Part shown: in pieces, positions 1 to 46,249 of the stretch
Position numbering within the stretch: the first letter of the stretch is position 1
Layout: every line of letters begins with the position of its first letter
Origin: Candidatus Micrarchaeota archaeon
GTDB taxonomy: Archaea > Micrarchaeota > Micrarchaeia > Norongarragalinales > UBA8480
DNA: 46,249 nucleotides
Assembly (NCBI GenBank): GCA_964388435.1
Contig: CAYMAH010000064.1
Span: 1-46,249, forward strand
Direction of reading: 5' to 3'
The notes under the pieces: model-generated
The model's input: the letters and a program-made list of their open reading frames with translations, nothing else
Told to the model about the DNA's origin: nothing
Database searches by the model: none
Position numbers and translations under genes: made by a program

Positions 1-94
1 TCCTGTAGAGGAAAAACGCAGCTTTCATGAATGGTGATTGTAAAAGCTCTTTTCGCCGCAGTTAGGTTCGGGGGTTCAAATCCCTCTCCCTGCA
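1..94 (+). tRNA. tRNA-Leu, 3' portion (5' half outside window), with a 55-nt intron (9-63) in the variable arm
   Basis: T-arm GGGGG-TTCAAAT-CCCTC and acceptor 3' strand TCCCTGC-A. Removing 9-63 at the BHB motif gives the variable arm CCT-GTAG-AGG typical of archaeal tRNA-Leu. The anticodon is not in the window. Confidence 0.8.
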
Positions 95-246
95 CTAACC
101 CGTCTCATAACACTAGCCGATTGGCATGTTTTTGCCGAATGTGACGAGAACCCTAAAATCCTCTTCCGCGTAGGAAGACAAGCATGAACGAGTTCGAAGT
201 GCACAAGAGCATGAAGAATTTCGAGCAATCCTGCGACCACCTCGAA

Positions 247-426
247 AGGGATAAACAGGTTGTACGACTGATGCCCGTCGATTAATGGCTTGATTGCTTC
301 CGCGATCGCCTTCATTTCCGCTTTTCGATGAACAAGCTCGGTGGGAAAGTATTCTGGCATACGTGCCTCTTCCTTTGTGATTATGCTACGCTACTCTGCG
401 CGTCCACGAGAAAACAGTTCGCTCAT
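247..426 (-). pseudogene. cdc6: Cdc6/Orc1 replication initiator, N-terminal relic
   Basis: MSELFSRGRAE*RSIITKEEARMPEYFPTELVHRKAEMKAIAEAIKPLIDGHQSYNLFI matches the Orc1/Cdc6 N-terminus (Y.P..L.HR..E...ia..i.p...g....nlfi). It has an in-frame TAG and is cut off just before Walker A. Confidence 0.7.
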
Positions 427-520
427 ATTCCCACATCACAGAAATAAGAGCGCCTCAAGATTTAAATCTGACGGTTAATTCCCGCTAATTTCTGCGGAAA
501 CGAGCTGTGTATGCTATGAA

Positions 521-3433
521 TCAGTACTCCTTTACATCACTATAATCGCCTAAGGTGCCTTTGATCTTGGCTTTGGTCAATTTTGCATATTCTAGGACTT
601 CTTCAGTAGTAGCGCCCTTTTTGCTCATTCCATAAAAAGTGCTCTCGCCGAGAAGAACATAGCTCCATGCGCAACCCATTCTGTCCTCCGGCTTTAATTC
701 ATTAACCTTGTTGATCCAATCAATTGTAGCCAATCTTTTCTGTTTTACATTTATGTTGTTTAGATCTCGCTCTGCTTTTGTTTCGACCAAATAAATTTTC
801 TCACCGATTTTAACAATAAAATCCGGGAAATAATGCGAGAGAAGTCCATCATCACGAATGTAGATTATGTTCGCAAAATCATAGTAATGCTCGTTTATTT
901 TCACGAACGCTTTTACTTTACTATCTGCATCGATGAATTCTATGAATGCCCGCTCGAATCCACCTTTATTGGAGGGGTAAGCGATTTGAGGGTATATTGA
1001 TTTAGCCACTTTGATAGCGTATGTTTCCCTTATTTTTATTTCCGTAATTTCAGAGAAATATTTCTTTATTATTCTTGCATCGATAACGTCGAGCTTGTTT
1101 TGTAAGTCATATATAACCTGACTAACGTTTTTTACAATATGCTGAATTATCCTCTCTTGGGTTAGTATTAGTATCTTCCAATTATTGTTTGCTAATGGAT
1201 CAAACTCTTTTCCAAATAACCTATATCGGATATATTCATCAACAAACTTAGCGATTAAGGCCGAGTTTATTTGCATTATTGGAAAATATTTATGGGACTT
1301 CTTTCCTATTTTCACAGGTATTGCTGAAACTGCGTTTACGATTTTTTGTATAAATGAATTGTAGCTTTTAGCCGTAAAGATATCTGCTGTAACAGAATAC
1401 TCCCCAAACCTTGTTTTTACCGTTAATTCCTCACCATAAAATTTATCCCCATCACTTGAAGCTAATGGTTTTAGTTGTTCTAAAGGAATGGGGAACTGCT
1501 CTAAACTTTGCAATGAAAGCTCTGGTTCAGATAAATACTCCTCTTTCTCATTTATAATTATGGGCCAGAAGAAATCATATTTTGAATAATCCTCTTTTAG
1601 GTCAACGGTAATTATATCGCCAACAACGCGGTCGCGCGCGGGTAATGTTTTTGTCTCAGCTATTGCGCCACTGAGTTCTCTCTCATAAAACTCTACAAAA
1701 GCAGGGTGTTCGATTATACTGAGAATATCCATATAGTTGTCTGGTTCTTCTTTTTTGATCAGCAACTTTTCACGGGTTTCACTTTTGCTATCTTGATACT
1801 GTGGTTCTCTCCACATTAGCCTTAAACCTCGTCCTATCGTTTGTTCCAATAAGATATACGAAGAGCTTGAACGCAATGGAACAATTACACAAATATTGTT
1901 TACATCAAATCCTTCTCTAAGCATCAAAACAGAGAGTATTACCTTTGGTTTCTGATGTTTATCCAAATCAAATAGTTTCTGTTTTACACTTTCCCACTCG
2001 TCCTCACCAATTTCTCCTTTTCGGTTGGAATGAATTTCCATAATGTCTTCTTCGCTTAAACCTTCTTGCCGTAAAAATTGTTCAACTAATGGAACGACGG
2101 TTGTATCCTCACAAATCACGAGCATCTTTGGATGTTTGTTCTCGTCTAACTTGTAGAACCCGTCCTCCAAAATTTTAAGTTTGGTAAGTCCGGCCCTCAG
2201 CATTATTCGTTGCCCTTCGGATAAAGTAAGTGTCTTGCCGTCCCACTCGGCCTTAAACTCTAATGGCAGTGCAGCGATTTCCTTACGTTTATCAATCGCT
2301 ACAGTTTTTACTAATCCATTTCGTATTGCAGTAACTATCTCAAAATTAACTATAATGTGAGGGAAAAAGTGCCTTGTTCTCTTTTGTCCTGAACCAGTGA
2401 CAGTATAAGGGGTTGCAGAAAAGTCTATTTGAACAAATCTATTGCCTTTTCTCCCCATTATTTCTAGAAGTGCTTCTTGCCATTTCTTTTCGAATACTTC
2501 ATCTGCTGTTTTCCATTCGCTAAGATGGTGCGCTTCATCATTGAAAACAATTAGATCCGGAAACTTGGCAAGAAATTCGATTTTCCGGCCCCTTAAATAT
2601 TTATTGTCTAATTGCTCTAAAGAATGCCCTGCAGTAGTTCCGGGAGTAATTGGTAGTATAGATTTAATTATTCTAGAAGAATTATCTAATGCGGTGCCAG
2701 AATCATTTTCTTCTTCGTCTTCAGCCAATAAATGCCAGTTAGTAATAGCAATTAAACCATCGCCAGTTACCTTCCTTGATATTTCATCTTTTTGAGCTAC
2801 AGAACTTTGTATAAATCCAAAAATTTCGTTTTTATAAGCTGGATGGCAAAATAGACTTTCAAACATCTTAAAATCTGATTTGGCAAAATCTCTCGTTCCG
2901 TCTTCTTTTCTTTTTCCAAGGTACGCATCCAATAATCGCTCATAAACAATAATGCCTGGTGCGACAAGCAAAAAGTTTTTTGTAAATCTTTCAGATAGCT
3001 GCTCTTCATGCTTTGCATTTAGATATTGCCAAATCAACAATGCTGACAAAACCCATGTTTTTCCAGTTCCAGTGGCCATTTTGATGCAGTATTTTGGATG
3101 ATTATACTTGTCTTTTTTCAGATCTATCAAATCCATCTCAGCAAGAAGATCCGGATAAATAGACATATACATATCTTGGACGTTTTTCACTTTCAGAATT
3201 TCGTGAACGTAGATCATGTTCAGTATTGCTTGCCACTGCCCCTCGTGAAAATTGAAAGTTCTCAAATCAGCAAAACTGCCTTCCGGATCCCAAAAACGAA
3301 GTAAATCCTTTGTTATCGGAGAAACCTTTTCGATGAAGCTGCCTTCTTTCCATTCTTTATTAGCCATTTTTGAGATCAGTTCAGCTAACTTCAATGGGAT
3401 AGTATTAGTTCCTAGTGATTTTGCTTGAACCAT
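521..3433 (-). CDS. res: Type III restriction enzyme Res subunit (SF2 helicase + PD-(D/E)XK nuclease)
   Basis: MATGTGKT Walker A, DEAHH, SATP, MLREGFDV, EQTIGRGLR, and C-terminal YFPDFIVK...LVETK; abuts mod. Confidence 0.9.
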   Translation of the reverse strand: MVQAKSLGTNTIPLKLAELISKMANKEWKEGSFIEKVSPITKDLLRFWDPEGSFADLRTFNFHEGQWQAILNMIYVHEILKVKNVQDMYMSIYPDLLAEMDLIDLKKDKYNHPKYCIKMATGTGKTWVLSALLIWQYLNAKHEEQLSERFTKNFLLVAPGIIVYERLLDAYLGKRKEDGTRDFAKSDFKMFESLFCHPAYKNEIFGFIQSSVAQKDEISRKVTGDGLIAITNWHLLAEDEEENDSGTALDNSSRIIKSILPITPGTTAGHSLEQLDNKYLRGRKIEFLAKFPDLIVFNDEAHHLSEWKTADEVFEKKWQEALLEIMGRKGNRFVQIDFSATPYTVTGSGQKRTRHFFPHIIVNFEIVTAIRNGLVKTVAIDKRKEIAALPLEFKAEWDGKTLTLSEGQRIMLRAGLTKLKILEDGFYKLDENKHPKMLVICEDTTVVPLVEQFLRQEGLSEEDIMEIHSNRKGEIGEDEWESVKQKLFDLDKHQKPKVILSVLMLREGFDVNNICVIVPLRSSSSYILLEQTIGRGLRLMWREPQYQDSKSETREKLLIKKEEPDNYMDILSIIEHPAFVEFYERELSGAIAETKTLPARDRVVGDIITVDLKEDYSKYDFFWPIIINEKEEYLSEPELSLQSLEQFPIPLEQLKPLASSDGDKFYGEELTVKTRFGEYSVTADIFTAKSYNSFIQKIVNAVSAIPVKIGKKSHKYFPIMQINSALIAKFVDEYIRYRLFGKEFDPLANNNWKILILTQERIIQHIVKNVSQVIYDLQNKLDVIDARIIKKYFSEITEIKIRETYAIKVAKSIYPQIAYPSNKGGFERAFIEFIDADSKVKAFVKINEHYYDFANIIYIRDDGLLSHYFPDFIVKIGEKIYLVETKAERDLNNINVKQKRLATIDWINKVNELKPEDRMGCAWSYVLLGESTFYGMSKKGATTEEVLEYAKLTKAKIKGTLGDYSDVKEY

Positions 3434-5422
3434 CTAAATGACCTCTTGCACTGCAACGCTTTCAAATCCAAAGACGTCTACGGCTTTTACACATATCTTC
3501 CTCTTTCCGTTCACTTTTGGAACTATGAGTTTAGCCTTTCTTTCAATTTTTAAAGTGTCTTCATGGTTTTCTCTATAATCCTGCCATTTACTTCTAAATA
3601 CGTCTTCATCATAGTCTGGGTCTATACTCCAATACTCTATTAAACTTAATGGGTCTTTTTCTATGACCTCCTCCAGTTTTTCCTTATTTTCCTTGTCTAA
3701 CGGCAGTGCATCCGGCGACAACAAAACATAATTCTCTAGCTCGACATCAATTTCATCATTTTCTTTATCAGACTCCTTCTTCCTTATTGGTTTTACATTC
3801 AGATACTGCAATGAAGAGAATCTCACCTTTCCTTCTCTTATTAGCCTTTCATAATCTGCTTTATGTTTAAGTTTTTCTAACAAGTCAGGCGGTATGACTA
3901 ATACCTCCATTCTGTCATCATCAATTTCCTTTTGGAAACTTTCTATTATTCTGCTAATATTCAAATCGAAATTCCAACCCAATACAATTACTTTCTCCCA
4001 TCCTCCCATAAATGATGCTCTAAGCTCCTGCGCTTTCTTTAATGTGGCATAGCCAGTCATTTTTTTAGGTGAGTCTACAAAAACTAGTGTTTTAGTTTGT
4101 TTTATGTAACCTAAGTTATTTGGTGTGCCTTGCTGCATTGGAAATGGCAAGGCACCATAAAGATTCAGAACGACATGTGCTAAGTCCCCAATACTTTTGA
4201 ATGATGACTGCTCAAATTGTTCTTTTTGATAATCTCCTATGGACTGAAACAAAAATGGTTTGGCATCTTGGTCTATAAGTCTTTTACGCGTTATCATGCA
4301 CGCAGGCTTTCCTAAGTCGCACATAATCCATCTTCTATCGAACTTTTCAGCAACCGCACTGGTTGTGCCACTACCTGAAAAGAAATCTGCCACTATAGAA
4401 TTAGGATTTGATGAAGATTGCACTATTCTTTCTAATAAATTCATGCTCTTTTGTGTATCAAAGCCCAAATATTCATCACTTGCCTTCTGAACATAAGATA
4501 GGTCTGACCAAACATCAGACATTAATACTCCTTCTTTATCCGAAATGTGCTGTTTCAGATATTTCTTCCCCGTCTTTGCATCACTGTAAATTTTGCCTTC
4601 TTTCTCGAATTTACTTATTGATTCATCTGAATAATTTCTGAGTATTTGCAGTCTATATTTACCCTTTTCATCCTCATATCGATACATGTCTAATGTCTTT
4701 TTCGAATATGGTGAAAAGCTTGGATTAAATATGCTTTTGCCCTTACTATACCATAATATTGTATCGTGTAACCTAGCAAACTGATTCATACCTCCAGATA
4801 CACCAGTAATGCCATGTGCCCTTTTCCATATTATCTCATTTCTGAAGTTATTTCTATCAAAAATATCATCCATAATAACTTTTACATAGTGTCCAACATG
4901 CCAGTCTATGTGAACATAAATTGAGCCTTGCTCACTTAGTAGTTCTTTCATAAGTATTAATCGTGGTACAATCATTTCAAGATAAGATTTCGTTCCTTCC
5001 TTCCACGTATCAGAATATGCAAACTGCTCGATTACAGTAGGCTTTTGTTTTATCTCTATCTTTGGTAAATGTATCTTTGTTCTGTAGTCAGCTTTGCTGT
5101 CAAACGGCGGGTCTATGTATATCAAATCTATTTTTCCTCTCATAGACGGTGTATTCGTAGCCGGATCTCCTGCAAGCAAGGCCTGCATGGCAAGAAGATT
5201 ATCCCCGTAAATCATTCTGTTGAGCCCATCTTTTTTATCAAGTTCTTTTACGGCTTGTCCAGTGAATCCTACAAGTCCACCCCCTGCTTTTGTTGGCAAA
5301 ACGAGTTCGTTTGTTTGTAGAGTTATGCGACTTCGGCTTGAGAGACTGTCCAGCCTTTTCTGAGCGTCTTTCTTTCCGTTTGCAACGATTTTTGGTAGTT
5401 CATCTATCAACGAATCTGGCAT
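3434..5422 (-). CDS. mod: Type III R-M Mod subunit (beta-class adenine DNA methyltransferase) with long C-terminal extension
   Basis: IYGDNL, DLIYIDPPF (motif IV), FRNEIIW, DFFSGSGTT (motif I); directly upstream of res. Confidence 0.92.
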   Translation of the reverse strand: MPDSLIDELPKIVANGKKDAQKRLDSLSSRSRITLQTNELVLPTKAGGGLVGFTGQAVKELDKKDGLNRMIYGDNLLAMQALLAGDPATNTPSMRGKIDLIYIDPPFDSKADYRTKIHLPKIEIKQKPTVIEQFAYSDTWKEGTKSYLEMIVPRLILMKELLSEQGSIYVHIDWHVGHYVKVIMDDIFDRNNFRNEIIWKRAHGITGVSGGMNQFARLHDTILWYSKGKSIFNPSFSPYSKKTLDMYRYEDEKGKYRLQILRNYSDESISKFEKEGKIYSDAKTGKKYLKQHISDKEGVLMSDVWSDLSYVQKASDEYLGFDTQKSMNLLERIVQSSSNPNSIVADFFSGSGTTSAVAEKFDRRWIMCDLGKPACMITRKRLIDQDAKPFLFQSIGDYQKEQFEQSSFKSIGDLAHVVLNLYGALPFPMQQGTPNNLGYIKQTKTLVFVDSPKKMTGYATLKKAQELRASFMGGWEKVIVLGWNFDLNISRIIESFQKEIDDDRMEVLVIPPDLLEKLKHKADYERLIREGKVRFSSLQYLNVKPIRKKESDKENDEIDVELENYVLLSPDALPLDKENKEKLEEVIEKDPLSLIEYWSIDPDYDEDVFRSKWQDYRENHEDTLKIERKAKLIVPKVNGKRKICVKAVDVFGFESVAVQEVI

Positions 5423-5547
5423 AATAAAACCTCATATCAGTGCTAATTTTCCAGCGATTGTTATCTTAAACTGATCATCTATATAACCTTGCCTCTTGAG
5501 CTCCCTAAGATGTATATAAATCATTCCCTTGGTTCGTCCTAGATGCC

Positions 5548-5868
5548 GTGATTATTTCAGGTCAAATAGATCTGCTGAAAAAGGTAGATGAGGACGGAAA
5601 CGTAACCGAATTCGAGATAATAGATTTCAAGACCGAGAATGACAAAAAGGAAAAGGCGTATCAGCTGGATTACGAGAAACAACTTAGGTTATATTCAATC
5701 GCGTGTCTCAAGTCCCCCGGTCTCAACCCAAAAAGAGCCACGGTTCACCATCTCGATAATACCCTTTTGGGCACCAAATCAAGCGTGGACATATCACCCA
5801 AGAAACTCGAGGAAACCAAGGAGTCGGTGAGGGAAGAAATATGTTGCGGAGACAATAGGTTCGAATAG
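5548..5868 (+). pseudogene. Fragment of a PD-(D/E)XK nuclease domain (C-terminus of a UvrD/AddA-like helicase-nuclease)
   Basis: ISGQIDLLKK...IIDFKT...YEKQLRLYSIA RecB-like motifs; no helicase N-terminus and a truncated C-terminus. Confidence 0.65.
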
Positions 5869-5918
5869 ACTTACATTTAATGCCAACATCATAAACGAGA
5901 TAGGAGAGGAATCAATAG

Positions 5919-6044
5919 AACAAAATGACAATCTACGAGATAAGGGACACGGTGCACGTGTTCCCAACGATGAGCGAGGCAATAAAAAAAGTCGCTCAAA
6001 GCTTTGAACAGGACTTGAACAAAATGGCGTGCTGCGTTGAATGA
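5919..6044 (+). pseudogene. merA: Mercuric reductase C-terminal remnant
   Basis: Unannotated frame NKMTIYEIRDTVHVFPTMSEAIKKVAQSFEQDLNKMACCVE* is the MerA C-terminus with the diagnostic vicinal CC; a stop codon lies immediately upstream. Confidence 0.85.
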
Positions 6045-6052
6045 AAAAAAAA

Positions 6053-6937
6053 TCAGTACATGCTTTCGAGGATTTTTATTCTGTCTTCAAGCGGAGGGTG
6101 GCTGGAAAAAAGGTTTGAAACCCCTTTTAGGGGGTTTGAAATATAAAGCGGGGCCGTGGTTTCAGTCGCGTGCTTTACAGGCGTGCTTGCGGGGTTTTTA
6201 GAGTATTGCTGGATTTTTTTCAAAGCGTCTGCAAGGCCTTTAGGATTTCTCGTTAGCCTTGCTCCATTCGCGTCGGCCATGTACTCTCTTTTTCTTGAAA
6301 TCGCCAGTTGAATGAGAGCGGCCGCTATAGGCGCTAGAATGCCGACAATCAAGGCAATTATGATGAATATTCCCTCATTCCTGTTGTCCCCTCCTCCGAA
6401 GAAAAGAAAGCTTCTGAAAAACATTGCTATAATGCCGATAACGCCTGCGAAGACTATTGCAATCATCATGAATTGAATGTCGTTGTTTCCCACGTGCGAC
6501 ATTTCATGGGCTAACACTCCCTCCAGCTCTTCCTTGTTCATCATTTGAAGAAGTCCTGTTGTCACGCATACCGAAGCGTGCTTTGGGCTTCTTCCTGTTG
6601 CGAAAGCATTTGGGTTTGGGTCATTCATTATGTAAATCTTGGGAACCGGAAGCTGTTGGGCTAGTGCAAGTCCTTCCACTATATTGTACAACCCGGGGTA
6701 TTGTTTTCTGTCGGCTTCTTTTGCCTGGCTAATGCTTAAAACAACCTTATCTCCTGCAAAATAAGTGAACGCCGCGTAGATTCCAACCAGAATGAAGCTT
6801 ACCGCAAGGCTCAAAACGCCTCCTCCGAGCAGAATGGCGAAAATGTAAACAATTCCTACGAACAGAAGGAAGAAAACTGCCATTAACACAAACGATTTCA
6901 GCCTGTTTTTAGCTATCTGGTCAAAGAAACTAACCAT
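6053..6937 (-). CDS. htpX: Zinc metalloprotease HtpX (M48)
   Basis: PNAFATGR, LAHEMSH (HExxH), SRKREYMADA, SSHPP; transmembrane segments. Confidence 0.95.
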   Translation of the reverse strand: MVSFFDQIAKNRLKSFVLMAVFFLLFVGIVYIFAILLGGGVLSLAVSFILVGIYAAFTYFAGDKVVLSISQAKEADRKQYPGLYNIVEGLALAQQLPVPKIYIMNDPNPNAFATGRSPKHASVCVTTGLLQMMNKEELEGVLAHEMSHVGNNDIQFMMIAIVFAGVIGIIAMFFRSFLFFGGGDNRNEGIFIIIALIVGILAPIAAALIQLAISRKREYMADANGARLTRNPKGLADALKKIQQYSKNPASTPVKHATETTAPLYISNPLKGVSNLFSSHPPLEDRIKILESMY

Positions 6938-6966
6938 TCAAACACCATGTTATTATTTTTTTTGTT

Positions 6967-7581
6967 TTATTTTTTGGATTGTTTTGAGGTTTTTGCCGGC
7001 TGTGAAGGCGCGGATGGTTGCGGGTTGTTGACGTCGTCAAAGTTAACCTTAACCACCTGCTTTTCCTCCTCAGGGGCTTGGAAGAAGTCTGCTTTTGTGA
7101 AGTTGAATGTTCCCGCGAAAATGTTTCCGGGGAATTGTTGAATTGCGTTGTTGAAGTCCAGGACATAATCATTGTAAGAGGTTCTTACGAAAGAGATTTT
7201 GTCTTCGGTTGTCTCCAGTTCCTCCTGAAGCATTTTGAAGTTCTCGTTCGCCTTCAAATCAGGATAATTCTCGGCGACGGCGAAAATGCTTTTCAAAGCC
7301 TGGCTTATCTGATTGTTTGCCTGCGCTTTGTCCTGGACAGAGCCTGAAACTATCGAGCTTCTCAATCTAGTCACGTCTGTTAGCACCTGCTTTTCGTATT
7401 TCATGTAACCTTTGACGGTTTCAACCAGGTTTGGTATCAAATCGTACCTTCTTTTCAGTTGAACGTCGATTTGAGCCCAGGCGTCTTGAACCCTGTTTCT
7501 CTTAGATATCAAGCCATTGTAAATCAAAATTATGATAACCAAAAGAACAACTATAATACCTCCAATAATCCAACTCAACAT
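6967..7581 (-). CDS. lemA: LemA family protein
   Basis: N-terminal TM, AWAQIDVQLKRRYDLIPNLVETVKGY, AVAENYPDLKAN; lemA-htpX synteny. Confidence 0.95.
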   Translation of the reverse strand: MLSWIIGGIIVVLLVIIILIYNGLISKRNRVQDAWAQIDVQLKRRYDLIPNLVETVKGYMKYEKQVLTDVTRLRSSIVSGSVQDKAQANNQISQALKSIFAVAENYPDLKANENFKMLQEELETTEDKISFVRTSYNDYVLDFNNAIQQFPGNIFAGTFNFTKADFFQAPEEEKQVVKVNFDDVNNPQPSAPSQPAKTSKQSKK

Positions 7582-7774
7582 AATTTCATCACTTCTTTCA
7601 GAATTTAAACTCTTTTTTAAAAAGTTTAAAATATTTTGAACCTTTTTATTTATATTTAAATAGGTATTTTAACTTTTTGTTTAAATTGCGATTAAAAAAC
7701 AGTTTTTTTCTTAAAAGTGCAGTTGAAACTTGTTAACCTATTAACTTAAAAGATTTCATTCCCTTAATATAAAA

Positions 7775-7835
7775 CAGTGATGATACCACCCCAGTCTGAG
7801 CTTAACGCTTTGATGACAAAGGTAGCTTCTGATTG
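7775..7835 (+). ncRNA. Box C/D 2'-O-methylation guide sRNA (predicted 23S rRNA targets)
   Basis: C box GTGATGA 7777-7783, guide TACCACCCCAGT, D' CTGA 7796-7799, C' TGATGA 7811-7816, guide CAAAGGTAGCTT, D CTGA 7829-7832; both guides are 12 nt. Confidence 0.9.
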
Positions 7836-7937
7836 AATAATTATCTATAAACTTATTTTTTTTAGAAAACTTTTAATTTTTGCATAAAAAATAAGATTTT
7901 TTTTATTGTTTGGTGCTTCTAAAAATCGTAAAAAACG

Positions 7938-7988
7938 GGTTCTGTCAATAAATTCGGTGCTTTTAAACTCCTGTCGCATAAGGCGCCT
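7938..7988 (+). repeat. Left terminal inverted repeat, including a dif-like site at 7971-7998
   Basis: GGTTCTGTCAATAAATTCGGTGCTTTTAAACTCCTGTCGCATAAGGCGCCT. Confidence 0.9.
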
Positions 7989-8031
7989 TAATAATTAGCT
8001 TTTTAACCTTTAGCGATTAATCTTTTTTGTA

Positions 8032-8514
8032 ATGTCAAACTATAAGAATTGTCTTAGGTGGGATGTTAAGCAACTCTCAAAAGCTATGAAAATCAAGCCT
8101 AAAGACGTGAAAGAATATTTTACTGATGGGAGGAGAGTGTCTTTTATTCTTGAAAGAAGGCTTGCTTATGAGGTTATTCATGGTAGATTGGCGTTAAGTG
8201 AGGGTGCTGATTATGATCTTATAGATAAGGAAGGCAAGAAGTATGAGGTTAGGAGCATCACTGACAATGGTATTTATTTTTGTCCAAGTTATATGATAGG
8301 TTCTGGTAGGTCTTTTAATGAAAAGGGTTTTTTAAAGAAGTTAAAAGACATTGAGGGGTATATAATAGCGGATGTTTATGGTTTTCCAAACATTCTTTTT
8401 TGGGTAATCCCTAATTATACTGTTAAAAAATGGTGGGATGAAGGATTACTAGGCAAAACTACTAAGATAAGCAGAGGTAGAGCGTTAGAATTAGTAAAAG
8501 AGTTAAAAGTCTGA
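8032..8514 (+). CDS. Putative Type II restriction endonuclease
   Basis: 160 aa with DYDLIDKEGKKYEVRS, a PD-(D/E)XK-like motif with R at the K position; convergent with and overlapping the DNA MTase. Confidence 0.6.
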   Translation: MSNYKNCLRWDVKQLSKAMKIKPKDVKEYFTDGRRVSFILERRLAYEVIHGRLALSEGADYDLIDKEGKKYEVRSITDNGIYFCPSYMIGSGRSFNEKGFLKKLKDIEGYIIADVYGFPNILFWVIPNYTVKKWWDEGLLGKTTKISRGRALELVKELKV

Positions 8515-9291
8515 TAGCACTTGCATTAATTTTATTTTAGCTAGTTTTATGTATTTTTCGTCTATATCAAACCCAAGATATTTACAACCTATTTTTTTAG
8601 CAACCACGCATGTTGTACCAGAACCTAAGAACGGGTCTAAAACAACAGTGTTTTTATTATAACCTTGTAGTTTTATGCACATTTCCGGTAGTTTTTCAGG
8701 GAATATTGCAGGGTGTTCTTTTTCTTCTACTACTGTCTCGTATGGTATGTACCAAACGTTTCCCCTATCCCTTAAATCCTTTTTTACTGACTTCCATCTT
8801 TCAATGTTTGTCTTATCCACATAAGGAACGCCGATAGCGAGTTTATCCAATTCAACGTCTTTATTCTTTGTAAAATGAAAGATATACTCATGACAATTAT
8901 TTAAGAAACGATTGCTGTTCACAGGTTTGAAATGTCCCACGCTTATACGCTCTTCTGGTATTGAAATATGTTTTACCCAATGTATGGTATTTTGTATTCT
9001 TAAATTCTCATTATTTATTCTTTTAGCCACTTCAAACGCTTTTAGCTCGTCACTTGATTTATCTCCAATATTAAAAAATAAAGACCCTTTTTCTTTAAGC
9101 ACTCTTTTAGACGCTTTTCCAAATTCATCCATCCAATTCAGATAATCTTCAAAATTCATGTTGTCTTGATGTGAATTGTAGTTCACTCCAATATTGTAGG
9201 GCGGAGAGGTTATTATAATATCCACGCTTTCAGCTTCTAACTCATTCATTCCTTTAATACAATCCACTTGATAGATTTTATTTAATTGCAC
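8503..9291 (-). CDS. Beta-class site-specific DNA methyltransferase (probably N4-cytosine)
   Basis: IIITSPPYN (motif IV), HPAIFPEKL, VLDPFLGSGTT (motif I). Confidence 0.92.
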   Translation of the reverse strand: MQLNKIYQVDCIKGMNELEAESVDIIITSPPYNIGVNYNSHQDNMNFEDYLNWMDEFGKASKRVLKEKGSLFFNIGDKSSDELKAFEVAKRINNENLRIQNTIHWVKHISIPEERISVGHFKPVNSNRFLNNCHEYIFHFTKNKDVELDKLAIGVPYVDKTNIERWKSVKKDLRDRGNVWYIPYETVVEEKEHPAIFPEKLPEMCIKLQGYNKNTVVLDPFLGSGTTCVVAKKIGCKYLGFDIDEKYIKLAKIKLMQVLSDF

Positions 9292-9294
9292 GTT

Positions 9295-9480
9295 TCAAAC
9301 CGCCTTAGTTAAATCTTTCTTATATACTTTGACTACCACTTCCTTTCCTACAAATTCCTTTAATTGCGGTGCTCTTAAATTGATAGCACCATAATAGTAT
9401 TGTTTAGACGTTCCGTTGCTTAATTTTTTCTTGTCGGAGGTTGGATAGACTTTTACTTTATAAGTGGCTATTGTTTTCAT
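9295..9480 (-). CDS. Small basic protein, DUF2080/AbrB-like; candidate regulator of the MTase operon
   Basis: 61 aa, beta-rich (GAINLRAPQLKEFVGKEVVVKVY); 3 bp upstream of the MTase; TATA-like element about 25 bp upstream. Confidence 0.55.
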   Translation of the reverse strand: MKTIATYKVKVYPTSDKKKLSNGTSKQYYYGAINLRAPQLKEFVGKEVVVKVYKKDLTKAV

Positions 9481-9486
9481 ACTATT

Positions 9487-9576
9487 TTATTCTATACAGA
9501 TAAGTTAATAAACTCTTCTATATGGTTATTCTATACACGATGTTTGTATATCTTTACGTTCTTATTCTGTATAGAA
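9487..9576. promoter_or_regulatory. Repeated imperfect palindromic operators (TTCTRTAYAGAA-like) around a TATA box
   Basis: TTATTCTATACAGA 9487-9500, TTATTCTATACACG 9526-9539, TTCTGTATAGAA 9565-9576, partial TTCTATATG 9516-9524; minus-strand TTTATTAA at 9505-9512. Confidence 0.6.
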
Positions 9577-10010
9577 CAATGTTATATTTAAGGTGGTAAA
9601 AAAATGGAAGAAAAAGAATACCTGAAGCAAGCATTTTATTGAATAAGAGAACGCCTGAAAGGTTGAATGAAACAACCTACATTTTAAATCCTTTAGGTTT
9701 TTGGTTTTGTCCTAACCTTGGGGCTTTTCAATATTCGCCACCTCGCTTGTCTCACTCGGGACTTTTAAAGCGTTCATTAAAACGTTTTCCCGCCTATTAC
9801 CGTTCACACCAACCCCACATCTTTCGGCAGGGGGAAATACGGAGCTATCGTAATAAGCAGCCAAAAACTCTTAGACTACATAGGAAAAATAGAAGAAAAA
9901 AATAATAAAACATAAACTATCTGTATTTATTTATAAAGCTAGCGAAAACCTTAAATTAAGGGTTGTTTCATATCTTATCAACCAAAGTTTAGTTTAAATT
10001 GGTGATTTTC

Positions 10011-10241
10011 ATGAGTGACACAACAATTATTGATATTGATTTAGCTTGCGATATAAAAAATGATATTATTTTAAATTCAGATGTTATAGTTCCAGATATT
10101 GCTCTAAAAGATAAAATACTTAAAACAGATAATAATCTTTTAATGAGAGTTGTTAAAGTAATAGGCTCAAAAAAACGGATAATATCTGCAGATGTAGTAG
10201 ACCTACTTTATTTAGACAATAATCTAATTTCTAAAAAATAG
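10011..10241 (+). CDS. Hypothetical protein (possible partner or antitoxin of the downstream PIN-like protein)
   Basis: GGTGA RBS before ATG 10011; its stop overlaps the start of the next ORF. Confidence 0.5.
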   Translation: MSDTTIIDIDLACDIKNDIILNSDVIVPDIALKDKILKTDNNLLMRVVKVIGSKKRIISADVVDLLYLDNNLISKK

Positions 10242-10726
10242 TGTTTAAAATGCCTAAAGTTAAATTTTCATTTAGGTTTATTATTGATAGACACTTCTTT
10301 GATGATGCTATAAAAAATGAAAATAATAGAAGTAAAATTTTTCAAGATTTAATGTATATTTCTAGTTATTCAGCAGAATTTAATAGAGAGCATAATCTTA
10401 TGTCTGAAAAGATAAGAAATGATATTATATCAAAAAATCCAAAGGTAGGTGAAGAGTATATAAAAAAAGCTTTCAACAAAGTTAATGAACCTTCTAGCAT
10501 AGAATGTATAGAAGATGAATTAACAAGAAATATAAAATATGCAATATATTATGTTAATCCTTCTCCTGAAAAAATAACACAAATATGTATTTTAACTTCT
10601 GATGAAATGAAAGATAAATATTTAGAAAGTGAACACTTAGGAGGTATACAAAATGTTATTGTTAAATCCGGAGACGAAGCTTTTGAACTTTTAGAAAAAT
10701 TTAAAAATTTAGCTTGGTCAAGATAA
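10241..10726 (+). CDS. Divergent PIN-domain-like protein
   Basis: N-terminal FIIDRHFF, C-terminal ICILTSD and VIVKSGDEAFELL echo PIN-fold motifs. Confidence 0.5.
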   Translation: MFKMPKVKFSFRFIIDRHFFDDAIKNENNRSKIFQDLMYISSYSAEFNREHNLMSEKIRNDIISKNPKVGEEYIKKAFNKVNEPSSIECIEDELTRNIKYAIYYVNPSPEKITQICILTSDEMKDKYLESEHLGGIQNVIVKSGDEAFELLEKFKNLAWSR

Positions 10727-10858
10727 AAATTAATACCTAACCTTCTTTCTCTTATTAAAATCACTTAAATTATGCTAATTTATTTTCATTATCAAAGTCC
10801 CGTTTGCGACAGGATTATTCAAGTCCCGAGAACAAGACAAAACCTCGGTTTTTATTAT

Positions 10859-10909
10859 AGGCGCCTTATGCGACAGGGGTTTAAAAGCACGGAATTTATT
10901 GACAGAACC
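10859..10909 (-). repeat. Right terminal inverted repeat, including a dif-like site at 10849-10876
   Basis: Reverse complement GGTTCTGTCAATAAATTCCGTGCTTTTAAACCCCTGTCGCATAAGGCGCCT; 2 mismatches to the left TIR. Confidence 0.9.
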
Positions 10910-10915
10910 AAAAAA

Positions 10916-10987
10916 CGAAACATTTATAAATTACTGCGTATAGTATTTTTAGTTTTTATTTTCAATTAAAAATACTATTAGTAGTGG
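10916..10987 (+). promoter_or_regulatory. Archaeal BRE/TATA promoter with tandem NrdR boxes
   Basis: CGAAAC then TTTATAAA (10923-10930); TTACTGCGTATAGTAT (10931-10946) and ATACTATTAGTAGTGG (10972-10987) resemble acaCwAtATaTwGtgt and start 41 bp apart. Confidence 0.6.
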
Positions 10988-10992
10988 TTTGA

Positions 10993-11442
10993 ATGAAGTG
11001 CGTTTATTGCGGTTCCGACGAGACAAGCGTTTTGGATTCTAGGGAAACCGAAGATCTTCTCGCGGTTAGAAGAAGGAGGGAGTGCGGCAAATGCAAGAAA
11101 AGATTCACCACTTACGAGAGGGTTGATTTCGAGGATTTAATGGTGATAAAAAAAGACGGGAGGAGGGAGAAGTTCTCTCAGGAAAAGCTCAAAAACGGTA
11201 TTGTCAAGGCGTGTGAAAAAAGGGATGTTTCGATTGAAAAAATAGACGAGATAGTGAGAAATATTGAAAGTGATTTGAGAAAGGATGATTTGACCGAGGT
11301 GTCAAGCAAGAAGGTTGGGGATATGGTTTCAAGCGCGTTGAAGGGGTTGGACAAGGTTGCTTACATTCGCTTCGCATCGGTTTACAAAGAATTTGATGAT
11401 ATTGCAGAGTTTAAAAAGGAGATTGAAAAACTCAAAAGCTGA
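10993..11442 (+). CDS. nrdR: Transcriptional repressor NrdR
   Basis: MKCVYCG...VLDSR...RRRRECGKCKKRFTTYE zinc ribbon, ATP cone, DKVAYIRFASVY. Confidence 0.96.
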   Translation: MKCVYCGSDETSVLDSRETEDLLAVRRRRECGKCKKRFTTYERVDFEDLMVIKKDGRREKFSQEKLKNGIVKACEKRDVSIEKIDEIVRNIESDLRKDDLTEVSSKKVGDMVSSALKGLDKVAYIRFASVYKEFDDIAEFKKEIEKLKS

Positions 11443-11454
11443 GGTGGTGGTAAG

Positions 11455-14154
11455 ATGGAATTGGTAAAACAAGAGCAAAAGGAGAGGACTGGAATGTTTT
11501 CGCATTTCTTTTCAAAGAAAAATGTTCACCCGTACGATGAGGTTAATTGGACTTTAAGAAAAGCAGTTATAGAAGGAAGCGACGGGAAGAAAGTATTCGA
11601 GCAAAACAATGTTGAAGTGCCTGATTTTTGGAGTGAAAACGCCACTAATATTCTTGCGTCAAAATACTTTAGGGGAATCTTAAACTCGCCTGAAAGAGAA
11701 AAAAGCCTGAAACAGGTAATAGACAGGATTGTAAACGCCATAACCGCGTGGGGATTAAAAGATGATTATTTTGATTTTGAAGAAAGCGAAATATTCAAAA
11801 AAGAGTTGACTTTTCTTCTTCTCAATCAGTACGCTGCTTTCAACTCGCCGGTTTATTTTAACGTTGGTTTTGAGCAGAATCCTCAGTGCTCAGCTTGTTT
11901 TATACTTTCTGTTGATGATGACATACATTCAATTCTGGAATTGGTTAAAAACGAGGCGATGATATTCAAATATGGAAGCGGGAGTGGAGTAAACCTTTCA
12001 AAACTCAGGTCGTCAAGAGAACATTTAACAGGAGGTGGGTGGTCAAGCGGGCCTGTTTCGTTCATGAAACCAATGGATTCAATGGCAGGAGTGATAAGAA
12101 GCGGAGGAAAGACAAGGAGGGCTGCTAAAATGGTGATTCTTAATATAGACCATCCAGATATTGAAGATTTTGTAAAAAGTAAAGTGTTGGAAGAAAAAAA
12201 AGCATTGGCGCTTATAAACGCGGGTTATGACAGTTCAATGGACGGAGAGGCGTACTCAAGTGTGTATTTTCAAAACGCAAACAACAGTGTTAGAGTTACG
12301 GATGATTTTATGCGAAGCGTTGAAGAAAATAGAGAGTGGAGCACAAGATTCGTAAAAACAGGGGAGGTTTTCAAAACATATAAAGCTGCGGAGTTGATGA
12401 GAATGATAGCAGAAGCTGCACATGACTGCGGGGATCCAGGGCTTCAATTCGATACGACTATAAATGAGTGGAATACCTGCAATCAAAGCGGGAAGATAAA
12501 CGCTTCAAATCCTTGCAGCGAGTTTATGTTCTTGGATAACACTTCTTGCAATCTTGCTTCGCTAAACCTTATTAAATTTTTAAAAGATGATTACTTTGAC
12601 ATTGAAAGCTTCAAAAACGCTGTAAAAATAGTTCTGATGTCACAGGAGATAATAGTGGACAACGCTTCTTACCCTACAAAAGAAATGACCGATAACTCTA
12701 GGAAGTTCAGGCCTCTTGGGATTGGATACTCTAACGCGGGAGGGCTTCTTATGAGTTTGGGGATTCCGTACGACAGCAACGAGGGAAGAAACTACCTTGC
12801 TGCAATAACCGCTTTAATGACGGGGTATTCTTACCTGGTTTCATCCAAAATAGCCGAGAGGAAAACTCCATTCTCAGAGTACGAGAAGAACAAAGAGCCT
12901 TTTACTCAAGTTATAAGAAAGCATTTAGAACACGCCAAAAAACTGAAAAGCAGTGGTTTTGACGAAAAGCTTTTCCAAGCTGCTTTTAATGTTTGGAATG
13001 AAGCCTATCAGTCAGGATTGAAAAACGGGTTCAGAAACGCTCAAGTTTCGCTTTTAGCTCCAACCGGAACTATAAGTTTTTTGATGGACTGTCAAACCAC
13101 CGGAATAGAACCTGAAATAGCATTGGTGAAATACAAATGGCTGGTTGGAGGGGGAGTTATGAAAACAGTAAATGAAATGGTGCCTCAAGCGCTTGAAAAG
13201 CTAGGTTATTCAAAAAGCGAAATAGAAAAAATAATCGATTACTTAAAAGAAAAAGGGACGATAGAAGGAGCGCGGTATCTAAAGTCAGAGCACCTTCCCG
13301 TGTTTGACTGTGCTTTCAAAGCGCAAAATGGTAAGAGGAGCATCCACTGGTCAGGGCATGTCAAAATGTTGGCTGCAATTCAGCCGTTCCTAAGTGGTTC
13401 AATTTCAAAAACTGTAAACATGGATAATGATTCAACAGTTGATGATGTAATGGACGTTTACATGAGTGCTTGGAGGCTTGGGTTAAAATCAATTGCAATA
13501 TACCGCGACGGGTCGAAATCCCTCCAACCGTTGACAACGACAATTAAAACGCAGACAAAAAGAAGAAAACTTGGCGAGGAAAGAAATTCAATAACCCACA
13601 AATTCACCATCTCAGGGCATGAAGGGTATTTAACAATAGGGTTGTACGAAGATGGAACCCCTGGAGAACTGTTTGTAACAATGTCAAGACAGGGAAGCAC
13701 TATTGCCGGGTTGATGGATTCGTTTGCAGTTAATTTTTCAATAGCCCTACAACACGGCGTGCCATTAAAAACCCTTGTAAGCAAGATGATCTTCACCCGT
13801 TTCGAGCCTGCCGGAATAACAAACAACAAAAATATTCGCTTCTCCACAAGCATCATAGATTATATTGGAAGGTGGCTTGCATTAAAGTTTTTGACAGATG
13901 AGGAGCTTGAAGAGATAGGAGTGAAGGAGCGCGGTGAGCAGAAAACGCTTGATGAAAAAGCGGCGAAGATAGACGAAAACCAGGTAAAAATAACACGGGC
14001 GCCATTAAGCTCGCCAGAAACTCAAAAAGAAAAAACAAGTGGTTTTGTAAACCAGCTTGACGCTCCGCTCTGCCCGAACTGCGGAATGGTCATGGTAAGA
14101 AACGGCGCGTGTTATAAATGCCTTAATTGTGGGGCGACCAGCGGCTGTTCTTGA
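11455..14154 (+). CDS. nrdJ: Class II (adenosylcobalamin-dependent) ribonucleotide reductase with C-terminal TSCPD and Zn-ribbon region
   Basis: FNSPVYFN, QCSACFI, GGKTRRAAKM, ASNPCSEF, APTGTIS, IYRDGSK, CPNCG...CLNCGATSGCS. Confidence 0.93.
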   Translation: MELVKQEQKERTGMFSHFFSKKNVHPYDEVNWTLRKAVIEGSDGKKVFEQNNVEVPDFWSENATNILASKYFRGILNSPEREKSLKQVIDRIVNAITAWGLKDDYFDFEESEIFKKELTFLLLNQYAAFNSPVYFNVGFEQNPQCSACFILSVDDDIHSILELVKNEAMIFKYGSGSGVNLSKLRSSREHLTGGGWSSGPVSFMKPMDSMAGVIRSGGKTRRAAKMVILNIDHPDIEDFVKSKVLEEKKALALINAGYDSSMDGEAYSSVYFQNANNSVRVTDDFMRSVEENREWSTRFVKTGEVFKTYKAAELMRMIAEAAHDCGDPGLQFDTTINEWNTCNQSGKINASNPCSEFMFLDNTSCNLASLNLIKFLKDDYFDIESFKNAVKIVLMSQEIIVDNASYPTKEMTDNSRKFRPLGIGYSNAGGLLMSLGIPYDSNEGRNYLAAITALMTGYSYLVSSKIAERKTPFSEYEKNKEPFTQVIRKHLEHAKKLKSSGFDEKLFQAAFNVWNEAYQSGLKNGFRNAQVSLLAPTGTISFLMDCQTTGIEPEIALVKYKWLVGGGVMKTVNEMVPQALEKLGYSKSEIEKIIDYLKEKGTIEGARYLKSEHLPVFDCAFKAQNGKRSIHWSGHVKMLAAIQPFLSGSISKTVNMDNDSTVDDVMDVYMSAWRLGLKSIAIYRDGSKSLQPLTTTIKTQTKRRKLGEERNSITHKFTISGHEGYLTIGLYEDGTPGELFVTMSRQGSTIAGLMDSFAVNFSIALQHGVPLKTLVSKMIFTRFEPAGITNNKNIRFSTSIIDYIGRWLALKFLTDEELEEIGVKERGEQKTLDEKAAKIDENQVKITRAPLSSPETQKEKTSGFVNQLDAPLCPNCGMVMVRNGACYKCLNCGATSGCS

Positions 14155-14164
14155 ATTTCAAAAA

Positions 14165-16192
14165 CTACATTTCGCAAACGGTTGAAGAGCACCCGCCTGC
14201 GAACTCGCTATCAACAACAGTTTCATCGCCAAAACTTAAAACCTGGTTCTTTTTACTTCCATATCTATACACTGTTATCCCCTTGCATTTGAGTTGGTAA
14301 GCCAAAAGAAATATTTTTTTAACATCCTCAACGCTAGCGGTTTCAGGAAGATTGCAGGTTTTGGAAACCGCGTTGTCCACGTGCTTTTGAAAAGCGGCCT
14401 GAATCTTAACATGCCATTCAGGGGAAATGTCAAGGGCTGTTCTGAAAATTTTTTTAACATCTGCCGGAACCTCTTTCAAGCTTTGCACGCTTCCGGTCTT
14501 AGTGATTTTAATCATAAGCTCTTCAGAGTAAAAACCCCTTTCTTTTGCGATTCTCTCAAAATCCTTGTTGACCTCGACAAGCCTTGTTCCCTCCATAACG
14601 TTTCTTACAAACGCAACCGCAAACAATGGCTCGATTCCGCTCGAACAGCCTGAAATGATGCTTATTGTACCGGTCGGCGCTATGGTTGTGACAGTGGAGT
14701 TTCTCATTTGCTTTTTGTAAACGCTTTTCTTGATGTTTGGAAAGCTTCCCTTCTGTTTTGCGATCTCCTCGGATTTCTTTCTTCCCTCAACTGATATAAA
14801 TTTCATTATTTTTTCTGCCATTCTCAACGCTTCGTCAGAGTCGTAGGGGATTCCTAGCTTTACAAGAAGGTCCGCAAAACCCATGACTCCCAACCCTATT
14901 TTTCTGTTTCCTTTTGTCATTTGCTTTATTTCTTTTAAAGGAAATTTTGTCTTGTCAATGACATTGTCAAGAAATTTAACGGATTTTATTGTAACTTCTT
15001 TTAATTTTTTCCAGTCTATCCCGTTGTTTTTCACAAGTTTTGAAAGGTTGATGGAGCCTAGATTACACGATTCGTATGCAAGCAACGGTTGCTCGCTACA
15101 GGGGTTGGTCGCTTCGAACATTCCCTCGTTTGGAGTTGGGTTGTACTTGTTCATCTGGTCAATAAAAATAATTCCAGGGTCTCCCGTTTTCCAAGCGTTA
15201 AATGCTATAAGGTCTAAAATCTTCTGCGCGCTTACTTTCTTTACCGCAAATCCGGTTCTCCGGTTTATAAGTTCGATCGTATTATTGTTTTTCAATTTTT
15301 TCATAAACTCTTCTGTTATGGCAACAGAAATGTTAAAGTTTGAAATGCTTTTACCGTCTTCCTTGCATTTTATGAACTCTTCAATATCTGGATGATTCAC
15401 GTTTAAAATTCCCATGTTAGCCCCGCGTCGTCTGCCTCCTTGTTTTATCGCGCCAGTGGCAGCGTCGAAAACATTCATGAAAGAAACAGGCCCTGAAGCA
15501 ATCCCTCCTGTGGATCTCACAATGTCGTTTTTTGGTCTTAATTTTGAAAATGAAAAGCCGGTTCCACCCCCTGTTTGGTGAATTAGGGCTGCGTTTTTGA
15601 CGGACTCGAAAATGCTCTCAAGCGAGTCCTCAATTGGAAGTACAAAGCAAGCGCTTAACTGTCCGAAACTTGTTCCAGCGTTCATTAGCGTTGGGCTGTT
15701 TGGAATGAAAATAAAGTTTACCATCAACTCGTAAAATTCTCTTTCTTCATTTTTATTCTCGGCAATCGTTTTGGCGATTCTCCTAAACATCTGCTTTGGA
15801 GTTTCTATGACTTTGCCTTCTTCGTTTTTTATCAGATATCTTTTATTCAAAACAATGGTTGCGTTAAGCTCAAGCTTTAGATCATCTACAAGTTCAAGCG
15901 ATTTTTTCAATTCTCTTAGTTCTTTTCTTTTTTCTCTGAACAAGATAAACTCTTTTGCGATGCCGCCAAGCTGGTTTTCCATCAGGGTTTTTTCAATCAA
16001 ATCTTGAATCTCTTCAATGCTTACAATCCTTTTCTTTATTTTCTCCTTTACTTTCTTTGCGATTCTTTCGGCCTTGCCCCAATCGTCAACGCCTGCATCC
16101 AAACCTGCTTTATAAACCGCGTTGACTATCCGCTGCAAGTCAAATCTCACGACTTCTTCTGTTCTTTTCCTTACTTTTATTCTAGTTTTCAC
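14165..16192 (-). CDS. nrdJ: Second class II ribonucleotide reductase with N-terminal ATP cone
   Basis: ATP cone (VRKRTEEVVRFD), PNSPTLMNAG, QLSACFVL, QGGRRRGANM, ATNPCSEQPL, APTGTIS, C-terminal GCSSTVC. Confidence 0.92.
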   Translation of the reverse strand: MKTRIKVRKRTEEVVRFDLQRIVNAVYKAGLDAGVDDWGKAERIAKKVKEKIKKRIVSIEEIQDLIEKTLMENQLGGIAKEFILFREKRKELRELKKSLELVDDLKLELNATIVLNKRYLIKNEEGKVIETPKQMFRRIAKTIAENKNEEREFYELMVNFIFIPNSPTLMNAGTSFGQLSACFVLPIEDSLESIFESVKNAALIHQTGGGTGFSFSKLRPKNDIVRSTGGIASGPVSFMNVFDAATGAIKQGGRRRGANMGILNVNHPDIEEFIKCKEDGKSISNFNISVAITEEFMKKLKNNNTIELINRRTGFAVKKVSAQKILDLIAFNAWKTGDPGIIFIDQMNKYNPTPNEGMFEATNPCSEQPLLAYESCNLGSINLSKLVKNNGIDWKKLKEVTIKSVKFLDNVIDKTKFPLKEIKQMTKGNRKIGLGVMGFADLLVKLGIPYDSDEALRMAEKIMKFISVEGRKKSEEIAKQKGSFPNIKKSVYKKQMRNSTVTTIAPTGTISIISGCSSGIEPLFAVAFVRNVMEGTRLVEVNKDFERIAKERGFYSEELMIKITKTGSVQSLKEVPADVKKIFRTALDISPEWHVKIQAAFQKHVDNAVSKTCNLPETASVEDVKKIFLLAYQLKCKGITVYRYGSKKNQVLSFGDETVVDSEFAGGCSSTVCEM

Positions 16193-16283
16193 TGCGAAAA
16201 TCTTTTATTTTAATCCCCTTTAAATCCTTTTCTACAATGCCATGGAAAGACTTAAATCTTTTCTTCAACCCAATTCACAAAAA

Positions 16284-16358
16284 GGGCCTGTAGCTTAGCC
16301 TGGTTGGAGCATCCGACTGATAATCGGAAGGTCAAGGGTTCAAATCCCTTCAGGCCCA
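16284..16358 (+). tRNA. tRNA-Ile(GAT)
   Basis: GGGCCTG acceptor stem, anticodon arm TCCGA-CTGATAA-TCGGA, GGTTCAAATCC T-loop. Confidence 0.96.
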
Positions 16359-16429
16359 CTTGTAATTTTTAGATATTCTAATGTTCGTTGTTTAAGGTGG
16401 ATGATTTCATTTTATTGCATTCACAACGA

Positions 16430-16714
16430 TTAGTATGTCCTCGCCTTTGACTGTGTGGTTTTATAGCTTTTAATAGCGGTTTTTGCGGGGCCTCCTTTTA
16501 CCGCGCCATCGCGCACGTCGAATTCAGAGCCGTGCCATGGGCACTTGACGATAAAACCTTCAAGCTTTCCTTTGCACAGCGGCCCTCCAAGATGCGCGCA
16601 TTCATTGTCTGTACAATAATTATTGTCTTTTACTTTGAATAGCGCGAGTTCTTTTCCTTTTGCTGAAGCGCAGAGTTTGTCTTTTAAGTCAGCTGCTTTT
16701 GCGACTTTCTCCAT
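16430..16714 (-). CDS. Rieske [2Fe-2S] ferredoxin, apparently frameshifted near the 3' end
   Basis: CAHLGGPL and CPWHGSEFD motifs; the expected C-terminal strand VKGEDILIV lies in another frame ending at 16407. Confidence 0.8.
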   Translation of the reverse strand: MEKVAKAADLKDKLCASAKGKELALFKVKDNNYCTDNECAHLGGPLCKGKLEGFIVKCPWHGSEFDVRDGAVKGGPAKTAIKSYKTTQSKARTY

Positions 16715-16788
16715 GTTTTAAAGAAAACTATTTGAATATTTAAATTTTGCTTTAATAGCAAAAACATTGGATTTGTTAAAATCTGGTT

Positions 16789-17127
16789 TTATTTTTCTAT
16801 GAATTTTTTCAATACGACTGCGTTGTTGCGCTCTTCGTCCCTTGCGGCGTAAAGCATGGTGATGTCTTCTTTTTTTGAGATCAAAGCGAGTTTTTGAGCT
16901 TCTGGGTTTGTCTTTAGCTCGTTTTCATACTTTCTTTTGAATTCAATCCATTTTGAAGGGTCGTGTGAGAACCATTTTCTTAGTTCGTTGCTGGGAGCTA
17001 TTTCTTTCATCCACAAGTCAACTCTGGCCTTGGCTTTTGAAACGCCTCTTGGCCACAACCGGTCTACAAGAATCCTTTTGCCGTCATCTCTTGAGTAACT
17101 CTCGTAAACTCTCTTTATTTTTATCAT
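16789..17127 (-). CDS. DUF488 family protein (YeaO-like)
   Basis: IKIKRVYE...[17 protein letters not shown]...[17 protein letters not shown]...NNAVVL. Confidence 0.9.
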
Positions 17128-17151
17128 AAATCAACTTTGCATTCAAGGTTT

Positions 17152-17638
17152 TTATATTTTGCCTTTTGTTTCGATTTTATTCAATAAATAGTCAAAAACA
17201 ATAGTTCCGAATAAAGCGTTCTTAAGTTTTCTTACCTTCAAACCTCCTTTCATATTTCCAAGGCTTTTGCCTATGAAACTTCCAATGCGATAATCCATTA
17301 TTCCAAGGTCAAAGTTTTTCAACTGATAAGAGAGTAAACAGTCTTCGTAAAGGTTTATGAAAAGCTCGTTGAATTTTATTTTTTTGAACACGTCCTTTTT
17401 TTATTATTGAAAAGTCGCCCATGTTGTAGAATGCAATTTTCTTGAACCTGCTTAGAAAGATAAGCCTCCACCACATCCTGAACACGCTCTGGTGGTTTGG
17501 GAATATGGAATACACGAATTTTTTAACTTTGAACGCGTCCGCAATTTTCAGAATTTCTCTAAGGTTACTGTCAACAACTTTGGCTGCCCTGCTTTTTAAA
17601 TGTTTCATGCGAGTTTGATGCGGTGATTTATTAATCAT
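17152..17638 (-). pseudogene. Hypothetical protein split by a frameshift in an A7 run
   Basis: ORFs 17309-17638 and 17152-17391 join into one frame if a single A is removed from the run at 17396-17402. Confidence 0.55.
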
Positions 17639-17691
17639 ACCTTTTTCTCAGGGAAAAGCGATTTTAACTTATTTGTTTTAAATTTTAAGCA

Positions 17692-17766
17692 GCTCCGATC
17701 GTCTAGACCGGCCAAGGATATGGGCCTTTCAAGCCTAAGACTCGGGTTCAAATCCCGATCGGAGCA
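17692..17766 (+). tRNA. tRNA-Glu(TTC)
   Basis: GCTCCGA/TCGGAGC acceptor stem, anticodon loop CTTTCAA, GGTTCAAATCC. Confidence 0.96.
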
Positions 17767-17816
17767 TCGCGTTTGATTGAAAGTTTTTTAAACCTTGGTG
17801 TTCTTTCTCTATTAAC

Positions 17817-18635
17817 ATGGACAATCACTTCATAATTCTAATAAGTATAATAACATTTGGTTTTATAATATTAGTTTTATTTTCAGTGAATAACTTTATT
17901 ATAAGCGGTTCAAACGTTAAAAACTATAATTATAATAATTCAAATACTATAAGCGTGAGCGCTACCGGAATGGCAAGCAGTGCTCCTGACGAGCTTACGA
18001 TAATTCTTTCAGCCAAAGTCGATAGTCCATCCCCTCAAAACGCGGTTAGTGGCTTGGCAGCTATGACAAATAGTGTGTTGAACAGTCTGAAAAATTTTAA
18101 TGCTGAAAGCGTTCAAACAAGCTCTTATAATCTTTATCAGAACACCTACTGTCCGCCCGAATGCCAGCCGTTCCAGCCAATGTCAAGCATCACAGTTCAA
18201 TCTACCGTTTCAAACCTGAGTTTAATTCCAATCAACTGCAGGCCGTGCATAGCGAACGGAACGTATGAAGCGACAGAGGAAATAACAATAAAAACATTAA
18301 ACCTATCAAGCGGTGGGAATATACTAGACGCCGCAGTGAATGCTGGAGTCAACAACGTGGAAAGTGTGAGTTTTGGATTCTCAGATAAAGAAAACAACCA
18401 GCTTTCTCTTCAAGCCTTGAACGATTCACTATTAAAAGCCGAACAGAAAGCCCAAACAATAGCATCGGTGCTTAACCTCAAAATAACTGGAGTTCAAAGC
18501 GTGAACCTAAACTCGTACTATTACCCCCAACCGTTTGTTTTGGCAGCGTCAATGATTAAAAACACTGGAACTAATATAATTCCGGGAAACCAATCAGTAA
18601 CCGCGAATGTAGAAGTGGTTTTCTCAACAAGCTGA
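17817..18635 (+). CDS. SIMPL (DUF541) domain protein, membrane anchored
   Basis: TISVSATG...APDE, ILDAAVNAGVNNVESVSFG, AEQKAQTIA, IIPGNQSVTANVEVVF. Confidence 0.88.
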   Translation: MDNHFIILISIITFGFIILVLFSVNNFIISGSNVKNYNYNNSNTISVSATGMASSAPDELTIILSAKVDSPSPQNAVSGLAAMTNSVLNSLKNFNAESVQTSSYNLYQNTYCPPECQPFQPMSSITVQSTVSNLSLIPINCRPCIANGTYEATEEITIKTLNLSSGGNILDAAVNAGVNNVESVSFGFSDKENNQLSLQALNDSLLKAEQKAQTIASVLNLKITGVQSVNLNSYYYPQPFVLAASMIKNTGTNIIPGNQSVTANVEVVFSTS

Positions 18636-18652
18636 AAAAAGGTTTGAATAAA

Positions 18653-19180
18653 ATGAGGTTTGGAATCGTCGACTGTATTGAAAATGACTATGATGTCTTC
18701 CCAGCGGTTGAAGCAACCGCGTCTAAACTTTCGGAAATTTCAATCCAAAGAATAACCGCGCCCGACATTCTTAAAACCCCCATTTGCGCCAAAAAGCTCT
18801 TCGCTGAAAATGTTGATTCTGTGATAATATTTTTAACGCTAAGCGAAGAGGATAAGGACTCGATGAATCTCGTGGTTGAAAAAATGATGGGTGTGGAGTT
18901 GGAATTTTCAAAATATGTTTTTTACGTTACTGTTTCAACAGACTCTTTCAAAAACAAGGATGATTTCATAGATGAGATGAGCAAAAAATTCGAGCTGGTT
19001 TTCAATCTTATAATGGACGCTCTTAAAAACCCTTCTTCGGTATCTGAAAAAATAGGGTCGGAGCAGAGCTCAGACTTTCAAAGCTTCTCGGCGTTCGCTA
19101 TGTTTAATGAAGAAAATGAACGTTCAAAGCCAGGCGAAAATCAAAGCGAGGTTATAGACTCGCACAGCCTTTTCGGGTGA
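18653..19180 (+). CDS. Divergent archaeal riboflavin synthase (RibC)/lumazine-synthase-fold protein
   Basis: MRFGIVD...IQRITAPDILKTPICAKKLFAENVDSVII...DK parallels RibC (IGIVDTTFAR...RRTVPGIKDLPVACKKL...DK) with conserved motifs altered. Confidence 0.55.
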   Translation: MRFGIVDCIENDYDVFPAVEATASKLSEISIQRITAPDILKTPICAKKLFAENVDSVIIFLTLSEEDKDSMNLVVEKMMGVELEFSKYVFYVTVSTDSFKNKDDFIDEMSKKFELVFNLIMDALKNPSSVSEKIGSEQSSDFQSFSAFAMFNEENERSKPGENQSEVIDSHSLFG

Positions 19181-19516
19181 TTGCTTAAATTGAATTTAAA
19201 AAATGTTTTGAAGAGAAAAACCGTTGAAATAGCGCTAAAAAAAAACTTGTACAAGGTATGCGCTTTTAAAAGCACCGGCAAAACCTATAAACTGGTCTAC
19301 GCTTCGGTGACAAACATTGAAAATGGTTTTGATAATTTCATCCCGCTTGGAATAGCGGATAAGATCACAAAACTCAACGGCCAGAATTTTGACCTTGTTT
19401 TTTTCCACCCTCTTGACATCGAAGAGCAAGTTCCAGCTGCTGAAAAAATATGCAAGATAGATAATCTTAGACAACTTAAAAAAGGAAGGGTGGCGGTTAA
19501 AATCAAGAGTCATTGA
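19181..19516 (+). CDS. Hypothetical protein
   Basis: 111-aa ORF directly abutting the upstream gene in an operon-like arrangement. Confidence 0.5.
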   Translation: MLKLNLKNVLKRKTVEIALKKNLYKVCAFKSTGKTYKLVYASVTNIENGFDNFIPLGIADKITKLNGQNFDLVFFHPLDIEEQVPAAEKICKIDNLRQLKKGRVAVKIKSH

Positions 19517-19517
19517 T

Positions 19518-20702
19518 TTAATCCTGCTTTTTGAAGAACCTGCTGTAAAGAAGACCGTTTGCAATTATAAGAAAACCTCCGCCAATGAAAGAAAAAGCGT
19601 ACAAACTCCCCTCTAAAAGAAAAGAGCTAAGGTAAGTGGTGGTGGCGTACGGAATGTTTCTTGAAAAACCCTGAATCGCACTTCCTGTTGTCCTCTCCTC
19701 GCTGCTTATGATGTCCATTGAAAAAGACTGGTTGATTGGAATTGAAACAGAGAAAATCCCGTTAAAAGTCCAGAACAGCACCACGCTCAAGTAAAATGAA
19801 GCGAATGGAAAAGCTATCATAAGCAGCCCTGCCAAAATGCTAGAGTAGATAAGTGAGTTGAGCGTTGTGAATTTTTTTTCAACCAGCGGGCTATAATAAT
19901 AAAGAATGGTTGAAATCAACGCGCTTATTCCAAAAACAACACTCAGAACTGTTGGAGTGGCGTTGAACTGCAATGCAAACCAGAGCGAAATATAAGGCAG
20001 GATAAGTCCTTGTGAAAATCCCCTTATCATCGACAGGATTGAAAGTTTTTTAACCTGTGTTTTAGACTTTTTTGGGAGAAAACTATCCATTTTTTTCCTG
20101 TCCTTTTCACTTAAATTGAACAGCAAAATTATTGGAATCAAAGTCAAAACAAAAAGAAAAATAAAAATAATTTTATAAGCTTCAATTGAATTGAAAGCAA
20201 CGCTAAGAAAGTCAGGCGCTCCGACTAAAACAGAACCGGCAATCCCGGCGATCGAACCGTAAAGCATGAAATTACTGAACATTTTTGTTCTATTGCCTTC
20301 GTTTGTTTCATCCGCTATCATGGCGTTTACAATAGCCTGAAAAGGCCCAAAGCCGCTGCCTCCTCTTCCAACCGCTCCTCCGGCTATTCCTCCGATTGCA
20401 ACAGCTATTCCCATAAACAAAGGATTTGTAGTCAAGCCTAGTATGAGCAGGGATAATGGCATCATTAAGCTTGACAGTATCAAGGCTTTTTTTCTTGAAT
20501 GTCGGTCAGAGTAAATTGAAAGAAGAACGGAAATCGAAGCTGAAAAAACTATTGACACGGTGAAAATCAATCCGATAAACAAAATATTCTTAGTTATAAT
20601 GTACAAGTAAATAGGCATTATAATGTTGAGATAAGCAAACGCCAAGCTTCTGACTACCCTGGTGGTAAGCAGCGACCCTAAATTGTAATTAAAATCCTTC
20701 AT
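19518..20702 (-). CDS. MFS transporter
   Basis: About 12 hydrophobic segments; motif A-like SIYSDRHSRKK. Confidence 0.88.
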   Translation of the reverse strand: MKDFNYNLGSLLTTRVVRSLAFAYLNIIMPIYLYIITKNILFIGLIFTVSIVFSASISVLLSIYSDRHSRKKALILSSLMMPLSLLILGLTTNPLFMGIAVAIGGIAGGAVGRGGSGFGPFQAIVNAMIADETNEGNRTKMFSNFMLYGSIAGIAGSVLVGAPDFLSVAFNSIEAYKIIFIFLFVLTLIPIILLFNLSEKDRKKMDSFLPKKSKTQVKKLSILSMIRGFSQGLILPYISLWFALQFNATPTVLSVVFGISALISTILYYYSPLVEKKFTTLNSLIYSSILAGLLMIAFPFASFYLSVVLFWTFNGIFSVSIPINQSFSMDIISSEERTTGSAIQGFSRNIPYATTTYLSSFLLEGSLYAFSFIGGGFLIIANGLLYSRFFKKQD

Positions 20703-20808
20703 GATTCAACGCTTTTTTTTTTAAACTCTTTTAGGTTTTAATGCGTGAATATTTAAAATAACAATCATTGATTTTTTTTTGAAAATATGCTTAAACTAGA
20801 TTTCCAAT

Positions 20809-21288
20809 TTAGCTTGGAAGGCACTCTCCGGTTTGAGCTCCGCTTGTCACGCATTTCAATCCGCTTCCGCACCCGCAGGCTGGAATGCCAAGCGTTGGAT
20901 TCCCATTACAGTCATAAATAAAAGTATGGCTTATAGTGCAGTATTGACCTTGGTTGTTGCACTCTTCGACGGGAGTTCCATCATAGCAAAAACCTGAGAT
21001 TGTTTTAGGAGGCGTTGTTTGATTTGAAATGTTGGTATTGGTTGTATTTGAAGTGGTGGAATTCTGAGCTGGCTGGGGCTGGCTTTTATTGACTGAAACT
21101 TGCGAAGTATTATTTTGAATTGTGGTTTGATTATTAGTGATTTGCGGTGGTTGTTGATAAAACTCAAAACCTAGCATTATGATTATCAAGACAACCAGAA
21201 TTGCTATCCCAATAACAAGAAGGTTTTTTTGTTTGTGGCTAGACCCTTTTACCTTTTCATGCTCGGCTTTCATTTTGTGCTTTGCCAT
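20809..21288 (-). CDS. Membrane-anchored protein with Q/N/T linker and Cys-rich C-terminal domain
   Basis: Basic N-terminus, single TM, low-complexity linker, 8 Cys in the last ~60 aa. Confidence 0.7.
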   Translation of the reverse strand: MAKHKMKAEHEKVKGSSHKQKNLLVIGIAILVVLIIIMLGFEFYQQPPQITNNQTTIQNNTSQVSVNKSQPQPAQNSTTSNTTNTNISNQTTPPKTISGFCYDGTPVEECNNQGQYCTISHTFIYDCNGNPTLGIPACGCGSGLKCVTSGAQTGECLPS

Positions 21289-21426
21289 GCTTAAATTATT
21301 AACAGCACTTCTTTAAAAAAGTTTTGAATCTCCGCGTTTTTTGATAAATTGCATTTAATACCGATCTTTGGTTTTAAATTGCTGCTGGTTACGCTTTTAT
21401 ATTGGTTTGTTCAATAATTTTTTTTA

Positions 21427-23085
21427 ATGAACAAGGTAACTGCTGTTTTTATTATACTTTTTATTTTTTTGATAGTATCGCCTTTTGTTATTGGTTTTTT
21501 CAAGTTGCCTCCTGAAGCTTATTCCCTGCCTTTCTATGGGTTGAGTTCGCTTCTTAGAATGTCAATAGCTTTCGTTTTGAGTTTGGTGTTTGCTTTCTTT
21601 TATGGTTATTACGCTGCCACAAACAAGCTTGGAGAGAAGATTTTGATTCCGCTTTTGGATGTGTTGCAATCGGTTCCTGTCCTTGGATTTTTCCCGGCTG
21701 CAATAGCTTTTTTCATTTTATTTCTAAATGGAAGCTCGGTTGGAGTTGAACTTGCAGCGATTTTCTTGATTTTCACTTCAATGGCATGGAACATCGCGTT
21801 CGCGGTTTATGAGTCGATAAAAACAATACCCACGGAGTTATCAGAAGCGACTAGCCTTTTCGGTTTGAACAACTGGCAGAAATTTCTCAAGCTTTACCTT
21901 CCAGCTTCAATACCTAAAACCGTTTACAATGGAATATTATCATGGAGTGCGGGTTGGTATTTTTTAGTTGCTTGTGAGATTATATCTCTCGGTTCTAAAA
22001 CCTACTCGCTTCCCGGTATTGGAAGTTTTTTGGTAAACGTTGCGGCGAAGGGCGATTTCACTGGCTTGTTGTTAGGACTTGCTTTTCTTGTGCTGATGAT
22101 TTTTGCTTTCAATTTTTTGGTGTGGCAGCCGTTGAGCGTTTGGAGTGAAAAATTCAAGTACGAGGACGTTTCATACTCCGCCCAGGAGACTCTTTGGAGT
22201 TCTTTTTTTAAGAGCTTTCCTTTTCTTGTAACAATAAAAGGAAGAGCAATGCAAGCGCTTGAAATCGCTTATTCTTTTCTTTACAAGATTTCAAACCCGT
22301 TCAGGAAATTCTATTTCAAGCATGTTGAAAATGAAATACCCTTAATTAAGAAAGCGCTTTTCTATGTTCTTATCTTGATTTTCGCATATTTTTTAATTGA
22401 ATTGATTTTGTTTTTTTCAGGTGTTTTCTCCTCAACCCTTCCGGCAGGCTCTGCTTTGATTCCTGAAAGCTTGTTGTTTTCTTTTGCCAGGCTTGTCCTG
22501 TCATTCATTTTAACCTGTTTTATAACAATACCTTTGGGAATTTACGTTGGATTGAAAGGATCCAAAAAATTGTTGTATTTTTTAGAGGCTTTGTCTGCAA
22601 TTCCGGCTACGGCTTTGTTTCCTGTAATGATAATAGTAGTTTCCGCTTTTGCGGGTTTTGAGTTTTCTGTTATTCTTTTGATTCTTACTGGGATGATGTG
22701 GTATGTTTTTTTCAACGTTGTTGCAGGCGTGTCTTCAATACCGCAGGAGTTCAAGGACGTCCGGAAAATATTCGGACTTGACTTGAAATCTTATTTGACT
22801 AAAATAGTAATTCCACAAATGATTCCCTCATTCATAACCGGAAGCATAACCGCTTTCGGAGGTGGGTGGAATGCTCTCATAGTGGCTGAGTACATAAACT
22901 TCGGCGGAAAGATTTTGAAAGTGAATGGGATTGGAAGTCTTATAGATGTTTCAGTATATACTTCAAGCAATGTCAAACTCCTGGCTTTAAGCCTGCTTGC
23001 CATGACATTATTTATAATATTGATGAACTTGCTTGTATGGAAAAAACTTTATAAATGGGCTTTCAAACATTATTCAATAAATTAA
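21427..23085 (+). CDS. ABC transporter permease (nitrate/sulfonate family, duplicated domains)
   Basis: LDVLQSVPVLGF, WNIAFAVYESIKTIP, GGGWNALIVAEY. Confidence 0.9.
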   Translation: MNKVTAVFIILFIFLIVSPFVIGFFKLPPEAYSLPFYGLSSLLRMSIAFVLSLVFAFFYGYYAATNKLGEKILIPLLDVLQSVPVLGFFPAAIAFFILFLNGSSVGVELAAIFLIFTSMAWNIAFAVYESIKTIPTELSEATSLFGLNNWQKFLKLYLPASIPKTVYNGILSWSAGWYFLVACEIISLGSKTYSLPGIGSFLVNVAAKGDFTGLLLGLAFLVLMIFAFNFLVWQPLSVWSEKFKYEDVSYSAQETLWSSFFKSFPFLVTIKGRAMQALEIAYSFLYKISNPFRKFYFKHVENEIPLIKKALFYVLILIFAYFLIELILFFSGVFSSTLPAGSALIPESLLFSFARLVLSFILTCFITIPLGIYVGLKGSKKLLYFLEALSAIPATALFPVMIIVVSAFAGFEFSVILLILTGMMWYVFFNVVAGVSSIPQEFKDVRKIFGLDLKSYLTKIVIPQMIPSFITGSITAFGGGWNALIVAEYINFGGKILKVNGIGSLIDVSVYTSSNVKLLALSLLAMTLFIILMNLLVWKKLYKWAFKHYSIN

Positions 23086-23114
23086 TGATTAAATAAAATT
23101 AAAATGATGAAAAA

Positions 23115-23864
23115 ATGAGTTTGCTTGAAGTGAGAAGTGTTTCAAAAATAGTGAAAAGCGGAGATCGGAAAATAACCATTTTCGAAAACCTCTGCTTTGA
23201 AATTGAAAGGGAAGAGTTTGTCGTTCTCATAGGCCCTTCAGGATGCGGCAAAAGCACTTTGTTGAGGATGATTACTGGATTGGAAAAGCCCGATTCTGGA
23301 GGAGTTTACTTTCAGGGAAAGCAGGTTATAAATCCTAACAAAAGCATCTCTCTAGTCTTTCAGTCGTTTGCTCTCCTCCCATGGTTGAATGTGTTTGAAA
23401 ACATAAGCCTGGGCCTTGAAGCTGCGAGGCTTCCAAAACAGTTTATAAAAGACAAGGTTGAAAAGTATATAGATAAAGTTGGTTTAGGAGGGTATGAAAA
23501 CGCCTATCCTAAAGAGTTAAGCGGTGGGATGAAGCAAAGAGTGGGTTTTGTAAGAGCTTTGGTGATGGACCCTGAACTGCTTTGCATGGACGAGCCTTTC
23601 TCGAACGTCGACCCTCTGACCGCCGCCAACCTGAGAGATGAACTTTTATTACTTTGGAGCGATAAAAACTTTCCCTTGAACTCTATAATACTAGTCACAC
23701 ACAATATGGAAGAAGCGGTTTATATGGCTGACCGGGTGATAGTTTTCAAAGGCCGGCCAACGAGAATAGTTGAAACTGTTAAAGTGGATCTTCCAAGGCC
23801 TAGAGATACTAAAAGCAAGGAGTTTAATGACTACACTGAAAAGCTCTATGGCCTGCTAACGTGA
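23115..23864 (+). CDS. ABC transporter ATP-binding protein (NrtD/SsuB family)
   Basis: GPSGCGKST, LSGGMKQRV, LCMDEPF, VTHN. Confidence 0.93.
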   Translation: MSLLEVRSVSKIVKSGDRKITIFENLCFEIEREEFVVLIGPSGCGKSTLLRMITGLEKPDSGGVYFQGKQVINPNKSISLVFQSFALLPWLNVFENISLGLEAARLPKQFIKDKVEKYIDKVGLGGYENAYPKELSGGMKQRVGFVRALVMDPELLCMDEPFSNVDPLTAANLRDELLLLWSDKNFPLNSIILVTHNMEEAVYMADRVIVFKGRPTRIVETVKVDLPRPRDTKSKEFNDYTEKLYGLLT

Positions 23865-23917
23865 AAAAATTTAATAAAAAAACATTTAAAAAGATGAAAA
23901 TACAATAAAAAAATAAG

Positions 23918-24397
23918 ATGGAATTGAATTTGGCGGAATTACCTGAAACAGGCATTTCAAAAATAATAGGTTTGCTTGAGCTTGTGCATGACAACAACGA
24001 CAAGATTGACGTGGACGATCTGGCTGAAAATTTAAGACTGGATGTTGATGATCTGCTGCCTGTTGTTAAAGGAGGGGAAATGCTTGGGCTTTTAAAAGTG
24101 GAGAAAAGCACTGTTTTTCTGACTGGAGAGGGTTTGAAGTTGATATTAATGAAAATACCTGAAAGAAAGAAGGAGATAAGAAAAATAATGCTGAAACTGG
24201 ATTTTTTCAAAAACTTTGTACTGGAAATAACCACAAAGAAGAAGCTAAATAAAAAAGACGTTCTGAAATTCATTAAAAAAGAAATGAGTGTTAAAGAAGA
24301 GGAAAAATTCATTAAAACCATAATTGAGTGGGGAAGATACGCTGAATTGTTCAACTACACGGACGATGATGGAATATTCAACATGGTGCGGGAGTAA
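23918..24397 (+). CDS. Stand-alone AAA-associated C-terminal domain protein of nitrate/sulfonate ABC ATPases
   Basis: IIGLLELV...DLAENLRLDVDDLLP...IEWGRYAELFNY. Confidence 0.8.
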   Translation: MELNLAELPETGISKIIGLLELVHDNNDKIDVDDLAENLRLDVDDLLPVVKGGEMLGLLKVEKSTVFLTGEGLKLILMKIPERKKEIRKIMLKLDFFKNFVLEITTKKKLNKKDVLKFIKKEMSVKEEEKFIKTIIEWGRYAELFNYTDDDGIFNMVRE

Positions 24398-24403
24398 AGT
24401 AAA

Positions 24404-25321
24404 ATGAATCTGAAGAAATTCGCATTGCAATGCAATGACGTTCTAAAGCCTTTCAGCCATACTGACACTCTTCTGTTCTATGGAATAATAAGCCAAAGCC
24501 TCAAGAATTATCTTGCAGGAAAGGAAATAGCTGCAAAAAATTGGATTCCACACGGAAACATTCCTTTTTTAATAAAAAGAGGGTCGAAAGAAAAGCCGCT
24601 GCGTGTTGAAGAATTCAAAGAGGTAACAGTAGACTTTCTGAAAATAAGAAGCGATAAAGAGCACTTGGATGAAGCAAAGGGGGAGATAAACAAAACCCAG
24701 GAAAAGCTATGGAATTATTTTCTCCCTAGAAAACTGTCTGATTTTTTCTACGCTACAAACTCTGAAAAGCCTGGCGAGAATTTGGACAGGATTTTCTTCG
24801 ATATCGATAAGGGAGATAAAAGCACTTCAGAACAATGTCGGCAGGTAGTGAAAAATCTTGTTGAAGTTATTGACGAGGATGAAAGTTTTGAAGAAATAAG
24901 GAAAAAAATAAAATCCAGGCTGGTAAGCTGGACTGGAAACTCTTTTCATTTAATGTTTTTTCTTAAAAAGCCTGAGAAAAACGATTTCTACGTTGAAAAT
25001 TTTCAATTCTCTAAAAACGATCCCTTGAAAAGCTTCACAGGGAGGTGGGTTGAAACCCTTAAAAAACAGGGTTTGAAAGTGACTGGCGGGCACGAGAAAA
25101 CAGATTTTATTATAATAGACCCCTCTCAAACGCCTTCAGGAAAGCTTTGCAGGGTTCCGCTTGGCTCCTTGCACATGAAGGACGCTTTAACTGTTGACGG
25201 GGTTTCAATACCGCTTGAAAATAAAATGCTTGAAGAGAAGAATCTTGTCGATCATCTTAAAACTTACACTCCAATGAAAGTGGTGGAAGAGCTTGATGAA
25301 CTTTCAAAGAGGCTGCCCTGA
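24404..25321 (+). CDS. Archaeo-eukaryotic primase (AEP) superfamily polymerase, LigD PolDom/Prim-Pol-like
   Basis: DRIFFDID (motif I), SWTGNSFH (motif II), IIIDPSQTPSGKLCRVPLGSL...VSIPL (motif III region). Confidence 0.65.
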   Translation: MNLKKFALQCNDVLKPFSHTDTLLFYGIISQSLKNYLAGKEIAAKNWIPHGNIPFLIKRGSKEKPLRVEEFKEVTVDFLKIRSDKEHLDEAKGEINKTQEKLWNYFLPRKLSDFFYATNSEKPGENLDRIFFDIDKGDKSTSEQCRQVVKNLVEVIDEDESFEEIRKKIKSRLVSWTGNSFHLMFFLKKPEKNDFYVENFQFSKNDPLKSFTGRWVETLKKQGLKVTGGHEKTDFIIIDPSQTPSGKLCRVPLGSLHMKDALTVDGVSIPLENKMLEEKNLVDHLKTYTPMKVVEELDELSKRLP

Positions 25322-25510
25322 CAAAACAGCTCGACTTGCCGCTTCACCAAAACATCCGAAGCGTTTTGAATTCACGCAATAGAATCGAAAAAAAACGAAG
25401 CACCGCAATCCTAAAATGCCAACGAGAAAGCCGCAAATACCGGTAAACGCGGCTTAATTTACCCCTTACAAAGAAAAAAAATAAAAAGTAAAGGGTAAGC
25501 ATGTTGATTT

Positions 25511-26782
25511 TCAGATGAAATCCTTCCCAATATACCTCTTCAAAACTTCGGGAACCCCTATCCTCCCATCTTCAGTCTGGTAATTTTCGATAATTGCAAC
25601 CAAAGCTCTTTGAGTGGCGATAGCGGTTGAGTTAAGCGTGTGCGGGTATCTTTTCTCCCCGTTCTTGTCCACGTACTTGATGTTCGACCTGACGGTTTGG
25701 TAACTGGTGCAGTTGCTGCACGAGACCACTTCCCTGTAGGCGTTTTGAACGGGCATCCACGCTTCAATGTCATACTTTTTGCTTGCGACTATTCCGATAT
25801 CTCCGGTGCATATGTTTACGACTCTGTACGGGATTTTCAGCTCTTGAAAAACCTCTTCCGCGTTCTTGAGCATTTCCTCGTGGAATTGTTTCGACTGTTC
25901 AGGAGTGCAGTACACGAACTGTTCTATTTTGTTGAACTGGTGGTCCCTGAAAATTCCTTTCGTGTCTTTTCCGTGCGCTCCAGCCTCTTTTCTGAAGCAG
26001 GGGCTGAAACCGGCGAACTTCAAGGGAAGCTCCTCTTCTTTTAGAACCATGTTTGCCATCATTGCAACAAGAGGGTGTTCTGACGTTGAAATCAGATACA
26101 AATCTTCATTTTCTATTTTGTAAATCACGTCCTCAAACTCTTTCAGGTCAAGAGCTCCTTCCAGGTATTTTCTGTGAAGCATGAACGGCGGTTCGATTGG
26201 AGCGTAGCCCTTTTTTGACATTTTTTCAAGAACGTGGTGCATTAAAACTATGTCGAGAAGCGCCAAATCCCCTTTCAAGTAATAGAATCTCGCCCCGCTT
26301 ACCTCGGCGGCTTTTTCAATATATGCGAGTCTTCCCTCGATCAAGTCGACATGGCTTTTCGGCTTGAATTTGAAGCTTGTCTTTTCCCCCCATGTTTTGA
26401 TTGTGGCGTTGTCCTCGTCGCTTTTTCCGTACGGCACGGTCTCGTCCAGAATGTTCGGGAATCTCATAAGATAATATTTTATCTTCTCTTCAATCTCCTG
26501 GTTTTCTTTCTCCATCCTTTCTATTTCGAGCGGTATCTTCTTTGCTTTTTCGAGCTCTTTTCTGATTTCATCCTCTTTTCCCTTCTGTTTCAACTCTCTT
26601 ATTCTCATTGTCGCGGCGTTTCTTTCGTGCCTAAGCTTTTCGATTTCAACCTCGTTTTTTCTCTGCGTCTCGTCTTTTTCGAGCAGGTCTTTGAGCCATT
26701 CTATTTTTTCAGCGTCTCTTCTCTGCTCCAAACTCTTCCTGACAATTTCGGGATTCTTTCTTATAAGTTTCAGTTCAAGCAT
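25511..26782 (-). CDS. serS: Serine--tRNA ligase
   Basis: GARFYYL, LISTSEHPL, CFRKEAG...GIFRDHQFNKIE, EVVSCSNCT, HTLNSTA. Confidence 0.97.
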   Translation of the reverse strand: MLELKLIRKNPEIVRKSLEQRRDAEKIEWLKDLLEKDETQRKNEVEIEKLRHERNAATMRIRELKQKGKEDEIRKELEKAKKIPLEIERMEKENQEIEEKIKYYLMRFPNILDETVPYGKSDEDNATIKTWGEKTSFKFKPKSHVDLIEGRLAYIEKAAEVSGARFYYLKGDLALLDIVLMHHVLEKMSKKGYAPIEPPFMLHRKYLEGALDLKEFEDVIYKIENEDLYLISTSEHPLVAMMANMVLKEEELPLKFAGFSPCFRKEAGAHGKDTKGIFRDHQFNKIEQFVYCTPEQSKQFHEEMLKNAEEVFQELKIPYRVVNICTGDIGIVASKKYDIEAWMPVQNAYREVVSCSNCTSYQTVRSNIKYVDKNGEKRYPHTLNSTAIATQRALVAIIENYQTEDGRIGVPEVLKRYIGKDFI

Positions 26783-26834
26783 TTTGCAAACACGCTGTGC
26801 GATTTATTCGTTTTTATTTTTGGTTGTTAAACTT

Positions 26835-27776
26835 TTAAATGTTTTTAATAGCGAGAATTTCATTCAGTTCAGTCCTGCCCTTCAAATCTTCAACCGCAAC
26901 CGCCTCAAAACCCCTTTTGTTCAGTTCAGCTGCAAACTCGTTTGAAAAACCATGAGAGCAGAACACTTTTTTGGGATTTGAAGTTTCCACGTATTCAACC
27001 AGCTCGTTAAAGTCGGCGTGATCGCTTAAAACGAACCTCTTACTCCAACCGCTTGGAGCGGCGTAGTCTATTTTTTTGTTGCTTTTAATTTGGGTGAGCT
27101 CTTTTCTTACTTTAAAGGGGGATAGGATTGAAACAAAGCTTGTTTTCAATTCTTCTTCAGCCTCTTCAGAGTTTATGTCAATAAACTTCAAGTTAAATCC
27201 ATAGTGATTGTAAACTTCTGAAATTTTAGCTATTTCAGCCCCAACAAGCGGGGTTATCCCTTCAGCATTCATTAAATGAATAAGTTCCTGAGCCTTTCCA
27301 AGATTATACCCTCCCAGAATTGTTATAATGTTTGATTTTTGGTTTTGCCTAACCCATTTTGTTATGTTGTCGTGGACCTCGCTCCTTTCAGGGAAAATAT
27401 ATTCTGGTTTTCCATAAGTGGTTTCTATAAGCAAATAATCACTCTGCCTTACTTCGGCTTTGCCTGTTATTGAATCAGAAAGTTTGAAATCCCCAGTGTA
27501 AGTGAAAACGCTTCCATCTTCCTCCACTCTTAATTGTCTTGAACCCAAAACATGGCCAGCGTTTAAAAGCTCTGCCTTTAAGTCTTTTTCCATTTTCTGG
27601 GTTTCCACTCCCCTTGCTTTCATAAGGTCGATTGTCTCCTTGCTTGCAAGTGTTTTTCTTGATTTTTTTGTAATGTGATCAAAGTGAGCGTGTGATACGA
27701 ACACGTTTTCAGTTTTGGCGTCTAAACCTAACTCTAAGCCTTGAAACTCAAGAGCGTATGGTGGGTTAAAAAACAT
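26835..27776 (-). CDS. Metallo-beta-lactamase/beta-CASP nuclease
   Basis: VSHAHFDH, AGHVLGS, YTGDFK, IETTYG, LSDHADF, SHGF. Confidence 0.88.
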   Translation of the reverse strand: MFFNPPYALEFQGLELGLDAKTENVFVSHAHFDHITKKSRKTLASKETIDLMKARGVETQKMEKDLKAELLNAGHVLGSRQLRVEEDGSVFTYTGDFKLSDSITGKAEVRQSDYLLIETTYGKPEYIFPERSEVHDNITKWVRQNQKSNIITILGGYNLGKAQELIHLMNAEGITPLVGAEIAKISEVYNHYGFNLKFIDINSEEAEEELKTSFVSILSPFKVRKELTQIKSNKKIDYAAPSGWSKRFVLSDHADFNELVEYVETSNPKKVFCSHGFSNEFAAELNKRGFEAVAVEDLKGRTELNEILAIKNI

Positions 27777-28158
27777 CTCTTTGTTTGGTTCTCAGTCAAT
27801 GTTTTTAAAACATTCCATTTATTAGACTCTTTGGATTTTAGAATTTTTGATAACCGCTGTAACAAAAAAAAGCATAAAAACAACGTTGTTTAAAAAGTCT
27901 TAAAATAGCAAAAAGTGAAACCCCAAATTCATCCCAATAGACTTTTCATATTTATCACATTAGGTTATTTTAAAAAACCTATTCTTGGGTGGGAGGGGGG
28001 TTTATTCACTCGAATGGATGCTTTAATCCGAACCTTTGTGGTTTTACTTTTGACCTCATAATTGAGCATAAAACTGATTTAATCTTTTTTTCAGTTCAAT
28101 TTTTTAAACATTTCTCATAAAAACAAAAAAGCTTATTTATATATTAATAAATTAAATC

Positions 28159-28383
28159 ATGAGCAGGTTAATATCAGTGTCTGAAGAGGTTTACGAAGAA
28201 CTGGAAAAGCTTAAAGACAAAAACAAGTCTTTTACAAAAGTGATTATGGAGCTGGTGAAAGAGAAAAAGGGGGACATAAGCGACCTTTTTGGAGTCATCA
28301 GCCTAAGTGATAGGGAAGCAAGCAAAATCAAGGAAGACATAAAGAAAGATAGAATTTATTTTTTTGACAGGAAAAGGAGGTAA
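28159..28383 (+). CDS. vapB: Antitoxin VapB family
   Basis: ISVSEEVYEELEKLK...SFTKVIMELV; upstream of a PIN toxin. Confidence 0.88.
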   Translation: MSRLISVSEEVYEELEKLKDKNKSFTKVIMELVKEKKGDISDLFGVISLSDREASKIKEDIKKDRIYFFDRKRR

Positions 28384-28385
28384 GA

Positions 28386-28763
28386 ATGACTATTTTTGAC
28401 ACGAATATACTAATAGACTATCTAAGAGGTTCGGAAGAAGCTCGTAGAATAATACAAGAACATGCTGATGATAAAGGGCCTGCGATCACCGTGATAAGCG
28501 CTTACGAGTTAGTCAAAGGGTTGAGCAAAACGCAAGAAGATACTTTAAACAATCTTTTTAAAATAATAAAAATATACGATTTGAACTTTAATTCCATGAT
28601 TCAAGCGGGTGAGCTTTACCAAAAACTAAAAAAATCAGGAGAACTGCTGAGCGACGCGGACGTACTGATGGTAGGAATAAGTATAGAAAACAATAAGATT
28701 CTGGTAACGAAAGACAATGATTTTGAAGGACTAAAAAACGACAAAATCATAGTCGTTGAGTGA
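28386..28763 (+). CDS. vapC: VapC PIN-domain toxin
   Basis: IFDTNILID, SAYEL, DADVLM, LVTKDNDF. Confidence 0.92.
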   Translation: MTIFDTNILIDYLRGSEEARRIIQEHADDKGPAITVISAYELVKGLSKTQEDTLNNLFKIIKIYDLNFNSMIQAGELYQKLKKSGELLSDADVLMVGISIENNKILVTKDNDFEGLKNDKIIVVE

Positions 28764-28985
28764 TTTGATACATTTTGCGTTTTTATGAATTCGGTGTTTT
28801 AAAAATTAGTATTTACATATCAAAAACCTTGCAAATTTTAATATTATAATACTAAAATATGTTGGATTGTTTTTAACCTTTTTTAGAAGCAGTTTGTTAC
28901 TTTTAAAGCAAATTTTTTAAAATCGTAAGGTTTATATATTGGTTTACCACTAAATAGTTTAAACAATCATTGTGGGTGATTTATT

Positions 28986-29618
28986 GTGGAAAATATTGAA
29001 ATATCAATACCTATGAAAGAAGGAAGTACCGCTAAAGTTGAAAAAAGAGACAAGAGCGCTCTTGAGGAGCTTCTTGAAAGGCTTTTAAAGGAAAAGACAA
29101 GCGAGTTGGAGTACAGAGTGATAATGATGGAGAACAATGTTTTGCAGATGAGAAAGGATTTTTCTGAAATTAAGGCAAGGCAGGAAATCATTGACAAAGA
29201 ATCTGAAGAGCTTTTCAAGGAATCATTCAAAAAACTTGTTGAGTTCACCGACAAACTAACTACCATTTCAAGTGAAATGAACGCCATAGAAGGAAAAATA
29301 TCAACTGAAGATGAGAGAGTTTCGTTGCTTAAAGATCAGGAGAAGAGGTCTATAAAAGAATTGAAAAAAATGGAAAAGAAAGTAATAAAATACTTGAAAA
29401 AACACTTCGAAAGCAAAAAAGCAAGGGAAAAACTTATAAAATCAATAACTTTCAAAGCCGGGAGAAAACTGAGAAAGACCAAATTTCCGGGTTTAGCTAA
29501 GGCGGCTGAAAATAAAGTATTGAAAAACGTCAAGAGAAGAGTAAAGGTTATAGCAAAGAAAAAAGTAAGTCAGTCAATTAAACAGTCAATCAAAAAATCA
29601 AAAAAAGCTAAAAGGTGA
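28986..29618 (+). CDS. Hypothetical coiled-coil protein with very basic C-terminus
   Basis: GGTGA RBS; E/K heptad pattern and a Lys-rich tail. Confidence 0.7.
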   Translation: MENIEISIPMKEGSTAKVEKRDKSALEELLERLLKEKTSELEYRVIMMENNVLQMRKDFSEIKARQEIIDKESEELFKESFKKLVEFTDKLTTISSEMNAIEGKISTEDERVSLLKDQEKRSIKELKKMEKKVIKYLKKHFESKKAREKLIKSITFKAGRKLRKTKFPGLAKAAENKVLKNVKRRVKVIAKKKVSQSIKQSIKKSKKAKR

Positions 29619-29627
29619 ATAAAATCA

Positions 29628-30065
29628 GTGGTGGACATTCAAACAATTGCTATCATAATACTGATAGGGGTTATTGATATATTTGCTTTTTTTGAGTATT
29701 ATAAATATAAAATAAAGTTGGACGAGGTGAGGAAGAAGGCGTCTGTTCAAGCACAGGTGGTTTCAGCTCAACCGTCGCAATCCGTTCAATCCCCGGCTGA
29801 AAGAATAAAACAGTCAATTCAAACACCTCTTGTTGTTGTCAACAATGGCTCGTCTCAAAGCCAATCTCAGATTAAAACGCTTAATTCTGATGTTGAAAAG
29901 CTTAAAAATGATAACACTGTTCTTCAAAAAAAGTCTGACTTGGCGTCATCAAAAACTAAAAGCACTATTCAAACAAGTTTGAATGAAGTTGGTGGCAAAA
30001 TTGATGGTGTTTTGTTGCAAGTTCAAAACGTCAAGGGAAAAATGAATTCAACACAACCCTCATGA
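29628..30065 (+). CDS. Hypothetical membrane-anchored coiled-coil protein
   Basis: N-terminal TM, Q/S-rich linker, coiled coil. Confidence 0.7.
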   Translation: MVDIQTIAIIILIGVIDIFAFFEYYKYKIKLDEVRKKASVQAQVVSAQPSQSVQSPAERIKQSIQTPLVVVNNGSSQSQSQIKTLNSDVEKLKNDNTVLQKKSDLASSKTKSTIQTSLNEVGGKIDGVLLQVQNVKGKMNSTQPS

Positions 30066-30082
30066 GATTTTTTTTTATTCTT

Positions 30083-31165
30083 TTATCTTGTGATTTTAAG
30101 TTGTTTAACCCGTTCATAAAGTTCCTTTGCTTCAGAGTTTTTTTCGAAATGTTCTCTTACCGGCTTTATCAGTTCGTTGAGGTGGAATGAAACGCTTTTC
30201 TTCAAGTCAAGTGGGTGTATCTTTCCTTCAGTGTAGTCTTTTTCAAGGGAAGTGTAATCAAAGTATTCAGCGTCGCCTCCGAATTCTTTTTTTCTTTCGA
30301 TTTTCATTGATTTGAAGCCCCTGAATATTAATTCTTTTGAATATTGCATCATTGGGTTTCCTTCCACTATTTTGAGTGGGCAGTAAGCTTTTCCTATCTT
30401 TCTTGTTATTTCTTCTTCTGAATCGTGGACAAAAATGCCAGTTTCAGGCTTGCTTTTGCTCATCTTATGATCAATTTCAACTTCCAGTTTGGTTTCATCG
30501 CTTGCGCTTGCGCTGGAAACCCCGTCAAGGCCTAAAATTAGAAGGTGATGAGCGGCGATGGGTTTTTTCCACTTCATTTTTTCGGCTATTTCTCTTGCTA
30601 GCATTGAAGCTTTTCTTTGGTCCATTCCAAGTTGGCAGATGTCGACATTCAATTGAAAAACGTCAGCGGTTTGCATTGAGGGGTAGAACAGTTCAGCCAC
30701 TTCTTTTATCTCACCCTCTTTTCTTCCCGCTATTTGCATCGCCCTTAAAGTGCGGTTTAGGGTTTGATTTTTGGCTATTATCAATACTTTCTTCCAGTAC
30801 TCGGGATTGTCGAAATTTTCCTTGTGCCACACGAATTCTACTTTGTCTCCTATTCCGCCTGCTTTCCACACTTCAATAAAATAATTCCCGACAATTCTTA
30901 TGTCATCAAGATTTCCACTCATTTTGTTGTTGATCCAGGCGAATGAGTCTGCGAGCAAAAGCTTGAATTTCACTCCTGTTTTGACAATGTTTTTCAAAAG
31001 CAGCGGTCTGTAAACTCCGAATGCTAGGTGCGCTAGCCCCGATGGTTCGAAGCCGTCGTATGCTACTGGGTGGTTGTTGGTTTCGAAAAGTTTTTTTAGT
31101 TCCTGTTCAGAAATCAGTTCTTGAACGCTGTTTTTGATTATATTAACCTTTTCTTCGACTTCCAT
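30083..31165 (-). CDS. tyrS: Tyrosine--tRNA ligase (archaeal type)
   Basis: AYDGFEPSG, YPSMQTAD, QLGMDQRK, KMSKS, IHPLDLK. Confidence 0.96.
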   Translation of the reverse strand: MEVEEKVNIIKNSVQELISEQELKKLFETNNHPVAYDGFEPSGLAHLAFGVYRPLLLKNIVKTGVKFKLLLADSFAWINNKMSGNLDDIRIVGNYFIEVWKAGGIGDKVEFVWHKENFDNPEYWKKVLIIAKNQTLNRTLRAMQIAGRKEGEIKEVAELFYPSMQTADVFQLNVDICQLGMDQRKASMLAREIAEKMKWKKPIAAHHLLILGLDGVSSASASDETKLEVEIDHKMSKSKPETGIFVHDSEEEITRKIGKAYCPLKIVEGNPMMQYSKELIFRGFKSMKIERKKEFGGDAEYFDYTSLEKDYTEGKIHPLDLKKSVSFHLNELIKPVREHFEKNSEAKELYERVKQLKITR

Positions 31166-31174
31166 GAGTTTATT

Positions 31175-31633
31175 TTAAACCCCATTTTTTTTAAATGTTT
31201 TCCTGTCTTTTAAATTTTCAAGCCTCATTTTTATTATTCTCCTGCCGTAAAGTGTCTTTCTGCTATAGCCTTTTTTTTCAAATCCGATCTTTTCATATAA
31301 TCTCATAGCCCCGGAATTGCCCTCGTCAACAAGAAGCATCAAAGGCTTGCCGTATTTTATTAATCTTTTAACCAGTTTTTCAGCGACTCCTTTGCTTCTG
31401 TGCTCTGGGAGTGTTGCAAGCCCCAGGATGAATATTTTGTTTTTCTGGTTTTTGGCGTGAATGAACGCGATCGTTGTTTTTTTTTCAACTCCTATAAAAA
31501 AAATGTTATTGTCTTCTGTTAATTCTTTTTTGATTTTTTCAAGATTGTTTTGAGCGTATGGGAAGTAAGTTCTAATCATTGTAATGACGGAATAAGCATT
31601 TTTCTGGTTGGGTTTTTTGATTATCATTTTCAA
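31175..31633 (-). CDS. GNAT family N-acetyltransferase
   Basis: LATLPEHRSKGVA, GNSGAMRLYEKIGF. Confidence 0.88.
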   Translation of the reverse strand: MKMIIKKPNQKNAYSVITMIRTYFPYAQNNLEKIKKELTEDNNIFFIGVEKKTTIAFIHAKNQKNKIFILGLATLPEHRSKGVAEKLVKRLIKYGKPLMLLVDEGNSGAMRLYEKIGFEKKGYSRKTLYGRRIIKMRLENLKDRKTFKKNGV

Positions 31634-31666
31634 AATCTTATTTTCAAAATCTTTTTTAAAGTTTTT

Positions 31667-34039
31667 TCAGCGTTTCTTGTGTTTGTCCTTTAAAAAGTAT
31701 TTCAAGTCGTACCTGAATTTTTTATCAGAAAGCTTAAACACCATATAAACAATCGAGGCGAAAACAATAACTCCCGCCAAAAGCGGAATGGAGTAATTAA
31801 AACCTTGATTTTTACTGTTTTCAGAATTGGTTGGTCCTTGCTGAGATTTTTCAACAACAGTGGTTTGAGTTGTTTTAACCGGTTGGTTTTGAAGGCATGA
31901 GATTGTAATTTCTTTATTTATGTTTGAGTTAAGAACTGAAACGTTTATAACGTTGGAAGCGGGGTTTATGATGGTGTTGAAAGAACCGTTGCTTTTAATC
32001 AAAACATTCGCTTGAGGTATCCAAACTTCGCTTGGGTAATATTCATTATCAAGAGTGACCTTTCCATATAGTTCAACGCTGCTTCCATTGCATGCGTAGC
32101 TTACTTCAAGGCTTGCGTTCTCGTTTAAAACTCTGAAGTTCATGGTTAGGTTGTTTGAAAGGTTATATAAATCAATGGAGGTTAGGGTAAATGAATAGTT
32201 TCCAGGAGGCTCTGAAAAATTGTATGAATTGTTAACTGGAATTGAATTATTGTTTAAAAGAATGTAAGATTTTGTTGAATTGGAGTCAATAACATTGAAT
32301 TTAAGCGTAACGTTGAAGTTTTCAGGGATGGTGTTGTTTGAAAGCCAGGCGTTTAATACTGGCGGATTGTGAATTGGAATGGCAATATAAGTATTGTTTA
32401 TATTGCCTAAAGCGTCTACAGCGGTTAGATTAACATAATAAAAACCATCGGGTGTTTTTGGAATTAGAAGCGTGAAAGAATTGTTGGCGTATACTACTTG
32501 TGAAGAAGAGTTGAAGGAAATCAAAGAAGGTTTTGAAGTGGTTATACTTCCGTAAGCAACGCTCCCGCTGATGTAGAAACTTTGGTTTAAAACAGCGTAG
32601 ACGCTTGGTGGGGTGGTGTCGGCAATGAAAGAAGATTTTGCAAAACCCTCGTTTTGATAGTAATCCCAACCTTGAATTTCAACAGTGGCGTTGCCGTCCA
32701 ATCCTTTAAAAACTTTGTAGCTTCCCGTAAAAGTGTAGTTGTTTGTTTTATTTAACTGGAGAATTGTTGAAGCGTTTCCTTGAAGCACTACTGCGGTGGC
32801 GTTTTGCAATGGCTTGTTTGATGACATTGAAATGGTGATATTAGAATTTGTTGTCAAAGGGGTGATTGAAACGCTTATTATCGGCGGGGTTATCTCAAGA
32901 TAATTTACAGTTAGATTGGAAATGCTGGCTGTTTCGCTTGACGGTTGTAATTGAACTTGAAATTGAGCGTAGTCAGATTCGGTTGGAGTGAACGCCTGCC
33001 ATGGCGTCCAAGAGTAGGAGTCGTTGCTGAACCTCGCGAGAAATTCAACGTTTCCTGAAGAGTTTAGTGAGTAATTCTCCCATTCTACTGGATAATTTTG
33101 TCCTATGATGTTGAAAATAAAGCTTCCTGAAACAGGGGTGAAGTTTATAACATCGAAACCGTTGCTTGTTCCGAAGATTCCTATATTCAAGTAATGTGAG
33201 TAATATGCAGAGGTTGAGTAATCGCCGTCAATGACATCACAGCCGTTGTAAAACCACACTACTCCCTGCGGGGTGGAAGCGAAAATAGAGTTTTGAATTT
33301 GGAAGGCGTTGAAAACAGTTTTAAAGCAGCTGTTTTCAGGCGTTAAATCGGATAAACTTGCGTTTAAAAACTGTATTCCGTTATTTGTGCTGGCAATTAA
33401 AAAACCATTATAATCTTGAATGTTTAACGTAGGGGTGTTTGAAAGCACTTCAGATGAATTGGTGTTTAAGTTAAAGCTTATCAAACCCTTGTTTGTGGCG
33501 GCGTATATTATATTATTTATAATAATAGAATTGAACACCGCAAAGCCCTGAAGGTAAGTTTGATTGTTTTGAATATTATCTATTCCTGAGAGTGTGTTGG
33601 CGTAAACATTAACCCCGTCGGTTGAGGTGCTTAGAACATAATTGAGATTTGAGAACGCAGTGTTTGAAGAGTCAAGCGTTTCAACGGTCTGTCCGTTAGA
33701 GTTTATTACAAGCAATCCGTTGGTTGTTGAAATATATATGGATTCATTGAATGGCATTGAGTTTAAAATCTGCGTTTGAATGTTTGTGACTCCCTGCCTT
33801 TCTAGGTTAAGTGAGTAGTTGTAAACTCCGAATTTTGTTGTTTGCAGTATGCTGTTGTTTGTAACAAAAACATTTACAGAGTAATCTGATGCAATGTGAG
33901 TAAGCGGGTAGGAAAGGTAAACAGTTCCGTTTAAGTTAATGGTGTTGTTGTAAATCCCTATGAGTGGGAGTTGCATTGACGCAAAGCCTACTGCTTGAAC
34001 AGCGGCTATTAAGAACATAAGAGAAAATAAGATTTTCAT
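31667..34039 (-). CDS. Large secreted/surface glycoprotein (beta-propeller-like repeats, Ig-like domains, C-terminal TM)
   Basis: Signal peptide, repeated IYAATNKGL/STTNGL blades, DTTPP motifs, many N-x-S/T sequons, C-terminal anchor. Confidence 0.8.
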   Translation of the reverse strand: MKILFSLMFLIAAVQAVGFASMQLPLIGIYNNTINLNGTVYLSYPLTHIASDYSVNVFVTNNSILQTTKFGVYNYSLNLERQGVTNIQTQILNSMPFNESIYISTTNGLLVINSNGQTVETLDSSNTAFSNLNYVLSTSTDGVNVYANTLSGIDNIQNNQTYLQGFAVFNSIIINNIIYAATNKGLISFNLNTNSSEVLSNTPTLNIQDYNGFLIASTNNGIQFLNASLSDLTPENSCFKTVFNAFQIQNSIFASTPQGVVWFYNGCDVIDGDYSTSAYYSHYLNIGIFGTSNGFDVINFTPVSGSFIFNIIGQNYPVEWENYSLNSSGNVEFLARFSNDSYSWTPWQAFTPTESDYAQFQVQLQPSSETASISNLTVNYLEITPPIISVSITPLTTNSNITISMSSNKPLQNATAVVLQGNASTILQLNKTNNYTFTGSYKVFKGLDGNATVEIQGWDYYQNEGFAKSSFIADTTPPSVYAVLNQSFYISGSVAYGSITTSKPSLISFNSSSQVVYANNSFTLLIPKTPDGFYYVNLTAVDALGNINNTYIAIPIHNPPVLNAWLSNNTIPENFNVTLKFNVIDSNSTKSYILLNNNSIPVNNSYNFSEPPGNYSFTLTSIDLYNLSNNLTMNFRVLNENASLEVSYACNGSSVELYGKVTLDNEYYPSEVWIPQANVLIKSNGSFNTIINPASNVINVSVLNSNINKEITISCLQNQPVKTTQTTVVEKSQQGPTNSENSKNQGFNYSIPLLAGVIVFASIVYMVFKLSDKKFRYDLKYFLKDKHKKR

Positions 34040-34139
34040 TAAATCTATATTTTTTGGCTTTGTTTAAATTATTTTTGGTTCATATTTTTTGAGTAGATTT
34101 CATTAAATTTGCAAACTTGAAAGCTTTACATAATCTGGT

Positions 34140-34616
34140 TTACGCAGCACGTTTAAGTAAGCTCTTTATAGATTCAATCCACCCTTGATGCTTTACTTCA
34201 ATTTTTATTTTTTTTCTTCCCACAAGTTCTTTATTGAATGCTTTTTCAAGTTTTTCAACCTCGTTTTTTTCAAGCTCGTTTTTATTTATAACTACCCTTA
34301 TATTAGTTCTTCCAAAGCTATCGCTTGAAATCTCAACTTTAGTTCCTTTTCCCTTGCCAGTAAACGGAGTGATTTTTTTATTTGAGGATTGTTCTTCAAG
34401 AATGCTCTTGTTTTTGATTTCTATAAAACCGTTTTTTATGAATTTTTCTTTGAAATAATTGGTATCATGACTTTTATTGTTATCTTGAAGTCTTAATTCC
34501 AAAATATTGAATTCGCCCTTTCCTTTAGGCTCCTTGTGATGTGCAATCCATTTTTCTTCAGTGGATTCTGAAAGGTCTTTCAATAACCTGGAATGGTTGG
34601 TTTCCATTGGCTTCAT
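34140..34616 (-). CDS. Hypothetical protein
   Basis: 158-aa ATG ORF with host-like composition. Confidence 0.65.
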   Translation of the reverse strand: MKPMETNHSRLLKDLSESTEEKWIAHHKEPKGKGEFNILELRLQDNNKSHDTNYFKEKFIKNGFIEIKNKSILEEQSSNKKITPFTGKGKGTKVEISSDSFGRTNIRVVINKNELEKNEVEKLEKAFNKELVGRKKIKIEVKHQGWIESIKSLLKRAA

Positions 34617-34668
34617 TTTATAAAATTAGAGCAGGCTATATTTTTAAATCTTTTTAAAATATAAAAAT

Positions 34669-36207
34669 TCAAATCCAATTTTGGATTGCCTGTCTTATTC
34701 CAGCTTTAGCCATGACCATCTTCAAAATGCTCTTGTCAAACTTGTCAAAACTTTTAAGCAAAAACAACATTATAACATAAATAAAGCCGAATATCACAAT
34801 GCTTATGAAAAAACTCGTCATTCCCCCTCTTATCTCATAAAAACCATATGCTAGGAGGATTGCCAAAAACGATGCAATGACGGACTTTAAATAGTTGAGT
34901 TTAATAGGATTTTCGCTTGTTAGTTTTCCAGTTTCAAACCATAGCAGAATTGAATTCAATGTAAGCGCCGTAGCGGTTCCGATAGCCCCTCCAGTAATTC
35001 CTATCATTGGAACAAGCGTTATTGTAACGCCTATCATTACAATTGAAGCTATTATAATATTGTACAACACCAATTTTGTCTTTTTGAACACGCTTAAAAC
35101 ATCGTTTGCGGGAGTTGAAAGGGAAGAGATGAAATAACCGAAGCTTCCAATGCTCATCGCCAGCGCTCCACTAGTGTAGGCGCTTCCGAAAAACACTTTC
35201 AAAATCTCGGCTGAAAAAAACACTATAAAAATAAAAACCGGAAAAGTGGAATAGAAAATCCATTTTGAAATTTTTACAAAAACACTGTCAAATTCCTTTT
35301 TCTTGTTTTTTGTTTTAAGCGCGGTTAAAAGTGGTATTTCAAGGGAAGCTAGGGAGAGGGGGATTACAGTCACCATAGAGGCGGTTGGCATTGCAGCGCT
35401 GTAAATTCCAACTTCGCTAGCGCTTAAAATCAATCCGATGACAAGAACGTCAAACCATCCTATTAAAAGAGATATTGTGCCGCTTAAAAAAAGAGGTGTT
35501 GAATAAGTTAAAACTTCTTTGTATTGATTTAAATCAGGCTTGGCTTTAAGAAAATTGAAATGTTTTAAAACAAAAAAGCCTATTATCATGAAAGATATGA
35601 CTGCTGGAAAGACATACCCCGCTGAAATTCCAATCAGGCCAAATCCAAGCCAGGCGGCGAAGAAAACAAGAAAAATTCTCACTATATTTTCTAAAAACAC
35701 TTTTATTCCAGCTTCATATTCATATTTTTTAATGGACCTCATTATGGCCGCGAAAATACCTCCCAAAATGTAAAAGGGAATGCTTAGTGCAAAGACTTGA
35801 AACATAGTTACAGAATTTGGAATGTGAAACACTTCGGCGAAGAACGGGCTTGCTATGAACATTATAACACCTCCCATTATTCCTGTGATCGCGCTTAAAA
35901 CCGTAACAACCATTCCAATGTTTATGGATTTTTCAAAGTTTTTTTTCTCTTCAAACTCAGGTATGAAACGGTAAGCGCCGTAAGAAAGCCCTGCTGCTGA
36001 TATAACTAAGAAAATGCTGAGAATCATCAAGCCGATTGAAAAGGCTCCGTAAACTATGGTTCCCTGCCTTGCAACTACCAGTCTAACTGCGTAAGCTATA
36101 AACTTCGCCACGAGAGAAACTAATATGAATATCAAACCGCTTTTAGCCATTATTTTAAGCGATTGTGTGAAAGCGTCTTCAAACTCCTTTGTTTCAATCG
36201 AATCCAT
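34669..36207 (-). CDS. Oligosaccharide flippase (Wzx/MATE-like)
   Basis: About 14 TM segments, EVGIYSAA, LVPMIGITGGAIGT. Confidence 0.9.
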   Translation of the reverse strand: MDSIETKEFEDAFTQSLKIMAKSGLIFILVSLVAKFIAYAVRLVVARQGTIVYGAFSIGLMILSIFLVISAAGLSYGAYRFIPEFEEKKNFEKSINIGMVVTVLSAITGIMGGVIMFIASPFFAEVFHIPNSVTMFQVFALSIPFYILGGIFAAIMRSIKKYEYEAGIKVFLENIVRIFLVFFAAWLGFGLIGISAGYVFPAVISFMIIGFFVLKHFNFLKAKPDLNQYKEVLTYSTPLFLSGTISLLIGWFDVLVIGLILSASEVGIYSAAMPTASMVTVIPLSLASLEIPLLTALKTKNKKKEFDSVFVKISKWIFYSTFPVFIFIVFFSAEILKVFFGSAYTSGALAMSIGSFGYFISSLSTPANDVLSVFKKTKLVLYNIIIASIVMIGVTITLVPMIGITGGAIGTATALTLNSILLWFETGKLTSENPIKLNYLKSVIASFLAILLAYGFYEIRGGMTSFFISIVIFGFIYVIMLFLLKSFDKFDKSILKMVMAKAGIRQAIQNWI

Positions 36208-37060
36208 TTTTAATTATCTGCTCTAACATTTTTTTGAAATCCTTTAAATCCTCTCTTTTCAAACCTAATTCAACGGTTGCTTTCAGAAACTCCATTTTGT
36301 CTCCAACGCTGTAAACCCTTCCATTTATAACGTGCGCTAAAGCTTTATGCTTTTTCGCTAGTTTTAAAGTAGCGTCAGGAAGAAGATACTCTCCTTTGGA
36401 AATAGGTATTGAATCAATCGCGTCGAATATTTCAGGCGTGAAAACGTACCTTCCCATAGACGCTAGGTTAGACGGCGCTTTCTCAGGCTTTGGTTTTTCT
36501 ATAAAATCTTCTATTTCAAGAGTTTTTGAATCGATTTTTCTTCCTTTCACAATCCCAAACTTGTGAATTTCTTCCATTTTAACCTCTTCCACTCCTATGA
36601 CGCTTGCTTTGTGCTTTTCCATCACCATTTCAAGCTGTTTGATTGAAGGTGTTTTGCTTTCTACAATAACATCCCCTAGAAGAACCGCAAACTCCTCCCC
36701 GTCTAGGTGGTTCTTTGCGGTTCTTATAGCGTCAGCCAGGCCAAGCTGCTCTTTTTGCCTTACGTAAAAAATGTCGGCCATTTTTGAAACGTTTTCTACA
36801 ATGTCAAGCTTTTCCTTGTCTCCCTTGTTTTTCAAGACATGTTCAAGCTCAAAACTCTTGTCAAAATAATTTTCAATGGAATACTTTCCCCTTCCTGTGA
36901 CTATTATTATATCTTCAATTCCGCTTTTCAGCGCTTCCTCTACAATGTATTGAATGACTGGCTTGTCGATGATTGGAAGCATTTCCTTTGGCATTGCTTT
37001 TGTTATTGGTAGAAATCTTGTTCCAAAGCCCGCTGCTGGTATTACCGCTTTTCTAATCAT
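36194..37060 (-). CDS. galU: UTP--glucose-1-phosphate uridylyltransferase
   Basis: KAVIPAAGFGTRFLPITKAMPKEMLP, VRQKEQLGL, IEKP. Confidence 0.95.
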   Translation of the reverse strand: MIRKAVIPAAGFGTRFLPITKAMPKEMLPIIDKPVIQYIVEEALKSGIEDIIIVTGRGKYSIENYFDKSFELEHVLKNKGDKEKLDIVENVSKMADIFYVRQKEQLGLADAIRTAKNHLDGEEFAVLLGDVIVESKTPSIKQLEMVMEKHKASVIGVEEVKMEEIHKFGIVKGRKIDSKTLEIEDFIEKPKPEKAPSNLASMGRYVFTPEIFDAIDSIPISKGEYLLPDATLKLAKKHKALAHVINGRVYSVGDKMEFLKATVELGLKREDLKDFKKMLEQIIKNGFD

Positions 37061-37992
37061 TTTTTCAACAACTCTCTTTTGAGTTTTTCAACCAATTCCA
37101 CCTTCCACGGATCAACGCCGTAAAGCTTTGCGAGTCTTACCGTCAAAAAATTAAAATAATGCAGGTAATAAAAAGCGTCCTGCAGGAGTGTTTTGCCTGG
37201 AGAGTTCAATTCAATTACTTTAACTCCCTTTTGTTCGAGAAAACTTTTTGTTATTTTCATTCTTTTCCTGATTTTTTCACTGTCAACCGCGCTTTTAAGG
37301 TAGAAAACCACGAACTTTGAATTTAAATTTTCAAAGCCGTTCATCTCATTGTGATTTAACTCTGGAAAAACGTTGAAAAAAGCCGGTGTTTTAGCATTCT
37401 CGTTGAATTTTATTTTACATGCCCTTCCAACTCCTTCCAAAAGAGAATTGGTGTAAATGAGCGGGGTTTTTCCAAGGCATTCCTTTTCCATTGTTTTGAA
37501 CTCCTGCTTTTCAAGCCAGTCGCCTGTTTTTTTCACTTCTTTTATATTGCTTGTCAAGCCGAGAGTGTCAAGAGTTTTAGTGAAGGAGTAGAAAAAGTAA
37601 CCGAAAGCGTTTCTTGGTTGGATGCCACTTGGAATTTTAACCAAAGACAAGTTGTTTTTTATTGCCATTTCAGTCAAAACGCCTCCATTTGAATAAACTA
37701 TGATTTGAATTTTTCTTTTCAAACCCTCTTTCAAAGCGCTTATTGTTTCTTCAGTATTACCGGAGTAAGAACAAGCCAATAAAAGAGTGTTTTTTGTTGT
37801 TCTCGGAAGGCCGTAATCGCGGTGGATTTCAAATGGAATATCCAGATTAGAATAACTTTTTAACAGCTCGCCGGGCAGCGCGCTACCTCCCATACCTGCT
37901 AGGATTATTTTATCTATTTTCGTTTTTTTAAATTTTAACTTAAAATCCAAACCTTTTGACAGTTGAACTGGAAATCCGTTGATTTCATCCAT
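37057..37992 (-). CDS. Bifunctional phosphoglucose/phosphomannose isomerase
   Basis: GMGGSA, SYSGNTEET, QPRNA, FNENAK, PELNHNE. Confidence 0.93.
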   Translation of the reverse strand: MDEINGFPVQLSKGLDFKLKFKKTKIDKIILAGMGGSALPGELLKSYSNLDIPFEIHRDYGLPRTTKNTLLLACSYSGNTEETISALKEGLKRKIQIIVYSNGGVLTEMAIKNNLSLVKIPSGIQPRNAFGYFFYSFTKTLDTLGLTSNIKEVKKTGDWLEKQEFKTMEKECLGKTPLIYTNSLLEGVGRACKIKFNENAKTPAFFNVFPELNHNEMNGFENLNSKFVVFYLKSAVDSEKIRKRMKITKSFLEQKGVKVIELNSPGKTLLQDAFYYLHYFNFLTVRLAKLYGVDPWKVELVEKLKRELLKK

Positions 37993-38131
37993 GTTATTCT
38001 ACCTTTAAAATTTTTTAATTTGCAATTAATATTTAAAATAATGCAAAAATTACTTGATTTGCTTAATTTTTAAACCTATTCTTTTTTTTAATAGGTAAGG
38101 CTTGAAATAACCTGGTTTTAAATATTTTGAA

Positions 38132-39148
38132 CTAGAACCATTTTTGAAGCCGGTTTTGAGTGGAGCCAACGTCCTTAAAGCCTCTTTTAACCGCGTTTTC
38201 AACTCTGTCCTTGCTGAAGCCATAGTCAACCATGAATTCGGTTAATTCATTTTTTTGAACGATTCCTATTTTAAGGTTGTCTTTTTCAATTTCAGCCACT
38301 TCCGGCTTTAGGAATAAATCTTCAACTTCGCTCCATTCCATTTTTTCATTTAATTCTTTCAGTATTTCATCGAATGAATCGTGTTTTTTGACTAGTTTCA
38401 ACGCCTTCTTTGCGCCTATTCCCATCACTCCCTCGTTAAAATCCGTTCCGCTTAGCATTCCAATCCAAACGAGTTTTTTTCTGTTGATTCCAAGTTGTTC
38501 CAAATTTTTCTTCAATTCATACTCTTCAGGTGTTATTTCAATATATGCGTTTCTGTTAGGGATTTTTTTCCTCCCGCTTATGGCAATATTCCTTGCTAGA
38601 ATCGGAGTTCCGAAAAGCATGCAGTCAAAATCCTGCGATGCCGTGACATCGGTAACTCCTATTTCAGTCATGTAGCTGCACTGCGCCTCCCCTTCTGAAG
38701 GAGCTTGAACCCATGGAAGCCCCATTAAATCCAAAAGCTTTTTGACTTCGCCAACCATATCCCTTGTCAATCGCGATGTTCTCTGGGCGTACTTGCTTGC
38801 GTCTTCTTTTCTCCCTTCTTCAATTGCTTTTTGAAACGCTTTTTCAGCCTCTATTTTCATATTTTCCCTTTCCTCTATTGTTTTTTTCTTTAGAATGGAA
38901 GGCCTGCCGTCAAAAACATAGATTGGAGTTATATTTTTTTCAAGAAGGGAGCAGGTTCTGTAGAACAAGCCGCTTAAGTGGCTTGTCACCCTTCCCTTTT
39001 CATCCATTAAAGGAGTTCCATTGTAAGACCTTATGATGCTTATAAATTGAAATAAAGTGTTGTATGCATCTACCGCGAGTTTTTTTCCGCTCAACTCTTC
39101 AAGACTGACTTCTTTTTTCTCAAGGATTCCGCCTATCTTAACCCCCAT
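38132..39148 (-). CDS. fen: Flap endonuclease 1
   Basis: MGVKI, AVDAYNTLFQF, TSHLSGLFYR, APSEGEAQ, SQDFD, GTDFN, PIP box QNRLQKWF. Confidence 0.97.
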   Translation of the reverse strand: MGVKIGGILEKKEVSLEELSGKKLAVDAYNTLFQFISIIRSYNGTPLMDEKGRVTSHLSGLFYRTCSLLEKNITPIYVFDGRPSILKKKTIEERENMKIEAEKAFQKAIEEGRKEDASKYAQRTSRLTRDMVGEVKKLLDLMGLPWVQAPSEGEAQCSYMTEIGVTDVTASQDFDCMLFGTPILARNIAISGRKKIPNRNAYIEITPEEYELKKNLEQLGINRKKLVWIGMLSGTDFNEGVMGIGAKKALKLVKKHDSFDEILKELNEKMEWSEVEDLFLKPEVAEIEKDNLKIGIVQKNELTEFMVDYGFSKDRVENAVKRGFKDVGSTQNRLQKWF

Positions 39149-39319
39149 TTCACAAAACCTTTTTTTTTAATTAAAATATTTTTTCAATGTTATACCTGCA
39201 AAAATTATTTTTTCAAAAAAACTTTAACAAAGTATTAAATCAAAACATTTAATTAACTTTTTCAACCCAAATTTTACCCTGTATTTTTTTATATAAATAA
39301 AAAAAGGTGTTTTGGCAAA

Positions 39320-40156
39320 ATGGTGTTGGATGATAAAACCAAAAAGGACGTTGAGCAAATATTCGGCGTTATAGACTCGGAAGTAAAATTAAAAGTTTTC
39401 ATCAATGGCAATGAATATTCTTTGAAAACAAAGGAGATTCTGGACGAGCTTGCGCAGATAAATCAGCACTTGAAATTTGAGTTTTTTGATGAGAAGGAAG
39501 CTGAAAATCAAAAAGTTGAAATGCTTCCGGCAATACAATTCTCTGAAAACGCTTTTTATCATGGAATACCGTCAGGATACGAGTTTCAAACAATTATAGA
39601 AATAATAGTGCAAAAAGCTGTTAATATTTTCAACTTAAATCAAAAAGTTCAGGAGAAAATTAAAAAAATAGGAAAAAAATCATTTGTAAAGGTTTTCGTA
39701 ACTCCAACCTGTCCTTACTGTCCCAGAATGGCTAAAATAGCCCTTCAATCGGCTCTTTTAAATAAAAATATAATTTCAGACGTTTACGAGGCGAATGAGT
39801 TTCAGGAAATATCTGAGAAATACGAGGTTATGGGCGTGCCTAAGACAGTAATAAACGAGGTTAAAAATTTTGAAGGGGCTGTTCCTGAAGCTGCTTTCGT
39901 AAGCGAGCTTCTGCAGGCTTCGGGAATAATTGAAGAAAAAAAGAAGTATTATTATTCAAAAAAAGACAATCTTTTGTACGAGGAGAAAAAGTCTGATTCT
40001 GAGGAGGTTGAAAACCCTCTTGAAAAAATGGAGGCTCTTGAAAATGGAGACAAGATAATGAATAAGTCGAAATTCATTCTTGAAAAGCTGTTTGAACAAT
40101 ACCCCGAGCTTGAGCATGTTTCAAAGCACATTCTCGGGGAAGTGCACGATGAATGA
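39320..40156 (+). CDS. Protein disulfide oxidoreductase (PDO-like, two thioredoxin folds)
   Basis: GIPSGYEF, VFVTPTCPYCP, VMGVPKTVIN; N-terminal CxxC absent. Confidence 0.85.
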   Translation: MVLDDKTKKDVEQIFGVIDSEVKLKVFINGNEYSLKTKEILDELAQINQHLKFEFFDEKEAENQKVEMLPAIQFSENAFYHGIPSGYEFQTIIEIIVQKAVNIFNLNQKVQEKIKKIGKKSFVKVFVTPTCPYCPRMAKIALQSALLNKNIISDVYEANEFQEISEKYEVMGVPKTVINEVKNFEGAVPEAAFVSELLQASGIIEEKKKYYYSKKDNLLYEEKKSDSEEVENPLEKMEALENGDKIMNKSKFILEKLFEQYPELEHVSKHILGEVHDE

Positions 40157-40397
40157 TTTTTAATTGTTTGGGCTTGTGAAATTCCCTTGCGTTTCACACA
40201 TGCGGATGAAATAAGTCCCGCAGTGTTCTAATCTTTCACTCTGGTAATTTTTGTGACGTGGTTTTGAATTTTTTACTGTCAGCTTTACAGTTAAGACGAA
40301 ACCCCAAAGTTTACGTGGGGGGGCATGTCATAACATGAAAATATAAAAGATTAAATATCTGTGATTTTCTATGTTTATTCAACGCCTGTGAAGTTTT

Positions 40398-40919
40398 ATG
40401 GATGAAATAGAAAAAAAGAAGATTGAAAATGCATTGTCAAACCTTGAAAGCACTGAAAACAAGATAAGTTTTGTTCATAATCTTTTAAAAAACAATCCTA
40501 AGAAAGAGTTTCAAAATTTTTTGAATGACAAGCTGGAGTATTTTTATATAAAGCATTACAAAGAGAATTATAAAAACCCGCAGATGGCGGTTGACTTTTA
40601 CGCCGGCCTTGGCAAAAAAGAAGCTGAAAAAATAGCTGGAATGTTCAATAGATATAAAGACCCTTCAATGGCTTCTTACATTCTCAAAAAAATAGGAAAT
40701 TATTCTGGGGCTAGAAAGATTTGGACTGAACTAAACCAGCCTTTTATGGTTGTGAGAATGTACGAAGAGCAGGCTGAAGCGGAGAAAAACAAGTACAAGA
40801 GAAAAAAGTATTTTCTAAAAGCAGCTGAAATCTGGAAAGAATTCGGAGAATCAGAAAAAGCAAAAGAGAACTACCGCAGGGCGGGTTTCATTGAATTTTT
40901 GAAATCAAGGTTCAAATAA
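40398..40919 (+). CDS. Hypothetical helical-repeat protein
   Basis: 173-aa ATG ORF with a TPR/SNAP-like pattern (KAAEIWKEFGESEKAKENYRRAG). Confidence 0.65.
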   Translation: MDEIEKKKIENALSNLESTENKISFVHNLLKNNPKKEFQNFLNDKLEYFYIKHYKENYKNPQMAVDFYAGLGKKEAEKIAGMFNRYKDPSMASYILKKIGNYSGARKIWTELNQPFMVVRMYEEQAEAEKNKYKRKKYFLKAAEIWKEFGESEKAKENYRRAGFIEFLKSRFK

Positions 40920-41002
40920 AAAGAGGGGAATCAGCACTCAAGATCTATTTCATAAGCATTCAAGCTTCAACACTCATTTTTGTCATCATAAGAAAAGAGG
41001 GA

Positions 41003-41025
41003 AAGGAGCTTTTTCGGGGCTCCTT
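41003..41025. terminator. Hairpin between convergent genes
   Basis: AAGGAGC...GCTCCTT stem, followed by a U-rich tract on the minus strand. Confidence 0.45.
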
Positions 41026-41065
41026 CCAACCAAAAAATGTTAATCAAAAAAATTTTTTTATAATT

Positions 41066-41110
41066 TTATTTTCTTTTCTTTTTTGCTGTCTTCTTTTTAG
41101 CTTTTGCCAA
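41066..41110 (-). CDS. Lysine-rich micropeptide MAKAKKKTAKKKRK
   Basis: GAGGTGA RBS (41116-41122) 5 nt before TTG; 14 codons; downstream hairpin. Confidence 0.55.
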   Translation of the reverse strand: MAKAKKKTAKKKRK

Positions 41111-41196
41111 TTCTTTCACCTCTTTTTATTTTTTAATTAGTGTTGTCGCAACTTGTATTTAATTGTTGCGCCTATTTTTTTTGAAAACCGACTGTT

Positions 41197-42438
41197 TTAG
41201 ACGAATTTAAGTATTTTTTTAGAAAGTTTGGCGTTTGTTTTGTTTTCAATTTCAAGAAGCCTGTTATATTTTGAGGTTCTCTCCGCTCTTGCTGGAGCGC
41301 CTGTTTTAATTTGGCCCGTGTTTATTCCAACGCTTAAATCGGCTATGAAACTGTCTTCTGTGTCTCCGCTTCTGTGGCTTACTATTATCTCGTAATTGTT
41401 TTTTTTGCAAAGCCCGGCTGTTTCAAGGGCTTCTGTTAGAGTTCCGATTTGATTGATTTTCAAGAGCAGGGCGTTTCCGCTATCCTGTTTTATTCCCTGT
41501 TTGAGTCTTTCGATGTTGGTGGTGAACAAGTCATCTCCTATCACCTGGGTTTTTAGCGATTTTATTTCTGAAAAACTCTTGAAATCATTTTCATTGAAGG
41601 GGTCTTCTATGCTTATCATGTCGTAATCTTCCACCAACTTTTCGTAGTAATCAAAGAGTTGGTTTTTGTCAAGCGTTTTGCCGTCGATTAGATACCTGTT
41701 GTTTTTGTAGAAGCTGTTTGAAGCGCAGTCCAAGCCCAGAAAGACTTTTCCAGAGTATCCCGATTTTTCAATTGCTTTTTCAATGAAGTCCAGTGCTTCC
41801 CTTGTTTTTGAGATGTTTGGGGCGAACCCTCCTTCATCACCCACGTTTTTAGCGCTCAAGCCGATTTTATTTATGAGAATGTTTTCAAGCTCGTGGTAAA
41901 CTTCCACTCCTGCTCTCAGAGATTCTTTGAAATAATCGAATTTTGCGGGTATTACCTGGAATTCTTGTATTGAAAGTTTGTTGCCAGCGTGCATTCCCCC
42001 GTTTAAAATGTTCATCAATGGAACCGGCATTTCCTTTTTTTTAGAATCAAAGCAGTTGTAAAACTCTTTTCCCTTTACGTTGCAGGCTGTTTTGAAAGCC
42101 GCTATCGAAAGCGCGGTGCTTGTGTTCCCTCCAATTTTTGATTTGTTTTTTGTTCCGTCGTAATCGATTATTATCTTGTCTATTTGCTTTTGTTTTTCTA
42201 CGTCAATTCCGACGAGTTTTTTTGAAACCTCGTTTAGTCTGCCTATTGCTTTCAAAACCCCTTTGCCGTCAAACCTTTTTCCTCCGTCTCTTAGTTCGAC
42301 CGCTTCGTGGCTTCCTGTTGAAGCGCCACTCGGTGCTATTGCTTTTCCCTTGAAGCCCCCTGCTTTTACCTCGACTTCTATTGTGGGGTTGCCTCTCGAG
42401 TCCAGAACCTCCAATCCCTTGATTTCGGTTATTTTCAT
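41197..42438 (-). CDS. eno: Enolase
   Basis: LDSRGNPT, PSGASTG, GDEGGFAP, LLKINQIGT, SHRSGDTED; the ORF track extends to a TTG at 42459. Confidence 0.97.
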   Translation of the reverse strand: MKITEIKGLEVLDSRGNPTIEVEVKAGGFKGKAIAPSGASTGSHEAVELRDGGKRFDGKGVLKAIGRLNEVSKKLVGIDVEKQKQIDKIIIDYDGTKNKSKIGGNTSTALSIAAFKTACNVKGKEFYNCFDSKKKEMPVPLMNILNGGMHAGNKLSIQEFQVIPAKFDYFKESLRAGVEVYHELENILINKIGLSAKNVGDEGGFAPNISKTREALDFIEKAIEKSGYSGKVFLGLDCASNSFYKNNRYLIDGKTLDKNQLFDYYEKLVEDYDMISIEDPFNENDFKSFSEIKSLKTQVIGDDLFTTNIERLKQGIKQDSGNALLLKINQIGTLTEALETAGLCKKNNYEIIVSHRSGDTEDSFIADLSVGINTGQIKTGAPARAERTSKYNRLLEIENKTNAKLSKKILKFV

Positions 42439-42482
42439 TTGTAGAATTATTTTTTTCAAATGGTTTATTAAGTCTTTTCTTG

Positions 42483-42863
42483 TTATTTAACCACCTTTAT
42501 GTTAATCATTTTAAGTCTTTCAAAATCTCTGTCTTCTGTTATCAATTCCTCTCCATTTGCAATGCATATCGCTGAAATCAAAATATCATTCTCGTTTATG
42601 AGGGTTCCCTTGCTTTTTAGTTCTTTGTAAATCCTGGCGGCTTCTATGGAAGATTTTTTGTCAAAACTCAGTGTCCTAATTCTAGATAGAAAGCTGCCAA
42701 GAGCGCTCTCCTGTTTTTTGTTTGAAAAATGCTTCAAAAGCTCATACTCTGTCACAGAAGTTATTACTATCTCCCTTCCCTTTGCCAAGTCAAAAGTAAC
42801 TTTTGAAACTGTCTCATTGCCCTGCAGAATGCTTATAACAATGCTTGTATCAAAGCAGGTCAT
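42483..42863 (-). CDS. vapC: VapC PIN-domain toxin
   Basis: CFDTSIVI, TEYEL, NDILISA, LITEDRDF. Confidence 0.92.
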   Translation of the reverse strand: MTCFDTSIVISILQGNETVSKVTFDLAKGREIVITSVTEYELLKHFSNKKQESALGSFLSRIRTLSFDKKSSIEAARIYKELKSKGTLINENDILISAICIANGEELITEDRDFERLKMINIKVVK

Positions 42864-43084
42864 ACCCCTCTCCCTTTGTTGATCTTCCTTTCAAGTGCTA
42901 TTTGAGCTTTTATGGCCTCCAAGTCATCTTTTTGGTTTCTGAGAATTCCGAAAAATCTGGTTACCTCATTTGACTCGTCCTTCTTGATCATTGTCCTTAT
43001 AACATCCGAAAATGACATGTCGTCTTTTTTTCTCTTTGATAGTGCATTGTAAACGTCATCAGCCAATGAAACCAGTTTTGACAA
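42860..43084 (-). CDS. vapB: Antitoxin VapB family
   Basis: KLVSLADDVYNALSKRK...SFSDVI; ATGA overlap with vapC; TTG start after AGGTGA. Confidence 0.88.
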   Translation of the reverse strand: MSKLVSLADDVYNALSKRKKDDMSFSDVIRTMIKKDESNEVTRFFGILRNQKDDLEAIKAQIALERKINKGRGV

Positions 43085-43186
43085 GCGAATCACCTTTTTT
43101 TAATATAAACATAAATATATATAAAGTTTTCTAAAGGTATGTGGCTGAACAAAAGCATTTTTTATTGCATTGTCTAAATTCTTTCA

Positions 43187-43612
43187 ATGTTCCCGCCAAG
43201 GCTTAAGAAAACAGGAAGCCCGCCCTCGTTTGATTATTCAATTTACGGAATGAAAGAATCTAATGTTTCGGGAATTCCGTTGAGAGTGGATGGTTGGCTT
43301 ACTGCAAGCCTTGAATATGAAGTTGTTTTCAAGTGCGATGTTTGCGGTAAGGAGGTGTTCAATCAAAAGATTCAGGGGTTCCCGTTTCAAGTTAAAACGA
43401 CGGAAGACGTTGATTTTTCAAAGATTCAAAGTCTTGACATTGAAATCTTCAACAACATCGGAAGGCACGTTTTCTTTGAAAACCACTACTCGTTCCAATG
43501 TCCTTTGTGCGGGAGGTGGGTTGGAAAGAATCACGATGACTGTTTTGATCACAGGCTAGGTGTTTGCGTTTTCTGCGGCAATTTCATTAAACAAGATTCT
43601 GGCGTTTGGTAA
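43187..43612 (+). CDS. Hypothetical zinc-binding protein
   Basis: CDVC, CPLC and CVFC motifs. Confidence 0.7.
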   Translation: MFPPRLKKTGSPPSFDYSIYGMKESNVSGIPLRVDGWLTASLEYEVVFKCDVCGKEVFNQKIQGFPFQVKTTEDVDFSKIQSLDIEIFNNIGRHVFFENHYSFQCPLCGRWVGKNHDDCFDHRLGVCVFCGNFIKQDSGVW

Positions 43613-44029
43613 TTATATATCAAGCAGAATCCTGACACTCCATTTTTTGTTTTTTTTGAGTTCAAATTCATGGAAGGTCGCCGCTTTGACTGCGATTTTT
43701 CCAAGCTCTGGTTTTTGCCTGCAGCCGTAAACAATTGCGGTTAACTCTGGCTTTTTGTAGTCTAGCTTCTCTATTTTCATTTTATTGAAGAAAATCTCTT
43801 TCGCGTCGCTTTTTGCTAGCGCGAGGTTTAGGGTTTCTATTATGAGGTTTTCAAGGTTGTTTGCTTTCACGTGTATTTTGATTTTTATGGTTGGCTTGAT
43901 TTTGTTTGTTTTGGATATAGTGGAGAACATTGCTTCTGCTGAGTTTTCTATGGTTTCCTTCAGGTTTTTTCCAAACGCTTGGAAGAGCACGTCGCTCTTG
44001 TGGTCAAGATATTTGAACCTTTGTCTCAT
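43613..44029 (-). CDS. Archease
   Basis: FKYLDHKSDV...AFGKNLKE...VKAATFH...LLDI. Confidence 0.93.
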   Translation of the reverse strand: MRQRFKYLDHKSDVLFQAFGKNLKETIENSAEAMFSTISKTNKIKPTIKIKIHVKANNLENLIIETLNLALAKSDAKEIFFNKMKIEKLDYKKPELTAIVYGCRQKPELGKIAVKAATFHEFELKKNKKWSVRILLDI

Positions 44030-44089
44030 TCATGGCTTCACTGAATAGTATTTTAATTCTTTTCTGATTTAAACTATTTCGGTGTCAAA

Positions 44090-44419
44090 ATGAATTTCAA
44101 TCCAAACCAGATAAAAAGAATGATGGACCAGTTCGGAATCAAAAACCAGGAGATTCCCGCGTCTAGAGTGGTCATTCAGTTGAAGGACGGCGGTGAGATG
44201 GTGATTTCAAATCCCAGCGTTATGATCGTGGACATGCAGGGAAACAAGATGTTTCAGATAAGTGGAACTGTTGAGGAAACCGAGAAAAGCGAGAAGAACG
44301 AGAAGAGCGACGCGGAGCTTGTTGCCGAAAGCGCTGGAGTGGACTTGAAGACGGCTGAAAATGCCCTGAAAGAGAATAACGGGGATATTGCTAAAGCGAT
44401 AATGAAGCTTAAAGAGTGA
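44090..44419 (+). CDS. nac: Nascent polypeptide-associated complex protein
   Basis: NPNQIKRMMDQFGI...VISNPSV...FQISG, UBA-like GDIAKAIMKL. Confidence 0.95.
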   Translation: MNFNPNQIKRMMDQFGIKNQEIPASRVVIQLKDGGEMVISNPSVMIVDMQGNKMFQISGTVEETEKSEKNEKSDAELVAESAGVDLKTAENALKENNGDIAKAIMKLKE

Positions 44420-44519
44420 ATTGTTTTGTTGTTTTTCTCTTTTATTTCTTAAATGTTTTATAAATTTGTGTTTTATGTAACAGTATAACCACAAAAGGGA
44501 GTATAATGTAGTGGGATTC

Positions 44520-44884
44520 TTACCAGATGTCTATTTTTAGATTGTTTATTCTTTCAAAATGCTTTTTCTTGTGACTATTATCTTGCCTTTGCTTAATGCT
44601 ATTTGCTGCTATCATCACGTCCGCTTGATCCAGCGTCATTCCTTTTTGTTTTAAGTCGTTCATTATTCTTCCAGCGGTTTGGGATGACTTGAAGTCAAAG
44701 GCCTCTATCGAGTCAAAGCAATGAGGGAAAGTCGGAAACCAGAGGCAGGGTGTCTTTTGTATTTCTGAAGTTTGAACGCGCCTTCGAACAATTCAAATGG
44801 GTTTATGGTGGTTGTTTCCAGGGGAACGCATAGATTTTTAAGCTCTTCAATTTTTTGTTTTGCATCTTTGCCGATTTTTGTCAT
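44520..44884 (-). pseudogene. vapC: Degraded vapC (PIN) pseudogene
   Basis: Fragments TTTINPFELFEGA / FDFKSSQTAGRIMNDLKQKGMTLDQADVMIAA / IIVTR / HFERINNLKIDIW* spread across frames; the N-terminal DT motif is missing. Confidence 0.8.
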
Positions 44885-44995
44885 GTTGGTATATATGCAT
44901 TTAAAAACTTTAGCTTTCTTGACTCACTCAACGTTTTGGTCTTTTTTGCGTTTTATCAATAGGTTTATTATTGTTTATTTTGAATTTTAGAATTC

Positions 44996-45493
44996 ATGAG
45001 TTTGCAAGGTTCGTTGTTGAAGCTTTACTTCGATGTTGAGGATAAATACTATAATTTAATGGATTTTTTCGAAAAACTGAAAATCCCTGTTTACGAGTTT
45101 TTCGTCCACCCTATCGAGAACAGGAGGGTTCCGAGTTTTCCTGTTTTCGTTTTGATTATTTTGATAGTGATTTTTCTTTTGTATGGTTTGGTTTTTAAAA
45201 CCTCAAGCCAGGCTTTGAGTTTGACGCTCTCGATTTCAGGCTCTCAAAACGCGCGGTTAAGTGTTTTTCAGGGGTCTGTAACATTTACAAAAACCGTTTC
45301 GCAGGGTGGTTTTTATGTTTTCAACGTTTCTAGGGGAGAGGTTTTGATCAAGGTTTCAAGTAGTGGCTTTGCCGAAAACATTACAACGTTGAATATTGAA
45401 AGTGACACTGCTTTTACCATCAAGCTTCAGCCGCTGCCTTCACCGCCAAACAACGCTCCTATTCCAAGTCTGTCCGGAATAACAATTCCTTGA
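44996..45493 (+). CDS. Membrane protein with a conserved DPANN-type N-terminus (EDKYY...PSFP + TM)
   Basis: LYFDVEDKYYNLMDFFEKLKIPVY...PSFPVF, TM segment, short beta-sandwich domain. Confidence 0.7.
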   Translation: MSLQGSLLKLYFDVEDKYYNLMDFFEKLKIPVYEFFVHPIENRRVPSFPVFVLIILIVIFLLYGLVFKTSSQALSLTLSISGSQNARLSVFQGSVTFTKTVSQGGFYVFNVSRGEVLIKVSSSGFAENITTLNIESDTAFTIKLQPLPSPPNNAPIPSLSGITIP

Positions 45494-45569
45494 AAAAAAT
45501 TCTCAGAATCCAACGCAAAGAAAAGCTTTTTAAAACATATTAACTTAATAGGTTAGTTGATTTGTTTTC

Positions 45570-46249
45570 ATGAGGTTTAAGTTTTTACTTTTAATTATCT
45601 CAGTATTCCTTTTTGTTATCTTTTCTAATATAACCACCGCTCAAAGCGCTGTAGCGAACTGTCCATCTCCTTATACTCCTTCTTGCGGTGGCAGTACATC
45701 TGCACCAACCTGTTCTTCAAGTGGTGGCACACCATCATGCAGCACCGTAAATCCAATTTGTAAGGCAAGTCCTCCTGATTTTAATTGTACTGGTTATACA
45801 ACTGCAGGGTGCTTGGCTAATAATGCTCCGGCTTGCATCTACACTCAAAGCCAAGACGCGCCAAGCTGCTCAGGAACACTACTATTCCCTGGCTGCTCTA
45901 AGGGAGTGCCGGGTTGTTATTTTCTTATTTTTTCTTCTTCTTACGCTCCTAGTTGCTCAATTGCTGGGACTTATCCAGCATGCGACCAAAATAATAATTT
46001 GGTTTGCATAACTACTTTAGGATGTCAATCTTCTAGTGAAACCCCTGGTTGTACAACTGTTTATTCTGCGGGTCAAAACATACCGTTTTGTAAGATCACT
46101 CCCACTCCCACCTGTGTTGCTGGTACTTGTGCTAGTAGTGGTGCTCAGACTTGTCCTTCTGGTCAGACTTGTGTGAGTAATGCTTGTGTTGCTGGTACTT
46201 GTGCTAGTAGTGGTGCTCAGACTTGTCCTTCTGGTCAGACTTGTGTGAG
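45570..46249 (+). CDS. Secreted Cys-rich repeat protein (partial, runs off window)
   Basis: Open frame from ATG 45570 to the window end, absent from the ORF track; signal peptide MRFKFLLLIISVFLFVIFS; regularly spaced Cys with P-x-C motifs. Confidence 0.85.
   Translation, partial: MRFKFLLLIISVFLFVIFSNITTAQSAVANCPSPYTPSCGGSTSAPTCSSSGGTPSCSTVNPICKASPPDFNCTGYTTAGCLANNAPACIYTQSQDAPSCSGTLLFPGCSKGVPGCYFLIFSSSYAPSCSIAGTYPACDQNNNLVCITTLGCQSSSETPGCTTVYSAGQNIPFCKITPTPTCVAGTCASSGAQTCPSGQTCVSNACVAGTCASSGAQTCPSGQTCV
46113..46249 (+). repeat. 72-bp coding tandem repeat (CVAGTCASSGAQTCPSGQTCVSNA)
   Basis: Unit 1 is 46113-46184; unit 2 from 46185 is identical over the 65 bp visible. Confidence 0.92.

What the first reader, a model, noticed from the sequence alone, without database searches (positions are those of the whole stretch)
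7971..10876. dif/Xer-like recombination sites nested inside both transposon ends: candidate hybrid transposon and cassette-exchange system
Seen: each end holds an 11-6-11 site, left CTGTCGCATAA-GGCGCC-TTAATAATTAG (7971-7998) and right TTTTTATTATA-GGCGCC-TTATGCGACAG (10849-10876). TIR identity stops just past the palindromic spacer, and AGGCGCCTTA is also a direct repeat (7981-7990, 10859-10868). Recombination across the spacers would release the cargo as a circle and leave a near-perfect 94-bp palindrome centred on CTGTCGCATAA-GGCGCC-TTATGCGACAG. Known: dif sites have a TAA-N6-TTA core, the E. coli XerC arm is GGTGCGCATAA, archaea use a single XerA, and pdif modules shuffle cargo in Acinetobacter. 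Inference: a two-tier vehicle in which DDE-type ends move the element and a host tyrosine recombinase loads, swaps or inverts defence cargo. I do not know of a described archaeal element with this architecture.
Basis: partly seen in the sequence, partly recalled or inferred. Interest (0 to 1): 0.85.

Follow-up and report, generated by a model that had tools for sequence, protein, structure and literature searches.

The report
Mobile restriction-modification island with inverted-repeat ends
A small archaeal genome carries a 3-kb jumping DNA island, bounded by inverted repeats and holding a restriction-modification defence system, and the supposed dif/Xer recombination sites inside its ends are just the inner tips of those repeats.

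Summary
A 51-nt inverted repeat (49/51) lies at 7938-7988 and 10859-10909, with GGCGCC at each inner tip. I also found an 8-bp direct repeat (AAAAAACG) flanking the repeats. A congener genome has a clean empty site. So the whole 2,972-bp unit is one insertion, GC-poor, into a Micrarchaeota chromosome. It carries a type II restriction enzyme, an N4/N6 methyltransferase and small unknown ORFs, but no transposase.

The dif/Xer reading fails its own tests:
- The arms within each 11-6-11 site are not inverted repeats (5/11 and 3/11).
- The inner arms match no better than chance (4/11).
- Related ends elsewhere keep only GTTCTGTCAATAAA-N19-TGTCGCAT, not TAAGGCGCC.
- No Xer-type recombinase was found in this genome or in 9 of 11 family members.

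Contigs from three public runs show no empty palindrome, circle or inversion. They do show a second allele with a different right end and less cargo, and a second insertion site.

Closest known: the transposase-less, TIR-flanked R-M units with 8-bp duplications described in bacteria (Furuta 2010). The mobilising enzyme is unknown.

The parts
7930..7937 (.). Left copy of the 8-bp flanking direct repeat AAAAAACG (target-site duplication or crossover core)
   Evidence: Removing the element plus one copy restores an intergenic region collinear with congener G002.
7938..7988 (+). Left terminal inverted repeat, 51 nt. It contains the two family-conserved blocks GGTTCTGTCAATAAA (7938-7952) and TGTCGCAT (7972-7979), and GGCGCC (7982-7987) at its inner tip.
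   Evidence: A contig from a second genomic site carries the same 51 nt and diverges after 7988.
8032..8514 (+). Type II restriction endonuclease, 160 aa
   Evidence: PADLOC REase_II PDLC03550, E 1.2e-48. No Pfam, NCBIfam or PDB sequence match. 760 homologues, and the few listed rows that carry a source name are called 'hypothetical protein'.
8503..9291 (-). Beta-class N4/N6 DNA methyltransferase, 262 aa, with an SPPY motif
   Evidence: Pfam N6_N4_Mtase, 1.9e-51. PADLOC MTase_II, 7.6e-94. Best PDB match is a cytosine-N4 methyltransferase, 8s9m. SPPY is seen in the translation; reading it as N4-cytosine is recalled knowledge.
9295..9480 (-). 61-aa ORF just upstream of the methyltransferase; a possible controller protein (inferred)
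   Evidence: ORF list and translation. No family in four libraries.
9487..9573 (.). Three copies of TTATTCT(A/G)TA(C/T)A, spaced 39 and 36 nt, in the promoter region of the 61-aa ORF and methyltransferase operon; operator-like
   Evidence: 3 matches against 0.58 expected; I23.
9620..9896 (.). GC-richer stretch with no recognised gene that closes the shared R-M module. Its last ~20 nt (9878-9896) resemble the inner part of the C39-type end. 9896/9897 is the natural breakpoint between alleles.
9897..10858 (+). Allele-specific segment (23-28% GC) with ORFs 9999-10241 (80 aa) and 10241-10726 (161 aa) of no known family. It is present at about half the depth of the flanks in the three runs.
10800..10813 (.). 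Subterminal second copy of the CC-TT-GCGACAGG motif, 64 nt inside the right TIR copy (right end only)
   Evidence: (D15, I2).
10859..10909 (-). Right terminal inverted repeat, 51 nt, 49/51 to the left one, with GGCGCC at 10860-10865
10910..10917 (.). Right copy of the 8-bp flanking direct repeat AAAAAACG

Best explanation
Positions 7938-10909 are a 2,972-bp non-autonomous mobile island bounded by 51-nt terminal inverted repeats. It inserted as one unit, with an 8-bp duplication (AAAAAACG), into the intergenic region between a LemA-family gene and nrdR of a Micrarchaeota chromosome.

It carries a type II restriction-modification system plus small unknown ORFs and encodes no transposase or integrase. 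It must therefore be moved in trans, by an enzyme that recognises the two conserved end blocks (GGTTCTGTCAATAAA and TGTCGCAT, 19 nt apart). Those blocks are shared with the end of an integrase/primase-bearing element on contig C39 of the same genome and with a few other Micrarchaeota contigs.

The GGCGCC hexamers are the inner tips of this particular subfamily's TIR, not a second recombination system.

Shown: the TIR, the flanking repeat, the empty site, the low GC, the cargo identity, a second insertion context, and a second allele in the population. Inferred: a transposase-type cut-and-paste mechanism, and its supply in trans.
For: TIR and flanking repeat:
- TIR of 51 nt, 49/51.
- 8/8 flanking direct repeat, p about 1.4e-4.

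Empty site:
- Congener G002 aligns to window 6050-7834 and 10913-14150 with about 98 bp between the two blocks, against about 3,078 bp in the window.
- The window minus the element and one repeat copy is collinear with G002.

Foreign composition and cargo:
- GC is 23-36% inside against about 42% outside.
- Cargo is REase_II plus N6_N4 MTase.
- No transposase or integrase domain was found in the five cargo ORFs or the 9639-9905 ORF.

Mobility in the population:
- A 1,269-nt contig (X1, X3) has a different left flank, then the identical 51-nt TIR, then diverged cargo.
- The R-M core sits at about twice the flank depth.

End family:
- The two blocks recur at C39:293-334, in 2 Micrarchaeota MAG contigs and in metagenome contig L048.
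- The flanks differ in every case, and tblastx of 7 sequences found no shared proteins.

Precedent:
- Bacterial R-M units with 60/65 or 26/26 TIRs, 8-bp duplications and empty sites have been described (PMC2853133, section 17 passages).
Against: No cognate transposase was found:
- ISL3, rve, IS1595 and IS256 models gave nothing in the genome.
- The one DDE_Tnp_1 hit (C18) is interrupted by a stop and has no such ends.

Outside the window the end motif is seen only as solo copies. No inverted partner lies within 8.7 kb in G061:C40 or 3.7 kb in L048.

In G061 the motif sits in the middle of a ~390-nt indel relative to G419, not at its edge.

An 8-bp flanking repeat is also what a tyrosine recombinase with an 8-bp crossover region would leave.

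The flank next to the right TIR resembles the flank next to the C39 end (17/30; 78% over 64 nt including the end, E 4e-4). This hints at site preference, which is unusual for simple DDE transposition.
Confidence: 0.72

Rival explanations
1. Each end holds a dif-like 11-6-11 site. A host XerA-type tyrosine recombinase recombines across the GGCGCC spacers to load, swap, excise or invert cargo inside a transposon shell.
For: - GGCGCC stands at the inner tip of both TIRs, and joining them would give a near-perfect palindromic 11-6-11 site.
- Three independent copies of this end subtype (left, right, and a second-locus contig) keep identity exactly up to GGCGCCT and then diverge.
- Cargo is polymorphic in the population.
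Against: - dif is defined as two 11-nt inverted repeats around a 6-nt spacer (PMC8371274, section 20 passage). Here the arms match 5/11 and 3/11, and the inner arms 4/11, which is chance level.
- The other family ends continue TGTCGCATTC, not TAAGGCGCC.
- The only PF00589 hit in the genome is a sub-threshold 23-bit match in the C39 element. 9 of 11 other family genomes have no hit over cut-off.
- Two of the three natural breakpoints are not at GGCGCC.
- R-M homologues in 7 other genomes of the class show no paired GGCGCC or TIR within 1.5 kb.
Confidence: 0.05
2. The island is a satellite of the C39-type integrative element. A tyrosine recombinase such as the 239-aa integrase on C39 recognises the conserved outer block. 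The excised circle carries a lox/FRT-like site (outer block, 8 bp, outer block). The 8-bp 'duplication' is the shared crossover core rather than a transposase stagger.
For: - The only recombinase gene found in the genome lies in an element that has the same end motif.
- One population allele of the island carries a right end whose 41 recovered inner letters are identical to C39 308-348.
- The flanks beside the C39 end and the window's right end are similar.
- Inverted core sites abutting a short direct repeat are what integrase products look like (established knowledge, recalled).
Against: - No C39-like integrase was found in the two other genomes that carry the motif, 0 of 4 genomes searched.
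- The integrase scores below the Pfam cut-off.
- The reconstructed target shows no resemblance to the end blocks (by eye).
- No abutted-ends junction was found in viral contigs.
- The other end of the C39 element is not assembled, so its own architecture is unknown.
Confidence: 0.13
3. Nested history. A ~94-102-bp palindromic MITE (two abutting TIRs) inserted first. The R-M cargo later entered its centre, duplicating AGGCGCCTTA.
For: - There is a 10-bp direct repeat at the cargo borders, and cargo removal leaves a near-perfect palindrome.
- The TIR subtype is shared by cargo variants that diverge right after GGCGCCT.
Against: - No bare palindrome was found anywhere: own genome, 60 relatives, 400 other phylum genomes, genome contigs, metagenome contigs or viral contigs pattern scans.
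- Eight of the 10 repeated bases follow automatically from a palindrome inside an inverted repeat.
- G002 lacks the TIRs and cargo together.
Confidence: 0.07

Closest known systems
Transposon-like R-M units flanked by terminal inverted repeats and 8-bp duplications (Furuta, Abe & Kobayashi 2010, NAR; PMC2853133, section 17 passages read)
   Same: - R-M genes lie between imperfect TIRs (60/65 and 26/26 there, 49/51 here).
- There is an 8-bp direct repeat matching a single copy at the empty site of a related genome.
- No transposase lies inside.
- The repeats are not found in the comparison genome.
   Different: - Those cases are bacterial (Xanthomonas oryzae, Neisseria gonorrhoeae); this one is in a DPANN archaeon.
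- Here the ends belong to a small family also borne by an integrase/primase element.
- Two alleles with different right ends coexist in the population.
- Their Supplementary Table 3b (24 cases) could not be seen.
pdif / dif modules of Acinetobacter plasmids (search listing and abstract starts only; details recalled)
   Same: - A cargo module lies between two short sites in inverted orientation, each written as 11-6-11.
- The cargo is accessory or defence-type genes.
   Different: - pdif sites have recognisable XerC and XerD arms, occur many times per replicon, and the host encodes XerC/D.
- Here the inner arms are unrelated AT-rich sequence, there is one pair only, and no Xer gene was found.
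- The pair is part of a longer TIR with a flanking 8-bp repeat.
Archaeal XerA/dif (PMC8371274 section 20 passage; PMC2958812 listing and abstract start only)
   Same: - The 11-6-11 arithmetic fits.
- The hypothetical joined product would be a palindromic site, as suits a single recombinase.
   Different: - dif is a single-copy chromosomal site with dyad-symmetric arms, bound by a chromosomal XerA.
- Here dyad symmetry is absent in the actual sites and XerA was not found.
Non-autonomous TIR elements (MITE-like elements carrying passenger genes; recalled class)
   Same: TIRs, a TSD, no transposase, and presumed mobilisation in trans.
   Different: - At 3 kb with five ORFs it is much larger than a MITE.
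- No autonomous parent has been identified.
- A 2019 survey of Thaumarchaeota stated that passenger-carrying composite transposons had not been detected in archaea (PMC6563490, Discussion passage).

Membership tests
dif / Xer recombination site (including pdif-type modules) | Two 11-nt arms that are inverted repeats of each other around a 6-nt spacer, within each site | tested here: not met
   Left site arms match 5/11 and right site arms 3/11. The definition is from the PMC8371274 section 20 passage.
dif / Xer recombination site (including pdif-type modules) | A cognate Xer-type tyrosine recombinase encoded by the host | tested here: not met
   PF00589 in the own genome (94% complete) gives one hit of 23.1 bits, below the 27.1 cut-off, and it lies inside the C39 mobile element. 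2 of 11 other family genomes have a hit over cut-off. All 14 control genomes rang. An unassembled gene cannot be excluded.
dif / Xer recombination site (including pdif-type modules) | The site is conserved among homologous elements or sites | tested here: not met
   C39, L042, L043, L048 and L046/47 keep only the two blocks and continue TTC after TGTCGCA. The inner arms match 4/11.
dif / Xer recombination site (including pdif-type modules) | Module boundaries and recombination products (circle, empty site, inversion) fall at the spacer | tested here: inconclusive
   Contigs of 3 runs from one study list two joints, neither across the spacers. One of the three variant breakpoints (7988/7989) abuts GGCGCC. 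Contigs cannot show rare products.
TIR/TSD DNA transposon, non-autonomous (Furuta-type R-M unit) | Terminal inverted repeats | tested here: met
   51 nt, 49/51.
TIR/TSD DNA transposon, non-autonomous (Furuta-type R-M unit) | A short direct repeat of target sequence directly outside both ends, single at the empty site | tested here: met
   AAAAAACG on both sides. The G002 intergenic region is collinear with the window after removal of the element plus one copy, although the 8-mer itself has diverged there.
TIR/TSD DNA transposon, non-autonomous (Furuta-type R-M unit) | Copies at other sites with other flanks | tested here: met
   A second flank joined to the identical 51-nt TIR appears in contigs of X1 and X3. 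That flank is absent from the MAG. Related ends lie in other contexts. This rests on contigs from a single study.
TIR/TSD DNA transposon, non-autonomous (Furuta-type R-M unit) | A transposase that acts on these ends, in cis or in trans | tested here: not met
   None lies inside the element. In the genome, PF01610, PF00665, PF12762 and PF00872 gave nothing, and PF01609 gave one interrupted copy on C18 without these ends. Other transposase families were not searched.
Type II restriction-modification system | Adjacent restriction endonuclease and DNA methyltransferase genes | tested here: met
   REase_II PDLC03550 at 1.2e-48 and MTase_II PDLC03295 at 7.6e-94. Pfam N6_N4_Mtase. The genes converge and overlap by 12 nt. 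Activity and specificity were not tested.
Integrase-mediated integrative element | An integrase gene in the element and att direct repeats, often in a tRNA gene | tested here: not met
   There is no integrase in 7938-10909 and no tRNA at the site. Only the 8-bp repeat fits.

The most novel reading that the evidence does not exclude
The two-block end (GGTTCTGTCAATAAA-N19-TGTCGCAT) marks an undescribed family of Micrarchaeota mobile elements. In it, one end-recognising enzyme serves very different cargo modules: an R-M island here, and an integrase/primase element on C39. That enzyme could be the small C39-type tyrosine recombinase or an unrecognised transposase. Co-resident elements would exchange ends and cargo, as the two alleles at this locus suggest. 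That would be a modular cassette system in DPANN archaea, but one working at the element ends rather than at the GGCGCC hexamers.
Probability: 0.2. Interest if true: 0.65.

Novelty: new member of a known kind. Interest (0 to 1): 0.35.

Why it matters
- It gives a clean archaeal (DPANN) example of a defence system travelling as a transposase-less, TIR-bounded unit. This form is documented for bacteria, and a 2019 archaeal survey said it had not been seen in archaea (PMC6563490, Discussion passage).
- The island is caught in the act. Two alleles and a second insertion context coexist in one mine-drainage community, so its mobility and the enzyme responsible can be studied with existing data.
- It removes a tempting but unsupported claim of a Xer-based cassette system in archaea. 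It also notes that this Micrarchaeota family seems to have no XerA at all.

Tried and rejected
- **Is GGCGCC the R-M target?** Genome-wide, GGCGCC occurs 75 times against 79 expected from the 5-mer/4-mer (maximal-order Markov) estimate, so there is no avoidance. Homologue names were all 'hypothetical protein'. Specificity stays unknown.
- **Is the end motif an RNA gene?** Rfam at E<=1 and ARAGORN on the motif loci found nothing. By eye there is no consistent covarying stem. Rejected.
- **Is the end motif a universal chromosomal site (dif or origin)?** It was found in only 3 of 401 sampled phylum genomes, G000 included. Rejected.
- **L044/L045** (N17 spacing, T instead of G before the block) encode a TIR-NB-ARC-LRR protein in a gene-poor contig. 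These are plant DNA and a chance match, dropped from the family. They are still rows in alignment A1.
- **L046/L047** remain uncertain.
- **Viral contigs.** The strict pattern gave 0 and the abutted-ends pattern gave 0. The loose pattern gave 18 stretches, all unrelated coding sequence without the extended motif. The C39 primase found no relatives.
- **Relatives' DNA search** (60 genomes) gave only 14-42-nt matches at E>=0.0155. These are chance.
- **Extra single-block hits** in G001 and G061 lack the second block.
- **Reads.** No joint across the GGCGCC pair, no back-joint and no strand change were listed in three runs kept as contigs. Contigs drop rare variants, so this says little. Loose ends matching C55 have no homology to the element by BLAST. 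I take them as chimeric or short shared words.
- **Atlas search** of the 161-aa ORF gave a best score of 0.86 with no family.
- **Supplements** of PMC2853133 (Table 3b, 24 IR-flanked cases) could not be seen.


Full report
**1. What is in the sequence**

- A 51-nt inverted repeat joins 7938-7988 to 10859-10909 with 49/51 matches. With one gap it runs to about 57 nt.
- GGCGCC lies at 7982-7987 and 10860-10865.

At a fixed position in this AT-rich spacer an 8/8 match has a probability of about 1.4e-4.

**2. Host and insertion**

The genome (881 kb, 68 contigs, 94% complete) has an SSU rRNA that scores 1190 bits on the archaeal model and 892 on the bacterial one. The only named records sharing the end motif are Micrarchaeota MAGs.

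The element sits between a LemA-family gene (6967-7581, minus strand) and nrdR (10993-11442), which is followed by a class II ribonucleotide reductase.

A congener, G002, has NrdR at 84% identity.
- Its DNA aligns to window 6050-7834 and 10913-14150.
- About 98 bp separate the two blocks in G002, against about 3,078 bp in the window.
- After I removed 7938-10917 from the window, the remaining intergenic region aligned collinearly with G002.

GC is 23-36% inside and about 42% outside. The TIRs, the cargo and one repeat copy are therefore a single insertion.

**3. Cargo**

| Coordinates | Strand | Product | Evidence |
|---|---|---|---|
| 8032-8514 | + | 160-aa type II restriction enzyme | PADLOC REase_II, 1.2e-48; no Pfam, NCBIfam or PDB sequence match, |
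| 8503-9291 | - | N6_N4 methyltransferase with an SPPY motif | |
| 9295-9480 | - | 61-aa ORF of no known family | |
| 9999-10241 | + | 80-aa ORF of no known family | |
| 10241-10726 | + | 161-aa ORF of no known family | |

- The 61-aa ORF is preceded by three operator-like repeats.
- The restriction enzyme family is widespread: 760 proteins at E<=1e-3 among 847 candidates. The few listed rows that carry a source name are called 'hypothetical protein', from both bacteria and archaea.
- There is no transposase or integrase inside the element.

**4. Testing the dif/Xer reading**

dif is defined as two 11-nt inverted repeats around a 6-nt spacer, present in single copy and bound by a chromosomal Xer enzyme (PMC8371274, section 20 passage).

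- **No dyad symmetry.** Within the left site the arms match 5/11, and within the right site 3/11. The two inner arms match 4/11, a level reached by 39% of random 11-mer pairs from the element.
- **The core is not special.** TAA-N6-TTA is at chance frequency (32 observed, 30.6 expected), and the right site lacks it. 12-bp palindromes are common, 19 in the window.
- **The direct repeat is mostly automatic.** AGGCGCCTTA as a 'direct repeat' follows largely from an 8-bp palindrome lying inside an inverted repeat.
- **No Xer enzyme.** The genome's only PF00589 match scores 23.1 bits, below the cut-off, and lies in a mobile element on contig C39. Only 2 of 11 other genomes of the family have a match over cut-off, while all 14 control genomes rang.

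**5. Homologous ends**

In the own genome there is one further copy, C39:293-334 (79% over 42 nt, E 5.6e-4). It has no partner.

An exact two-block pattern gave these results:
- 2 stretches in genome contigs, both Micrarchaeota MAGs (L042, L043);
- 0 in viral contigs;
- with a slightly looser pattern, 5 stretches in metagenome contigs.

Of those 5 metagenome stretches:
- L044/L045 are plant DNA and count as chance;
- L046/L047 are uncertain;
- L048 is about 90% identical (by eye) to L043 over roughly 60 nt, with different flanks.

In a sample of 401 genomes of the phylum, only G000 and the same two MAGs have the motif.

Alignment of the copies shows invariant columns only in GTTCTGTCAATAAA and TGTCGCAT. 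Every copy outside the window continues TTC, not TAAGGCGCC. The loci share no proteins (tblastx).

R-M homologues occur in 7 of 250 other genomes of the class. None shows the motif, a paired GGCGCC or a flanking inverted repeat within 1.5 kb.

**6. Natural variation (three runs of one mine-drainage study, Logan contigs only)**

No joint across the two GGCGCC hexamers, no back-joint and no inversion is listed. Contigs cannot exclude rare forms. Three other things do appear.

(a) **A second allele at this locus.**
- A contig joins 9896 to 10895.
- Loose ends give the 41 letters in between.
- Those letters are identical to C39 308-348 in reverse complement.
- This allele therefore lacks 9897-10858 and has a C39-type right end.
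- Its depth plus that of the window form equals the flank depth: 7.26 + 6.75 against 13.1-13.8 in X1, and 10.5 + 9.55 against 21.4 in X3.
- The shared contig of the right flank starts at 10905, just after the last difference.
- I infer from this that both forms sit at the same site.
- Window 9878-9896 resembles the inner part of the C39-type end. This suggests the window form is the derived one.

(b) **A second insertion context.**
- A 1,269-nt contig in X1 and X3 has another left flank, which is not in the MAG.
- It then carries the identical 51-nt TIR up to 7988.
- About 90 nt are replaced after that.
- It then matches 8079-8179 with 7 differences in 101 nt.

(c) **Depth of the R-M core.** The R-M core (about 8370-9856) has roughly twice the flank depth.

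The island is thus mobile and mosaic. Its breakpoints (7988/7989, 9896/9897, 10904/10905) coincide with GGCGCC only once.

**7. What moves it**

Nothing inside the element can. In the genome:
- models for ISL3, rve, IS1595 and IS256 transposases found nothing;
- the one DDE_Tnp_1 match (C18) contains a stop.

The C39 contig is an integrative element. It has a 239-aa tyrosine recombinase (PHROG integrase, 1.4e-8), a D5-type primase-helicase and a P-loop ATPase. The same end motif lies at its left border, oriented so that these genes are 'inside'. That makes its recombinase a candidate.

Against this candidate:
- no homologue was found in the two other motif-bearing genomes (0 of 4 genomes searched);
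- the far end of C39 is not assembled.

The flanks next to the C39 end and next to the window's right end are similar (17/30), which hints at target preference.

In G061 the solo motif lies inside a ~390-nt indel relative to G419. So not every copy marks a clean boundary.

**8. Comparison with what is known**

[quoted passage not shown] 2010. Those have imperfect TIRs, an 8-bp duplication, an empty site in a relative, and no transposase (PMC2853133, section 17 passages). They are bacterial.

A survey of Thaumarchaeota stated that passenger-carrying composite transposons had not been detected in archaea (PMC6563490, Discussion passage).

**9. Verdict**

It is a mobile, defence-carrying element with swappable parts in an archaeon, but the nested Xer system is not supported.
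- I file it as a new (archaeal) member of a known kind. The open and moderately interesting question is which enzyme recognises the shared ends.

Noticed in passing
G000 contig C39 (L054) 1-9687: This contig is a mobile element. It has a 239-aa tyrosine recombinase (4166-4885; Pfam 23 bits, PHROG integrase 1.4e-8), a D5-type primase-helicase (6941-8917, DUF5906), a P-loop ATPase with a C-terminal HTH-like tail (588-1604), a type IV prepilin-peptidase-like protein and methyltransferases. The island's end motif lies at 293-334, and a small hydrophobic ORF ends right beside it.
   Followed up: partly
window 9487-9573: Three copies of TTATTCT(A/G)TA(C/T)A (3 found, 0.58 expected) lie upstream of the 61-aa ORF and methyltransferase. 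They look like operators of an R-M controller.
   Followed up: partly
window 10993-14154: An archaeon carries the bacterial-type regulator NrdR (Zn ribbon plus ATP-cone) directly upstream of a class II ribonucleotide reductase. NrdR homologues are present in 7 of 11 other genomes of the family.
   Followed up: partly
whole genomes of the family: Only 2 of 11 other family genomes have any tyrosine recombinase over the Pfam cut-off, and those are ~406-aa proteins. This Micrarchaeota family may lack XerA altogether. If so, how its chromosome dimers are resolved is an open question.
   Followed up: no
window 10910-10939 and C39 263-292: The host DNA beside the right TIR and beside the C39 end is similar (17/30 in register; a TATA-like box about 13 nt from the end, then a T-rich 8-mer). 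A similar layout is seen beside L043 and in the second-locus flank from reads. This suggests a possible target preference for promoter-like AT-rich sites.
   Followed up: partly
G061:C40 8580-8963 (L060): The solo end motif lies in a ~390-nt segment that a relative (G419) replaces with ~55 unrelated nt. The 87 nt just outside the motif recur at G061:C3:1249-1337 (85%) and contain two GTTGCGCAT words. This may be a second small repeat element abutting the first.
   Followed up: partly
G000:C18:8565-8966: The only DDE_Tnp_1 transposase match in the genome has an in-frame TAG, so it is probably a decayed IS.
   Followed up: no
L044/L045 (metagenome contigs): These are plant-like contigs encoding a TIR-NB-ARC-LRR resistance protein. 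They match the two-block pattern, including the three bases after it, by apparent chance. This is a caution for pattern scans of metagenomes.
   Followed up: yes
window 8079-8179 and 8372-9856 in runs X1-X3: The R-M core is nearly identical between the two genomic contexts, while the first ~190 nt after the TIR differ (about 90 nt replaced, then 7% divergence). This is a mosaic pattern, suggesting recent recombination or gene conversion between element copies.
   Followed up: no
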